NCBI GenBank assembly: GCA_010093605.1
Contig: MU004186.1
Coordinates: forward strand, 2,026,616 to 2,090,615
From: Lophium mytilinum
Taxonomy: Eukaryota
Length of the DNA stretch: 64,000 nucleotides
Direction: 5' to 3'
Shown: positions 1 to 64,000 of the stretch, piece after piece
Layout: each line of letters opens with the position of its first letter
Numbering within the stretch: position 1 is the first letter of the stretch
Position numbers and translations under genes: made by a program
Notes under the pieces: generated by a model
What the model saw: the letters and a program-made list of their open reading frames with translations, nothing else
What the model was told of the DNA's origin: nothing
Database searches by the model: none

Positions 1-214
1 ATCCCTTTAGGAGTATCCAAAACTCGGCCAAGATCAATTGAGCTTTGGTCTTGTCTTCGTCCTCCAGCTCATACGTCTCGCCATCCTCAGCTTCATCGTC
101 GGGCTTGGGTAGCAAAGCTGAGTGCTCGTCCGGCTCATCCGAGGATTTGTTAGATTTCCTGAGGAAATTGGGTAGCCATGATTTGGCGCTCGATAAATTA
201 TCTTGACTGTCCAT
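1..214 (-). CDS. MATE (multidrug and toxic compound extrusion) family transporter, N-terminal fragment running off the window
   Basis: ATG at 214 opens MDSQDNLSSAKSWLPNFLRK...DEHSALLPK...LILAEFWILLKG. The 'ExxxLL' leader and 'EFWILLKG(S)' resemble the start of fungal MATE proteins as I remember them. Only ~71 codons are visible. Confidence 0.6.
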   Translation of the reverse strand, partial: MDSQDNLSSAKSWLPNFLRKSNKSSDEPDEHSALLPKPDDEAEDGETYELEDEDKTKAQLILAEFWILLKG

Positions 215-1520
215 CTTGGATCGGGTTGAAGGTGCTGTGAGTATTCAAGAAGGGCATGCAGAGACTAGGAGCTTATGGAAGAATGTTTGGCTGAGGAGAA
301 ACTGATGAGGTGATGAGACAACGAGGAAAAAGTGAAGGAACACAGAGGGTCGAACAAGGCATCTACGCCTGTATCACCCAGGCATCTATGTATAATCGAT
401 GGACAAATGAAGAGAATAGATAAAGAATCAAGGGACGCCGGGGAACACCACATACCAGCCACTCGGAAGCGCACCATGCTCCCATCGGTGACACAGTGGG
501 GATGAGTTGATGGCGTTATGAGATATGCAGGGCGCTCCGATTCAACTGACAACTCACGATCCAGAGAGGTCACTGAGTGGTTAATTGCACGTCGATGTCT
601 TATCTGCGTGCATTCTGGCTGCGTTCTGACGACGTGACTAAAGAGCTGAGCTAACTCTTACGTTTCTAGGCAGCTCTGTTCGAGGCCTCAGCAAACGCAA
701 GCTTGACGTGACGAGGCCGACTTCACAGCGTGCTGATTGGAGGCGCATGGCCTTGCGATAGATGAGAAGTCTACGAGCCAGCAATAGCCGGGGCGCGACG
801 CGAGAAGAGGAAGCTCGCGAGACGATACGGGGTGACAGTTGGCCCACGGTTGATGGCGTAGGACGCAGGACAGCTGGGGCACCCAATTCACAGAAATTTG
901 CCGAACCTTGGCAGCTCCCTGTAAGACTTCACGACCCCAGATGATAACCGCAGCTTGACACTTTGCTTTTGTCACCACCTGCCAAGATACAAGGCGCAAG
1001 GCGTCGCAGTCCGGCCTCCAACCGTAAGGCATACACCAGTTTGGGCACGCCGTCTGTTTTCATTTCGTCTCAATCTATGACGAGGTGCTGAAGCACCACA
1101 AAAGCAGCAAGTACGCTGACTATCAGCTTGGGATGTTTCTCTCATTCAAGCTCTCATAAAACTATATATCTTGCCAAAGCTATCAAGAATATGCCGAGGC
1201 ACCCTCAACGATGATGAGCACATGTGCCCAGACTTTAGACAATGCACTATACAGCTTTGACTGCATAGTGGTCCAGCCGCAGTGCCAGCATCTCGGCTCG
1301 GCTCATCGACGGGGGTAACGTTCCCTGCACGCAAATCTTCGATTAATGTTGCTGTCACAAATCAAGTCCCTATCGCAGCCTTGCTTTTCGCCTGCTATCA
1401 GCAAGCTGGTGTATCTCACTGCGATCTGTGTAGGCAGTCGACAAGGGGTGCTAGGCGTAATTGGAGTGGCGTCTCAGTCACAGCCCTTTAGACTTATACT
1501 CCTGTTTCCCCTTCGTTGCG

Positions 1521-3402
1521 ATGCAGGAGCAGACAATGGACGACCTGACTAATCACGAGAAACCCGATATGGACGAAAAACATGGAGTAGAGGAAGGAGG
1601 TTTAGAGCAAGGCGCCGCCACTGGAACCAATGACTTGCCCATGGTCATGAGAGATGGCATCAAGCTTCACCCACAGCCAACCAGCGATCCTCTCGACCCT
1701 CTGAACTGGGCCCGATGGCGCAAGAATTGCATCCTCGCTATTGTGATGGCACTGTATGTTACCTAATAGCCGCTTCGTATTGTGCACAGTTGACAGGGGC
1801 TAGGTACTTCATGTTTACGTACATCACAACCACAACTGTACCCTCGTTTCCGCAAATCCAGGAACAGTATGGCATCGACCTCGGCCAGGTCAATTGGACC
1901 GTTGCGATACCCGCTTTGGGACTTTCCGTGGGGCCTCTGTTCTGGTCCTCTCTCGCCGACATTTACGGACGCCGTATAATATTTATTATTGGCACAGTCA
2001 TCGCATTTGCGGCTACCATAGGCGCTGCGAAAGCTCAGGTAGGTCTATGAATCCCATTTCATTCTATTTTACTGTAGTAGTTGCATTTCCGCCAGTTCGT
2101 TGTATGAGTTCAGCCAGCCAGATGTATCTATCGGAAAGGTCACGTGCTTCACCCCAGGGCGAAACCACTCTCTCTTGCGCACAGGTTGAATTTTATCGAG
2201 ATAGAAGTCGTGCGCCAGCGAATCCCATTGTTGTGCCCTGCTAACTCTCGCAGGACTACCAAGGCTACATGGCCGCCCGGTTCTTCCAAGGCTTCGGCGT
2301 GAGCCCAGCCGCCACAGTCGGATTAGCCATCATCAACGACATATACTTTGAGTATCAGCGTGGCCTCAAAGTCGGTCTCTGGGTTCTAGCTATTGATATG
2401 GGATTAATCGTGGGCCCTCTAATCGGCGGCTTCATGGACCTCGTCGACCAATACTGGGTCAACTGGCTTACCGCGATCTTCTTTGCCGTCATCCTTGCCG
2501 CTGAAATCGCATTCTTGCCAGAGACACTATATCCCAGGAACCACATGCTCAGGGTAATGCCCTACACCGAAAACTCCGGAGTCGCCGATATCGAGAAGTC
2601 CGAACGCCGCGCCAGCATCGCTACAGACGAATCCCTCCCACGCACCAAGACGCTCACTTTCATCAACGTGAAGCCCGTGCCCGGCATGAAGCACCCAAAG
2701 CCGTGGGATTCCATCCTCCGCTTCGCCCTCACTTTCAAATACCTAACCGTCTTCGCCGCCGTATGGATCTTCTGCTTCGGATGGTACTGGTGGGTGCTCT
2801 CGGTCATCACCTTCATCCCATCCGCCTACATCCAATACTCGCCCCAAATCCAGGGGCTCCTCTTCATCGGCCTAATCCTAGGCACTCTCTTCTCCGAACT
2901 CTTCTTCTCCGGCCGCCTCAGCGACTGGCTAACCCTCAAACTCGCCAAACGCAACAACGGCATCCGCCTCCCAGAAATGCGTCTCTGGCTCGCGTACCCC
3001 GCGGCGCTGCTCTCCGCCATCGGGCTCATCCTCTGGGGCATCAGTATTGACAAAGCCTACCACTGGATCGTCGGGCAGATTGCATTTTTCTTATTCGCAG
3101 CCGGCATCCAGATGGGCAATACCGCCATCGCGAGCTACATCGTGGACTGCTACCCGCTGCAGTCCATGTCCGTAATCACGTTCTACTCTGTGATATTGAA
3201 TCTTTCTGCGTTTGTGAACCCGTTCTTTATCGCGCCGTGGGTGACAGCGCAGGGGTATACGTGGACGTTTGCGGTGCAGGGGATCATCACGTTCTGGTTC
3301 TGTGTGCCGGCGCTGGCGTGCGTGCACTACTTTGGGCCGAAGATGAGGCAGTGGAGTGGGATGCCTGGGTGGGTGAATCCGGAGTATGATACCATTGCTT
3401 AG
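1521..3402 (+). CDS. MFS transporter (DHA1/HOL1-like), 3 exons
   Basis: Exons ~1521(or 1536)-1753, 1804-2038, 2254-3402 with GT-AG introns. Motifs PQPTSDPLDPLNW, MFS motif A (LADIYGRR), LPETLY, GRLSDW, PEMRLW, many hydrophobic helices. Confidence 0.93.
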
Positions 3403-4246
3403 ATGGGGAGATAGAGGCGAGCCGGCGGGATCTGGTTTCGGGATATACATGGGTTCTACAAGCGATATAGATAGGTGATGTAATGGCCAATTCTTGAGCA
3501 TACTAGCAGTTATATCATGATTTGCTCTAGATCTTAAAGTTGTGACTTACCGTTTTAAGACGTTTAGTGTACATGCTTTACATCGTATTGGGAGAAGTGA
3601 ACAGGGTGACTATCACGACACAAGGCATGCATACAACGGCACGCGAGTAATCTAAACCCGTTCTCAGGGGTTAAAACTACAAACAACGCACCAGAACCAC
3701 CATAGAAATCCTCAATCAATGTCATAATCCCGTCTCACCCCACTGCCCGAGCCAGAAACAAGGGAACGACCTGCACTCGTCCCTCCCCTAGACCGAACGG
3801 CAGGAAGTCGAGATGAAAGGACCATTGAAAGGAAGAGAAGCAAAGAAAAGGAAAAAATCACAACCGCATCCGCAACCCTCTCCACGCCGATCCATAGCCC
3901 CTTTTTGCAAACCCATTGCATCTCTCTTCAATCCTCCATTCTCTCTTCTCCCTTCTCCACTCCCAGTTGTAGTTTACAACAAAACACAGGTGCCGCAATG
4001 AACGCCATGATCAATCTCGATCGAAAAAGGGGGGCAAGGTGTGTAGCAGGCGGAGTCCGCTCGAGGCCCCGAAGAGAGATAGGATATAGCGTCCCGCCCA
4101 GGAAATGCCGAAACTGAAAACAACCAAAGCCCATGGATGGCACGAGCCTTCGATATCTCTCCCGACGCCAGCCAATGCAACTGAAAATGAAAATAGACTA
4201 TCGTCAATTCCGTGGAAGAGTTTTGTGTTTGTACAACGAACGGCTT

Positions 4247-7200
4247 TTAGGCGAATCCGAAGTATTCGCTTCCAGCGGTCATAGCAGTGTAGAGTTGTTG
4301 CCGGAGAGCCTCGTACGTTTCGTACTCCGGTAGGTCGAGCTCTGCGTACTTTGTTAGTTTGCAGCTTTAGGAGAAGGATTGAGGTAAGACTTACGGTTGA
4401 AGCATGTGTGCGAGCTCGGCAACCTGTCCTTGCTGCCATAGTCGCGGTGAATGTTGAAGCGGCTGAAGCCATTCATGCCTTCAAGCTCCTTGAACCCGTT
4501 CAAAGGTACCTTGCTAGTTCCTGTAACGAACTGGAGAAGCTTGGCTCGCTCTTCTTTGTCAAAGGATCGCATTGCGCGCCAGAACCACTGGATCTGCGGT
4601 GAGGCGGCAGTGTAGTTGTGGTACTCGGTATTGTTCTTCCAGTCGTCAACATTAATGTCGGGCAGACCAGAAATAAGCAATTCAAGTTCTTGCTCGCTGA
4701 AGATGGAGATGAGTTCGGCCGGAACTATGTCATGGAAACCTAATCGTGCATGTTAGCAAACGTCTACTGCTTGAATCTCAGATAACGTACCCTTTAAGAA
4801 ATGCTCCAATTGCTCTTGCACGGAGCCTGTGAGGCGTTGTTCGGTGACAAGACGAACATATTCGTGCTTATTTTCTTCGGTTACCGGAATATTGCGGCCA
4901 TTTTCGATCAGGTCGACGGTTTGGACTTCGCCGAACTGGTCGATATCAAATGAGAAAGTCTCCGTAATTATGTCGGTGATGTCGTTTTCCAGCATCCAGA
5001 GCAGCGACTTGTAGTACTCAAGGTCTAGGGTCTCCATGTCTTTCAGGCTCACGGACTTGCCCAGAATCTTCTTGTAGACGGCCCTACTGAAATGGCAGTC
5101 AAGAACGCGACCTTCGTAGAGGGCCTTTCCGATGATGCGGCCAATAAACTTGAAGAACAACGCGTGCTCCGGGTTGATAGCGCTGAGACGATTCGGGTGG
5201 AATGTGGTGCGGTCCGAGGCCACAGGAACAAACAAGGCGTAGTCAGGATTGAACATCTGCCGTGAAAGCACTTGGAACCACTCTCGAGTGACTCCTCCAG
5301 CATCAACGCCTTCTTCCCCATGGAAGCGAATGCTCAGCTTTCCGTACTTCATCTCGTCGGCGCTCTTGTAGTAGAGAGATTTGAAGGAGTCGAGGAAGAC
5401 TTGATCACGTCGAACACCAAGCTGGAGCGCTGGATGCGAATGTCGAACCTCCGTGCCACGCGAATGGAGCCGACGATTGAAGTAATTACGCTTGTTGTCG
5501 AACTCGAGGACCTTGGAGTTTTTGACAAGAAGCGAGAAGGAGCCGCTCATGAGCTTGGGGTTTTGGCGGACAAGATCATTCAGTATTTTCCGATGGTCCT
5601 CTGTGAACGTGAAGAATAGGGTCTCCATCCTTGACTCTGGCGGTGGACTGGAGAGCGCAAAATCCTTCGCATGCATTTTGCCGAGAGGCGCATCCTTCAG
5701 CGTTGTGTTCTTGCACACAACCATCAGCACTTCTATCAAGGGCAAGAGTATTGTAGCAATGTTGAGCATGTTTCCTCGTCGGCGGATTGCTGCCAGACAC
5801 TCGCTGAGCTTGTTCCATAGTGGACCAAAAGTTGAGTTTTCATAGAGCGTAGTGAGGATATCATCTTTTTGAGACGACTCCAGTTCTGCCACATTGCTTG
5901 AAGAAGGTTTGTCCTGCATCTCTGCCCGCTTGGGATCGAAGAGATAGTCGAGAGCAGTCAAGACGCGGAGAAGCTTCGCCTGATCAGAGCTGGCAGGTGA
6001 GAAGTTTGATAGCGCCATCCCTTGAACATCGGTGGGCGATTCTGCCTTGGAAATTTGAGCGGTCAGGTCCTCGAGATCTCTAAGAATTGATCGGCCAAGG
6101 CTCTGTGCAATATCGATCAACTCCTTGCCAAATACCTCCTTAGCTCCGGGAATGGGTGACAAATTGTTGATGACGGAAAGCGTATCCTTGAATGTTTTGC
6201 TGCTGCACTCTCGGGCAGCCAGGATCTTAGCGACTAGTTGGAGGTTGTAATCGGGAACGTCTGGAGGCACAAGAGTCCGAGCCTTTTTAGCCTTGTCTTC
6301 CGTATCAGCTGCTCCAGCTACTGTTGCTTGAGGTTCAGATGCTGATGTTTCTCCTTCGCCAGCAGCCTGTACTTCTGGAAGACTGCTAGGCGCCGAAGTC
6401 ATCTCAGTGTCACCAGAGGTTCCAGTCTCGGGCTGAGTGGAAGTGGCAGCTTGGTCCGGTGTCGCTTGAGTTCCAGCTTCATTGTCGCCGTCTTTGTTCT
6501 CCTCGGCTGGCTTCTCCTTGTCCTTCTTTAGCAAGGCCTGGAGCGGTTGAGTGATACTGCACAAAAGAGTGGCCAATTGTTCCATGATGGTTGAGCTCTC
6601 GATGATCAGTTTTCGGTCTAGCAGACTGAGCAGAGCATTTAGAGGATATTTTGTTGCTTTGGTCTCCTTCGCCTTGCCTTTACGGTTTGCCCGACTCTTG
6701 AACCCAGCGGTCTCATGCTCCGACAGGAAGAAGTTCGAAATGTGTGGATTGGTGCCGGTCAAATATACCAGAGTGTTGAGGCACTGTTGGACAACCATGA
6801 GAGGGGACATCTCGGTGTTTGTCGGAAATTGGCCAGTCGAGGATCGCTTTAGCGGCTGCGGGGTCTTTTGCGAGGCGGGCTGCTTAGCACGAAGGGATAG
6901 TTGGGTGAAACTCCGCTCCACTGCGTTGACGTCTGCACTGCCATCTTGCAGAATCGAGAGGAGAATGCTGATGACTTCGGCGCGATTCTGTCGATTTTCG
7001 CAAACACTCTTGAGCACAGAGTTGAGGCTCTGTTTTGAGCTGCCAGTTTGGGGAATGAACATAAGTCGTAGCAGGGTGGCAACTCCAGCTTTGTCCAACA
7101 TTTGAACACAGGGCCGCGCCTTTCTCTTTTGACCTTGCTCGTCGACGTGTGCTCGATCAAGACCAAGGCCACGTGCGCGACGCATTTGAGTATTGAAGGC

Positions 7201-10200
7201 GTCAAGTTGGTTGAGTCGTCGATCACCCCCCAAGGCTCTAGCTTCAATTGCAAATTCGGCTGGTAGCTGGGCCAACATATCCTCATCTTGGTCCATGAGG
7301 ACTGCTTGTCGCAGGCCGGGTTCTAGAGAAGCAAGGAAGCTGGCAGTGTCCATGTCTTCTCCGCGAGCTGCAGCTGCACCGGCGGGTACGGTTCGGCGGC
7401 GCTGCTCTTCTCGTTCTCTCCGACGACGTTCCGCGGCTTCCTGCTGGAGAAGTTCCTCTCGGATGTCAGGCGGCAATGCTTCTAGGAATTCTCGACTAAT
7501 GTCAGTAGGTTCTTCGCCTGCGGCCGCGGCCTGTGAACGCTGCTCCTGGACTTGTTGCATCAGGACCTCCTCTCGGATGTCTTCGGGCAAGGCGTCTAGA
7601 TACTCCATATCAATACCCATGCCAGTTATGTCAAGCTCTCGGCCACGTATGGTTGTCGTGATCCGTGGCGTTGGTTCTGCTGGGCCTGCTTCAGCTACCT
7701 CGGCCGCAGGGACCGGCTGAGTTGCCTCTACACCCTCCATAGGTTGACCATCTACTGCAATTCCAGACGCTTGTTCAGCTTCTCCGACCTCGCCGGCAGG
7801 TTGTTCGGTAGTCTCGGCAGCAGCCGCAGCAGCAGCAGCCGCCGCCTCTTCCGCCTCTGCAGCTGCTTTTGCTTCGGCTTCAGCAGCTTCACGCTCTTCA
7901 CGCTCCTTCTTCTCTCTAGCTTCCTTCTCTTCCTTTTCTTTCTTCTGTTTCGCGGCTTGCTCTGCTGCCTCTTCCTTCAGTCGCTTCGCGGCTTCGAGGG
8001 CAGGCGGAACTAATAGTCGCAGGATCGAGTTGACTACCCGCTGGCTCCTATCTGCAACATTGTTGCCGAATATCATCCGAGCCTCCTCTTGCCAGCGCGT
8101 CATAGTGCCAGCGCGGATGAAAGAAATTGCAAGAGCAGGATCTTCCCGCGATGCTCGAGTGTGTTGGTCATGTGGACGACGCATGTTCCGCGCAAAGCCG
8201 GGATCGATAGGCGGCGGTAGCCCCATGGGCAAGTTTCCGATCGAGAGATGGAACGCACCGTTGTGATGATGCACGGTGCCTGAGTTCATGGCGTTGAGGA
8301 GGTTGCTAATGAAAGACACCGGGCTGTCGCCTCCGAAGATCCTGCCAGGACGGATGGGATCGATAGCGTGAACCCAATCACTCATGCTCTCGGGGCGAGG
8401 TCCGCCGAAATGACCGCCTGGTCCAGATCGACCTGCACGGGAAAGGAGAGGATTGACCCCATCATCGTTGCCGCGTGGAGCAGCTCCAGGCCTATGAGAT
8501 CGATATGTGGGCACTTGATCCTGTCAGTAAGTTGAACGGATAATGTAAGCAACGGACTACTAACCCATGATCCGGTCACCACCTCCAAACATCCAGGGAC
8601 TCAGGCGATGGGCATGGCCTCGTGGGGGGTGCGGAGTAGGCTCAAAGCCCCAGCCCACGTCGGGTACACCGTTGTCTTCGTCATCTAGATATGTTAACTG
8701 TTGTTCGAATACCAGCTCCGAATATGGATACGAACCTTCGCCTTCGGGGTTGTAGATGATGTCTTCATCGTCATACTCTTCCTCGTCGTCATCTTCATCT
8801 GTATGGTGTCAGCTTGTCCACATATCAACTAATAGCAAACACCACGAACCATCTTCATCTGGCATGTCCTCCTCCATGTACTCTTCTGCGGCCATCTCCA
8901 TTGCCATGTCGCCCTCGAGTTGGTCTATGAGGCCGGGGCCACCACGCTCTCCGATGACCTGAATGATCTGGTTAATAGAGGACTGGTGGTCGTGGTCAGC
9001 ATCGTCGTCTGGCCCAAGGAACCCGTCGTGATCATGATCCTCGTCCTCACTTGCCCAGTCGTCTTCTTCCCCGCCGCCAAGGCTGGCATTCTCGTCATCA
9101 CCAGTGATTTCTTCCATATCCTCGATATCGTCGTCGTCGTCGTGCTCATCGTCGTCTTCTGAACCGTCTTCGTCCTCGGTGAGATCGTCGTCGCCCTCTT
9201 CGCCTATGACGACCTCGACGTCCATAGGCATTTCACCAGAAAGTCCTTCCAAGGGGCCCATGCCGTCCATTTCTTCGTCTTCTTCGCTGATGACATCTTC
9301 GTCGTCGTCTGGGCCCATTTCTTCGTCATACTCCATATCGTCGGCGTACTGGTCATCGTAGATTTCGTCGTCGTCCTCATCATCGGAAGAATCGGATTCG
9401 GACTCCATGTTCTGTCCAGGCTCAAACATGCCGAGAGTAGAATTGCGGAAGAGGTCCGGGGTTTCTTCCCGATCTGCCTCGATATCGCTAACGTCCGATG
9501 CAGTTGATATCTCGTCCTCTTCCGTGTTTCCTGGCGTAGATGAGTCCTCGTAAAGAGTACTGAGTTCAACCGCTATCTCTGTTAGAAATTTGAGAGGCCG
9601 CAGTATGTACTTCACTACCCTCTTGGCGTTAGGGAAGTTGAGGTCGATGTCCGCGATAGACGACGTAAGCGTTGAGATGAAGTTCTTTTCATACATGATC
9701 TTGGCCAGTTGCTTCTGAGTTGGTGTGAGTGCACTGGCACTGCCGCCGTTATCGAGTCTCGAAAGGATCATCTTGGAAAAGATGTCAGAGATTGCAAGTA
9801 AGCGAGAGTACTTCATATCCAGTGCTTCATCCGATGTGCAAGCGTCTTTGAACGCTTTGATAGCATGCTCAAGCACAAATTTCCGAACGAAGAGAAGATC
9901 GGACTCGTCCTCAACGTAAGGCGAGAGCTGAAGAGCCTTTGTTATGCCATTCTCTCCGGTTTTGACGCAAAGAGCTACGACAACATTGATAGCGCAGGAC
10001 GAGGTTGCGGAACGCTTCTTGAACGCCAAGTCTTCTCCGTGGTTTAATGTTCCTACTGGAACCAAAGCATTGAGCAAGTAGTTTAGAACACCGGAGCGAG
10101 GTTTGGATGGTGTCATGGCGTGAGGATCAGCCTTGCGTGAGAAGTTGATAAATTCAATTTTCGTACGGTTGTAGCTTGCGAGAAGCTCTGTCAGGCACTG

Positions 10201-13200
10201 GAGAATGAAGCATCGGTAGATGTAGATGGGGTGCGCTTCAGCCTTGAATTCGGTCTTATCTGCCTTCTTCGGTTCAGTTACAGAGTTTGAAGTTGCTGGT
10301 GTAGATGAGCTCGATTCGCCATTTGTCATCTCCACGTCTGTGGTTGCCGGCTTCTTTGCTTTGTCGTCAGGAAATTGAACGGGTATCTCCTTGTCATCCA
10401 CATCCTTGTAAGTCAGCAACTCGCACAGCATGTAATGAATTACGCCGTCCGGATTTTCGACGACGGGAGGTTTCAGGTCCTGAGTTTTCGTCCTCTCTAA
10501 GCCATCTCCTGGCTTCACTTCAGTTGAGGGCTTGATCTTATCAGCGTCTGGAGGGGCATCAGAGCTCGCGGGGTTCTCATTATTTTCGGTGGAAGCAGGT
10601 CCAGCGTTGTCTGTAGTTGGAACGGCAGTCGCCTCCCTCTTTAAGGCCAATGTCTGTGGTCGCTGGTTGGGTTCGAATCGCTGAATCATGAGTTTCTCGT
10701 TCGTCACCTCCACGAAGATTTCAGGAGCGCGAAGGATCAGCTGGTACATCGACCTCACATAAGCTGTGGTATCTGATGTCCTCCGGTCCCGTGACTCGAA
10801 AGCTGACTGAATCTCGCTACGCATGACTTGGCGAATGATTGCTTCGTCCTCGATGATGTGTCGAAGGATCAACATAAAAGCGCTCCTAAGACCGTCATTT
10901 GTGATGCCGGCAAGTTGTCTGACCATGAGGAAGAGCCTCTGAATATTTCGCTTTTCACCAAGACGAATTGCGATCTTACGAGTCCGCGTGAGCATTGCCA
11001 GAACACGGGAAACTGACAACGCCAAAGACTCGTCTTTGCCTATCTGTGGCAATACCTGCATGATGGCATCAAACATCTGGTTCTTCTCGTCAAGAGTCAC
11101 AACGGGCTCGGGAAGTTTCACGATCGACGTGTCTTCCGACGGATTGTCGCTGCTGGGAGGCGTCCACTGTATTTGATGTGGCTGCGCGTCTTCGGCTAAA
11201 AGGCGCTCGATGATGAGAAGCACTTGGCCAATCCAGGGCGAAGATTCCTCCTTGGTATGAGAGGGTGGGATCTTGATGAACTCAAGCAGGATCGAGAAGC
11301 TATCTTTTAATTCTTCAACAGTGGCATCGTAGAAGTCCTTGTCTTGAAGCACAAGTGCGAGCAGATGGGCGGAGGCAGCAATCTTCTTGCCGTTGTCACG
11401 GAAGTCATCGCCGGTCTGCAGCGAGATAAGAGATTGCACCAGTGTAGATCCAATCTCACCACGCAATGCCGTCGGTTCCGTCGCCTTGGATACAGCGGCT
11501 GAAATCAAGTCAGACAGCTCGAAAGTAACGTTATCGTGAACGTTCAGTACATCCAGAGACCGGTCGATCAGGTTCTTTCTTAGCGTAGCGCGTTCGTTGT
11601 CCAGGTCGTCCACCGTGACGACTGAAACCGGCTTTGCATCCTCTCGACCGCTGAGTTTGAGGATGAGATATGGTCCATCCCATTCCGATCCAGTGACTGG
11701 GTGCAATTCCGCTGATTCTGTGATCGGGGTTACTTCAGCTGCCACTGGTGTTTCCTCAGAGGCGTCCGCTACATCTTCCATGGTTACAGAGTTTGTATCT
11801 GGGGCCTCAAAATCGACAGGCGTGCTAGAGTCATCCACGGGCTCCGGTACAACGACTTCAGCCCTCACAGGCGAAGATGAAGCTTCCTTCTTAACCTCAT
11901 AATAAGGCAATGGGTTTCGCGTAGTCCTAAGATCAGTGGCGTGGGCAACGCAGTATTCACGCGCCTTGGTAGCGTCATCAAAACAGCGATAGAGAGCCTC
12001 CGTAGCAAGTGTCTCTGTGTAGCCTAAGTCCTTCAACCGCTGTATACTCTCGGGACGCACTTTGTAAACCCTAAGAGGAATTTTGCTGCGCGTCGGAAGT
12101 TTGTCAGAGCGCTTGTAAGCCCCGTTTTCGGTCTCACCGTCGAGCACAGTCTTCAAGATTGCGACTAAAGTCTTCACAATAGAAGTTGTAGCCTTGTCCA
12201 TGAGATCGGAGTTCCAGATCTTCTGCACTGGTTTGATGACAGCTGCACGAAGTTCAACCACGAACTGATTAGATAAGAAGAAGTCAGGCTTATCTCGGTC
12301 CTTGTCTGGCCGTGATTGCATAGCTGAGGTTTGGGAAGCCTCGTTGATCAGCTTTGAGTTGATAATCTGCTGGTAAAATGCGAGAATGATCTTGACCCCC
12401 CCAAGGGATAGGTTAAGCGCTCCTTGCACGTCATCTTTGGGCTTGTCGTCGCCTTGTGTCGCTATGATAGAAGTAGCCTCATCGTAAAATGACTCAAGAA
12501 TGTCGCCCAGGGCAGCAAAACCCCCCTGGTTCTTGAAACACTGCAAAACAAGTGTCAAAGCCTGGGGATAGCCACGTTCCATGCCGGTGTCGATGAAGAG
12601 TTGAGAGACAGACGTCAGGATGACTATCCAGTAGGCGTAGCGATCCCTCGCGGACTCAGCGTTGGTTGGAACGTCGAAAAGCAACTGATCCATGCCTGCT
12701 TTGGCTAACTGATCTGCTACGATGACATGACCTTGCTTCGGATATGGTTCAATGCCTCGACGGAATAGGAGCAGCTTGCCGAGAGAGGAGAAAAAAGGTG
12801 TGATCGCTGTCGGTACACTGCTCAGAAGATATCGCAGGATTTGAGTATTCTTGAATTGTGCACCGTCTCGATCTCTACGGGGAGCCGCAGAGTCTGTCAT
12901 TCCTTCTGGGAGGTTGCTGTCGTTGGTCGATGCTATCTGGCTGTCGGCAACACCATTCGTAGTCTCGGCTGAGAAAGAGGGTGTGCGGTCATGCGATATA
13001 CGCAAGACGTCATCGGCCTCTTCTGTTCCAAACCCAGAGTTCTTGATACGTGTAGCCTTCTCCCAATCGGATGGCATCTGGTTTTGAAGCAAGATCTCCT
13101 CCCAGACACAACTCCTATGAAGCCGGCCGAGGCTCTCTATCAGGCGCGCGTACATATCAGCAAGGTTGACCTGGGAGAAGACATTGTTCGTAGAGCGATG

Positions 13201-16200
13201 ATTGAAGATTTGAGACTGGAACGTCAAAGCGAGCGCGTTGCAGAGTGTCTGAACTGTAACGAGGGCTTTCGCATATTCGGTCCCATGGTCCAAAACATCT
13301 GGTCGAGATGCAGAAGCTCCAAGTTCCACTGGAGGGGACGCCTTCGTGAACGGAGCAAAGAAGGCTTCTTCAGAGCTATGCTTCATCAAAGGCTCCAATT
13401 GATCTACAGCTTTCTGTGCCCGCCTGAGAAGCGACGGGAGTGCCAAATGCGGTTTCTGTTCGACAAGAAGCTGAATGACCCGGCTCACTTCCTCGCTAGA
13501 ACCTGTAGGATCATTGAATTTGTACGGCAAGCAAGGTAGTGTTGCAAAATCCAGAGCGAACTCAAGTCCACCTTTCTCGATGAAAGATACACAGAGACTA
13601 TTATTAGTGAAGAAGCCCCCAAGGAATTTGCACACAACGGCGATGTATTTTGTGGCGCTAGGATTGTCTTTAGCGTCTTCAGAGTCAGAAACTTGATCGA
13701 ACGTGACATCCTTGTCCAAAGAAGAATCGACGGCGTCCGCTTCATCCACATCAGTCATGTTGACATCGTCACCGTGAAGGGCTGAATGCACGGGTCCTTC
13801 TTGGCCTCTCAGCGCTCGGCGACCGCCTGAGACAATAATCCGACTGCCTTCATCATTGATCCAGAGCTTTGCTCCTGCACCCTCTTCGACTGCCTTGTTA
13901 TAACACAAGTTCGTCACACGAATGACCATTTGGTAGACCGAATCGAGAACATCGTTCTTAAGTGCAGGATGGTGACGAACAAGCTCGTCAAAAGCACTAC
14001 CAATAATGGTGGACACATCTGGGTCGCTCTCCAAAGCCTTGACATGTGCTGGGCTCTCAAAAACCTCAAAGAAGCTTGCCAGAGCGTCGGATGATTTGAA
14101 AAGCTTCATGCCGGCCTCTGCCAAGCAAATTGCTCCATACGCCGATGGAATATTCGAGATGGCTTCTGCGACAGGTAGAATCCCTTGCGCCAAGGGACCA
14201 TCCCGCGGGGGGAAGAACGCCGGAGTTGGCTTCGGGATGGATGTCGAGTTCGTTGACAATCGCAGGGATTCCGGAAGTGTTGTAGTCTCGTCAGATCCTG
14301 CGCTACCCTCGTCGGCTGAGACCTGCTGCTCCTTTTCCTCGATGGTCTTATTGGTCACAGATTCGAGGAAAGCTTTGCTCAAGCCCGCCTCGGCGATAAC
14401 CTGGTAGCTCGTGGGCTCGTTGTGAATGAAGCTTGTCAAGATCGTGACCGCCATACTCCATACAGTGGATCCGAAGGTCGAAGCGTTCGATATCACTGTG
14501 CGCAATGCACGCAACAGTTGTGGAGAATCAATCAGGTTCCGTAACAGCCGATCGAAGTTACCACCAGTGTGGCCCATCATATGGTTCATAAACTTGAACA
14601 ACCAGCGGAGTGTTTGCTGTTGATGATAAGGAATTTGGTAGTCAGTCAACTGAGTTTTGAAGTCGTTTGGCATCCCATCGCCTTGCTCGGCGCGTGCTTT
14701 CGACGATTCAACCTCGTAAGATGCTAGATCGGCAATGATTTCTAGCCCTTTGGCGTTGACCATGGCTTGGAAAGCATCGCGAAGATTGTATACAAAGGTG
14801 TCCAAGAAGCCCAAGACCTTTGGGTGATTCCGCTCAGCTTTGTTGGTTCGGAGCGTGAGTACTTCGACCAGAATCTCAAGCAGGCCTGCGGACACCATGG
14901 CTTCGCCTGTTCGCAGCTGAGAATTTGGAAGGCCATTAAGTAACGTGAAGAGTGCTTCTCGCCCATCATCTTCATCAGAAGGTTCGCCGGGGGTCTCCTC
15001 CACTGCTAGCTCTGCGACGGTCTTTCGTACCACATAGAAAAGCACTCCATGATTCACATTAACACTGAGTGCAGTGCAAACGTCGGCTGATTTGGTCTTC
15101 TGCTTTGTTAATGCCTCCAGGGCGTTCAATGCATGTGTCTGGAGCTCTTTTGAGACACCAAGTTCCCCATTGCTGGGGGGATGGACGAGTTCCGACAACT
15201 GATAGGCGAGCTGAAGACGACGAGGTTCATCGGAATCTTGCTGACCAAGTTTCTGTTGAAAATTGGGTTCTGAATATACATAGGCGAGGTTTGCAACAGC
15301 AAGCAAGCGGATTGCCACCAAATCTGCTCGGCTTGACTTGCCCGATATCATGGCCTTGGCAACCCGAATTCGATGCAAGAGCTCATACTGCGAGCTCTCG
15401 GGTACCTCTTTCAAGCCGGCACCTACCAACTCATGCGCAGGTGTAGAAGCAACTTTGGAGGAGGAAAGCTCGAAGACTTTCGGCCCAGAGTGTCGTGCAT
15501 GCTCCTGGTCCCGATTGCCAGCCGGTGTAGCCGTCGTCGGAGATTCGTCGAAGGATAAGGTGCGGTGCGGTCGAGGAGTTTGGTTGGGCCCTAGATTTGA
15601 CGTCCGGCGGACTGGAGTAGGAGTCTTGGGCATTGTAGGTGACGCGGGCGTCTCTAACCCTGCGGACTTGCTGGCACCATCAACAGCGGATGCAGAAGGC
15701 TCATAGTATGACAGAACCACCCCGCCCCATTCCTCACTGAGCACGGATTCTGATATGTCGTCCTTGACCAGTGATACCAAATCAGTTGGGCTAATCTTCT
15801 CGCTCTTGCCCTTACGATCCACGGTCATCTTCTCCTTGCCCTTTGCGGATGGTGTGCTGAGAGTTGCAGCAGTGGAAGGGGACTTCGGGAGTGGTGCTGC
15901 GAGCTTGTTAACCTTCTCTAGGTTGATATTGTAATGGCCGGCGAGAAGATTATTGTGGAGGGCGGACGGAGGCATCCGTGAGCGAGAGGCATGGTATCGC
16001 TGCGCAAGACGATGGCTCAAGCGGAGTGTAGTCTTGAGAAGCGAAATGGACGTCGTGTTGAGTAGGTTGTTCAGATGGCTGCTGCTCGCGTACAAGCTCC
16101 GATTCCCACATTGCTCCACAAGCAGCCGAGTGAATGTGAGGATATGTTCAACCAACTCGCGGTCACCATCCTCAGAAAAGAGTAGCTCGTCAAGAATGGC

Positions 16201-16584
16201 ATCTGTCGGCGTCTGTTCCGAGATCGCCTTGCCATCTTCGTCAGTATCGCCCTTCAGCAGGAGTCGCCGCTGGAATGGCTGCGTCTGTGGCCCGCTCGCT
16301 AGCTCGTATTCTTGGTTGAATAGATCTAGTATGCGGTCGAAGCGGTTTAGCGCGGGTATCCAGTGAAACAGGTCGCCTCTAGGAAAAGGCCATAGTCGAG
16401 GAAACGAGGCAAGGTGTGCGGGAAACTGAAATAGTGGAATCGAAGAAGTGGCTTTGACAAACTCCGCGATCATAGGAGACTAGTAGGTGACAACGTTAGC
16501 GGGCTTTGATAGAAGTCAAGACATGAAGATCCATACTATAGTCACGTTGTGCCGCGCATTAGCCGACTTCTTGATCTTGCCCAT
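4247..16584 (-). CDS. TOM1: HECT-type E3 ubiquitin ligase TOM1/HUWE1 (~4,000 aa)
   Basis: Starts MGKIKKS at 16584. Introns at ~16480-16536, 8799-8849, 8685-8735, 8514-8564, 4740-4790 and 4342-4394. Contains [12 protein letters not shown], an acidic tract, UBM-like repeats ([22 protein letters not shown]), and a HECT domain ([24 protein letters not shown], catalytic SHTCFN) ending YFGFA-TAA at 4247. Confidence 0.98.
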
Positions 16585-17256
16585 GATGGCAATATCCCAG
16601 CCAGAAGGCAGGCAGCCTTCCTGAACCTAAGTTGTGTTCCACTCCTCCGATGGGGTCTTGATGGAGCGCGGTGGTGAAATGGAAGGTTCGCGGACAGCTG
16701 GTCGATGAGGTGGGCCTGAAATGGCCTGGAAGAAGCTTCGCTGCGGCTTCGCGGGCAACCTAGAAAGCTTCAGTGAGTAGAGATCCTGCGATAAATAGCG
16801 CACTGAGCGCTCACCTAATAGCCCGATACCGGGCGAGTTATTACAGAGGCCTGGAGATGCAGCAGGAGCTTCGTGAGCCGCGGATGGTCGTCCGTGTAGG
16901 TGTCGGAAGGCGAGGAAGTTAGGTAGGGTAGCGGTGGAGCGTCGACAGAGCAAGAGAGCGCGGTGCAGGCGCGTATCTTGAGAGGAGACGCTGAGGTGTA
17001 AGGAGAAAGTGGCCGCCTACAGTGTGGGTGGGAGAGGTGTCTTGAATTTGGTGGAGAGAGGCGCCGACAAGTTCTCGTGGTGGAGCACGAACCCTACGAC
17101 GTAGGTCTATGGCTCGCTTTGACGCTAGTGAAATCTAGACACGTGACGTAGTACGTTAGACAGGAAATAAGTGGCACCACAGCAGTTCAACAATGTCTGA
17201 AGTGGCCCGAAGAGCTATCAGGTTTGCCAAAGCTGGTCTGCTTAATCTAGTAGGTA

Positions 17257-17370
17257 CAGTAAGTGCTCTAGTCTGCCACTGCTTGAGTAGCTTGACAGCT
17301 TTTTAGATAGCCTAAAGCTAAGAGTTTCTATCTTATTCCTATTTTTAAAAATGTATTTGGAGCACCACTG
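17257..17370. mobile_element. Degenerate Tc1/mariner-like mini-element relic
   Basis: TA|CAGTAAGTGCTCTA at the left end and TGGAGCACCACTG at the right end form an imperfect CAGT-type inverted repeat. AT-rich interior. Shares GCCACTGCTTGAG with the MITE at 22373. Confidence 0.35.
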
Positions 17371-18066
17371 ACCACTGGCTGCCAGCAGCGGCAGACAGGG
17401 GACCAGAAGGCAGAATAGAGTGCCACCTTTTTCATGCCCCCCCCGTGCGAAGCTAGCAATTTACTATGAAGATGGCCTTTTTCGGTACACATGGAACCTC
17501 TGTGGAAGGGTCTCGTCTAGCATACTGTCTCCAATAGTCTCGATATGGGAATGTTCTGGCGAGGGAATGCTACGCATTACTAACTAAATCTATGCTTGTA
17601 TCACTTCATAGCTAGATGATTCGTCTCCTAAGGAAGTCATATATTAATCACTATAGCAAATTCAACTATGGCTAATGAGGTAGGCAATACAAGGTACAGA
17701 CCACTGAGAACCACTTCCAAGCAAATCATACAATCGTAAACGTAAGGCAAAGTAGGAGAACGATAGTTGTTGTCGCGTATCGTTCTGCGATGATGGTAGC
17801 CTGGGTATACGTACAGACATCGCCTACACGCTACTTTTGGTCATGCAAGCATTGCTGATGTGTACTGAAAGCTGACGCACGATGATTCCAGATGATCGAA
17901 AGGATACTAACATGTCGTGGGAATGCGTTCGGCCATCGGGGTACTCAAGTTTGTTGATAAGGCAAACGGCCACGTAGCACACTATGTCGAGTCCAGCAGC
18001 TGCTGCTGGCAGTTTCGGAAATCGGGCTGGCTGGGGTTCTCGGGCCAGTCGTCGCCCAGAAAGTCA

Positions 18067-18447
18067 TCACAGCCAGCCGTTGGTCCCACTCGCTGAATCT
18101 GGCGTCTTTTTCCCCTCGGCCAGCCTCAACGTCTCCTCCAGTACCAGCAAATCCCGCTCGATCATCTCCGCCCAGTTCTGAATGTCGCCAATCTCATTCA
18201 GCTTCTTCGTACTGGTGTCTGCCAGCTTCTGCCACGGCTCGCTCTGTTTAGCTAGCGCTGTAGTCTGCTTAGCTAGGTCCTTCTCTTGCTTTGCGATGGC
18301 ATTCGAGTTCGCATGGAGGTCGGCGGCGCGCGTTCGAAGTTCGGCGTCCACGGAGCTTCCCACAGAGGCCAGCGAAGCGGCGACGGCGGCACGAGCTTCC
18401 GCCGTGCGACGAGCTGATTCGGCATCGGCGGACATATCAGATTCCAT
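18067..18447 (-). CDS. BLOC-1 subunit 1 / GCN5L1 (BLOS1) family coiled-coil protein
   Basis: Single-exon ORF from ATG 18447 with the family signature EIGDIQNWAEMIERDLLVLEETL. Confidence 0.9.
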   Translation of the reverse strand: MESDMSADAESARRTAEARAAVAASLASVGSSVDAELRTRAADLHANSNAIAKQEKDLAKQTTALAKQSEPWQKLADTSTKKLNEIGDIQNWAEMIERDLLVLEETLRLAEGKKTPDSASGTNGWL

Positions 18448-18779
18448 GTAGTGGATAGCCCTGCTTTTCGTCAATAATACGCGCGCCTGCTGAACGGGTT
18501 CGGTATATGGTGAGTGGTGGTGGCTACGAAGCTGGCGTAGTCTGCGGGGTCGTTGATTTATTGACGGTAAGGCCTAGCCCCTAGGTACAGCTCTAGACGA
18601 TAAGCTGGTGCTATTGGCTGAGTGTAGTGCACAATATACGACGTTGAATGTCATACCCAGTCGCCTTTTACGAGCAAGCGTGAAGTTACAAAGATAGTCT
18701 TCAAGTCTCCATTCGAACCACAGGTTTAGCTTCGCTGGATAAAGCGTGAATCGATCTGTCGCATTTCTCTATACAGTTG

Positions 18780-19900
18780 GACCCAACTTTACCATCGTCA
18801 AGCGCGGAAGAACTTGAAACCAGGTTTGCGATGCTAGCACACAACTATAACCAAACTAGTAGCCTAGTGCAGCTATAATTGCTTCGATTACCGTTACCTA
18901 AATTAGACACATGGGGTTCTTCAAGCTCAAAGTCTATACATACCCCTTGTACCAATTGAACATGGCTCGAATCCATTTGTCCTTAATCATCCCAGATCTC
19001 ATGTACCAACGTTAAAGACTGAATGCCAAAGCTCTTCTAGAGCAAGCCTCCGAGCAACCAAGAACGTATTGTGCATAAAACGATCATGTTATCTCCAACA
19101 TGAATGCCTTTCAAAGGCGTGTGACGAGTTGTCATCGTTGGGACGACAAGATGCAGGCGCAGACTTTCCTTGATGACGGTATCTGGATATTTTGCACGTT
19201 TAATCTTAACGTGATCAACCGCTGCTTCGTCTTCAAGAAGGACTAAGAGCAGCTTCTGCGCCTTCCCGGGTTCTCTTGCAGATTCGTAGATGACGGCGAG
19301 TGAAACAGCAATGGTGGCTGGCAAGAACTGTTATTGAAGAACGCAAGCGCAACATCTTCTGCAATCCTGACTAGCACACGAGCAAGTCCCAAGCATCGGT
19401 GATTATCATTGTGCTTTCAACCACCTCAAGGACCAAAAATGTGGTCAACGCTTCGTGATCCGATCCATTGTAAAATACTGGACTAATACAACCATCGCTG
19501 GCCCGAGATCTCATGTTGGCATGCAGGCGTGTTTCTCTATCGCAGGAAATTGCATCGATGGGTCCTGGGCACGTAACTTTCGGTGAATATATTGATCCCT
19601 TTCCCGATCTTGATCCTTCTAGTTTCTTCTCCCTTATCAGACCTCCTCAAGACATTATCTAGCGCTCTTTATGAGTACATCTTTACCATGAGTAGCGATG
19701 TGTTGGTATGATCTTCTGCGAGCAAGGAACATGGAAGGACGTTCAGGGTGTAATAGGAGTCCGGACGCCTTTGAAATATCCACTGGCCCAGGCGTTATCG
19801 CAATCTCGTCATGTAGGAAAAGAGGTGACAATTGCAATAGGTTGGTATCACAGTTGAAAGAAAAGCAAGTAGCTGCTTGCGTTGGTGCAATCGCAACAAG
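18780..19900 (-). pseudogene. Decayed cytochrome P450
   Basis: P450 motifs in the correct order: I-helix-like TIAVSL..IYE.AREP..AQKL, K-helix VIKESLRLH (ExxR), a meander PERW reduced to SL*RWY (~19000-19020), an intron-like gap, then a haem-Cys remnant YSCTRLLVWL*LCASIANLV (~18820-18877). Several stops and frameshifts; limits approximate. Confidence 0.8.
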
Positions 19901-20933
19901 AGTAAAGAAGATAATCGAGCCGCGACGCGCGACTGCCGAGATGCGGAGGATATTAGGGCTTAGTCAGCATTCTATCGAGGTCGGCCTTCGCTCCATCAGC
20001 TCGTCTCTCAATCCGTCAGCAAAATTATTCTCATCATGTCGTCGGAGAGATATTTGAAATGAAAGGCACGCCCAAAAAATCATCAGTTGCAATATCGAGT
20101 TAGGTGTAGCTCCTGGAAATGAGAGTAGACCGTATTTTCGGGGGTAGCTTTATCAAGTATCTGTTCAAGAGCTCCAAACTGGTCTTATAGAGGGCCGAGG
20201 AGGGCAGCGCTTTCATTCTTCTTTTTATTCCTGTCCCCTATGTCAGCACAATCACATACTGTCACTACTCCCTACTTGCGCGTGATATTCAGTACTTTAG
20301 AAAGTTGCTTCACTCTCTACGTGTCGTTCACCCTCAATCTCTTCAATCCGTCATTGCCATTCCCATTGACATCAACAGAAAAACAATTGCTTGCTCTGCA
20401 CAGTGCAAAGTGCAAGCGAAACGCAACGGACGCCCAACTGTAGCCGCTCCGTACAGCGCAAGCTATGCGCCAGCTCTAATAGACAATCGGAAATGATACC
20501 CAAGTCCACACCATCAGCAAATCCTGGCAGGCGATTACGTCGTACGCCATCTTGAACAGAGCTTCATGAGCCATTCACAGTGCAAGCTACAAGCCACCCA
20601 GCCGTCAAGCTATTTTACCGACATGCAGCAACACCACCCCTCGCATGACGACAAGCCAAGCGTGACTAGGCCACCACGCTCAGGTTGGTGAGGAGCCTCC
20701 TAACGTGGGTCTAGAGCTTCTGGTAGCAAGATGTGTGACCCGTGTCTAGAATCGTTAGATGCAGCCACCTCGTATTCCGAATTGGCTAGGCTGAGTGGCG
20801 CCAAATGAATGGGCTGGGCATCATGTAGGCTTATCGCTGCCTACTTAAGCCTGTAAATATTCCGCGTCGGTTTAGTTTCTCCCGTACACTCATCACGGTT
20901 GCCTGAAATCGATTTTCCGGCCGTTTGGTCGCG

Positions 20934-22012
20934 ATGAGCGCGAGAATAGTTTTGCTGTTGCTTCTCTCTTTCCTTCTCAGGGCATGTGCCCAGACCGGAA
21001 GTACACTGCCACCGATTCGTAGCCAAAACCCTAATCTCATCGGCTATACGAAATACGGCAATTCCTGTAGGTTTCTAGACAAGCGTCTATGTAGACCCAA
21101 CTAACTTTCGAGGGCTAGACCAACCATTCACTTGCCCGGACCCGTCTCAAACCGTGACAAGTTCAAGCTCATGGTGGGCTTGTGGCGCTGCCGGAGGAAC
21201 AAGTATTGGAATCGCAACTGCTTGCGTATCGTCAACTATCGTGTATCCTGGGAATGTATTATATACATGGTGAGCGCTCTATTTTTCCGTGCGATATCCT
21301 ACAAAAAGAGTCCTTGTTTGACCACAGCCTCGCAGTAATCCGGGATACATATGTAACACCGGATACCTGTACAGTGATCTTAATGACCAATTTCCACTCT
21401 CAGAGTATGGCTGCCTCGACGGCGGTACGACCTCGTACTACAGAAGTTTACCGTCTACAGCGAGCGCAGAGAGTACAGCGGCCACATGTTAGTATCCTCT
21501 CTTGGGAAGCATGATACTAGAATTGCTAAATAGAACTAGTCGTATCACTCTCAGCGACAGGATCGGCAATACTGTTCACTTTCGGTGACAGTACATACAC
21601 ATTGTCAACGCCAACGGTCGGAGGGAACATCAGTGGAGGTAGTCGATCGCCATCGTCAAAAGCCTGGATCGCGGGCGTCGTGGTCGGCCCAATATTTGGA
21701 ATCGCAATTCTTGTCGGACTAGGGTTCTTGATCTATCATCTCAGAAAAAGAGCAAGGGCAAATGAGCTCTCTCAGCTGCAGCGGCAGCCTGCCCCGACCA
21801 CCGTGGCTAACGCACCCGAAGGTTCTTGGGTCTGCGTGCCAACTGGATCGGCCGGATCACCTCCTCCAAGTATGTTGCCACCTCCTCAGGCTGAACTACC
21901 TTCATCCATGTGGCCACCTCAGCGGGCCGAGCTCTCCTCTCTGCCTCGTATTCGTGAAGCTCCCGGTCTGCAGCGTCAAGTAGAACTAGAGGCTGGAGGC
22001 TCTAGCACATAA
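20934..22012 (+). CDS. Type I single-pass membrane protein with signal peptide, Cys-containing ectodomain and Pro-rich cytoplasmic tail (4 exons)
   Basis: Signal peptide MSARIVLLLLLSFLLRACAQ. Three GT-AG introns (donors ~21067, 21270, 21488) join in-frame exons with about 6 Cys. TM helix KAWIAGVVVGPIFGIAILVGLGFLIY followed by basic RKRAR. Tail with xELxS repeats. Confidence 0.8.
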
Positions 22013-22372
22013 TCGGATAACCTCCAGAGGGCGAAGAAGATAGTACAAGCTCTTGATGATTCTCACACGACTCTAAGACGAAAACTTGTTCTTAATTGAA
22101 CTCCTCCACAAAGTGTCACCAAAGACTTATAAGATCGCTTGTGAATGGAAATTGAAGAGTTGAGTGAGGACATAACTGGGTTGAAAGAGAACCATACACC
22201 GCATCCACCTAAGCAAGGTAATAATAACCACATCTTGGCTCAGTACAAACGAGCACTACGGGCTCTGTCCGATGGTTATATTGTCTCGCTCGTATCATAC
22301 CTTGGAACCCGTCGAAACCCTAAAATTACAGAACTTTGTTACATGATAAGCCTGCCAGTGATAGTACCAATA

Positions 22373-22599
22373 CAGTGACAGGCCACAAGTCTGGGCACAC
22401 TGATTCGCCACTGCTTGAGGTACCCCAACAGGCTCTCGAAGAATCAATGCCTATATTAAGTGACAAGCAGTGCAAATTAGACTGCCTCTTGACTAGCTGG
22501 CTACTCAGCAGCCAGGCTACCCCCAACAGCGGTGTCGAGTAAGCAAGCTGGAGCCGCGCCGTAATAAGTCTGTGTGCCCAGACTTATGGCCTAGTACTG
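22373..22599. mobile_element. 227-bp MITE, Tc1/mariner type (28-bp TIRs, TA target duplication)
   Basis: TA|CAGTGACAGGCCACAAGTCTGGGCACAC ... GTGTGCCCAGACTTATGGCCTAGTACTG|TA; the TIRs match at 24/28. Homologous copies at 48436-49224. Confidence 0.88.
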
Positions 22600-22606
22600 T
22601 ACAAAA

Positions 22607-23972
22607 TCAAGCCTCACTTCGTCGTCGACGTTTGGGGTCCCGGGAACCGTGCTGTCTGCTGGGAGTCGCTGGCCGCTTCGTTGTCGCAGCATCGTCAGCC
22701 TTCTCGTCCACGCCATCCACATCAATATCTGCATCCTCAGCAGTGAGACCTGTGTATGCTTCCAGATAGTTTGTAGTGCTAGTCTTCTTGGGGGCTTTGG
22801 TACCAAGCACATGAGGAACTGAAATCGGCAATCAATAAGAGAAAAAGGTAACATGGATGGTGGTATCTTACTTGCGTTGAAGTCCATCCCCTGGTTGATT
22901 ATATCCTCGAGCTCATCGGCCGCTATGACACGCTTGAAGAATAGGTCAAGCAACCACACCTCTCGATCGCCCGCTACCTCCGGCGCAGAGTCCATAGTCC
23001 GCGGATGACTGCGGCACATGTGCCGCATCAACCCAAAAACTCCGTAGAAGTATCTAAACTTACGCAATCCGTCGTCCGCACGAGTGGAATTCGCTTGGCA
23101 TACTGGGCAGTGGATCTCGATGTAGGCACCGTAGGCGCCTTTTACTACGCAGCCAAGCCAGGTAGGGATCGTGATGATATCATCAGCGTCGACAGGGTCG
23201 GCCGCTCTGCTCAATTTGGTAATCTTGGTTGCAGATTTGGTGTTCTTGGGTTTGGGAGCGACCGCGGAGGTCTGCTTATGTTTGGCGAGGTGTAAGGTTG
23301 GGCTAGTGGCTTCTCTCTTCAAGATACGATATGCGTTCTGACTAAAATGGGACTCCTCGATGGGGTTAGGTTTGTCGAAGGTTCTAGTATGAAGAGCCAG
23401 AGTGGAAGTGCCCATCTTCTTGTACATGTACGCAGTGGTGGCAGCAACACTATCAACGTAGGTTTTGGTCTTCCGAGCAGACTCGGGAAGCGCAGAAATG
23501 TGCACTGTGTTGACGGCAACATCGGCGGCGTCGCGCTCGGTTTCAGCGACCTCGATTTTCGCTCCTTCTGCTAGGAGGCGTTGAACTTCCGGCAATCCAA
23601 GGGCAGAATGCTTCGGGGGAAGGCCCTCGTCTCCGATCTTCGCGATCTCTGAGATGGCTTGCTGGAGACGGTTATTCAGTCCTCAGTCAAACGCTTCCAT
23701 ATTGGACTTACTCCTTGCTTTGCTAAGACGGTCTCCCAAGCTGCGTGAATCTCGTCTCTCTTCTTGATATATCTGTCCTCCTCGCGCTTCTTTTGGAGGT
23801 AGAAGAACCTCACTGCTGACTCACAGAACTCCTCCTTCTCTTCAATCTTTCTGAGCGCCTCCCCATGACCTTTGTTGAGATCATCCATGCAGTTCTGGAA
23901 GGTTATAGACTTTCCCTCGAGCTGCTTCGCCTTTGCACGTAATTTCTCAATGCGAATTTTATTGGGCTCCAT
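22607..23972 (-). CDS. Hypothetical protein: N-terminal coiled coil plus a C2H2-like zinc-finger motif (3 exons)
   Basis: ATG 23972 (MEPNKIRIEKL). GTAAGT/GTAAGA donors at ~23711 and ~22871. Motif IHCPVCQAN...GLMRHMCRSH. Stop TGA at 22607. Confidence 0.65.
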
Positions 23973-24233
23973 GTTGCGAAGCGTTGCGGTGGGTGCGGGA
24001 GTGGTTGGAGTGGTTGATGGAGATGGAGGGAGCTGCAGATTAAGGCGTTTGTCAACAAGCGGCAATGTCACTCATTCACCTTCATTAGAATTCTGCAAAA
24101 CTTCCCGACGAACCTGAACATAACGCTTGCTTCACACCGGGCATGTGTAATCGCCTAGCCATTATACAAATCGTAGCAAAGAACCTGGAGGTGGCCTACA
24201 CAGTCGAGCCTAGGCATTGCACTCTTCTGTCTG

Positions 24234-24860
24234 CTAGTATGACCGTCGAAGCGTAGCTAGCAAACCTATGACATCATGGTTAGGCTCAGCAGCTCGTAAG
24301 AGCAGTCGCCGAATATGCTGTTGTTCACCATCTGTAGGCGCCCGTTCCACACCGTCCATTGGCATAGCTCTCCCCCGCTTACCCGCCTTCTTGTCACACT
24401 TACGGTCATCCCACTCCGGAAGTGCCTCAAACTCCTCGTCAGACATAGGCGGACGTACGACTCGATCATCGATGTTGTAATTGAACGACACCCCTGGCCC
24501 TAGATTGTCCAACAGGCTAGGGCTCCACTCGCGAGTTAGATCGCGCCTGTCCTCCTGGACGAGATGCCCTGAGCTTGTCCGCTGGAGGACTGGATGGGGG
24601 CCGCCGCGGCGGATTGACTTGCCTTCAAGATCGAGGATAAAACACCAGATAGGGGCCTCAACGGGAGTAAGAGGGTTTGCGGGATTAGCTTCGCGGGAGT
24701 CTGATTGGGGAGGTTCGGTCGATGTGGTCTCGAGGGTTTGCTCGTTGGCTGTCCGCATGTTGTCGTTTCCTGTAGTCTGACAAATCCGCTGGGCCATAGG
24801 GCTGTTGACAGAGCTTGCGTTTGAAACAAAAGGGCTGTCGCGCAGCTCGGAGGTCTCCAT
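24234..24860 (-). CDS. Hypothetical protein (208 aa)
   Basis: ATG-initiated open frame with plausible composition; no motif recognised. Confidence 0.35.
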   Translation of the reverse strand: METSELRDSPFVSNASSVNSPMAQRICQTTGNDNMRTANEQTLETTSTEPPQSDSREANPANPLTPVEAPIWCFILDLEGKSIRRGGPHPVLQRTSSGHLVQEDRRDLTREWSPSLLDNLGPGVSFNYNIDDRVVRPPMSDEEFEALPEWDDRKCDKKAGKRGRAMPMDGVERAPTDGEQQHIRRLLLRAAEPNHDVIGLLATLRRSY

Positions 24861-26247
24861 GTGTCGGGCGGTGGTGTCATTAGGTGAGTCTCTTAGGAAG
24901 ATGTGAGGACGCGCCTATAGCGTTGTAAAAGTCTGGGAGTTCATGCTGGAAAGCGGTGTGAAAATCGTATTTGACGGTACCTAACCGGTAAATTTCTAGT
25001 AGTCTTGGCACTTAGTGAGTGCAACCGCAAGCTGTTGAACAGATTGAAATCCCGAGTTGAATGAAGCAAGCCCAACTCGTGGTCGCTAGTCAGTCTTCTG
25101 ACCGGAGTTGCGCCTCCAGTGAGGTTGTATAATCTTTCTCATCCCGGCGGTCCAGCAACAGTGCTGGGATTGGGACAGTCTGCAGCTGAGTCTTCTTAAA
25201 GACAATTTTTCAGAAATTCTCTCGTTCGCCGATGGCAGTCTAGGACTACGGGTTCGAGATCGAATGTTTTCACTCTAAGAAACAATGACTACCCATAAAT
25301 CAAGAAACCCAGCGCAGTTGTTTCCTACCGTGGTCAACACCGAAAAATCCCCCCCCCCTACAGACCGAGAAACCCATTCCAGTTCTTTTTTTCGGGCTCT
25401 TTTGATGCTCATCATCCCAATTTGGGGGTCCCATTTTCGGGATGGATCTGGACCCGACTGATGTGACTCGATGACTGTGGTGGCTCTTATTGATGTGACT
25501 TAACTAGAGACACATGCCCCTATGGCCGGGAAAATCTTCACATGATATCGGGCAGCTTGTCCTTGACTGCTTAGCGATACTTTTACCTGAAGTGATGCAA
25601 AGGGCACGCAGAGGGGCACGGAGGGGACGTTGAAGGTGGAAGAAGTCACAAAATCGACGTTGATAGATTTCTCGGGGGTCAAATGCCGCCATTCCCAATT
25701 TAAACAAGCCTTCCTGCGCCACGATCCACGTTTGTGTCATACCGGTCAGCATCCTTGTTGCACGTTCTTTTGCACCTATTTTCTGGCTTTCAGCATGACC
25801 CTACGCCTAGAGCTCTCTTGTACATGAACAGTATATGGACTAAAACTCGGGCGAATGTTGATGCAGGGAATCCCGATTTCTATGTAGGGGCCTTCACCCT
25901 AATCATTCAAATATTCCACCCGAATATCTCACCTCGGTCCAGAAGCATTCCAAAGAGTAAAGCAAGTAACAGAATACGGATCCCTGCATCATTTCAGGTG
26001 CAGGGTCTCCTACTTATTCACAACGTTTCGAAATGGTGTAACGGTCATACCCCCTGGTCCCGAAATAACGCTATATGGAGCTTTGGCGGTATTAGGTAGG
26101 TCTGACTCTTTACCAAGGCTCCAAGCACCAATCGAGACTCGTTCGAGGGTGCCTACATATCGTGCCACTCTGCAGCCCTTCTCTTCCAGAATCCTCCGAC
26201 TCCGCTCCATTAGAATAACAGCTTTTCATGGCACGAAAACGGCCACA

Positions 26248-27964
26248 ATGGCGAACAACTTCTCTGAATGGCCGCTTGAGCTGTTTCGCACGATGCTCGA
26301 TTACATTGTCACTGCGCAATGCCAGGCGGACTCGGCTTACCGAATTAATGAAACATTAAATGTGCGGGCGAATGTGCGGAAGGTTGCGAGGTTAAGATTA
26401 GTTTGCAGTACGTTTTTGCTATTGCGAATCAAGACCCTCATAATTCTCCCCTTAAATTTATTTTCTACTACATTATTTTCCAAACGTCTCTTCGTTTCCT
26501 TAGACCACTATAGAATCTCAATATCTCAGCCGTCCTTTCTTCTCAGCGCACAGGAGCACGCTTGATGTATTTTCGCAATTCCGTAAAGACGTGTCAGCCA
26601 GCGCCGTACTGACCCACCCAGGAGTTTTTGACTCTGAAGTTACCCGTGCCCTGGCCTACCAACTCACGGAAGCTCATGCCTCTTCGGAATACGACTGGCG
26701 TCGGAACCCGCATCTCGTTGCTGAGCTCTGCTATCAGCAGGTCTCGCGCGGTCCCCGCAACAGGAACGTCATCACATACAGCATCAACAACATGCTCGAC
26801 CTCCTTTCCGCACGCGCCGCCCAATCAAGCATATCCCTCGCCTCGCGCGAGGACTACAGCGAAGTTCTGTATGCTCTATTCGAAGGTCTGGTCAACCTTT
26901 GCGGCGCATCGTATGTGCTCTGCAGAACAGCTACTAGACCGCCATTGGAGTCATATGAGGAACAAAGACACGAGGACCTTTTCGCGGCAGTGGCTTGCAT
27001 GGGAGATGAGAAACTCACGCGTATCCTACTTGGCGAGGGAGCGGACCCAAACGCAGTGAGTCTTCGTCTAGGCTATCCATCGTTTGCGGCGGCGAGGGCG
27101 GAAAAGAAACAGATGATGCAGTATCTGTTGAGTGAGGGTGTGCATGATCCCGACAACTACTGGAAGATGACGCCGCTAGAAGTTGCAGCTCTTGGTGGCC
27201 TCGAGGGTATGTTGCCCTCATTCACAACGGCCCGAGATGAACTCTGCGTACCGAGTGCTACCGACTGGGGCATGAAGGGCTGGCGACGGCTCGTACTGTA
27301 CGCGGTTGAGGGGGGAAATGCTAGAATCGTGGAGGAACTGTTCACCATTGCGGCGAGCTTGAGTGGTGGTAACGGATTCTACCAGGAACAGGAACTCCCC
27401 TTTACAGGATGGTGGTTGGAGAGCGATAAAAACGAGGAGTCGTTCAATCTTGAAACTCTGAAGAAGATTGCCTTTCTGGAGGCTGCGAGATGGGGAAGGG
27501 TGGACATTTTGAAGTGTCTCCTCGTTCTGGGCGTAGACATTGACGCGAAAGACGAGAAGTCTCGGACAGCGCTGTTACTTGCGACGGCGCCTGGATTCTA
27601 CGATTGTGTGAAGTTGCTGCTGGAGAATGGAGCGACTGTTAGAAAGTGTAACATGAGTTACAGCGCCGGTGTACTGGGGCTGGCAGTTGAGAAGCATCAC
27701 ATACGCATCGTACGGCTCTTGCTGGAATATGGGGCGCTGGACCCGGAGTGCAGGCTACCGGAGATCTTGAGGACAGATCTGAAAATGACTTTGCGAGGGA
27801 ATTCCTGCAAACACGGTCCGTTGATCATATGGTTGTCGAGGAAAGGAATATGGATGCACTGGCAAGAGGTTATGCGAATGGCCAGCGAAGTGTATGGACT
27901 GGATCCGGACTGCAAGTGTTTGAGGAGACATGACGAGACTGGTGTGCTGATAAGGGTCGACTGA
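26248..27964 (+). CDS. Ankyrin-repeat protein with F-box-like N-terminus (2 exons)
   Basis: Exon 1 MANNFSEWPLELFRTMLDYIV...RLRLVC, intron 26408-26621, then RVFDSEV. Ankyrin repeats such as TPLEVAALGG, EAARWGRVDILKCLLVLGVDIDAKD and RTALLLATAPGFYDCVKLLLENGA. Confidence 0.85.
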
Positions 27965-28481
27965 TATCATGGACCAAGGACGTTCTCGCAAAGTTGTATA
28001 CCTTGTAATTAGGCGCTTCTACATCGCTAAAGCACTACTGAAGCAGTATGAAGATATGACAATACATAGGAACACTTAGCGTATCATAAGTCTACCTCTG
28101 CCGTTTGATCAAGAGGTTTACTAATTTGCAAATCTATAATCTGCTAAAACGCCTTAAGCAGTGTCAAGCACTTGCGACAGGAGTCTAGGCTTTATCGAGC
28201 ATCCCTTTGAAAGCTAATTGTAGTCAGAAGCTGCTACGACGTATATCGGCAGTTAACCGTATGGGAAACAGATGCAAAAAGGCATATAATGAGTGGATGT
28301 TGATGATGTGAGATAAAGTTTGCGAGGTGAGGTTCGATTTAGGCGCGCCAAGCAGTTCGAAGTCGGTAGAGGCGGCCAGTGCTTCACCCACACTTTCCTC
28401 AAACAACCTTCACCAACACTCCCCACCCTCTCAAACTCCTTCTCTTAATGCGACGACTTCGCACCACCCGTGGCCAGAATC

Positions 28482-29489
28482 ATGGAGGCCACTGGGGGTG
28501 ACCCCACCAGCGACGAGTACAGCACCTCGAAACCCACCAAATTTCGTTTCAAGACGAAGCGAGCACGATCGGATAAAGATCACGACACCGAGCACCGAGG
28601 CAGCGAGAAGAGACATCGATCAGCGAAGGACGACGAGCGCTCTTGCCGCCAGCGCCGGCATCACCACCGCAGCAGCAAGCAGCGCAATGAACAGCATTCA
28701 GGCCCGAAAGACGACCCAACCGAGTTCGACGACAGCTATGATGCAACCGCACGATCAGCGCAATACCTAGACCCAGATTCAGCATTCCGGGAGTCTCTCT
28801 TCGACGCTCTCGCTGACGATGAAGGCGCGGCCTACTGGGAAGGCGTCTATGGTCAGCCAATGCACATATACTCAAACACGAAAGAGGGGCCCAAGGGCGA
28901 GCTGGAGCAGATGACGGAAGAGGAATATGCTGCACATGTCAGGGCTAGGATGTATGAGAAGAGTCACGAGCATGTCGAAGAGGAGCGTGCGAAATGGGAG
29001 CAGGAGAGGCGGCGAAGGAAGAAGGCAGAGAAGGCAAGGGAGCAGACGAGCCAGATGGAGGACGAAAGAGAAGACTTCCAGGCGAGGGTAGAAGCGAGTC
29101 TCAAGAGAGGAGAGGCTAGAAAGAAAGTAAAGGAGACAAAAGAGTCGTGGACAGCGTACAGCAAGCGATGGGAGGAGCTAAAGACCAACGCGGAGCAAGA
29201 GAAGAATGAGAAGGTCGCGATTCGAAGCATCATTCCCTGGCCAGTCCGGTCAGGCCAGTGGAGGGATGTAGAAAAGGACGCTATCGAGCAGTTTCTCCTG
29301 AACGCGCCGGTTGCTGAGGATGGGCTTAGTGCTCTACTGAAGCTCGAACGGGTCAAATGGCATCCGGACAAGATTCAGCAGCGTTTTGGTGAGGGAGGCA
29401 TTGATACCGAGACCATGCAATTGGTCACTGCTGTCTTTCAGGTCGTGGATCGCATGTGGAACGAGCTTCGGAAGAAGAGCAATGGCTAA
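28482..29489 (+). CDS. Conserved fungal NFKBIL1-like protein (charged coiled coil, C-terminal WHPDK motif)
   Basis: Single exon with FRESLFDALADDEGAAYWEGVYGQP, IPWPV and LKLERVKWHPDKIQQRFG. The IPWP...RWHPDK arrangement recalls the NFKBIL1 C-terminus. Confidence 0.75.
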   Translation: MEATGGDPTSDEYSTSKPTKFRFKTKRARSDKDHDTEHRGSEKRHRSAKDDERSCRQRRHHHRSSKQRNEQHSGPKDDPTEFDDSYDATARSAQYLDPDSAFRESLFDALADDEGAAYWEGVYGQPMHIYSNTKEGPKGELEQMTEEEYAAHVRARMYEKSHEHVEEERAKWEQERRRRKKAEKAREQTSQMEDEREDFQARVEASLKRGEARKKVKETKESWTAYSKRWEELKTNAEQEKNEKVAIRSIIPWPVRSGQWRDVEKDAIEQFLLNAPVAEDGLSALLKLERVKWHPDKIQQRFGEGGIDTETMQLVTAVFQVVDRMWNELRKKSNG

Positions 29490-30025
29490 TGTCCAGTTTG
29501 ATTTCTCATTCTACTGGAAGACTTCAAACTGCGCATGCTGTTACCACACCGAACCACCCCGCGTCCATTCAACCTGCAAAGCCTCGAATGTTACAAGCAC
29601 GGCGTTAGATTCCGGCCCTGATTGCGGTGCTTGCTGGTTTAATTTAGTGGACTTGGTTCAGTATTCTGACAGCCCTCATAAAGCCAGTTCCCGTCCTAGG
29701 GTGCACCGTAGCCTACGTTACGGTCACCGAAACGTCGACTCCTGCGGCATGCTTGCCCCTACGAGCCACCCCGGGCCATACCTTTTCTCGATCGTAAACG
29801 GCACCACTTCGTGATTAGAAGGCTCCGCTGAGATATCAAATCCATACTCGGTGAATGGAACGCGACATTAGCAACCAACGAACTAAGCATCCATCAATGA
29901 CTACTACGCTCTTTTAGGTGACCTTCAGAGAATTTAAAGACACTAATTTAATCATATAATACCGAAACTGGCACTGAGAAACCATATCAAGTGTCCTCTC
30001 TACCTCTCCACTCGTGTCTCCCATT

Positions 30026-31245
30026 TCAGGCATTCTCCGGCACAATCGCAAAATAGCTCTTATCACGTATAACACCATTCTGAGAGTCTTCCTCCTTCTC
30101 GGTACGCGGCTCCAACTCTAGCTTCGGCGTTCCCAACCCCGTGCCCAACTTCCTGAGTGCCTCAAATGTCTGTTGTAGTCTCGTCGAGCCTGGCGAAATC
30201 GGAGTCTCCGACCTCGCCCTCAGATTTTGCAATATAGGGCTCCCATTCAGCACCCGCGACGGTACCTCATTCAGTGTCCGCGACGGCACCTTCTCCAGCG
30301 TCGGCGAAGACGAGTACTCCTTCGCAGGCGTAGCCGGCCGACTCTCAACCGGATCCGCAAATTCGAGCCGGACTTTTGACCCCCTGGCGGTCGCCCAGCT
30401 ACTGCTGCCGCTTGGGATGCGGCTCACCGATCGGGGGCTTAGCATCGAAGGCGTACCGCGGTGGCTCCGCCGGCTACTATTGCTCACAGTCCGCGAGAGG
30501 CCGTGCTTGGCGTCTAAGTCGGTGACTTCGACGTCGCCGAATTCCGCCTGGAGGCGCGCGAATCGCTCGTCGTAGTCGTCTTTGACGGTGTCGGCGCCCA
30601 AGGTCCAGTTAGCCGGGCAGAGCACGCCGTGGACGATGACGGCTTGGAAGGCTTCGACGAGGCGGAGGGCTTCGAGGACACTGCGGCCGACGGCGAGGTT
30701 GTTCATGGTGATCTGCGAAGGTTAGATTTAAGACGGAGGTGTGTGAGAGAGAGGGTGATGGGCATACCTGCTGCACGATGCCAATCGGGTCGATGATGAA
30801 CATCCCTCGCAGACAGAGCCCTTCGTTCTCGATCAAGCAGCCATAATCTTTGCTCATTTTGTGGCTTGGGTCCGCCAGCAGCGGCAAGTCTATCTTACCT
30901 AGTCCACCAAAGCGTGGTGGCAGGCTTTGCCAGTGCCAGAGGCTGTGTTTGGTGTCGACAGACACGAAGGCCACCGCGCAGTTACGGTCGGTGAACTCAT
31001 CGAGGGTGTTCTGGAACGCGAGAACTTCCGTCGGGCATACGAAGGAGAAGGCTGCTGGGATGAACATGAGGAGTAGCCATTGGCGATTGTTTATATAGTG
31101 GGAGAGGGAGATCTCTGGATGCTAGTTAGTAGTGGCCAAAGGCTGGACATGGGCAGCTACTACCTTTAAACTGACCCGCAAGTACAGCGTCGCATACAAA
31201 ATCAGGAGCGTGTTCGCCGATACGCACTTTTGCAAGTGATCCCAT
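30026..31245 (-). CDS. AhpC/TSA (Prx1-type) 2-Cys peroxiredoxin-like protein with long Ser/Pro-rich C-terminal extension (3 exons)
   Basis: Starts [16 protein letters not shown]. Peroxidatic [12 protein letters not shown], catalytic Arg in [23 protein letters not shown], resolving VLCPANW. Introns ~31115-31163 and ~30713-30767. Confidence 0.9.
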
Positions 31246-32681
31246 ATTTTTTGCGTGTCAAGGTAGTGCGACTGTCTCAATGTGTGCCCGACCAAAGACT
31301 TGGGAAAGGAGAACCTTCCTATTTATCCTCTCATGCCTCTGAAGTAGTTCGATTCATCTTCCTCCAACGTGTCTCACGCATTTAACAAGCACACGATAGA
31401 AAACGGCACACTTATCGTAAGTTCTGGCATACTTCAAGTCATGCGGTTGGGATGTGAGACATTGAGACAACGCTTTCGTTAAGTTAACAATCCCAATGCT
31501 TTGTCTACGAACTATCACGGTGAACACCGTACAACCGTTGATAACAAGACCGTGTTCGTCAGAGCGTTTATCGACTTTTTATGCGAGGGTTCCAGTCCAT
31601 GACCGGGAAGTTTATCTTCCGAAACGTGGGTTGAGTGGTGATGTGACACCAATACCCAGTAACGTTTTGAGGATGTGATATCATTCTCCTCTCATCTACA
31701 ACCATTCGATGTCTCGTAAAGAAAACTCATGACTACTAGTTAGAAAGTGTGTACATGCAAGGCGAACATCACCGCCGTGCTCAAGGCCCGACTCTCCCAC
31801 TGCGATATAAATTGTATGAGCATGTGGAACGAAACCAAAAGTCCGCATGCGCGAATGTATGATAGACTGGATACAATTGCGAAGGTTTAAAGGGGCCGCA
31901 TGTATTGCGTTACCTCGCTATCCTTTCGGGGCATCAAACATGCTCTGGAATGCGATCCGAGTGACGAGAGATACGTGATTTTCGCACAGCCCTTGAAATC
32001 CTTCGAATCCTACTAATGTCACTAGAACAACAACGACAAGGCTGATGTTGATCTAAAATGGGCGGAGAAATCACAAGCATCGAACCACGAAAAACCGCTG
32101 ACAAAAAACAATAAAGAAATAAGAATAAACTCAAGCTCCCTGCACGCCGACGAAGATCCGACGATCGCTGACCATCGCAAAAGATCGATCATCGCAAAAC
32201 CCACAATTACCTACATACAAGACGGATCTGGCACTCTTGAACAACTGTCACAACTCGAGAAGGTATGTACGGTAATGCAAAGTTAGAAGGATGCACCCCG
32301 ACTCGCGGCGCCTTTGAAATTTCTCGCCCTGCCCCTTTCCACGATCTATTTTCAGCCAACGGCCGCAGCATCCCGCCTTTAGCGGATCCTTAAGACACGC
32401 CGCCGATGTAACACCACTTCGACATTCGACAGAACGGAAATAACGGCAACACTCCTTCATCCTTCAAGCAACTGTACTATGTATAAAGCGTTCTCTTCGC
32501 CCTGCTGCCTGTTTGACTAGTTTCTCACGCTCATTTTCTGCCTAACCGTCCATCTCTCCTTCCTCCAACCACAACATCAATCAGCAGAACACTGCAGACA
32601 CTCATTAGCCCCGAAACCTTACAACCTACTACGCCCACAATCCTTCAAATCCCATATTCGCTCCAACCCCAACCCACCAAA

Positions 32682-33293
32682 ATGCTCTCCAAATCCCTCC
32701 TCCCCCTCCTCGCCCTCCTCAGCACCACCGCCCTCGCCAAAACCGACCTCAGCGGCTGCACAACCTCCAACACCGTCTCCTTCGGCGGCGCCTACGTCCT
32801 CTGGTACGTCCCCGGCACCGGCGAGCTCTGCGCGCCTCTCGACTGCGGCGGCGGGCAGGCGCCCCCGAAAACCACGGTCCCCGGCTGCGCAGCCTACGTC
32901 GGGACGGCCAGCTACGTTCCCAGCTACCTCCCCGGCTACGGCCCGGGAAGCGCGCCGGCGACTGTGAGCGCGTCGTCGGCGGTGGAGACGGCGGCGGGGA
33001 GCACGAGTGCGGCGGAGGCGAGCGTGCCGACGGGGTTGGTGATTTACACGGTTACGCCGCCGGCGAGCTTGTTGGATGAGACGACGACGACGGGGGGGAG
33101 TTCGGCGGCGGTGATCACGTCGGCGGCGAGTTTGTCGGTTAGGCCGACGGTGTCGAGTGGAGGGAATAATCTTACGGCGACGGCGACGGGGCCGTCGTCG
33201 ACGAGCGTGTTTACGGGGGCGGCGACGGCGGTGGCGGTGAGGGAGGTGGTTGGGCTTGCGGTTGGGGTAGTCGCTGGGTTGGCGATGTTGTAG
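32682..33293 (+). CDS. Secreted, probably GPI-anchored Ser/Thr-rich cell-wall protein with a 4-Cys N-terminal domain
   Basis: Signal peptide, then KTDLSGC...WYVPGTGELCAPLDCGGGQAPPKTTVPGC, a Ser/Thr stalk, and FTGAA plus a hydrophobic C-terminus. Confidence 0.88.
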   Translation: MLSKSLLPLLALLSTTALAKTDLSGCTTSNTVSFGGAYVLWYVPGTGELCAPLDCGGGQAPPKTTVPGCAAYVGTASYVPSYLPGYGPGSAPATVSASSAVETAAGSTSAAEASVPTGLVIYTVTPPASLLDETTTTGGSSAAVITSAASLSVRPTVSSGGNNLTATATGPSSTSVFTGAATAVAVREVVGLAVGVVAGLAML

Positions 33294-35014
33294 GGGGTTG
33301 TGGCATTGTTCTTGGTGGTTGAGAAGTACTGTATACGCGGAGCATATCACAGCATGGATCGGAGTTACTAGACTTTTGTTTCGCGGAAAGTAATTACAGA
33401 TCATCTGAATAGAGGAAGAGATGGAGCAAGACCATGGGAATCCTCATAGACCTGCATTGAATACCTACCTTGGAATTTTTGACGTCACGTGATGATATGC
33501 AATCTGCCGTAGAGTTGCGACTCTAGGGTTTTGTCTTTTAGGTCTCTGAGGAAGAACTGAAGAACCTGACGAGAGGAGAAGAATTGTCTAGAGAGCATTC
33601 GTCGATATACGTTGATCTCGACGTCATCTCCCTTGGAATGGAGCGTGGTACATCGGGAGCCGTGCATCAATACCTCCACTATTTCAAGGAAACAAGTCGA
33701 AGCTTTGATAACCCCTGGGGCATTGACAGCGGACTAGTCTAGCTGACAATGCTTATTGAAGCTTGTCCCAAGCGCTGAGTCTTGTAGTCGATGGAGGAAG
33801 ATATAAATTGCGATGGGCAAGCCTTAAAGTGATAGTTCGCAGCGCGGGGTGGAGCAAAGGACCGAGATGTCGGGCTCTCTCTTCAAAGGGCCCACTGTCC
33901 GTCGTGAATGACAGCTGCCGTTTGTGGGGCGCATCCGTTTCCCCAGACGTCAAAAAAGCTTGCAGGTTTATACGAGAGGGGAGACCTTGCATCCTTGCAT
34001 TCGCGCATTATAAAGAGTCAATGTTCTTTTCAATCTGTCGTCCAGAGAGTGGGAGGAACGAGTCACGTCCCGCGCGAGACGGCTGAGCCTTAGTTCCAGT
34101 GAAGCCGGCGGCGTTGGCTGCAGCGTGGGAGCTTGGGGAAATTGAGGTTGCGGTCCCACGATGCTGCATGGGTGAAGGCGGCTCGGGTAAAGAGCGCCAC
34201 GCCCTGCGTTGGCGGCGCGCTGCCGAATCGCATGCAGGCCACTAACTACGTACTGCAAGGTGGCGCCGGGATTTGAGAGGTGAATGCGGATGGCATGGGG
34301 AGCACCCGGCGGCGGTCTTGCATCGGGATCGGATGAGATACTTGGGGCCTCCTTCCCACTCGCTGGCCAGGAGATCACAGCTGTTTCGACGGCGATAGGG
34401 CTGGCTGGGAGCGGGCAGACATGGCAGTTCGATTGGCGATGCGGTGCGTGTTTGCTGCCCTCGATCTCGCGCTGCGATCTGCTTGGATGTGATGAAATTG
34501 CGGAGACACCAGTTTGGGCTTCGGGTGACAAGCCGGGGGAGCCCGCCGCGACTGGAGGCCGGTCTGTCCTCCACACTTGCTGGCCGATATAGCCAATGGC
34601 AGGGTCTATCACGCCAAAGCATCGTGTCGTGCCGTGTCTCGATTGGCCTTCTCTCCTGGGCCCCACGGCAAGCTTCCCAGGTTCGCTGGTTCGTGCCCAG
34701 GTCACAACCGTTGAGTCGTGTTTCCCGTCTCACCTTGAAACAAAAACCCCAGAACCGCCCGACTACACCGCATTCACAGCTCGCCCGTCCATTGCTACGA
34801 AAATCCATATCTCTGCTCTAGCACGTCGCCAGCATCTCTTCCAGGTTGAGCCTTTCCCGTCCGGCGTATTCATGCCGTAGCGAACAGCCGGCTCTGTTGT
34901 CCCGTTGCGTTGCTGCTTTTTTTGCTGGCGTTGCTGCTGTATAACCCACCAGAGTATACACCGTTACCTTTGCTAGAGCGTGCATCGCAGCGTATCATTC
35001 CCACCGCATACACC

Positions 35015-36896
35015 ATGAAGAGACCATTCTCCTTCAACCTGACCCCCATTGTGAGTTTCCTCCTGCCCTATCGAGTGGCGCGACGCTCTACAAAACCCAT
35101 CTGACTTTCCCCAGAAGGTGCCCCCAAAGGCGGAGATCAAGGTTGTCAAGAGCTCAAACTCCACAAACTCAATCGCCAGACCTCTGCCCAGACCAGACAG
35201 CTGCTCCCCTCCTCCCTCGCCCTTCATATGCCGCCGCGCCTTGTCCGGCAAGACCGAGGCTCAACTTCGCGCCGCCTGCGCCCTCATCCTCGAAAATTAC
35301 AAGCCTTCTGGACATGTCTTCGAGGATAACGCGAAGCCTAAGCTAGACTTTGACGCTCTGAACCGCTCTATGAGGGAGAAGAAGAGGGATGCTGAAGCCT
35401 TTTCCCGTGCCGTCGATAATCGCGCCCATCTAAGAAGCCTTCCCAAGCCCGAGACCGTTGTCAAAGATCTGTACCCTGGCTCGGGATCAGCACATGCTGG
35501 CACCAAGGCCAACAGCAGTCGTCGAAGAGAAGATCGCCACCCCCATGCCATGGACACCGAGCGAGCGGCCAGAAGAGCTGCAAAGTCTCAGCCATCCGCA
35601 GATCGCCCCAAGACCGCGCCCATGCGCAACACCGTGGATTCTGACGATTCGTCGGATCAGCAAGTGAAGACCCCGCTTACAAGTTCCACGGGATACTTCT
35701 ACAACAATGCCTCGACTGCACCTACGTCAGCGGCTTTTTCATCCTCACCCGGCTCAAAGAGGGACTCTCGGCTCGCCTATCCCAACGACAACGCTGTGGC
35801 GGATACTGACGCTGCTGCTGCCGAGTGGATGAAGCAGGAGCTCGAGAGGCGACGGCAAAATATGCTGTCTTTGGGAGAGCCCCCTGCTTTTAACAACGCG
35901 GTTCGACCCCCAAGTCGAAGCCGGAGTATCAAGGAAGAATTCCGCGAATACATACGACCACTAAGCAGATCTGCTTCCAAAGAATCGATGCGCAGTAACT
36001 CTCTAGTCGCCCAAGAACCTCAACGCAGCTCTGGACACGGTTGGCGCAGTTGGTCTCTGCATCGGAAGACCAGTTTGTCCAGCTTCAAGGATAGCAGACC
36101 AAACAGTTCAGGAGGACGGACCGAAACTTGCTCTGACGAGGCCCCCAAAGTGGAGCTCAATCTCAACAGAGAACTGCCCCCGCTTCCAAGTCTAGACAAA
36201 TGGGAGGACCATGCGGCCGAGTCAGCCAAGGACGAGCAGCATGCTCAAAGATCCAGCACCCACATCGCAAGTCTCATGCTCCCCAAAGTTCGCGGTCATC
36301 AACAACATGACCAGCCTGCTGCAGCCCCCCGCCATAAGCATCGACGAAGTGGCTCGGACTCGCTAGCGCAGACGTTCCCCAGGGATACTACGCTCTATTC
36401 ACCTGCTCAGAACGTCAAGATGCCGAGACCAAAATCTAGCTTACCCAAGAATCGACCGAACCAAAGCAGGTACGACTCGTCGATAACTTTCGACAGCACA
36501 ATGGAACCCACGGAGCCTAGCCGTCACACCACCGAAGAGGCTAGAGCGAGGACACATCGGCATAAGAAGACTGCAAGTAGCGTCTCTCAGATCACGCCCA
36601 GCATGAAAGTCAGTATTGATCAGTACCGCTATGAGCCACCAAACTTCAGCAGAAAGATCAGCATGGACGTTGTCGGCCGGGCCTACAACGAATTTCCCCC
36701 TCATAACGAGAAGGCGGTCTCCAAACCGTCGGGCCATGACAAGATGCAGAAGTTGCGGAAAGCTGTGAGCGGATGGATGCTCAATAAAAAGAAAGACAGG
36801 AAGGAAAATAGGACGGACATATCGGAACAAACTGCCGTCAAGGGCAATCTCACTGGTCGTAGTGAGGCTGCCCATGCGCCGGTTGTAAAATACTGA
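35015..36896 (+). CDS. Hypothetical disordered Ser/Arg-rich protein (2 exons)
   Basis: ATG 35015 MKRPFSFNLTPI, intron 35061-35114 (GTGAGT...CTGAC...CAG), then in frame with the 592-codon ORF. Contains LNRELPPLP. Confidence 0.8.
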
Positions 36897-37592
36897 GAAA
36901 GGTGGTTGGACGTGGGGTGGCAGAAGGCTGCTTATATGGTGTTGTAATGCCTGTTATGCGTTACGAGGTTCATGGCTTTGCATTCCTCCTGACTTGATCG
37001 GGAGTGTAGGTTGGTGATGTAATTAATAGCATAGAATGCTTCTTCTTTCTACTTTCACGAGCGTACTTTTAGAGACAACGGGTCGTGCGCTGGGCGCTTA
37101 ATTTTAATACCCTGTTCCTTTGTAATAACCAGAAAAAAACGTATCTTTCGGCTTTTCATGCTAGTATATTATCGTTATACCGAGTTTTGGGCCAAATGGT
37201 GGACAGTTGATTTCGGATAGAGGGCGTGCCAAGCCTCGTCAGTTGCTCTTTCCTACCTATTTCACCTTTTAGCACCGCGTTCCCCGGCTCGTCCATTATC
37301 ATCTCATCTAGTATCCCAACCTAAGATATTGCTATAGCCAGGTAGAGTGACGACTGCAGCAATTGTGACAGTCTACATAGGAACTGTAGGTACGTACATA
37401 TCGGACATTTGGGGCGCCTCTTAGTGATCATCGATTAGATAATTGACCAAAGGGCCTCACCTAGAGTTTCGCACCACTTACAGGCCTGCTCCAACTATAC
37501 CTGATCTCTAGAACGTTTTTTCTCAAAAAAGCAAATTAGCAAAAAGAATCTCTCCATCCTCGCGGGTCGAACTTCGGCTTGACGAGGGTCCC

Positions 37593-37789
37593 AAAAAGAA
37601 ATTCAAGGAGCAAAAGTTCGCCGGGCAGGGCCCTACGCTACATCTTTGTCGTGTGGAATGGCGCTCTACAGACCCAGGCTGGATTCCAACCCAGCCACGG
37701 GGGCGACTTACTGGTCGACTTGGGGGTCGGCCTGAGTCTCGGAAGACTCAGACGGACCAACCAGGCCACCGATTGCGCTATGGAGTGCC
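37593..37789 (-). ncRNA. Candidate RNA polymerase III-transcribed structured ncRNA (tRNA-type promoter, not a canonical tRNA)
   Basis: TATA-like tract 37805-37815, A box TAGCGCAATCGG (37769-37780), several stems, degenerate internal B box (37681-37691), T-run terminator (37593-37601), and a consensus B box GTTCGACCC just downstream (37564-37572). Confidence 0.55.
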
Positions 37790-38420
37790 AAGAAATTTTT
37801 GCAAATATATAATAAGGTAGGGTGTGATAAGTTACTTTCACTTGCTAAATCACACTCACATGCAAATTACGGTCACTTGCTAATTATGCTTACCTGCTGA
37901 TCACATTTACCTGCTGAATCCCGATCACCTCCTCCATCACGTTCATCTAAGGTGCTCCAAATGTTCCGATAGTTTGCCAGGCCTTGACATGCTTTCAACA
38001 CCTTTGCCGTAGAGGACAATCCTCGAGAAAAAGCTCCAAGCTACTAAACGGTGGATGGCGGGTAAGAGGTCCTACTAGATGTGTTGCGCAAAGAGCTGCT
38101 TCTCACTCGCCCGTTCAAGCTCAAATTGAGGCAAGGTAATGTTTCTACATTTTCATCGTGCAGCCTCCGTCTCACGTCCTCAAACATTGTAGGATCCAAA
38201 ACACGAGCTACCCATCCTCAATGCATCAACATGTGCCAACAACATCACCTCCAAATGCTACTCCTACTACCGACCACTGCTACCGCCACAGCCTCCACAC
38301 CTTCTACCGCCCTGCTCCATCTCTCTTAGCCGTCCAGCTCCCTCCGTACACTCCCATCAACCTCGCCCCGCCTCCGCCAACCCGCTCTCCCTCACCCTCA
38401 CCACCACCACGGCAGCCCTA

Positions 38421-40433
38421 ATGTGCAAGATCCTAAGCTACACGCACTCCTGCGGCCATTCGGCCCGCTACCTCCTCTCGCGCTGCCGCGGCACCTACCA
38501 CAAACCCAAACGCCGCGTCGCCTTCAGCAAAGTCGCGTGCCTAGCCGTCGACTACCTCACTATCACATCGCGTGACCCGTGCGGGCCATGTCAGAACGCG
38601 CGGTTCGAGAGCGAGTGGCAAGGCCGCCTGGAGGCCGGGCGGGCGCTGCTGCGCGAGCTCGACAGCCGCGGGCTGGACGAGAACCGTGTTGCGGAGGGGC
38701 GGATGGCGGAGCTGGAGGAGCAGTATCTGGTCGAAGCGTGGACGAGTCGTCTGAGGTTCCCGCCGATGGGGAAGCCGGGGTATGAGAAGCCGGGTATTCA
38801 TCCGAGGGTCGGGGGCAGGTCGCCGTTGAGATGGGAGCTGATGCCAGAGGATGTGGAGATTCAGGTCGAGGAGGTAGACGGGGAGCCATTGAAGAGGTTT
38901 GGCGGCACGTTTCAGGCCTTTTTCGAGGACCTGTATGGGATGTGGGGGCCAGAGATTGACGAGATGGCGGCAACAGGGGTACAGCAGAGTGAACAGGTTG
39001 AGGAGGAGCCCGCTGATTCTGCTCTAGCTTCTTCATGGAATCCAAATTGGGAAGATTGGAGTGGAGAAGGCGACGAGGGCAATGCGGAGGCCTGGAATGA
39101 TGCTAGCCTGGACTCAGTGGGCCCGGAGACGCCGATAGAAGAAGGGGAGGAGCCCGATGATCTCTGGGAGCGGTCCCCTACTCCCACTCCGTTGGACCAG
39201 GAATCAATTGGCCAGCTAGAGTTAGAGTCGACATCAGATGCTCTCTGCTTCTACAACTACGTCCCGCCGACGTTCAAGGTAGACTCGCTCAAGGAACAGA
39301 TCACACTCAAGGACAATGCCGCCAAAGCTAAAGCTCCTGAACCCCAGCCGGACCCGGATTGGGACTCAACGAACGGAGAGCCCAAGCGATATGTGAGCTT
39401 ACTAGGCCATCTCAAACAATACGAAAAGAGGGAGCTATCACCAGAGACAGAGCCTGATTTAGAACCGGATACAGAGACAGAACCAGAAGAGAGCGACACG
39501 CTCTCAAACAGTGTGTCACTGAAGTTGGACGCATATGATTATGCGGAAGAACCAGTGGCGGCTATCAATGCTGAGACTAACGGATTCTTCAGCAAGACGA
39601 TCAGCTACGAGAATGGCATTATTCCGCGCAGCTTCAGGACCAACGATACATTCGAGGACAGCAGCAGCAAAACGTTCAGCCACGAAAACGGCAAGAATCC
39701 ACACGCTTCTCAAGCCAACGGCTTACATGAAGACGACACCTCCAGCTACCCAGCCATCCACAAAAACAACACCAGTCCCCCCAAACCCACTTCCAACGGC
39801 GTACTCCACGACAACATCTCCAGCAAAACCCCCGAGGACGCCAACAGCGCCGCACAGCATCTGTCCCAAACCAGCCACCCGCTAGATGACAACATCTCCA
39901 CAGCCGCCCCACCAACATATATCTATCCCCCTCCTCCCCCTTCCCTCTCCGCGCCAGCGCCACAGCTCGATACCCCCCTCCCCTCCGAATCCATTACCCC
40001 CTCCGCCACCACCCGCACCGCGGCCGCGCAGCCCCCGACCGGCTCCCTCGCTTGCAAACATCCACCGACTGCCTTCGCCTACGCTGTGCGCTACAACCTG
40101 TCGCCCGCCGCCTTCCTCGCCGAGCGGCGGAGGCAGATGGTGGTTTTGGAGATGAATGTGAATGGGGCGTCGAGTCTGGAAGCGCCGAGGGCGGAGGGGA
40201 AGAGGGGGAAGGGTGCGAAGATTGGAGGGGAGGGGAGGGGGAAGAGGGTTGTGGAGGAGAGAGGGGAAAGGGGTATGGAGGCTGTTGATATGGGAGTGGG
40301 GATGGGGAAGGCTGGCGATGAGGAACAGCAGTTTGAAGGTGCTGATATGGGGAGGGAGAGGGAGAGGGATGAGGAGAGCGAGAAGCAGAAGAGGCGGGCG
40401 GGGAGGTTGGATTTGAGGGATGTGCAGTGGTAG
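38421..40433 (+). CDS. Hypothetical protein: N-terminal Cys/His-rich domain plus acidic low-complexity region with ~26-aa repeats
   Basis: 670-codon ORF starting MCKILSYTHSCGH...RCRG...ACL...PCGPC, a putative metal-binding pattern. Confidence 0.7.
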   Translation: MCKILSYTHSCGHSARYLLSRCRGTYHKPKRRVAFSKVACLAVDYLTITSRDPCGPCQNARFESEWQGRLEAGRALLRELDSRGLDENRVAEGRMAELEEQYLVEAWTSRLRFPPMGKPGYEKPGIHPRVGGRSPLRWELMPEDVEIQVEEVDGEPLKRFGGTFQAFFEDLYGMWGPEIDEMAATGVQQSEQVEEEPADSALASSWNPNWEDWSGEGDEGNAEAWNDASLDSVGPETPIEEGEEPDDLWERSPTPTPLDQESIGQLELESTSDALCFYNYVPPTFKVDSLKEQITLKDNAAKAKAPEPQPDPDWDSTNGEPKRYVSLLGHLKQYEKRELSPETEPDLEPDTETEPEESDTLSNSVSLKLDAYDYAEEPVAAINAETNGFFSKTISYENGIIPRSFRTNDTFEDSSSKTFSHENGKNPHASQANGLHEDDTSSYPAIHKNNTSPPKPTSNGVLHDNISSKTPEDANSAAQHLSQTSHPLDDNISTAAPPTYIYPPPPPSLSAPAPQLDTPLPSESITPSATTRTAAAQPPTGSLACKHPPTAFAYAVRYNLSPAAFLAERRRQMVVLEMNVNGASSLEAPRAEGKRGKGAKIGGEGRGKRVVEERGERGMEAVDMGVGMGKAGDEEQQFEGADMGRERERDEESEKQKRRAGRLDLRDVQW

Positions 40434-41010
40434 GTGCGTGTGCGTCTGAGCCGGCTATGGGAAAGGGTGGGGTTTGGTATTGGGTAGGGAGGCGGGTCTG
40501 GAGAGCGGAGCAGAGCTACTCTGAAATTGGGTTCCTGATTTGGAAGAAAGGATTGGTGCTGATACTGGGTTTTCTCTTTGGTTTGTTGGATGATGGTTTG
40601 GGTACACTCTAAGAGAAAGGGCCAAATTTGGATCGAGCTTTTCCTGATTCAGTCCTCAAAGTTCTCATTGTAGGATAAATGATACAGGGTATTCGAGCTA
40701 GGTCTCATTAGTCTAGTCCTCAAAAGTTTTCACAGTCTCTGCGTGCAAGTAAGAAGAATCGAGCTGACTAAGGGTTATTTTTGACTGTCGTTTTCACTTC
40801 TACCTTGAGTTCGAGAGTGTCCTTCAAGAAGGCCTAAATCGCGTCCTTGTAGAACTCAAATCAACACCGGGCGCCCTCCCAACTACCTCTAGCACGAGAG
40901 TCCCACTGAGGTCGAGGGACTGATTCTTCGTTTGCATGTGATACCAAAAACGCCGCACCCATGCCCACCAATGCCATCGCTGAAAGGGACACCGACCGAT
41001 CTTCGTGCTC

Positions 41011-42452
41011 TCAATGGTAGTTCCCCGGGCGCTCCCGCAGCGTCCGCCCGCCACTCCCACCGCCCATCACGGTGTCGAAGTACTGGCCGCCCCCTTCATC
41101 CAGTCCCAGCTGCGAGCCTCCCATGCCCATACTACCCATGCTCATCCCCATCATCAGACCCTTCTTTCCTTGAAACCGCGCTGAATCTACGATATTGAAC
41201 TTGCGCCCTACTTCCTTAGCTGACTGCACGGAGCCGGCGATGGACGCGAGCAGCGCGACGAGCTGGACGTCTGACTGCTCCTCTTGAGTCTCGCGAGCGA
41301 AGGCGGCGGAGTCTGGGGGCGCGAGGATAGGGATCCGGGCGAGGAGGGCGGAGATGGAGCGGAGGATGGGGTGGTTTAGAGGGAGTGCGGTGGTGGGGTC
41401 GGCGGGGGGGTTGGTGAAAGGCAGAGAGGGGTCGGAGAGGTAAGAGGGTGGGAGGGACGCCAGGTAGCGGCGGAGGAGGGTGATGCGTGTAGAGAGCATT
41501 TTTATGGCGTTGGATTTTGCGATTAGGGAGGAGAGGACTAAAGGTAATTAGTCAGTTAGGGGTAAATTGGGTGAGTAGAGGGGTCGACGTACTCTCTTCG
41601 TCTTCGGCGGTCAGGACGGTCGATTCGTCGATGACGCCTTCGGCTTTTGAGGGCTCTTTTGCTTTGCCTTTGCCCTTCTTGCTGCTGTCTTCTGAGGCCT
41701 CGGGGACAGATTTCGAGGATGAGGCTTTGGGTTTTGTGCCTTCTACGGCTGTTGCGTTACCGCCGCCTCGCGCGACGAAGTCCACACTGATCATCTCTGC
41801 CTCGCCTGTCTCGACTGTGTATACCAGCTCCCGGAACTTGACTGGCTTGCCCGTGGGCGCGCCATCAATGTCCATGGCCTTGTCATTTGGAATGACAGGC
41901 CCGGTCTCACTGATGCTCTCATAGAGGGTCAGAGGTAGCTTCCCGCCGGCCTTGACTTCCGCAACAGCGTCCTCGGGGTGGAAGAGTAGCAGGATTGGGG
42001 AGTCATTATGCAGCTCTTGTATCCGCGTGTGGATTGGGAGCATGTGGGATTGGGGTCCGGTGGAGGGGCCTAGGGTGAACCAGCCGACCAGGTCGAGTGC
42101 GGGTACTTTGTGGACGTCCTTGTCTATAGCAAGATTAGCTCTACTGCTCCAAGCTTAAGATGTCAAGATACTTACACTGCTCTAGCCGGCTAGCGAACCA
42201 TACATCGTCAAGCACAGCTTCGCCGGCGTCGTTCTGATTGAGCTTCGCTTGGAAGGCTACTTCCATTGTGATTTCCTGTCCATTTTGCTGTCCAAGGATG
42301 GCGCCAACTACAGGTCCTGGTAGCCGGCGTAGAGTGTGTCGGGTTAAGGAGTCTGTGATTGTGAGCAGGACAAGTGGATGCAGTTGTACCACTGGGCTGG
42401 TGTCCGATGCGCGCGCCGTGGATAATAGTGGGTTTGGTGGTCCTGCTGCCAT
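41011..42452 (-). CDS. CSN6: COP9 signalosome subunit 6 (MPN domain), 3 exons
   Basis: LHPLVLLTITD...GAILGQQNGQEITME, DLVGWFT, VETGEAEMISVDFVARG, NAIKMLSTRI, SDVQLVALL. Introns ~42123-42175 and ~41540-41592. Confidence 0.93.
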
Positions 42453-43310
42453 GGTGGAGCTTTGAGAGAGAAAGACGAACGTGAGGAGAGAACAGAGAGC
42501 AAAAGGAAAATGAGGCAGCCTGGTGGAGAGAGCTGGGAGCTTTTGATAGAGAGCAATGTGGGGTGGGAGAGCTGCCTAAGATCACACGTGACGTGACGGC
42601 GGCTATACTTATTCCCGGTCCATTGCTTGGCGGCGAATTTACGATTTGTCCAGCCTCGATCACTGTTTCACCAACAGCTCAGCAACGACACCCCTTATCT
42701 TCAAGTTGAAAGTTGGCACTAGGGCGTGATTTGCACGATGCGGAAGTGCTTTAACGGAGTCTTTCAGGAAGAGGCTTGTCTATACCACTAACCTAAAGGT
42801 GGTGCATATGACTCTACACTCGTCAACCGACTGACGGCCGCCACAAAATGCCGGAAGAGGAATTACGCATCTTATTTAGCCGCCGCCGAGTAATGATATT
42901 GTCGCAACATTGAGCTCTCCTATGTACTTCAACCTCTTCGCCCTCACAAGGGCATTTCATCACTGAAACATCCGTCAGCATAGTCATTCACAATAGTAGG
43001 TGTGTGCAGGTAAGATCTAGCGTCTAACGCATTCTAACGGCCTTCAAACGCGTACTACGATGCTTTATGTCAAATCTCTCTATCAATCGAAATTCAGAGA
43101 TTATCTAGCTATGGCATTATAGCTAAGACCACCACTCTAGTCCTTAACCCCTCAAGGTTGTGCTGTCCAAGCCCGTTCTTTTAGCAAATCCAACGCCAGT
43201 CCAATCACTTGCCAGCGACTTTACAACGCTTCTTCATCTATTTCAGCAAAGGACATCCTGACGCCATGATCCGGACGAGCACATAATCGCATCGCTATCT
43301 AGGGTATTGT

Positions 43311-44694
43311 TCATGTCTCCACGATGATCTTAATTACGAGATTCCCATCCTTGTCCATGGTTTTTCCTGCGAGCTCGAACGCTTCCTTTGCGGCAGCAAG
43401 TCCCTTGAAACGATGTGTTACCATATTGTCGAGACTTGGAAGAACGCCGGAGGACAGTATCTTGATACCAGTGGGGTAGGTATTTGCATATCGAAAGATG
43501 CCGATGATGTCAATCTCCCTCAGATGAGACGCAGACATAGGCAGCGTCTGGATGGGAGTACCCATACCAACCATGATCAACCTACCGCCAGGTCTTGTGC
43601 TCTAAGCGATAATTAGTCGTGAAAGGTGTATAGCTCTCTCAACATGACGTACATAAAGGCCAGACTGCATGCATATCTCCTTTCCAGTACAGTCGAATGT
43701 CACATCTGCTCCCTCAAAGTCTGGCTCATCGGCACATGCAATCTCGACAATGTCAGACGCAAGATCTTTAGCAGCAGCAAGCTTTTCGGCAGTCTCAGTC
43801 AGGTGGTGACGTGGTGTCACAGTGTACCCTTTTGTTGCAAAGCCGTTCTGCAATGCGTAGCTGACCCTGCCAGCATCGATGTCTGCAATCAGAACAGTAG
43901 TGGCTCCTGACATCTTGGCCATTGCTGCAACGAGAAGACCAACGGTGCCAGCGCCGAAGACGATAGCAGTGTCACCTTGCTCTATGGCGGCTCTCCGGGT
44001 TGCATGGATGGCGACCGAGAGGGGTTCGAGAAGGGCCGCAGCATCCATCGAAACGTGAGATGGAATCCTAGGCGACGTTAGCACCGGCCAGACTCTTTCT
44101 TTGGTCTCATGCAAGACATACTTGTGACACCATTTTGCAGGGTGGTTGATACGTTCTTGGAGCGTGCCTTGAAAGTGAGGGACAGACTTGGCGCTACTCC
44201 TGAACTGCATGCCGGGGCAAAGGTTATATCGACCTCGCTGACACGACCGACAGCTATCACAAGGCACGCCCACCTCCAACGCAACTCGTTCGCCAATCTG
44301 GAAGCCAGAAACCGCCTCGCCGACGGCAACGACGACGCCAGAAGATTCATGTCCCAGTGACAGCGGTGCTACAGCTTGCAAATCTCCGTTACGAAATTTG
44401 CTGTAGTACGAAACATCGCTGCCACACACGCCGGTAGCCTTGATAGCTACCTGGAGTTCGTGTGGGGCAGGGTCTGATATGCTTCTTGTTTCCTAAAGGA
44501 ACATTAAACCCCATTACACAAGCAACAAACACCCCCACGAAGGATTGAGGGCTAAAGGCTTGGGGCAAAAGCGAAATGGGATATCTTACAAGCCGCAAGT
44601 CCCTGGGCCCATGCAAAACTGACGCTTGGATGGAGGATTTGCCGTAGTGCTTGACTGGGATAGGATAGATATCCGCCAATGCTGAAGGAGCCAT
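43311..44694 (-). CDS. Zn-dependent polyol dehydrogenase (sorbitol/xylitol/L-arabinitol dehydrogenase family, MDR)
   Basis: CGSD, GHESSG, structural-Zn CxxCxxC...C, LLEPLSVAIHA, GAGTVG, GIFRYANTY. Three introns. Confidence 0.95.
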
Positions 44695-45569
44695 GACTAA
44701 AGAGGATGAAGGTAGTATTTCAACGGCCTAGATGCGGGAGGAAGGTGGTTGTCTCGTAACCCCACGAGAGCGTGGAGGCGTAGTTATAGAATGTCGGTCT
44801 GATAGTAAGATCACCGCAAGAGCCCATGCTGGCTCCTGTCTCTGGATCGTGCATCGGAGAGATAGTGGAAGTCCATGTACGTACGAGCGCCCACGTCATT
44901 AGCTGGGCGAATCATTCTCGAATTGTTCTCCCGTAGGGCAGGGATCAACTGGATGCTCGCGTAGCCTTTGCTTTTTCCCGTTACGCTGTATATAAAAGTG
45001 GCTAGAGGCCCGCTACTTCACTTCTACCGGATCAGCACCTTAGCCCTCCGAGGACCACAACACTCATTATCTCGTTGGCTGTCTTGCGCTACTGTTGCTG
45101 TCTATCAGCAGTACTAATGAAACAGCGATAAGGCAGCGTCGAGAGGCGTGTAGTAGGCCCATTATTTCGCCAACCTTCAGCCTGATATGCAGCCGACCAT
45201 CACCACACGAAACGTTGGCCTCTACACGCACCTGAGTGGTGCTTCGACAAGCGGCCAGAATAGAGGCCATGGACAATGCTAGCTATCTGCCGTTCCATGG
45301 ATGCAATCTTGCAGAGCATGGCGACAGGCAGCGGAATGTCTCAAAAACAGCGCTCTGGCGCAGCTCTGTACCATGGATTGACTTCATTGCCAGGGATTCC
45401 CGATATGCTGGGACATCGTTCAAGTCGAGCTTATCAGACGTTCAGCGCCAGTAGATGCCGCGATCCCGGTAGTCCTCCACCAACGAACCCGGTTCAGAAT
45501 GCTACTCATGCAGCGGCAGACCGGGCCAGTTCCGGGAATCTCTGGCGCGCGACGGGGAAGCGCCTCGTG

Positions 45570-46300
45570 GTGTGCGGCGGCGAGGAGGGATTATGAGTAA
45601 GTCCACCGCAGAAAGCCTTCCTATTGAGCAGAATGCCTTTCCCCGGCAACCTCAAGAGTGTCAATGCAAATTACTAACAGCGCCGCCGCTGATAAGCACA
45701 TGGAGTTTTATATTGCTGGTTTGCCCATTTCATCACGACATGGCACCAGTGTCCACAGTACGGACAGTCTCCAACGTTTTCTCCCGACACTTATGCAGGT
45801 GTCGATGCTTCTAGCAAGCGGTGTGAGCACCACTCGCACAGGGCGAGCAGCTCAGTTATACCCGGTCGAACAGACTCGCAACCTCGTGGAAGGAACTGCC
45901 GTACGCCGGCTTCCAGGGACGAGAAGCGGAGTATGGGCTCCGGCATGTTCTTGGAGTATGCTTCGACGACGGTTCTAGTTCGAAGTGTATCTTTCTGGGT
46001 GCTAACAGCGGTCCATCCTGGCCAAATCAACGCTATAATGGAGGTACAGGCTTGTTTTTCATCTGAAGGTCTCCAGCACGAAATACTAGGTATACCTGAC
46101 AGGTCTACCCGGCGCAGAACCCGGTGGTAAGGTTGCGATTTACAAGCACTTGCTAATACTATTGGCTGCCACACGCTGGGATCACGCTCTCTTTCACCGT
46201 TTCTTGTCGCAGTTTTCATTGCATATGTCGAATCGCTGCGCAGACAGCGGCGGAACGTCTTTGGCACTTCATACGTTCCAACACTCTTTATCAACTACGG
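45570..46300 (+). pseudogene. Possible decayed fungal-specific (Zn2Cys6-associated) transcription-factor domain
   Basis: Broken frames contain MFLEYAST...FW...GLQHE...STRRRTRW, resembling the LGLH...ExRRRxWW motif. No intact ORF. Confidence 0.3.
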
Positions 46301-46583
46301 TCTTGTTTCCTCATCATTGTTGACAGGGGCAAGAAAAAATCAAAGCCAATCTCACACCACGTGTGGACATGCATGTCCTTTCGAAGTCTGGGTTTTGGCT
46401 TTGCATACGCTTCCTAGAGTGCCGACCCCGATATCGCAGACCAAGACCAGGCCCTGCCCTGAGCCGCAGTCTCTGTTATACGTAGCCACGATTGTGCCAG
46501 AGGAAATCCTCCACATCGCTTGGGATGCCAGAACCCGTAGCTAGGACCATACCGACCTAAATCTGAGACCTGATCAACGCGGC

Positions 46584-48160
46584 CTACAAGGAGCTCTTCT
46601 TCCCAAACCCCACCTGATTCAGCCAGTTTCCTATGATCGCATTGACCTCATCTGGCTTCTGTGTTGGGGCCCAATGGGTCGCGTCGACTTCCCCTCTTGT
46701 TAAGTTCGGTAGATACGCCTCCATTCCTTTCGACATGGACGGTAACAAGACTGAATCAAATTTCCCCGCGATGAACAATGTCGGGATTTTGATGTAGCTC
46801 CTCTCACCCAAAAGGCTAGTTTCTCAGTTAGGAATTTCACCAATCCTTTCGCCTGACATGACACTCACGCTTGGTCTTCTTCCCAATTTGCCTTCCGCAC
46901 GCGATACCAGTTTACTAGGTCCATTTTAGTCACGTCACTTAGGAGGAAGTGAGCTGTTTCTTGCTTACAATTTCCATGCATTCCGTTTCGGGAAAACTCA
47001 TCAACGTAGTAGTCCATTTCCTGTATTTTGGTTAGTTTCCTATACTATTTCCCTGTTTACAATCGGGGTTTTCTGGAATAGTTCCCTGGGCGACACATCC
47101 TCACTGCAGCAGATGTTTCGGGAGGGAGTGAAGATTTCATGTGACAATGTAGTGGCATGAGACATTTTGGAAACACATACCTTGTCACTGAATAGCTTGG
47201 ACTTCCCGACTTTCGGTAGGTTCTCAAACAGGATTCCCTTCTCCGGGGAGAAAATCACCTCACCGTTTGGTCCCTTACCCCCGTACATGCCGTTGAGAAA
47301 CTGCCTGATCTGATCCTTGGTCTGAATGTGAGCTTCGACGTCAGGGCTGGCGAGATGCAGTTGGTATCCGAATTGTGGCCATTTCTCGAGATTCTCCGAT
47401 GGGCGGAACTCCTTCTGCGGCGGTCCGTATGGCGTGCAGATGGAGAAGACGTACGAGACTAGCTCAGGGTGCCTACCATTATCAGCATTTTTGTGTTTAC
47501 ATTCGCGTCGTACGTTCGATACTCGTACCATTGCGCAGTTCGCCATACCACGAACCCTCCCCTGAAGAGTCGGTCAGCACCATATGTATAATCACCTTGA
47601 AGTGGCACCGAGCAGCATACCAGTCGTGACCTCCCAGTATGATCTTCGGCGCACCAAGCTGCCTCGCTAGCTCTGCAATATCGTCTGCAGCTCTCTTGCA
47701 ACCATATAGATTAATCTCACTCGGCGGCACTCGCGGGCATGCCTACAATACGATTCATGTCAGATCCAACCCTCTCTTCTCCACACATCGTGTTGGCCGA
47801 AAAAGGGAAGCACTCACAGTTGCCCCAAAGCCCATCAAGTCCGGCGCCACAACTCTGAATCCTTTCTCAAGAAGGAATGGAATCTGATACCGCCATCCCA
47901 TTGACAGATCAGGCCAGCCGTGAATCTGCACAAACAATTAGCTCTCCGTCTCAATAATCGAAGAAACATCCATTGTTCGAACCCAAGAAAGTAATTATAA
48001 GTGACAATAGAGTAGATATAAAATCATTTACCAGAAACACAGTACCCTTAGGCGGCCCCTGTGGTTCCCCATACAAATAGTGATACGGTTGCCCATTCAG
48101 CAGCGCTGTCTTGCGCGCCACACGGGTATCCGAAACTGGATCAATAGGCTTGATAGCCAT
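46584..48160 (-). CDS. Soluble epoxide hydrolase (alpha/beta hydrolase), multi-exon
   Basis: HGWPDLSMGWRYQI (HGxP), APDLMGFGAT, nucleophile GGHDWGG, FGYQLH, NWYR, and catalytic His in THWA. About 7 introns. Confidence 0.92.
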
Positions 48161-48435
48161 AGTGGCTAGCAGTCTGCACCTCGGTTGTGATGTGTATGGT
48201 GAGCTTTATCGCGGAGATAGCGGCGATACACAGAACAGTCAATTAGGATACTCTACTCTACTGTGAGTGGAGGGAGAGGATGGAACCACACCAGTAGTAG
48301 GAATCTGAAGCTAGAAACTTTAGGTATAATAGTAATGCTTTGTATTTGTAGGTATGCGGGCTTTTGGACTTTTAGTGCTGACGTCCTCGGGGGACCGAGG
48401 CACAATCCTGTCATTCATGGAGGGGAAGGTGGAGT

Positions 48436-49224
48436 TAGTGACAGGCCATACGTCTGTGCACACTGGTTTGCCACTGCTTGGAGGACGCCCACAGCTTGTT
48501 GGAGAATCAAGGGCAATGTCGAGTTTCAAGCAGTGCACATTGGACTTCATTTTGACTAGATGGCCGCGTAGTAGCCAGGCTTCCCCTTACAGTGGTGTCC
48601 GGTGAGCAATACTTGAGTTAAATAGTGATGAATTCGAGTGCCTAAACTTATGGTTAAGTCTGTGCACACTGGTTTACCACCGCTTAGGGCACCCCCACGG
48701 GATATCGAAGATCTAACGGCGAAGTCGAGGTTTCAACAGTGCAGATTGGACTACTTCTTAACTACACAGCTACTTAGTAGCTGAGCCACCCCCTACAGTG
48801 GCAGCCGGCAAGCAAGATTTAGATCAAGTAGTAACAGGCCATAACTTTGTGAGTCTGCACACTGGGTTTACCACTGCCTGGAGCACGCCCACAGGATGTC
48901 GAATATCAAGGGCAATGTCAAGTTTCAAGAAGTGCAGATCGGACTGCTTCTTGACTACGTAGCTACTCAGTAGCTAAGCTACCCCCTGCAGTGGCGTCCG
49001 GTGAGCAAGATCTAAACTAAGCAGTTATATATTCGAATGTTCAGACTTGTGGTCTAATATTGTAAATTCAAGGGCAATGTCGAATTTCAAGTACTGTATA
49101 TTAGACTGCTTCTTGACTACATAGCTGCTTAGTAGCTAAGCCACCCCCCCACAGTGGCGTCCAGTAAGCAAGATTTGAGCCAAGCAAGCGATACATTCGT
49201 GTCCAGACTTATAGTCTCGTACTG
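48436..49224. mobile_element. Head-to-tail array of ~4 diverged copies of the 22373 MITE
   Basis: Repeated blocks CACACTGGTTT.CCAC.GC, TCAAGGGCAATGTC, TTGACTAC.TAGCTACT.AGTAGCT, CCCC..CAGTGG, and TIR-like ends (TAGTGACAGGCCATA...; GTGTCCAGACTTATAGTCTCGTACTG). Confidence 0.88.
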
Positions 49225-49527
49225 TGTACCACTTTGCTGTATATAGCAGATCTAGCACTAAAAGGAGGTGAAAGCCAATAAACCTATTTAACGTTCACTT
49301 GCAGGAAACTTGTATCAATCCGGAAAGACCTGCAGATATGCACTTCATGCCCTGCGGGCGGAATTATAGGTAAAAGGAGTATTATGTACTACCCAGACCA
49401 GTCGCTTTTGTGAAAACATCTGCACCCCATAGGCTTATATTGTACAAAAAAGCATCCACCAGGTCCTTCAAAATGCCAGGGGGAGGGGGAAAGGGGGAGA
49501 GGGAAAGGGGCAAAGTCTACCTTTTGC

Positions 49528-50665
49528 TCAATAGATCACGGTGTCTTCTGTAGCTTCGAGGATGACGTCTCCGGCTTCATCTATCGTCTCCTTGCTGCTA
49601 TCTTCTGCGGTCCCTGGCTTCGGGGTGCTTTTTTGGTAGTTGTCCTTGGTCGCTTCTTCTCCTTTTACCGCCTCCTCGTCGTTCGTTTTGTCCGAATTAT
49701 CTTCCTTAGCGTCATGGGTGATAGGTAGGGTAGCACTGTCGTCAGTAGTTTCGTTTGTAGAGAGGTTCCCTTGTACGTCCCCGGAGGTGACTGAACCCAC
49801 CGGTCTTACGGTTCCTGGTCCTATGTCTGGTACAGCGCCCTCTTCCCCTTCACGCCGTCTCTCAAAGTCGTCCAGTTCCTTGTCTACAATGGCCTGTGCG
49901 TCGTCCACTTGCGCGTTGATCTGGTCCTCTTCGGTAGAGGTGACTTCCCATGGTTTGTAGTACTGTGCTGTTGTTAGCTATACAACTCGCTAGCAAGAGA
50001 CCGTATCTCGAGAGAAATGGGTTGACATGCCAACCGCGGTTCTGTCTTGGTGTAGAGGAAGTGGGCCATGTTTAGGAGATTCGAATGCCGCAACCGCATC
50101 TAAAACATCCGTCAGCACCCTGATCTCTGGCCTAAACGTATCCAAGACTTGCCGATTCCTCGTCGAATCTCTTCTGCTCCTTCCTCCTCATAGCCACCAG
50201 CCTGTCGAGTCGCTCCTGTTTCTTCTGGTCGAACTCCTTCTCCTGCAGCTTGAGCTTGGCGGCCTGCTTCTTCTCGATATCTGCGCGACGTCTCTGCGAG
50301 GTCGACGTGGAGCTTTGTGAAAGAGCGCCTAACATCGCGCCGAAGAGCCTCTGGCCCCGTTTCCTCTCCACCGCATCGACGTTGCCTTGTCCGCTCTTGC
50401 GCGCGTCTGGTCCTCTGTCCGCTATCGATTCTCTCCGACTTTGGTAATCATCCTCGGGGCTTAGTCGACGTCGCTTGCCATCCTGCTCCGAGAAGGAAGA
50501 CTGCCGGCGCTTGAATCCATTCGAAGGTGAGGCTGGGGTTGGCGGAAGGTCTGCGGGTTCGGGGAGAACTACTGCAGATGCGATGGACCTAAGAATGTTT
50601 TAGCTAGACTCCTCTAATCACAGAACCTAAAAGAATGGTCAGTATTACGGTATGTCGTCCGCCAT
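49528..50665 (-). CDS. Pinin/SDK/MemA domain protein (splicing/EJC-associated)
   Basis: Micro-exon MADDIP, then ERKRGQRLFGAMLGALSQ...RRADIEKKQ, MAHFLYTKTEPRL|YYKPWE and an acidic tail ending EDTVIY. Confidence 0.88.
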
Positions 50666-50943
50666 GATCGTGGTGGGGTTGGATGAAGGTGCGAGGGAGT
50701 GTCGCGGGCAGGTGTTGATGGTGGATCGAAAGTTCGAGGCTGTAGCTAGACCCCTGTCGGGTCATTTATAATGCCCGCCTCGCCCCACTTATTTTGTCAA
50801 CCTCACTTCACCTCCAAACTTTAAACACCTGCACTCACTCCCCGCCACATATAAGTAACATCCTCCAGAGAAGACTTTCCTAGACCCGACATACCTTCAC
50901 TGTCGCTGCGAGACATACCTTCGATCCCGAGCTCCTCGCCACC

Positions 50944-51384
50944 ATGTCTCGCCATCATCCGTAGGTCTCTCCGCCTTCCTTCACCTAGATATCAGAGCTA
51001 ACAATCATACTCCAGCGACTTGGTAATGTGCCGCAAGCAGGCTGGAATCGCCATCGGACGCCTGTGCGATAAGTGCGACGGCAAATGCCCCATATGCGAC
51101 AGCTACGTTCGTCCTACAACCATCGCTCGCATCTGCGACGAATGCTCTTTTGGAAACTACCAGAACAAGTGTGTGGTGTGCGGTGGCGACGTAAGTTTTG
51201 GCCGACAACCTATTAGAATACTATGGTAGCTTACAAGGCTGAACTATAGGGCATCTCCGACGCATTCTACTGCTTCGAGTGCACCCGACTCGAGAAAGAT
51301 CGGGACGGCTGCCCCAAGATCATCAATTTGGGCAGTTCGAGGACGGATCTCTTCTACCAGAAAAAGAATTTCAGGAACCACTAA
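50944..51384 (+). CDS. RDS3: PHF5A/Rds3/Ini1 SF3b splicing factor (3 exons)
   Basis: Exons 50944-50960, 51016-51190, 51250-51384 give [39 protein letters not shown]...[36 protein letters not shown]. Confidence 0.98.
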
Positions 51385-51814
51385 CGACAAGGTACGTCCG
51401 GTCTTCAGTCATAGACGGGCGACACTTCACGCATAGACGAGCGAGTTTCATATCAGGAAAAAAAAATCTCTGGATGCACAAGCTATTATACCAAGATTGG
51501 GCGATTAGGCGGGCGATAGAGGGGTCAGTTTCTATTTCGAGTAGGCACTGGGTGGAGTTAGGCCGATTCTACAAATGAAGATCATAAATTGACTTATATC
51601 AGTTCCTCCTTATCTCGAATAGGTGTAGGAGCCACACCCGATTTTTAGAAGCCGATGGTGATTACTGTGCCTCTCCGTAAGTGTGCATACTCTCTTGACA
51701 CTCAATTTGGCTCCTTTCGCAATCCGAATTATGAATGAGGTAAAAGTTCATGAACGGAACAATCCATGAGCTCCATGAGCAATGCTGAAGGCGGAGTGAA
51801 GCTAGTAGCATGAC

Positions 51815-52669
51815 TTAAGCGTCTCCATGAGGACTGAACCACTCCACCGCGCCCCGGCAAGGGCGCGTTATCTTCTCATAAAACTCTAACTCTATCTCCT
51901 CTATCCCCTTCGTAATTTCATCCCCTCCTACTGGATCTATACCCTGATAACTCGCTTTCGCCCAGAAAAGCGCGAGTGTTTGTAAGCACTCGATCATATT
52001 GTTGTCAAAGCGCATCGTAGACCGGTGCAATGCGCCCTTTTGAACCAGCTCCTCGAGAACCGTTGCGAAGTCCGGTGCTTGTCCGTCTGGCTCGAAGACA
52101 TGTATAAAAGACTTCTCCGTTGCACCAACGTCGCGGATGCTTTTCCAGGGAAGCTTCGTATCGAATATAGTGCTCAGAAAGCCGTTGTTTGTGGGGTTAT
52201 CCAGATCGGCTCGTAGATGAAAGATCAGTCTTGGATCCACGGGCATAAGGTCTTCGCTACGAGGCACACGCATCACCCTTGTCAACGTAACTAGCGGCCA
52301 CCAGATCTCTTTCTCTTGGCCGCGTGTTACTTCGTAGCATGTCAGAATCGTCGGTCGAGTGGTCTCCGCCTGCGAAGGCCTCCCTGAGAGCTCCGGTGAC
52401 AGTTGCTTCAAGAAAAGCTCTGGTACTGGCATACGATCTCTGCTCTTCCATTCCTCGCTCGTCTGTTCAAGTTCTGGGGATAGGCTCTTTTGAAAGAGAA
52501 GTTCAGGTAATAGGCTCTTTTGAAAGAGAAACGTTGGGCACTTGCTTTCCTCGGATTTCCCCTTTGCCTCTTCTTGCGCCTTGACAAATAAGTCACGCCG
52601 TTTACGTGACTCTTTCTCAGGATCGAGGAAGAAGTAGACTTCGTTCCCTTTAGAAATAGTATTTCCCAT
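51815..52669 (-). CDS. Hypothetical protein (284 aa) with possible N-myristoylation site and short internal repeats
   Basis: ATG ORF starting MGNTISK. A 30-nt tandem duplication encodes FQKSLLPELL/FQKSLSPEL. Confidence 0.55.
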   Translation of the reverse strand: MGNTISKGNEVYFFLDPEKESRKRRDLFVKAQEEAKGKSEESKCPTFLFQKSLLPELLFQKSLSPELEQTSEEWKSRDRMPVPELFLKQLSPELSGRPSQAETTRPTILTCYEVTRGQEKEIWWPLVTLTRVMRVPRSEDLMPVDPRLIFHLRADLDNPTNNGFLSTIFDTKLPWKSIRDVGATEKSFIHVFEPDGQAPDFATVLEELVQKGALHRSTMRFDNNMIECLQTLALFWAKASYQGIDPVGGDEITKGIEEIELEFYEKITRPCRGAVEWFSPHGDA

Positions 52670-53751
52670 TCTTAGTTTAGCTCGTAATAATATTCTACTT
52701 CATATTAGGAGCTTCAAGGTTTTATGTCAGGATACACTTGCGAGGGATACGTCAGCGAAAGCTATTGTTGTATCAACTTCACTATTGGATTCCATTGTTC
52801 AAGCGTCTTCAATAAGCATATTGCTTCACTTTCGGAGTGTGGTTCGTGACTTGTGACAACACGCCTCTGGGGTCTTTGCTGCCTCGAACACGAGTCATTC
52901 CTAATCAACCATACGCGCTGCTCCATGCCAACAACAAGCGATGGCAGTCATCTCCTTTACTTCCCTATCGTGAGTTGTTATACCCTGATTCCGGAAGAAT
53001 TGAGCCCCCCTTCATGCGACAACGCGGATGATCACCAACAAACGAGCGGACTCTCACTTCCAACACAGCAACTTGGCCTAGAAAGGTGCTGATCTGCATA
53101 CCGAAGCATCTGACCATTGATGGAACTCGAACATCATGTACATGAGCAGTTCCGCTTGCTAGTAGCATTGATTGCTGTAGGTGATTGTCATAATTTAACA
53201 AAAGGGCAGGATATCTGAACTCTGACTCTCCACCGCCACACATAGAGGGGCACGTTCTACGGTTTCGATTTTTGCCCACAAATACTCTACTCGTTCAACT
53301 AGTCTATTGGATTTATTTAGCTAATACATATACTCGTCTTGTAGAGGGATCGCGCGAGCTGTCTCGCTGATCAACCCACGGGGCCGTGAGCATCATACTC
53401 GGGCCCGAGCAGTACTTGAATCCGCCCGAGAAGGGACAATCTAGGAAACTTGGCGGCCCGAGGGTGTAGCGGGTTTTCATAGGCCAGGCTGACTGTCCAC
53501 GCGTGGTCAGGTGGTCTAGGATTAGGGCAACGAATCGAGGACAGAAACAGAGAAGGCACGTTAGGACTCGAAGGAGAAGCTTAAGAGGCGGTGATGAACG
53601 TAGACTTGACGCTAGCTGTGTGACCGAAACCCCCATATAGATGCATGCACAAACAAGCTGTATACCATCACCAGAAGCGCACAGCTCCCAGTTCCTACCA
53701 GATGTATCTACCAAACACTCTCCACTCCCACCCACATCCCCTTACCCCCTC

Positions 53752-54740
53752 CTACTCCCTCGTCGCCCTCCACAAACTCGCCGTCCTCCCCGTCGTCGCC
53801 ACCAGCCCACAAAGCCCCATCAACCCCAAATTCCACCCGGGAAACCCCGTATCCGTGCCAAACTGCACCGCCATCGGGAACCACGCCGAGCTAACCATCA
53901 ACTCGGTCCACCACTGCGCATCCACCGCCTTTTCCTCTTCCTCCTTGAACTCGACCACCGGCCTACCCTCCTCCGTCATGCGCGCCCGCACCGCGCGGCG
54001 CCGCCGCTCCACAACCGCCTGCCTCCCCAGCCGCAGGAAATCGCAGCTCACGCCCACGAGCCAGGAGCGGTAGGCTGCGCGATACACCCGCGCGGTGGCG
54101 GGGGAGCCGTTGTTGAAGCGCGCGACGACCGAGGCCGGGAAGATGCCGGCGTCGGTGAGGAAGCCGATGTTCTCGAGGGCTTGGTAGAGGACGTAGGCGA
54201 TGCATTGGGTGACGGCGATGCGGTGGACGAAGATGTCGTCGTCGGGCTTGGGGCCCTTGAGGAGGGTGCGCAGGCGGGCGTAGAGCGGGATCAGGCTGAA
54301 GAGGCGGAGGGTGGTTCTGGCTTTTGAGATGACGGCGCCGAGGGAGGCGATGGGGGTGGGGGTTCCGGGGGGCGCGATGAGGATTGTGGAGGTTTTGGAA
54401 GAGGTGGATGGGGAGTTTATGAGGGCGCGGAGCTGGGTGGAGAAGGCCGAGGCGGTGGGGGCTTTGGTTTCGAGGTAGGCTAGGAGGTAGAGGGTGTAGC
54501 TAAGGGTGCCGAGGGAGGAGCTGAGGCCGCCGGGGCTGGCCAGGAGTCTGAATGTATATCAGCATAGGTTCATAGAGGCAGCATTGGGGTGACTTACTTG
54601 TTCAACCGCAGTAACAATCGGTCCGCCTGCTTCGGCAGTGCTGTGAAGTGTGATGGCACTGAGACCTCCTTGGAGGCTGCAGCACTGTTCGCATCTTGTG
54701 GCGACGGGGCGCCGGGACCGACTTTCGTTTCGTCAGACAT
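53752..54740 (-). CDS. Peroxin 11 family protein (PEX11C-like), 2 exons
   Basis: ATG 54740, intron ~54548-54597. DRLLLRLNK|LLASPGGLSSSLGTLSY, ARTTLRLFSL, YQALENIGFL, AYRSWLVGVSCDFLRL, C-terminal hydrophobic segment and WRAT. Confidence 0.8.
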
Positions 54741-55111
54741 TTTGAAGAGAGATTGAGTGAGGCGTCGGAGGTTTGGAGGTGCTGAGGTTACCCCAGATTA
54801 TGGGCAGGTTAATCTGGGCAGCTGGGAATCTTACTCCGCAATGTGCTAGCTTCAGCCACACGATGTCATAAACGTGCCGAATATCCGAGGTCTGCAACAA
54901 AGGATCCCGCGCAACACATAGAATTCGATGGCAAGCCTCAAGTCACAAAGAAAAAGCTTCGTGAGAACACAGCAATAATGTATTATAGATATTTTGATAT
55001 TATTATTGGTATAGTCCGTGTCCCAAACTCCTGGACCTCCCTGAATCGGGTATCGTTGTCCATTTTCCTCTGCTATTAAAAAGCATACTGAGTGACCAAT
55101 GCATGAACATT

Positions 55112-56193
55112 TTACAAGGCAAGCGCGAGTGCGAACAGACCCGCCGCAGCAACTGAACCAACACCAGCACCAATAGCTTGGGCAGCGCCGGTGAACATTG
55201 ACGCCGTTGAAGAGGTGGCCGAGGGCATCATGGTCCCAGTGGGCATCATGGTCACGCTCGCATTTGCAGGCGACGTCGGCATGCCCATCAGAGGGTACGC
55301 CGCGCAGGTCGCGTTGGGAGCGAGAGGGCAGTCCTCAGCCTGGCAGATGCTCTGGAGCTCAGCAGTGCTGTTGGGGAGAATGGCGACGGGAGGTGCGCAT
55401 TTATAGTCGAAGAGCTTGGTCAGGGCCGTGCCGACCGCGGTAACATCATCGTCGGTGACACCGAAAGAAGCTGCGGAGAGGCCGACCTGCATGATGAAAT
55501 AGCCAACTTCGGAAGCGTCGAGGTCCATGAATCTGTGAACATCGCCCATGGAGGTCTTGCCCTGCAGTTGCAACAATCAGCATGCATGTCCGAATTGAAT
55601 ATCGGACGAACCACTTACTTTGTAGCTGGGGAAGCCCATGGCGCCGTACTCGGAGCACTAGTGAGACTGTAAGTGATTGGAGTTACTGAATATAGGTGAA
55701 AAACTTACGCCGAGGAGAGCACCAAAGAACTGGTAGAGATGAGTGATGAGGCCGCTTCTCGAGGTTAGCTGAGTGTTTTCGTTTGGATTCCCATGGAAGG
55801 CACTCACTATTGAATGGAGGATGAGTTGTTGGCAGGCATGTTGAGCATCAACGGAGCAGCTCCGCCGCCATCGAGGAAGTTGACGGCGATAGCTTTGCCG
55901 TTGAAGTTGGTTGAGTCGAGCTCACCAGTGAAATACGGGAGTAGGTTGACTTCCTCGCCCTTGTAGGTTCCCTTGTTGAGGATACCAGTGACGGCAATAC
56001 CGACGTTGGGCTTGGTGTAGTTTCCGATGACAGCGGTGTTCACCAGTAGCGTCAAAAGCGTATATTGGTTTGCGGCCGTGTTGTTCTTGAGAAGGGCGGT
56101 GGTGTAGTAGTCGCAAATGGGCATATCAGCAGGGCGCTGAGCCATAGCTGAGCCAGCAGCAGCAATTGCTGCAAGGATGGTAGAGGAACGCAT
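55112..56193 (-). CDS. Secreted, GPI-anchored protein with truncated-globin (2/2 haemoglobin)-like signature (4 exons)
   Basis: Exons 56193-55808, 55754-55709, 55657-55619, 55561-55112. Signal peptide, LLPYFTG, LITHLYQFFGALLG...YKGKTSMGDVHRFM...AASFGVTDDDV, a Cys cluster, a Ser/Thr stalk, FTGAA and a hydrophobic tail. The gene model is solid; the globin assignment is inference. Confidence 0.85.
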
Positions 56194-57399
56194 TATGATA
56201 ATCAGTGAAGGAGAGACAGGAGCAACGAGGCTGGTATGTTGATGATGACGAGAAGAGCTAGATGGACGAACGAACAAAAGCGACTTTGACGGAATTTATC
56301 AACAATGAATCTACCCCCTACATTACTCTGCGTTCAGCTTGATGCCGCGGTAGCATTTGTTAGGCACGCACCTTCCTGACCATGCTTCAAATCAGTGTGC
56401 CGCTATAGGTTCGCGCGCAACACTCGGTGGCTAAGCAAACCGCCGGAAACATGTTTCCCGTGCTTGTGGTCACTCCTAGGGCCAATGAGAAAGAGGCCGT
56501 ATATAATCTATCTCGATTAGGCGGAGAGAGGAGAAGTGATGATGCAGAGGCGGACGGCAGACAGGATTTCTGAATGCTCGGAGGCGTCTCATCCGTCGAG
56601 CTTGACTGTATGAGGAACAAAGCAACGAAGAAAAGCACCGAAACGGAAATGAGGAACCAGACCCCTCAAACGATCGACGCCACCGTCCGCCGCCGTCGAC
56701 GAGCTTATCCCAAAGCTTGGCCTCTTTAAATCCCCTGGATCTGCTGGGTTGGTCAGACTTCTTACGATGTCCATTCTATTTTCTGTTCTCGCTTCTGCAA
56801 CTCAGGAGACACGCATGTCTCAAACTGACCAGACTTGCGACTGATGGTGGAAGGGAGATACTTGTATAGAATATACAACCCAAGCACCTGGATTCTTTGA
56901 CGTAGAGATGTTGGAGCTGAATGCGGAAGTAGAGGTGGTTGCGTCTTCCACCACGCTGTGCCGCCGTCCGCTCGGGCAGAGACGTTCCCGGCGGTCTTGG
57001 CATGCATGGCCCCTGCGTCTTCTCGCTATTTGAAAGCCCCATGATTTGATTTGATGCATGCTAGCGCCCACACGAAGTCTGTCTTAGCGTGAGAATGCCA
57101 TTGCGACTATTGAATCCTTCACCCAGTCCTACGCCCCAAGCGTGGGCTTACCACGATGACGATGCTGGGCTCTTTTGACTTCTATCACGAGTCAAAGAGT
57201 GGGAGCTGTTCGGACCATTCCGAATATCCGCAAAACCAGTTTCTACAATCTATGAGTTGTATATCTATTGAGATGTCTCTAGATCGCTAAAGGTAAGTTA
57301 TAATACGTTTTGAAATATGTTAACCAGAAGAGAATGGAAGCGCGAATTAGACATTGGATCAGGGGCAGAGAAACACGAGATGGCACACCACTCCCACGT

Positions 57400-58369
57400 T
57401 CACTTCCACAGCACCCCAGGCGCGATAGTTCGGGTTGTCCTTTGAGTCCACGCCGCAGCCATGCGCCCACCCTGGCAGGGCGTGAACTCGCTCGAACAGT
57501 CGGTGTAGTCCATCTGAAACGGGTCTCATTAGCCAGAAAATCTGCAGTGGAGTCTAGACCGGCACTCACAAAGTTCTTGACATTGTCACTCCCGGGCTGG
57601 TCTGGGCAGGAGTCCGTTGCTGGACAGCTGTTGACATCGCCCGGCGTTCCCATTTTCCCATACGATGCAGATGCCTGCGGCCAGGTATCGTCACAAAAGT
57701 CGCTGCCGTTGTCTTGATTGCAACCACCTTCGAAAACGTGTCGAAGACCGAGCCAGTGACCAACTAGAGAATGTTAGAACCACGCTGACAGTGTTTCTTA
57801 GAGGACTGGCACATACTTTCATGCGTAATCGTTCCATCTGGGGCATGGATACCCGACTTCAACGGCACAAGACACCCATCCTGATCGAGTTCGTCTTGTG
57901 TAAGAGGATCCGTCCCATCGAGAGGGTATGTGCATTGCCCATAAGTTGCACCGTTGACCAGATACACATTCAAGCTCTTGTAGTCGCCACGACGGAGCTG
58001 ACGCTGCTTCTCCGCCAGGTCGGGGTCGATATCAGAGGCCCACACTGCGTTGATAGCATAAGAGATGGGCTTGACCTGGAACTGGAAGCCCCACGGCGCA
58101 TACTGTTGCTGGAGATAGTCCACATGGGTAAGTATATCAGTCGCATCGACATAGCCGTCCGCGGCGGTAGGCCCGGCTGTGAGGACGTGAATCCAGAGAT
58201 CGATGGTGATGGTGTCTCGAGTACGGAGATCGTTCAAGCTATCCCTCGCCATTTTAGGGGTAATTGTGAGCGCATGGGTGACATTGCCGCCTGTGTTTCC
58301 ACAGCGAGTGAAGGCACTAACGGACAGAGGAGCAACAATGGCCAAAAGAGCGGCTGTAAAAGTCTTCAT
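57400..58369 (-). CDS. Secreted M43 (pappalysin/MEP1-like) zinc metalloprotease (3 exons)
   Basis: Signal peptide, RCG cysteine switch, LRRGDYKSLNVY, spliced HEIGHWLGLRH (HExxHxxGxxH), and Met-turn NF|MDY. Stop TGA at 57400. Confidence 0.93.
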
Positions 58370-59467
58370 ATTGAATACAAGGAACGACAAGGAAATTTTC
58401 AATTGAGCTTAGGAGCTAATGGAAGATTAAGAGCCAAAAAGAAAGCTGTCGATCAACATTCTGGGTTCGTTTCTCTGATAAGAATTTAGAATTGAGGAGA
58501 CAACCCCCTCATACCTTTGGTTGCTGGCTAGGTCAAGTAAGAAGGGTTGAGGCTTAGACATGGCCAAGGCTACGGAGTAAACTTAGGATGTTACCCGGTC
58601 AGCCGTTTGAAGTTTCGCTTCCTATTTGGGGTCCTCGAACGAGCACCATCTCGGAACGGTCAGAACCTCCAGCTCACGTTACGAGACAAAGAAATTAGCG
58701 ATTCAGAATCAAGCCTTGGCATAGAATAAATCTTTCATCAGCTTATAATTACGGTAAGAAACCAAGATCCATTCCAACTCGTGGACACATGGAGTGTTCG
58801 CGAGATAACATCTGGAAAGCTTTAGGGACCTTTTAATTAATTAATTGGTGCTAGTGAACATACCTGACCTGATATCTTTGCTAGGAGATCGAAATTTTTC
58901 CCTGCTCAAGAGACTTGATTAAGAATAGCAATTCGATGCAGAGCGTGGTGGAAGTTTGGGGTCGAAATTAAAAATGAAGCTACTGCTCAAAATAGGGCTT
59001 AGCGCCGGCGCGGAAAATGTACTATGTGTTACCGACCATCAAGACATCGATACATCCAAGCACATCAAAATATTCACGATGTAAGATAGGCGGAAGGTTC
59101 GGAAGAAGCATATCAATTCCACTCCTATCCATCGCTATCTAACTCCCCGTACCTCCATGCCCCATATCCAGGCGTCGTCGTCATCGCTCTTCAATCTTCG
59201 CAGAGAGGGTATCTTCGCGCCTTAATGCGCAGGCCGGCCAGTCTAGCCCGTCCAAAGCATTAATTACATACAACCGGGGTTTTGCCTGGAGGAGGGAAAG
59301 GCATAAGGGTGTCGTGTCGTGTCGCCGTCAGGTGTTTATTAGGGAGAGGAGAGAAAGAAAGGAACCGAGCCACCGATAGTACACAAGCAGTAAACTTGGC
59401 ACCGCGCTCCTAGACAAATACAAGGCTATCGTAATGTCCACCACGCTTTTGTTGCTAAGAGCTGGGC

Positions 59468-60439
59468 TTAGATGAACAGGAGAGCGGCCATACCGGCGGC
59501 ACCTAGGATGGGGCCGGCGGTCATCATGGGCGCACCACCGGTGGAGGTCGCAGACGCAGCGACGGAGCTTGCGGCAGACGCAGCAGACGAGGCGAGGGAT
59601 GAAGCGGCAGAGGCTGCGGACGAGGCCTTGGAGGAGGCAGCGGACGCCGCAGACGAAGCCTTGGAGGAAGCAGCCGATGCGGCCGAGCTGGCACCGCTGG
59701 AGGCAACAGATGCGGCAGAGGACGCGCCAGAGAGGGCAGAGGAGAGAGATCCAGTAGCGCCCTCACCGATGGAGCTGAAGACGGTGGAGAAACCGGTGGT
59801 GACGGGGGTACCAGAGACTGTCGCGACGAGAGGCACAGTAGTGATAGCAGTGACCGAGGCCGAGGAGCCGGAGCCAGTGGCAGACGCTGAAGCCGACGCG
59901 GCAGAGGCAGACGCGGCGGAGCTGGCGGCGGAGGCAGCGGTGGAGAGGATGGTCAAGGCAGAGCCACCGGTGGCACTGGCAGAGGCGAGGAGAGCTATAG
60001 AAAGGTTAGTGAATTGCAACTAGGTGCGGTTGAGGCTGGAGAAGCTCACCCTTGCAGTATGCCTCGCCGTAGGCAATGACAGTAGCAGCCTGGGTAGCTC
60101 CGCAGGCCTCGTTGGCACAGTCGCGAACTCCATAGCCGAAGTTGGGCTCAGTGCAGTAGCAGACCGTGTCGCCGGACTTGCAGCCGAAGGAAGGACCCAG
60201 GCCAAGCATGTTGCTGATGCAGGTTTGCTGCAAGGACGCGGTTAGCTGGGTTACGCAAACGGTACCACGCAATCGGGAGACAATAAAACGCGGGTGGAGA
60301 GGCAATCGACGGATGGGGAACGATGCCAGGCAAGCAATTGAAGACGAGGAAAACTTACTCCGCAAGGGGGCAGGTCGCTGAGGCTCTGGGCCATGGCGAA
60401 GCTGGCACCGACAGCGAGGAGGGCAATTGAGGTCTTCAT
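59468..60439 (-). CDS. GPI-anchored CFEM-domain protein (3 exons)
   Basis: Signal peptide, 8-Cys CFEM domain LPPCG|QTC...GC...CYC...GVRDCANEAC...YC, Ser/Ala-rich stalk, hydrophobic C-terminus. Confidence 0.95.
59560..59740 (-). repeat. Coding tandem repeat (11-aa ASSAASAASSK units) in the CFEM stalk
   Basis: About 5 degenerate 33-nt units. Confidence 0.8.
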
Positions 60440-61748
60440 TGTGGAGTGAGGTGGGTGTTGATGTTGCAGGTAGTGGATGTGGAGTGGGTAGTAGGATACA
60501 AGGGACTGAAGAGTCTGGTGGAGCTGAGGTTGCGCTGAGGTGATGAGGTTTGTGGATGGAGGATGCAGTGGTGAGGAAGTCAACAAAGGGTGGGCGGGCG
60601 AGAGCAATTTAAGGTGGACGCTACATCCAATTTCAGTAGCCTCTACGCAGGGCAGCGTGGAAAGCGCACTTGTCACGCCGGTTGCTGCCCGGTTTTTGGG
60701 GGCAGCGGGCAAGCGCGCAAGCGTATTCCTTCACCACAGCGACTCTCCTGCAAGCTGCAAGATCCTCGAAGCTGGTCCCGTCGTCACCGCGACTACACGG
60801 ACCAGCCACCGATCGCCGCCAGCAAATGACACTAATGCCGCTACTAGCCCGTAAACAGCCCCTATGTCAGGTACTTTAACTGAGCTTGACGCGACTGACG
60901 CGTGCAATTGGCTGCCGTCGAGCTGCGTTGCCGGGGTGCCCCGTCGGGGGCTCTGCTTCCAAGGTCGAGGTGCAGGACCGGGGCCGTGGCTGCTCTGGAC
61001 CGTTCAAGTGGCGGAAATCAAGAAAAACAACGGAACAGCTGAGCTGGAGTGACCTGGCTGCTGCAGTAGTGCCCTGGTGAGCTGTTCGCTGCTTCTCACC
61101 GCCACACCCACAGCCACATCTCAATACGCAACATCTTCTCTGCAGCTTCCTGCATCACCACGCGGCCTCGCGTTCCTCGCCACAGTCGCACGAGATCCGA
61201 GGAAGATCGCAGGAATTGGATCACCATCTAGGCCCCCGCAACGGGGGATAGCAGCTGAAAGGGGCGGGCTAGAGAGTCCGAAGATGAGTGAATCTCGCGG
61301 ACGGCTCGATTGGGCTGCTGGCCGCCAATCGACGCTCGCCTCCAAAGGGCTGCCGTGACACGTTTTGCTTCTGGCAAGCTCTGGCGGGTCCGGGGCTAAC
61401 CACATGCTCCTAGCCTGGAGTCGTGTCCTGTGTCTCCAAGATTTCTGGTCCTCGCCATCGAAAGACATTGCACGACGGGACAGCCATGAGGACATTTAGA
61501 CGTCACAACGTTTCAAGTAAATGTGCGCCTCTTCATGCAATCTGGGGAATTGGCCATTGTGACACCTCGTTCGCGGTCCTCTCCCTTTCACGATGTCGCG
61601 CAGCCCGCGAAATGCATGGCCCATCCCTGAAGAACGGGACACCGAAACGTGCGGGAACCTGTGGCGCAGGCACCCGATGGACTGCCAACGGGCTCTTCCT
61701 GGCCCATAATTTTCCCAAGCGCCCGGCCCTTCCAAGGCTCGGCTAGCG

Positions 61749-63819
61749 TCACCGTCTATCGCTTTCGCCCGTCACGTCCGCCTCCTTTTGCTCTTCAAGG
61801 TGTTTGGCCTCTGCCGAGGCGATGCACGCCGTGTTGGCTCCTGAAAGCACAGGTCAGTGTCTGGCTGTCCGCCCAACTATTGGCTGCTAGTCCATCTTTA
61901 TTGGCTGCACGCACCTAATTTGTTGATGGTCTCCACATATTCGTCGTATGGATCAGACTGTGGAGCAATTAGCAGGTATGAACGCATTTGGTTGGTCTGA
62001 GCTTACATCGAAGACGATCCCTCCACCCGCCTGAAGATAAGCGACCCCATCTTTCACAAGCATCGTCCGTAATGCGATGCATGTCTACCACTGTGTCAGC
62101 TCGTTTTCTCACTCACTGACTCTGCGCGTGCACTCACATCCATCGCCCCTTCAACCTCCCTATCGCCGTCCACGGAGCCGTATCCAAAGTAGCCGACTGC
62201 CCCCGCGTAGACCCCTCTCTTCTCGCCCTCCAGCTCCGCGATCAGCTGCATCGCGCGCACCTTGGGCGCCCCGCTCACCGTACCCGCAGGAAAAATTGAC
62301 CTGAAGGCGTCGAATCGGCTCTTGCCGGGCCGGAGCACTCCAGATACCTCTGAGACGAGATGCTGCACATGTGAGAACTGCAGCGGGGTCAATCCTATCA
62401 CACTCGGGCGGGGTTCCGATTTTCTGCGTGTCTCACCTTCTGGACCACCATCAACCGGTCCACGCGTGTCGACAGTGGGTCGCACACTCGATTTACGTCA
62501 TTTCGCGCCAGATCCACCAACATGACCTGTGAAGAGGAACCGTGGTCAGCGTTTTCTTATTGCATCGAAAATTCTTCGACTCACGTGCTCTGCCCTGTCT
62601 TTGAGCGAGTTCTGAAGCTCCTTCGCAAGAGCCTCGTCCTCCCGCAACGTCTTGCCCCTCTTGACTGTGCCAGCGATTGGATGTGTGATGATGCGACCTA
62701 GCTCCTCCTTCACTAGAAGCTCTGGACTAGCTCCTACTATATGGAAGTCTACGCAGTCGAGGAAGAACAAGTACGGCGATGGATTCACATTGCGCAGATG
62801 ACGGTAGATATTGAACGGATGCAGCGATGTTGGCCTTGAAAACCGCTGCGATGGAACAGCCTGGATAATGTCACCTTTCGTGATATGTTCCTTCAACTTC
62901 TTGACGTGGTTCTCGTATCCGTTCTGGCCGATGTTCGAGGTATACTCTTGGTTTTCCTTTATAGGGCCCTGCTCCGGCATCGGTATGTCCTTGCTCTTAA
63001 GGATTGTTACCAGCCCGTGAAGCTCTGCCTTGGCCTTTTCATACGCAGGTTCAAGGTCGTCCAAGCTCGCCGGCACCTTCAGGTACGTTATGACCTTCAC
63101 AACCTGGAAGAAGTGGTCAAAGGCGATGATGGTGTCGCAGAGCATGAAGAAGCTCTCTGGAACCTTGAGGATGTCCTTCATGTCGTCTCTCCTTGTCTTT
63201 GGCTCGAAATACTTGACGCAGTCTACATGCACGTTAGTAAGTGCCATAATTGAGGGTCAGGACAGTTGCTGACCATAGCCAACATAACCAACAGCCCCTC
63301 CTGTCATAGGAGGGAGCTGTATGGAGGGGACTGTAGCTACCCTGCTTTTCGCAAGCTCTTTCTCCAGAGCGGGAAGTGGGTCAACTTCGTCACCGAACCC
63401 TGGACCGGTCTGCAGGACATCTCGAGGATCTAGAGGCGTCAAAAGGGTGCTTTGGGGGAGACATAGTATGACCGACCTGCACCGATGAAGCTATATCTCC
63501 CGATGGTCTCCGTTGTAGCAGCACTCTCAAATAGAAATGAGAGCCCTGATTTCGACCTATGCTGCTCTTAACAAATGTTCCTTGTCTCTGCGCCGATGAC
63601 TCACTGACTTCGAGGACACTTTCAGGTATATGGACGACGGGGTCAGGAACTCGGCGGAGATGGAGGAGAAGACGGGAACGAGGTTCGGGGGGTTCGGCGA
63701 CTGTATGGCAGAGGCCAGCACCTCTCGGATGGTGTCGAGAGATGGTTGGACACCTAGCTGTTCACGCGGTCAGTAACGGTTTAGGACAGTATGACTGGAC
63801 GGCTTACTTGCGAGGCCAT
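61749..63819 (-). CDS. TRP2: Anthranilate synthase component I, multi-exon
   Basis: MASQ micro-exon at 63819. [84 protein letters not shown]. Stop TGA at 61749. Confidence 0.97.
63596..63603. promoter_or_regulatory. Gcn4/CpcA/CPC-1-type site ATGACTCA in a 5' intron of TRP2
   Basis: Exact TGACTCA core. A second TTGACTCT (- strand) lies at ~63839-63846, just upstream of the ATG. Confidence 0.35.
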
Positions 63820-64000
63820 GGCAGCACGCAGTCAATCAAGAGTCAATATCAGCACCAAATGGGCACGCAGAGATCAATGCAACGAGAATATGAGAGGTGC
63901 TGGTGTCACGAAGGTTCAAATTGACGTGAGAACCAGAGGCTAAAAAAGATGCTTACTTCGGTACCGGCAGCGGGACAAGCAGATCCATGCCGTTTTAATG

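Follow-up and report, generated by a model that had tools for sequence, protein, structure and literature searches.

The locus lies in the gap between two open reading frames, 35118-36896 and 38421-40433, within the window, i.e., the whole 64-kb stretch of Lophium mytilinum DNA analyzed here. Neither reading frame matched a Pfam family, and the search with the downstream one (38421-40433, plus strand) returned a self-match only among 8000 scored candidates. The candidate unit is read on the minus strand, and its features are collected in Table 1. Every motif listed in a preliminary description of this DNA was found on that strand at its given place, including the long hairpin with its UCCG loop and the complementarity of the 5' end. 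The candidate stands out by its GC content, which is 58%, compared with 49% for the DNA around it from one flanking reading frame to the other. No second copy of the unit was found within the 64-kb window, and the upstream motif ATTTGCATGTGAG has a single exact site there. Read on the plus strand, the TATA-like tract is a TATA box, TATATAATAA, facing the neighboring gene.

Table 1. Features of the candidate unit and its surroundings. Positions are those of the window; ends, boxes and terminators of the RNA are proposals.
Feature	Position	Strand	Remark
Two imperfect 35-nt tandem units, starting with TTAGCAAGTGA	37883-37814	-	repeat search
Upstream part of the repeated unit	37816..37871	-	contains ATTTGCATGTGAG at 37867-37855
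TATA-like tract TTATTATATAT	37815-37805	-	16-26 nt ahead of the proposed first base
Proposed 5' end of the RNA, GGCACTCCA	from 37789	-	read directly
Closing stem (5'/3' complementarity)	37789-37778 with 37671-37660	-	10 of 12 positions pair, 1 G-U, 2 mismatches
A-box-like motif TAGCGCAATCGG	37780-37769	-	loose pattern only
Inverted repeat with the long hairpin plus flanking pairs	37713-37770	-	repeat search
Long hairpin, 10-bp perfect core, UCCG (UNCG-type) loop at 37743-37740	37758-37725	-	flanking pairs extend the core
Stem strands AAGTCGCC / GGCGAACTT	37709-37702 / 37622-37614	-	
T-arm-like hairpin GGCTGG-GTTGGAAT-CCAGCC with B-box-like GGTTGGAATCC	37696-37677	-	fold
3' domain with small hairpin at 37637-37619	37602..37659	-	
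T4 run	37615-37612	-	
Oligo-T tract TTTCTTTTT, proposed Pol III terminator	37601-37593	-	
B box AGTTCGACCC (contains GTTCGACCC, 37572-37564)	37573-37564	-	about 20 nt past the T-run, 208 nt past the A box
Further T-runs, T5 and T6	37545-37541, 37530-37525	-	possible back-up terminators upon read-through of the first

The preliminary description had read these motifs as a Pol III-like promoter, and this layout is real, with a TATA element, an A box near the 5' end, a T-run and then a B box (GTTCGACCC) past it. A composite signature (TATA, A-like box, T5 and a B-box core past the T-run) was defined after the site had been seen; its single occurrence in the 64 kb, both strands included, is the candidate itself, and none of 300 dinucleotide shuffles contained it. 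When the TATA term was dropped from this post hoc definition, 11 of the 300 shuffles contained the signature. The A box had been called textbook, which was too generous: the strict consensus TRGCNNARTGG has no match across the window, and TAGCGCAATCGG fits the looser form alone. The internal B box had rightly been described as degenerate, since GGTTGGAATCC in the T-arm-like hairpin fails the pattern GGTTCGANNCC by a G where the consensus has C. It fits a looser form alone. In tRNA genes of yeast, a C-to-G change at this position severely impairs the binding of TFIIIC. The one match to GGTTCGANNCC in the window is located at 35900, outside the candidate. T5 is perhaps a weak terminator in fungi.

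None of the 4227 families of Rfam 15 matched the window at the gathering score, in agreement with the earlier statement that core motifs of U6, 5S, SRP, RNase P or MRP RNA are not recognizable. At a threshold of E ≤ 10, a 901-nt query gave no Rfam match, and a 241-nt query gave only mir-957, which scored 16.6 bits (E 0.47) where the gathering score is 66 and is noise. That the unit does not form a cloverleaf was likewise confirmed, as ARAGORN called no tRNA gene in the window either by default or with introns allowed. At an 80% threshold, the program proposed two overlapping poor models, one per strand, with 'introns' of 53 and 67 nt and mismatched acceptor stems. A tRNA gene was rejected because ARAGORN made no call and both the strict A-box and the internal B-box consensus failed. 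U6 was rejected as well: Rfam gave no hit, the nearest approach to an ACAGA box, ACAAAGA at 37649-37643, is not intact, and the slight likeness of the 3' domain to the U6 core was judged to be due to chance. For H/ACA, C/D, 5S, SRP and RNase P/MRP RNAs, no box motifs were seen by eye and no Rfam hits were obtained. A spliceosomal intron from GTAAGT (37710) to TAG (37667) was dismissed for lack of a branch-site-like CTRAY motif. Protein coding was dismissed too: four stop-to-stop reading frames of 68-102 aa matched no Pfam family at E ≤ 1, and a 1-nt indel between copies of the unit (see below) speaks against it. A pattern combining the 3' domain with the B box hit three metagenome loci that are unrelated outside the pattern and were judged chance hits, and the 20-nt T-arm hairpin was matched in GTDB by two proteobacterial MAGs without further similarity. 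Five sequence words of the candidate were absent from the literature searched, and small RNAs appeared in no title among the matches listed for Lophium mytilinum.

The predicted RNA folds into a strikingly stable 5' domain. The 130 nt of 37660..37789 (minus strand) reach -64.1 kcal/mol, while shuffled sequences reach -45.9 ± 3.6 kcal/mol (z -5.09), and none of 200 shuffles folded equally well. The minimum-energy fold, which accounts for 38% of the ensemble, is Y-shaped, with a closing stem and two arms, one long and one short; in this prediction the domain is tRNA-like in outline without being a cloverleaf. The full 190 nt fold less convincingly (z -2.7, with one of 200 shuffles equally good). 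A further stem reported earlier does exist in both of its strands, AAGTCGCC and GGCGAACTT, but this pair is not used in the full-length minimum-energy fold. The claim that G-U pairs favor the minus strand is not borne out by the energies, because the plus strand folds equally well (z -4.85 for the 5' domain and -2.9 for the full length), and folding energy thus gives no strand preference at either 130 or 190 nt.

Further copies were sought among the contigs of one Lophium mytilinum sequencing run, which were seen as alignment tables and may represent DNA. One contig agrees with 37872-38100 at all 229 nt, so the organism is present in the run. This contig ends at 37872, about 60 nt after the TATA box on the plus strand, and the orphan gene 38421-40433 lies 610 nt downstream. 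Taken together, these two points could suggest that the region is promoter or 5' regulatory DNA of that gene, the TATA tract being its own and the structured block incidental. We consider this very unlikely: if the run is DNA, the contig end marks no transcript start, and the paralogous copies, the fold and the order of the boxes would be left unexplained. No contig of the run covers 37200-37593 and none carries the window copy at 100%, a gap to which no meaning attaches.

Partial matches to the candidate, at 88-96%, lie on three other contigs, each of which runs on into sequence unlike the window. Record 1 matches 37594-37712 with 14 differences, record 2 matches 37602-37647 with 2 differences, and record 3 matches 37612-37811 with 16 differences and 1 gap. 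The only part common to all three is 37612-37647 in the 3' domain. The preliminary description had treated the locus as a single unannotated RNA gene; this has to be revised, since at least three further diverged copies or fragments exist elsewhere in the organism within unlike flanks. Four family members are thereby documented, including the window copy, and the other three are partial. The copies differ by 4-12%, carry indels and vary in their T-runs. Record 2 starts at 37647 and lacks the entire 5' domain; retroposed copies are often 5'-truncated. Record 1 falls below 80% in the hairpin 37758-37725, yet a related strand is visible in its loose end. Record 3 spans the TATA-like tract up to 37811, 22 nt ahead of the proposed first base, and has one change in the A-box-like motif, at 37770. 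By-eye alignment indicates that its next 30 letters past 37811 resemble 37868-37839, and its upstream letters hold a near-identical ATTT(A)GCATGTGAG, situated about 28 nt closer.

The downstream ends of the copies were compared in the same way. Record 1 matches into the T-run up to 37594, and the loose end of record 2 shows TTTT; record 3 has lost the tract 37601-37593, and there is a T5 at its junction, which falls on the earlier T4 site. When the loose ends of record 1 and record 2 were aligned by eye, GTTCGATCC, with the core GTTCGAYCC, fell at the position of the B box. Two of the three other contigs show a T-run and then a B-box core in the letters past the match. In the spacer before the B box, approximately 30% of the positions are mismatched in record 1, while record 2 has lost 10 nt and has the core 10 nt closer than in the window. 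The loose end of record 3 is spacer-like and ends short of the B box.

With regard to the predicted fold, 10 of the 17 listed substitutions in the other copies fall at paired positions, 65% of the RNA being paired, and a structure-aware test of these 17 found no depletion in the predicted stems. Six of the 10 paired-site changes break the pair when taken alone, with the partner base invisible for 4 of the 6. The changes at 37635, 37665 and 37681 preserve their pair solely on the minus strand because of G-U pairing, and the change at 37713 does so on the plus strand only. At 37635 in the 3' domain a U-G pair becomes C-G, and at 37681 in the T-arm-like hairpin record 1 turns G-C into G-U on the minus strand. 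None of the 9 listed substitutions of record 3 falls within the hairpin 37721-37769, for which our own arithmetic gives (91/140)^9, or about 0.02.

This hairpin invites comparison with small-RNA precursors. In N. crassa, a tRNA-linked milRNA is transcribed by Pol III and processed by RNase Z, according to the part of the report available (PMC3547838). By analogy, the candidate might be a Pol III-made milRNA precursor in which RNase P/Z would cut the tRNA-like 5' domain and the long hairpin would be diced, as for Neurospora milR-4. Both are intergenic Pol III-type units with a tRNA-like part and a hairpin, and the candidate offers a bulged hairpin of about 23 bp within its tRNA-like fold. However, milR-4 is described as lying between two genuine tRNA-Ala genes and as giving rise to Argonaute-bound small RNAs (PMC3547838), whereas the candidate has no genuine tRNA. 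The perfect stem measures merely 10 bp, the points in favor all concern the hairpin, the sole Rfam hit to a microRNA family was noise, and record 1 is most diverged precisely in the hairpin. Such a precursor therefore appears highly improbable.

We favor a different reading, to which we assign a probability of roughly 0.5: the segment from approximately 37871 to 37560 (minus strand) is one complete copy of a short repeat that is dispersed in Lophium mytilinum, restricted to its lineage and organized like a Pol III gene. This repeat family could consist of SINE-like elements related to tRNAs or of small-RNA genes. From the order of the motifs we infer how such a unit might be transcribed. TFIIIC would bind the A-box-like motif and the B box, which lie approximately 208 bp apart with the B box beyond the T-run, and would place TFIIIB on the TATA-like tract. 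Pol III would then initiate near G37789 and terminate in TTTCTTTTT. The product would be a GC-rich RNA of about 190-197 nt, consisting of the Y-shaped, tRNA-related but non-cloverleaf 5' domain and a 60-nt 3' domain. Like a tRNA gene, it would carry its A-box-like motif at +9 to +20 and a hairpin resembling a T arm; its ends would pair, and one base would precede the trailer. It differs in having three arms instead of four, a T-like arm set 10 nt apart from the closing stem's 3' strand, and a T-loop box whose base at position C56 is wrong.

By description, this repeat reading has counterparts among fungal SINEs. The AfuSINE2 families of Aspergillus fumigatus and Mg-SINE of Magnaporthe are reported as tRNA-related, low-copy SINEs of 140-493 bp (PMC5063351). 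As far as the available text goes, these fungal elements have degenerate A and B boxes, form no cloverleaf and continue in a tRNA-unrelated extension to an oligo-T tract, and one AfuSINE has an additional downstream B box (PMC5063351). The candidate resembles them in its shortness, its degenerate boxes, its non-cloverleaf 5' part and its oligo-T end. It differs in the good B box past the T-run and in the upstream TATA region that one other copy possesses. Neither a LINE-like or ACT-repeat tail nor an A-rich or simple-repeat tail is visible at the candidate, and no target duplication of 4-14 bp was established.

The preliminary description had held that many dispersed copies with target duplications would make the unit a SINE. 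For the first part, the copies on the three contigs (88-96%) are dispersed in unrelated flanks; for the second, no convincing target duplication was seen. An 8-nt direct repeat, AATTTCTT, occurs at 37797-37790 and 37603-37596, but the flank upstream of 37790 is also present in record 3, which would not be expected of a target duplication. Flanking repeats of 10 nt or more are absent at the candidate. Moreover, the homology does not begin at the proposed transcription start: record 3 shares 22 nt upstream, and more past an indel, which counts against a classical SINE because RNA-mediated copying from 37789 should exclude this part.

The shared upstream part leads to the question of a non-mobile, functional multi-copy family of Pol III small-RNA genes, in which each copy would have its own external promoter parts and the RNA would have a cellular role. 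Dispersed U6, 5S and vault/Y-type genes keep their own external promoter parts. In accordance with this, the homology among the copies extends past either end of the proposed RNA: the TATA region and an upstream motif like ATTTGCATGTGAG occur in record 3, and records 1 and 2 keep the B box past the T-run despite indels in the spacer. The hairpin free of substitutions in record 3 and the z of -5.1 for the 5' domain fit a functional RNA as well. Divergence of 4-12%, indels, one copy without the 5' domain and unlike T-runs speak against it, as do stems that show no excess conservation and no visible compensatory change. We regard such a gene family as possible, if somewhat improbable.

A functional precedent for the layout exists. 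In S. cerevisiae SNR6, as described in the part of the source available, a TATA element lies upstream, the A block within the RNA and the B block beyond the coding region, about 200 bp from the A block, and this arrangement is known to be functional (PMC5855946). In its motifs, the candidate follows the same order with an A-B distance of 208 bp. Its RNA is not U6, would measure about 195 nt compared with about 110, and has its B box 20 nt past the terminator; it is also multi-copy with diverged copies. More boldly, and with still less probability than the gene family as such, one may suspect a previously undescribed, abundant family of Pol III small-RNA genes in Lophium, perhaps in Mytilinidiales, that has an SNR6-type split promoter and makes a 195-nt RNA with a tRNA-like three-way junction and a UNCG-capped hairpin. 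Such an RNA would correspond, in a fungus, to vault, Y or 4.5S-type RNAs, and the family might also give rise to small RNAs or provide chromatin sites bound by TFIIIC.

Finally, the unit could be a dead fragment of another repeat, such as a solo LTR, a MITE or a piece of a longer transposon, in which the boxes are vestigial or coincidental and no discrete RNA is made. Several copies that are diverged, truncated and set in unlike flanks would be expected from this, the equal folding of both strands is typical of palindromic DNA, and the upstream tandem repeats with a TATA box look like the U3 of an LTR. Two expansions of transposable elements, driven by LTR and DNA elements, are reported for L. 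mytilinum in the part of the study available (PMC12910237). Still, terminal inverted repeats or TG..CA ends are absent at plausible boundaries, the inverted pairs found are at chance level by our own estimate, and the four stop-to-stop reading frames contain no coding remnant of any Pfam family. The B-box core is kept in both other copies that reach it while the spacer has decayed, and the post hoc composite signature is missing from all 300 shuffles. On balance, a dead fragment is unlikely.

For our preferred reading, the dispersed Pol III-type repeat, the significance depends on what the copies prove to be. If the family is merely a decaying repeat, its value is confined to the repeat annotation of the Lophium mytilinum genome; to our knowledge, SINE-like elements are poorly catalogued in filamentous fungi. 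We know of very few Pol III transcripts in these fungi beyond tRNA, 5S, U6, SRP and RNase P RNA. If the copies keep the TATA element, the A box and the post-terminator B box, they would provide a compact natural test of the extent to which the yeast SNR6-type split promoter is used outside U6. A family organized in this way may also be a source of extra TFIIIC sites, and the expression of guide RNAs in Dothideomycetes could draw on its Pol III promoter and terminator parts.

All motifs of the preliminary description were read on the − strand in the order it had proposed (table below). The candidate block has a GC content of 58%, whereas the sequence around it, from one flanking ORF to the other, has 49%, and its A box lies 208 bp from the downstream B box. 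Both flanking ORFs are on the + strand and without Pfam families; that the block is promoter DNA of the neighbouring gene is a highly improbable reading. A composite signature (a TATA element 10–60 nt 5′ of an A-box-like motif, a T5 40–300 nt after it, and GTTCGANNC at most 80 nt past the T5) occurred once on both strands of the window, at the candidate. None of 300 dinucleotide shuffles contained it, and 11 did once the TATA term was dropped; this significance is overstated because the definition was set after the site had been seen. The supposedly textbook A box is A-box-like, as the strict A-box consensus has no match in the window; the strict B-box consensus has one, elsewhere than at the candidate. 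The observation is real, and the architecture exceeds chance.

Features of the candidate, its neighbourhood and the matching contigs
Feature	Position	Strand	Remark
TATA-like tract	37815-37805	-	sequence read
GGCACTCCA	from 37789	-	sequence read
A-box-like TAGCGCAATCGG	37780-37769	-	sequence read
Hairpin, 10-bp perfect core, UCCG loop	37758-37725	-	flanking pairs extend it; inverted repeat 37713-37770
T-arm-like hairpin	37696-37677	-	sequence read
3′ strand pairing with first 12 bases	37671-37660	-	10/12 positions
3′ domain, 60 nt	between closing 3′ strand and T-run	-	
T-run TTTCTTTTT	37601-37593	-	sequence read
B-box core GTTCGACCC	37572-37564	-	sequence read
Two more T-runs	37545-37541, 37530-37525	-	sequence read
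HECT E3 ligase gene, Tom1/HUWE1 type	4753-16473	-	DUF908, DUF913, UBA, UBM, HECT; split across at least 2 long ORFs
670-aa ORF adjoining candidate	38421-40433	+	no Pfam family
Record 1 (matching contig)	37594-37712		14 differences
Record 2 (matching contig)	37602-37647		2 differences
Record 3 (matching contig)	37612-37811		16 differences, 1 gap

The 130-nt 5′ domain (37789–37660) is predicted to close into a three-way junction, with a folding energy of −64.1 kcal/mol versus −45.9 ± 3.6 for shuffles (z −5.09; 0 of 200 as good), with the minimum-energy fold taking 38% of the ensemble; the 190-nt stretch folds less strikingly (z −2.7). Since the reverse complement folds as well (z −4.85 for 130 nt, −2.9 for 190 nt), energy gives no strand choice, and the earlier argument that G-U pairs favour the − strand finds no backing in the energies. 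The − strand assignment is suggested by the order of promoter-like signals and, weakly, by the UNCG-type loop.

Copies were compared in one public run sharing words with the region (32.7 Mb of contigs; kind of run uncertain). One of its contigs equals 37872–38100 with 0 differences in 229 nt, so Lophium mytilinum is present in it. Three others, records 1–3, each align with a portion of the candidate, beyond which their sequence is unlike the window; record 2 begins at 37647, the whole 5′ domain being absent. Together with the window copy, the only one within the 64 kb, they make a family of at least four members with 88–96% identity over the matched parts. The earlier picture of a single unannotated RNA gene is therefore not supported: the finding is a repeat-family member rather than a unique new RNA gene.

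To judge what the copies retain, 30-letter loose ends of the records were aligned to the window by eye. Past the T-run, record 1 matches in 21 of 30 columns and terminates in GTTCGATCC, and record 2 reads TTTTGG and, on the far side of a 10-nt deletion, AAGTTCGATCC; the B-box core is thus kept in both other copies reaching it, while the spacer decays. In record 3 the TTTCTTTTT tract is gone, the junction at an earlier T4 site is T5, and the following letters resemble the window spacer until the contig stops short of the B box. Upstream, its match extends to 37811, into part of the TATA tract, followed by ATTT(A)GCATGTGAG, whose window counterpart (37867–37855) is about 28 nt more distant; unlike record 3, the window carries an extra 35-nt tandem unit in this stretch. 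The species' own contig ends at 37872, which would be the expected assembly-graph break where copies share sequence. From the shared flanks and this end, the repeated unit runs from about 37871 to at least 37560, and it thus extends beyond the proposed RNA at either end. That the unit is a piece of a transposon of another class is improbable. An 8-nt direct repeat, AATTTCTT, at 37797–37790 and 37603–37596 (−) brackets 186 nt (37789–37604), one copy immediately 5′ of the proposed first base and the other within the terminator tract; its resemblance to a target-site duplication is weakened because record 3 shares the upstream flank.

The listing of differences leaves out those within 30 letters of either end of an alignment (listed: 8 of 14 in record 1, 9 of 16 in record 3, 0 of 2 in record 2), and 12 of these 17 are transitions. 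Seven fall at unpaired and ten at paired positions of an RNA that is 65% paired; stems are therefore not spared. The pair is kept in four of the ten, through G-U on the − strand only at 37635 (U-G to C-G), 37665 and 37681, and on the + strand only at 37713. Taken singly, the other six break their pair, but four have a partner where the record is absent or differences are unlisted, and the real breaks are two (37677 and 37770). The 49-nt hairpin holds none of record 3's nine listed substitutions ((91/140)^9, about 0.02), yet it is in this hairpin that record 1 is most diverged. Taken together, and read against the predicted fold, these changes are neutral as to whether RNA structure is under selection. 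A gene family that is functional but not mobile, compatible with the retained B-box core, is unlikely in our estimate, though the least so among the alternatives.

Known identities were excluded as follows. ARAGORN found no tRNA in the window, also with introns allowed, and a tRNA gene was rejected, the 80% threshold alone giving two overlapping poor models, one per strand. Rfam 15 returned nothing at gathering scores across the whole window and nothing at E ≤ 10 over 901 nt; on 241 nt its sole match, mir-957 (16.6 bits versus a gathering score of 66), is noise, which agrees with the earlier statement that core motifs of U6, 5S, SRP, RNase P or MRP are not recognisable. A milRNA precursor (compare PMC3547838), to which the hairpin might lend itself, seems very improbable. 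A coding reading was rejected on the lack of Pfam families in four stop-to-stop ORFs and on a 1-nt indel between copies. Metagenome and GTDB pattern scans for relatives gave chance matches only. Five sequence words of the candidate had no match, and no published account was found, in the literature searched; among the papers listed, work on Lophium is taxonomic or genomic in scope, and the accessible part of a TE survey (PMC12910237) names L. mytilinum merely in passing.

The window is fungal: besides the HECT ligase it encodes ankyrin proteins and an MFS transporter. One of the ankyrin ORFs shares 100% identity with a Lophium mytilinum protein (NCBI, UniRef), the next relative being from Mytilinidion resinicola (75%). 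The ORF adjoining the candidate finds itself alone among 8000 scored candidates from a 5.8-billion-protein collection and is an orphan gene. Viewed on the + strand (37805–37872), the AT-rich TATA-like tract also reads well as a TATA box, TATATAATAA, and lies about 60 nt upstream of 37872, where the species' own contig in the run starts and then extends into the orphan gene; if this run is RNA, its kind being uncertain, 37872 could be the gene's transcript start. Elsewhere, 22371–22601 (about 230 bp) is a MITE-like element whose 33-nt terminal inverted repeats are 85% complementary, and related units of 81–173 nt, five in loose tandem, lie at 48437–49148.

In the SNR6 gene of S. cerevisiae, a TATA box lies upstream, an A block within the RNA and a B block past the coding region, with the two blocks about 200 bp apart (PMC5855946); the 208 bp of the candidate come close to this spacing. 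The internal B-like box carries G in place of the consensus C, and yeast tRNA genes with this change lose the binding of TFIIIC. Because of this disabling G, the B box past the terminator, not the internal one, would be the plausible working TFIIIC site. Many dispersed copies with target duplications had been named as the mark of a SINE; the three contigs with unlike flanks agree with it in part, but no clear target duplication was seen. The family also differs from a classical SINE in having no tail and in record 3's shared upstream flank. It resembles the tRNA-related SINEs described for Aspergillus fumigatus in being short and low in copy number, in its degenerate boxes and oligo-T end, and in not folding as a cloverleaf (PMC5063351). 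Whether mobile or a maintained set of genes, the dispersed repeats would form a tRNA-related family of Pol III type, and with a probability of roughly 0.5 the candidate is a full-length member of it.

What the first reader, a model, noticed from the sequence alone, without database searches (positions are those of the whole stretch)
55112..56193. Cell-surface (secreted, GPI-anchored) protein that looks like a group I truncated haemoglobin
The signature is split over two micro-exons and is invisible in the ORF track. Spliced, it reads GIL...LLPYFTG...LITHLYQFFGALLG...YKGKTSMGDVHRFMDL...AASFGVTDDDVTAVGTAL. This parallels trHbN-type 2/2 globins as I recall them (VLAD..LSAFFSG; LKGKQVEFFAAALG; YTGAPMKQVH; LTAAGVPSETITEI), placing the His of DVHRF at the proximal F8 haem ligand. 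Large insertions, extra cysteines, a signal peptide, a Ser/Thr stalk and a GPI signal are seen directly. Truncated globins are normally cytosolic NO/O2-handling proteins, so an extracellular anchored version would be unusual: a candidate surface NO dioxygenase, O2 sensor or haem receptor.
Basis: partly seen in the sequence, partly recalled or inferred. Interest (0 to 1): 0.8.

Follow-up and report, generated by a model that had tools for sequence, protein, structure and literature searches.

The report
Fungal cell-surface truncated haemoglobin family
This fungal gene makes a small haemoglobin-like protein that appears to be exported and tethered to the outside of the cell, and it belongs to a large, so far uncharacterised family in fungi and a diatom that probably binds haem at the cell surface.

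Summary
Confirmed. A four-exon gene (minus strand, 56193-55112) encodes a 306-aa protein; an assembled transcript skips all three predicted introns. Two AlphaFold models of family members match 2/2 truncated haemoglobins, group I first (Z 12.4 and 14.6, rmsd 1.8 and 1.5 A). His166 aligns with the proximal F8 haem ligand. Both are near-invariant (143 of 145 and 122 of 132 divergent domains). The pocket lacks the TyrB10/GlnE11 pair, which argues against a classical NO dioxygenase. At least 1032 sequence clusters exist, with named members in filamentous ascomycetes, smut relatives, chytrids and a diatom. Most have signal-peptide-like and GPI-like ends; some are transmembrane or tandem repeats. 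Pfam misses this protein, databases call relatives 'heme haloperoxidase', a 2012 census found no group-1 T globin in Dikarya, and 10 literature searches found no description. Best reading: a surface-anchored, probably bis-His, haem redox protein; main rival: a haem receptor. Haem binding, localisation and function are untested.

The parts
55808..56193 (-). Exon 1 (aa 1-128): signal-peptide-like leader (about aa 1-18), helix A with Cys27, helix B (40-56), insertion 1, helix C with Phe88 (CD1), insertion 2
55755..55807 (-). Intron 1, 53 nt, phase 2; same position in the paralogue on contig C14 and in locus L003
55709..55754 (-). Micro-exon 2 (aa 129-144): helix E with Leu131 (E7), His134 (E10), Leu135 (E11), Phe138/Phe139 (E14/E15)
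55658..55708 (-). Intron 2, 51 nt
55619..55657 (-). Micro-exon 3 (aa 145-157): Cys145 and EF loop with conserved Tyr156
55562..55618 (-). Intron 3, 57 nt
55112..55561 (-). Exon 4 (aa 158-306 and stop): helix F with His166 (F8), helices G (Phe179 at G8) and H, Cys-rich cap (Cys212, 230, 235, 243), Ser/Thr stalk (about 250-281), GPI-like signal (candidate omega site near Gly282, inferred)
56318..56371 (-). 54-nt GT..AG intron upstream of the start codon (5' UTR); the transcript contig runs from beyond 56500 down to 55014

Best explanation
A secreted, GPI-tethered, disulfide-braced derivative of group I truncated haemoglobins. It is probably loaded with haem b in the secretory pathway and held out from the membrane on a glycosylated stalk. 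His166 (F8) binds the iron from the proximal side and His134 (E10) probably closes the distal side, in an otherwise apolar pocket (Leu E7, Leu E11, Phe G8, probably Val B10). Such a six-coordinate, low-spin haem suits one-electron chemistry rather than holding O2. The most likely job is a surface redox carrier or buffer that passes electrons or quenches peroxide, nitrite or NO-derived oxidants at the hyphal wall. Shown: gene, splicing, conservation, family architecture. Predicted: fold (about 0.97). Inferred: export and anchoring (0.9), haem binding (0.85), His/His ligation (0.6), redox role (about even against haem capture).
For: Fold: top 12 of 48,161 chains are all 2/2 globins for both models, group I first (1idr Z 12.4, rmsd 1.8 A, 117 of 127 residues; Z 14.6, rmsd 1.5 A, 120 of 127). 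Profile match to group I E 2e-5 against 0.69 for a group II control. Register: in a family member the helix-E His pairs with trHbN Lys57, next to residue 58, which the GlnE11 mutants in the hit list identify as E11. The protein has just two His, and both are conserved: H166 in 120 of 120 near and 143 of 145 distant domains, H134 in 119 of 120 and 122 of 132; one five-repeat protein has Lys there. E10 His or Lys is the sixth ligand in GlbN and THB1, and such complexes 'facilitate electron transfer steps'; hydrophobic B10/E7/E11 means low O2 affinity (PMC11904497 section 4; PMC4720485 passage). One relative is fused to a cupredoxin domain (1 of 78 scanned). The membrane-anchored, hexacoordinate vertebrate globin X is proposed to do electron transfer and protects cells from H2O2 (PMC7475203 passages). 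111 of 118 near and 41 of 66 distant full-length members have both a leader and a GPI-like tail.
Against: No haem binding, spectrum, localisation or phenotype exists. The models carry no haem and give no coordinates, so the His134-His166 distance was not measured. E10 is commonly a basic residue that supports haem binding without ligating iron (PMC4720485 passage), sequence determinants of E10 ligation are unclear (PMC7082302 passage), and S. benthica HbN with Met E10 is five-coordinate when reduced. The cupredoxin fusion has Ser, not His, at E10 and comes from an unnamed two-member cluster. No redox partner is encoded nearby or conserved in neighbourhoods. The VIA-align note warns that Z under about 13 can be a common arrangement for helical proteins, and Foldseek gave no hit at E<=0.001 (best 0.18 and 0.018). 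The leader test is weak: 510 of 2040 internal control windows pass it.
Confidence: 0.4

Rival explanations
1. Surface haem receptor or hemophore: the protein reaches the wall empty, clamps environmental haem between His134 and His166, and passes it inward, as CFEM proteins do in Candida.
For: Same build as CFEM hemophores: leader, small disulfide-rich domain, stalk, GPI (PMC12153323 passages). The family has GPI, unanchored, PIR cell-wall-repeat and 2-5-fold tandem forms, as a relay would. It needs no reductase. A CFEM-GPI gene lies about 3.3 kb upstream.
Against: The CFEM neighbour is not conserved: no hit of 236 flank ORF pieces and no CFEM pattern in 23 related loci of 3.5 kb or more plus the paralogue locus (several loci are short or redundant). 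No SreA-, HapX- or SrbA-type site in the 1.1 kb upstream (motifs recalled). Named hosts are mostly plant, soil, wood and lichen fungi.
Confidence: 0.25
2. Surface NO dioxygenase: the oxy form converts outside NO to nitrate and is re-reduced by a plasma-membrane reductase.
For: The closest solved folds include M. tuberculosis trHbN and Tetrahymena trHb, both NO-detoxifying (PMC7082302 passage; a cited title). Hexacoordination alone does not exclude NO chemistry (own knowledge).
Against: No Tyr in helix B residues 45-57 among the commonest residues of alignments A1 and A2. E7 and E11 are Leu, so the H-bond network tied to high O2 affinity is missing. No reductase is fused, and cytosolic flavohaemoglobins already do this job in fungi (PMC3287990; own knowledge).
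Confidence: 0.12
3. Gas or redox sensor or low-affinity O2 store: the E10 His swings off on ligand binding and the change is read by a membrane partner, or by the cytoplasmic tail in transmembrane members.
For: 8 of 66 distant full-length members are single-pass membrane proteins with a cytoplasmic tail; all 8 keep F8 His and 7 keep E10 His. Apolar pockets are linked to low-affinity O2 binding.
Against: This protein and most of the family are GPI-type with no signalling domain. This genome's two family genes are both GPI-type.
Confidence: 0.13
4. A globin-fold relic that no longer binds haem and serves as a wall protein or binds another hydrophobic ligand.
For: Two large insertions and a Cys-rich cap remodel the domain. 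The AB Gly-Gly motif and Phe G5 are gone, and Pfam does not recognise the protein.
Against: The haem-contact positions are among the most conserved in the domain at under 50% identity: His F8 98.6%, Phe CD1 98.4%, Phe G8 96.4%, His E10 92.4%.
Confidence: 0.1

Closest known systems
Group I truncated haemoglobins, subgroup TrHbN-1 (M. tuberculosis trHbN 1idr; Tetrahymena 3aq5; Paramecium; Chlamydomonas eugametos)
   Same: 2/2 fold over essentially the whole domain; His F8; Phe at E14/E15; EF-loop Tyr-x-Gly and F-helix Met-x-x-x-His pattern.
   Different: No TyrB10 or GlnE11; Phe at G8; two insertions of about 25-35 aa; six conserved Cys; leader, stalk and GPI-like tail; about 18% structural identity.
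Hexacoordinate TrHbN-1 proteins: cyanobacterial GlbN (distal His) and Chlamydomonas THB1/2/4 (Lys E10)
   Same: Potential ligand at E10 (His here; Lys in one repeat protein), per passages of PMC11904497, PMC7082302 and PMC4720485.
   Different: Those are cytosolic and have a polar distal network (own knowledge). This protein has only two His, so it has none for the covalent haem link of GlbN. Hexacoordination is untested here.
TrHbN-2 subgroup (Shewanella benthica HbN) and exported bacterial group I globins fetched here
   Same: Apolar B10/E7/E11/G8. In the fetched bacterial set B10 is Val/Ile/Leu (107 scored), E7 Leu 116 of 116, E11 Leu 114 of 116, and 111 of 116 carry a hydrophobic leader. 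SbHbN is the best Foldseek hit of the window's protein (E 0.18).
   Different: E10 there is mostly Met (His in 4 of 116). They have no large insertions, Cys cap or GPI anchor. Descent from this subgroup was not tested by a tree.
Fungal T1 globins of Allomyces and Batrachochytrium (Hoogewijs et al. 2012, PMC3287990)
   Same: Group 1 T globins in fungi.
   Different: Those are a 116-aa single domain and an LRR-protein fusion, in 2 of 165 genomes, none in Dikarya. The present family is exported and has named members in many Pezizomycotina.
CFEM hemophores (Rbt5, Pga7, Csa2)
   Same: Leader, disulfide-rich small domain, stalk, GPI or secreted forms; candidate functional analogue.
   Different: Unrelated fold; no CFEM Pfam hit; haem ligand is Asp in CFEM (recalled), His here.
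Vertebrate globin X
   Same: Membrane-anchored, hexacoordinate, disulfide-sensitive globin proposed for electron transfer and ROS protection.
   Different: 3/3 fold, N-acylated and intracellular; analogy only.

Membership tests
2/2 (truncated) haemoglobins | 2-over-2 helical sandwich (B/E, G/H), short A, no D, long EF loop, short F | tested here: met
   Helices 26-35, 40-56, 85-89, 127-142, 162-169, 173-189, 194-208; all 12 chains with Z>=8 are 2/2 globins for both models. Predicted, not solved.
2/2 (truncated) haemoglobins | Proximal His F8 | tested here: met
   H166 aligned; 120 of 120 and 143 of 145 domains. The F8 label of the M. tuberculosis His is recalled.
2/2 (truncated) haemoglobins | Aromatic residue at CD1 | tested here: met
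   F88 in 121 of 121 and 121 of 123 domains, in the short helix between B and E. Assigned by helix order and motif; no residue-level superposition was available.
2/2 (truncated) haemoglobins | Binds haem b | not testable with these tools
   Needs spectroscopy.
Group I (N) rather than group II (O) | Closer to group I in profile and structure | tested here: met
   HHalign E 2e-5 (8 group I sequences) against 0.69 (4 group II-type sequences). Five group I chains rank first, but the margin over the best group II chain is only 0.7-1.7 Z and 1.0-2.5 Z.
Group I (N), canonical | Gly-Gly motifs at the AB and EF corners (PMC4720485) | tested here: not met
   AB corner has no Gly pair; the EF corner has one Gly followed by Cys145.
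Group I (N), canonical | Pfam Bac_globin PF01152 over its cut-off | tested here: not met
   No hit for this protein; 3 of 89 near members below cut-off, best E 0.016; 3 of 78 distant members, all tandem repeats, pass on summed score.
TrHbN-1 NO-dioxygenase type | TyrB10 with Gln at E7 and/or E11 | tested here: not met
   E7 and E11 are Leu; no Tyr among the commonest residues at 45-57. B10 = Val51 is my inference from helix periodicity; Asn52 is the alternative register.
TrHbN-2 | Hydrophobic B10, E7, E11, G8 | tested here: met
   Leu131, Leu135, Phe179 by alignment; B10 inferred.
TrHbN-2 | Falls in the TrHbN-2 clade of a phylogeny | not tested
   No tree was built; only about 60 columns align by sequence.
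Hexacoordinate truncated globins (GlbN/THB1 type) | E10 residue ligates the iron | not testable with these tools
   His at E10 is present and conserved; ligation needs spectra or a structure.
Heme haloperoxidase / chloroperoxidase (automatic database name) | Proximal Cys motif (R-x-P-C-P ... A-N-H-G; motif recalled) | tested here: not met
   0 of 388 sequences carry either motif; no peroxidase family among the Pfam hits of 89 and 78 members.
CFEM hemophores | Eight-Cys CFEM domain | tested here: not met
   Six Cys, no PF05730 hit; the same library finds CFEM in the neighbouring gene.
GPI-anchored proteins | Leader, small-residue omega site, spacer and uncharged hydrophobic C-terminus | tested here: met
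   Hydropathy rule only: tail test passed by this protein, by 116 of 118 near members, and by 126 of 2040 internal control windows. No dedicated predictor or experiment.

The most novel reading that the evidence does not exclude
A previously unrecognised, old eukaryotic branch of truncated haemoglobins that moved to the cell exterior and became bis-His haem modules. They are displayed singly on GPI anchors, in 2-5-haem tandem arrays, on cell-wall repeats, or as ectodomains of single-pass receptors. Filamentous fungi and some diatoms would then have a general surface haem system (electron relay, haem capture and, in the transmembrane members, gas or redox sensing) that is unrelated to CFEM proteins, cellobiose-dehydrogenase cytochromes and secreted peroxidases.
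Probability: 0.45. Interest if true: 0.85.

Novelty: new variant of a known kind. Interest (0 to 1): 0.72.

Why it matters
The 2012 census of fungal globins lists flavohaemoglobins and sensor globins, with group-1 truncated globins in only two zoosporic fungi. If this family binds haem, it adds a third, widespread globin class to filamentous fungi and puts it outside the cell. It offers a concrete candidate for how moulds handle haem, oxidants or NO at their surface, and corrects a 'heme haloperoxidase' label carried by many database entries. The protein is small, and the His166 and His134 mutants give a quick, decisive test.

Tried and rejected
Pfam on single exons and on the whole protein, and NCBIfam: no meaningful hit. 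Foldseek alone: nothing at E<=0.001. The ESM Atlas whole-protein search returned only unnamed or automatically named ascomycete clusters; the 120-215 part gave sub-threshold Bac_globin leads. The 'heme haloperoxidase' name was rejected; no haloperoxidase chain was listed in the fold searches, which does not by itself exclude the fold. Prokaryotic members: one match in 185,579 genomes, a 529-bp, low-coverage contig with a spliceosomal intron at the family's intron-1 position, read as a fungal contaminant. The scan used patterns from close relatives and would miss distant ones. Plasmid searches found nothing. Conserved gene neighbourhood, including the CFEM gene: none found. Iron or hypoxia regulator sites upstream: none, only four generic GATA sites and one CCAAT; the sigma-70 scan is irrelevant for a fungus. 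A homodimer prediction with haem riding along returned 'no answer' and no contacts, so it says nothing either way. Global profile alignment could not bridge the insertions, so the B10 register stays inferred. No canonical truncated globin was found in this genome by an exon-blind PF01152 search, which does not show absence. Runs X2-X5 hold only small shares; X2 covers 141 bases. Locus tags of five fungal orthologues (six spellings) occur in no main text of the library. Earlier scan notes held nothing on this family.

Full report
Gene and observation. The region is fungal DNA with a minus-strand gene of four coding exons (56193-55808, 55754-55709, 55657-55619, 55561-55112) and GT..AG introns of 53, 51 and 57 nt. 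The spliced 306-aa product is identical to database protein P0001, an NCBI hypothetical protein labelled Lophium mytilinum. A 1701-nt contig from run X1 skips exactly these introns and a fourth, 54-nt intron in the 5' UTR. The tool only guesses that X1 is RNA, but four GT..AG skips are what a spliced transcript shows. A paralogue on contig C14 (42-52% identity) shares intron 1 and both histidines; no third copy was found. The protein has a hydrophobic leader, six Cys, seven N-glycosylation sequons, a Ser/Thr-rich stalk and an uncharged hydrophobic tail.

Fold. Pfam and NCBIfam do not recognise the protein. An AlphaFold2 model from 89 sequences is confident over residues 21-250. Against 48,161 solved chains, all 12 matches with Z>=8 are 2/2 truncated haemoglobins and the first five are group I: M. 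tuberculosis trHbN gives Z 12.4, rmsd 1.8 A over 117 of 127 residues; the next fold class starts at Z 7.3. A second model, of a short-insertion relative (P0240, unnamed source, 10-sequence alignment), gives Z 14.6, rmsd 1.5 A, 120 of 127 residues, 26% identity. Foldseek ranks the same proteins first but below significance (E 0.18 and 0.018), and the aligner warns that Z under about 13 can be generic for helical proteins. Sequence evidence is independent and agrees. A three-repeat relative hits trHbN at E 0.004-0.011, and the broad profile hits Tetrahymena trHb at E 0.005. Three tandem-repeat relatives pass the Bac_globin cut-off on summed score (3 of 78). HHalign gives E 2e-5 to group I against 0.69 to a group II control (small alignments of 8 and 4).

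Haem pocket. The gap-free helix-E alignment puts the family's His opposite trHbN Lys57 and the next Leu opposite residue 58, which the GlnE11 mutant entries identify as E11. So Leu131 is E7, His134 E10, Leu135 E11, Phe138/139 E14/E15, His166 F8 and Phe179 G8. Phe88 is taken as CD1 from helix order. B10 is probably Val51 (inferred from periodicity), and no Tyr is among the commonest residues at 45-57 in either alignment. His134 and His166 are the only His in the protein. Among domains covering each position, His166 is kept in 120 of 120 near hits and 143 of 145 distant representatives, and His134 in 119 of 120 and 122 of 132. Five of the ten distant exceptions are the Lys-bearing repeats of one protein. 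Phe88 is kept in 121 of 123, and the six Cys in 91-99%. Section 4 of PMC11904497 states that E10 may ligate the iron and facilitate electron transfer, that TyrB10/GlnE7/GlnE11 give high O2 affinity suited to enzymatic activity, and that hydrophobic residues there give low affinity. Against over-reading this: E10 is usually a basic haem-supporting residue, ligation is hard to predict from sequence, and S. benthica HbN with Met E10 stays five-coordinate when reduced.

Family. A profile search found 1032 proteins at 90% clustering (only the 7999 best candidates were scored) and 1010 hits among 50% representatives, many of them fragments. Named members come from Dothideo-, Sordario-, Eurotio-, Leotio- and Lecanoromycetes, two Ustilaginomycotina (Tilletiaria, Parajaminaea), zoosporic fungi (Gonapodya, Boothiomyces, Terramyces) and the diatom Nitzschia inconspicua (class assignments from own knowledge). 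By a hydropathy rule, 111 of 118 full-length near members (of 120) and 41 of 66 full-length distant members (of 149) have both leader and GPI-like tail; 8 of 66 are single-pass membrane proteins with a cytoplasmic tail. The tail test fires on 126 and the leader test on 510 of 2040 control windows, so the leader test alone is weak. Other forms are 2-5 tandem domains, PIR cell-wall repeats (1 of 78) and a cupredoxin fusion (1 of 78, Ser at E10). The only prokaryotic hit is an intron-bearing contaminant. Neighbours in the window (PEX11, an M43 protease, a CFEM-GPI gene) are not conserved around relatives in the 23 of 80 metagenome loci that are 3.5 kb or longer.

How it most likely works. Shown: gene, splicing, conservation and family architecture. 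Predicted: 2/2 globin fold. Inferred: the chain enters the ER, forms up to three disulfides, is glycosylated and GPI-anchored, and takes up haem b, as secreted fungal peroxidases and cellobiose-dehydrogenase cytochromes do (own knowledge). With His F8, His E10 and no polar distal network, the iron is probably six-coordinate, which favours one-electron transfer or scavenging of oxidants at the wall (0.40 for the whole chain). Globin X is the functional analogy. The strongest rival is haem capture and relay in the manner of CFEM hemophores (0.25), whose architecture is the same. Sensor or low-affinity O2 store (0.13), NO dioxygenase (0.12) and haem-free relic (0.10) follow. No result here separates the first two.

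Membership and novelty. It is a 2/2 globin by predicted fold and His F8, and nearest to group I. It fails canonical group I marks (AB Gly-Gly, Pfam cut-off) and the TrHbN-1 distal network, so I file it as a derived subfamily, not as a trHbN. Its pocket resembles TrHbN-2 and a set of bacterial group I globins, most with export leaders (111 of 116), so export of group I globins is not unique to it. The automatic names 'heme haloperoxidase' and 'chloroperoxidase' are unsupported (0 of 388 with the recalled proximal motif). Hoogewijs et al. 2012 found group-1 T globins in 2 of 165 fungal genomes and none in Dikarya (passages). Ten full-text searches turned up no description in their listings. Term look-ups in the main texts of PMC4720485, PMC7475203, PMC8717448 and PMC9816061 also found none. 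I read sections 4 and 5 of PMC11904497, passages only of the other papers, and no supplements; secretome-structure supplements could list the fold. Subscription reviews, InterPro and AlphaFold-DB could not be checked, and automated pipelines have already named the diatom member 'bacterial-like globin', so the link is not wholly invisible to databases. A report that M. tuberculosis trHbN is itself surface-associated is recalled only; the paper was not held.

Verdict. A real and well-supported structural finding: a widespread, apparently undescribed family of exported, anchored truncated globins with a likely bis-His haem site. New variant of a known kind; interest 0.72.

Noticed in passing
window 59468-60439 (minus strand): CFEM-domain gene (Pfam E 1.5e-13) with leader, long Ser/Ala stalk and GPI-like tail; it has an Asp-Cys pair where hemophore CFEMs carry their haem-ligating Asp (recalled). 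About 3.3 kb upstream of the globin gene; linkage not conserved in related loci.
   Followed up: partly
window about 57279-58366 (minus strand): Intron-split secreted M43 (pappalysin-type) metalloprotease gene directly upstream of the globin gene.
   Followed up: partly
window about 53752-54700 (minus strand): PEX11 peroxisomal biogenesis gene directly downstream.
   Followed up: partly
window 51002-51400 (plus strand): PHF5-like splicing factor gene.
   Followed up: partly
window 51815-52699 (minus strand): 294-aa open frame with a short internal repeat near its start and no Pfam hit.
   Followed up: no
L002 860-1965 (G000:C14): Second family member in this genome, one intron at the shared position, both His kept, GPI-like tail.
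   Followed up: partly
L003 1-529: Fungal, intron-bearing family gene on a tiny low-coverage contig of a Pedobacter assembly; apparently a contaminant.
   Followed up: yes
L101, L102 and proteins P0396-P0515: A large bacterial clade of group I truncated globins with export leaders (111 of 116; 79 lipobox-like), apolar pocket and mostly Met at E10; possibly periplasmic or lipoprotein globins worth their own look.
   Followed up: partly
proteins P0203, P0212, P0220, P0223, P0227, P0247, P0255, P0269: Single-pass membrane members with cytoplasmic tails and bulkier E11 (Phe/Trp/Met in 7 of 8); candidate surface sensors.
   Followed up: partly
proteins P0165, P0155, P0151, P0121: Cupredoxin fusion whose Cu-site His, Cys, His and Met look intact (read by eye); PIR-repeat member; five-repeat member with Lys at E10; four-repeat diatom member.
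   Followed up: partly
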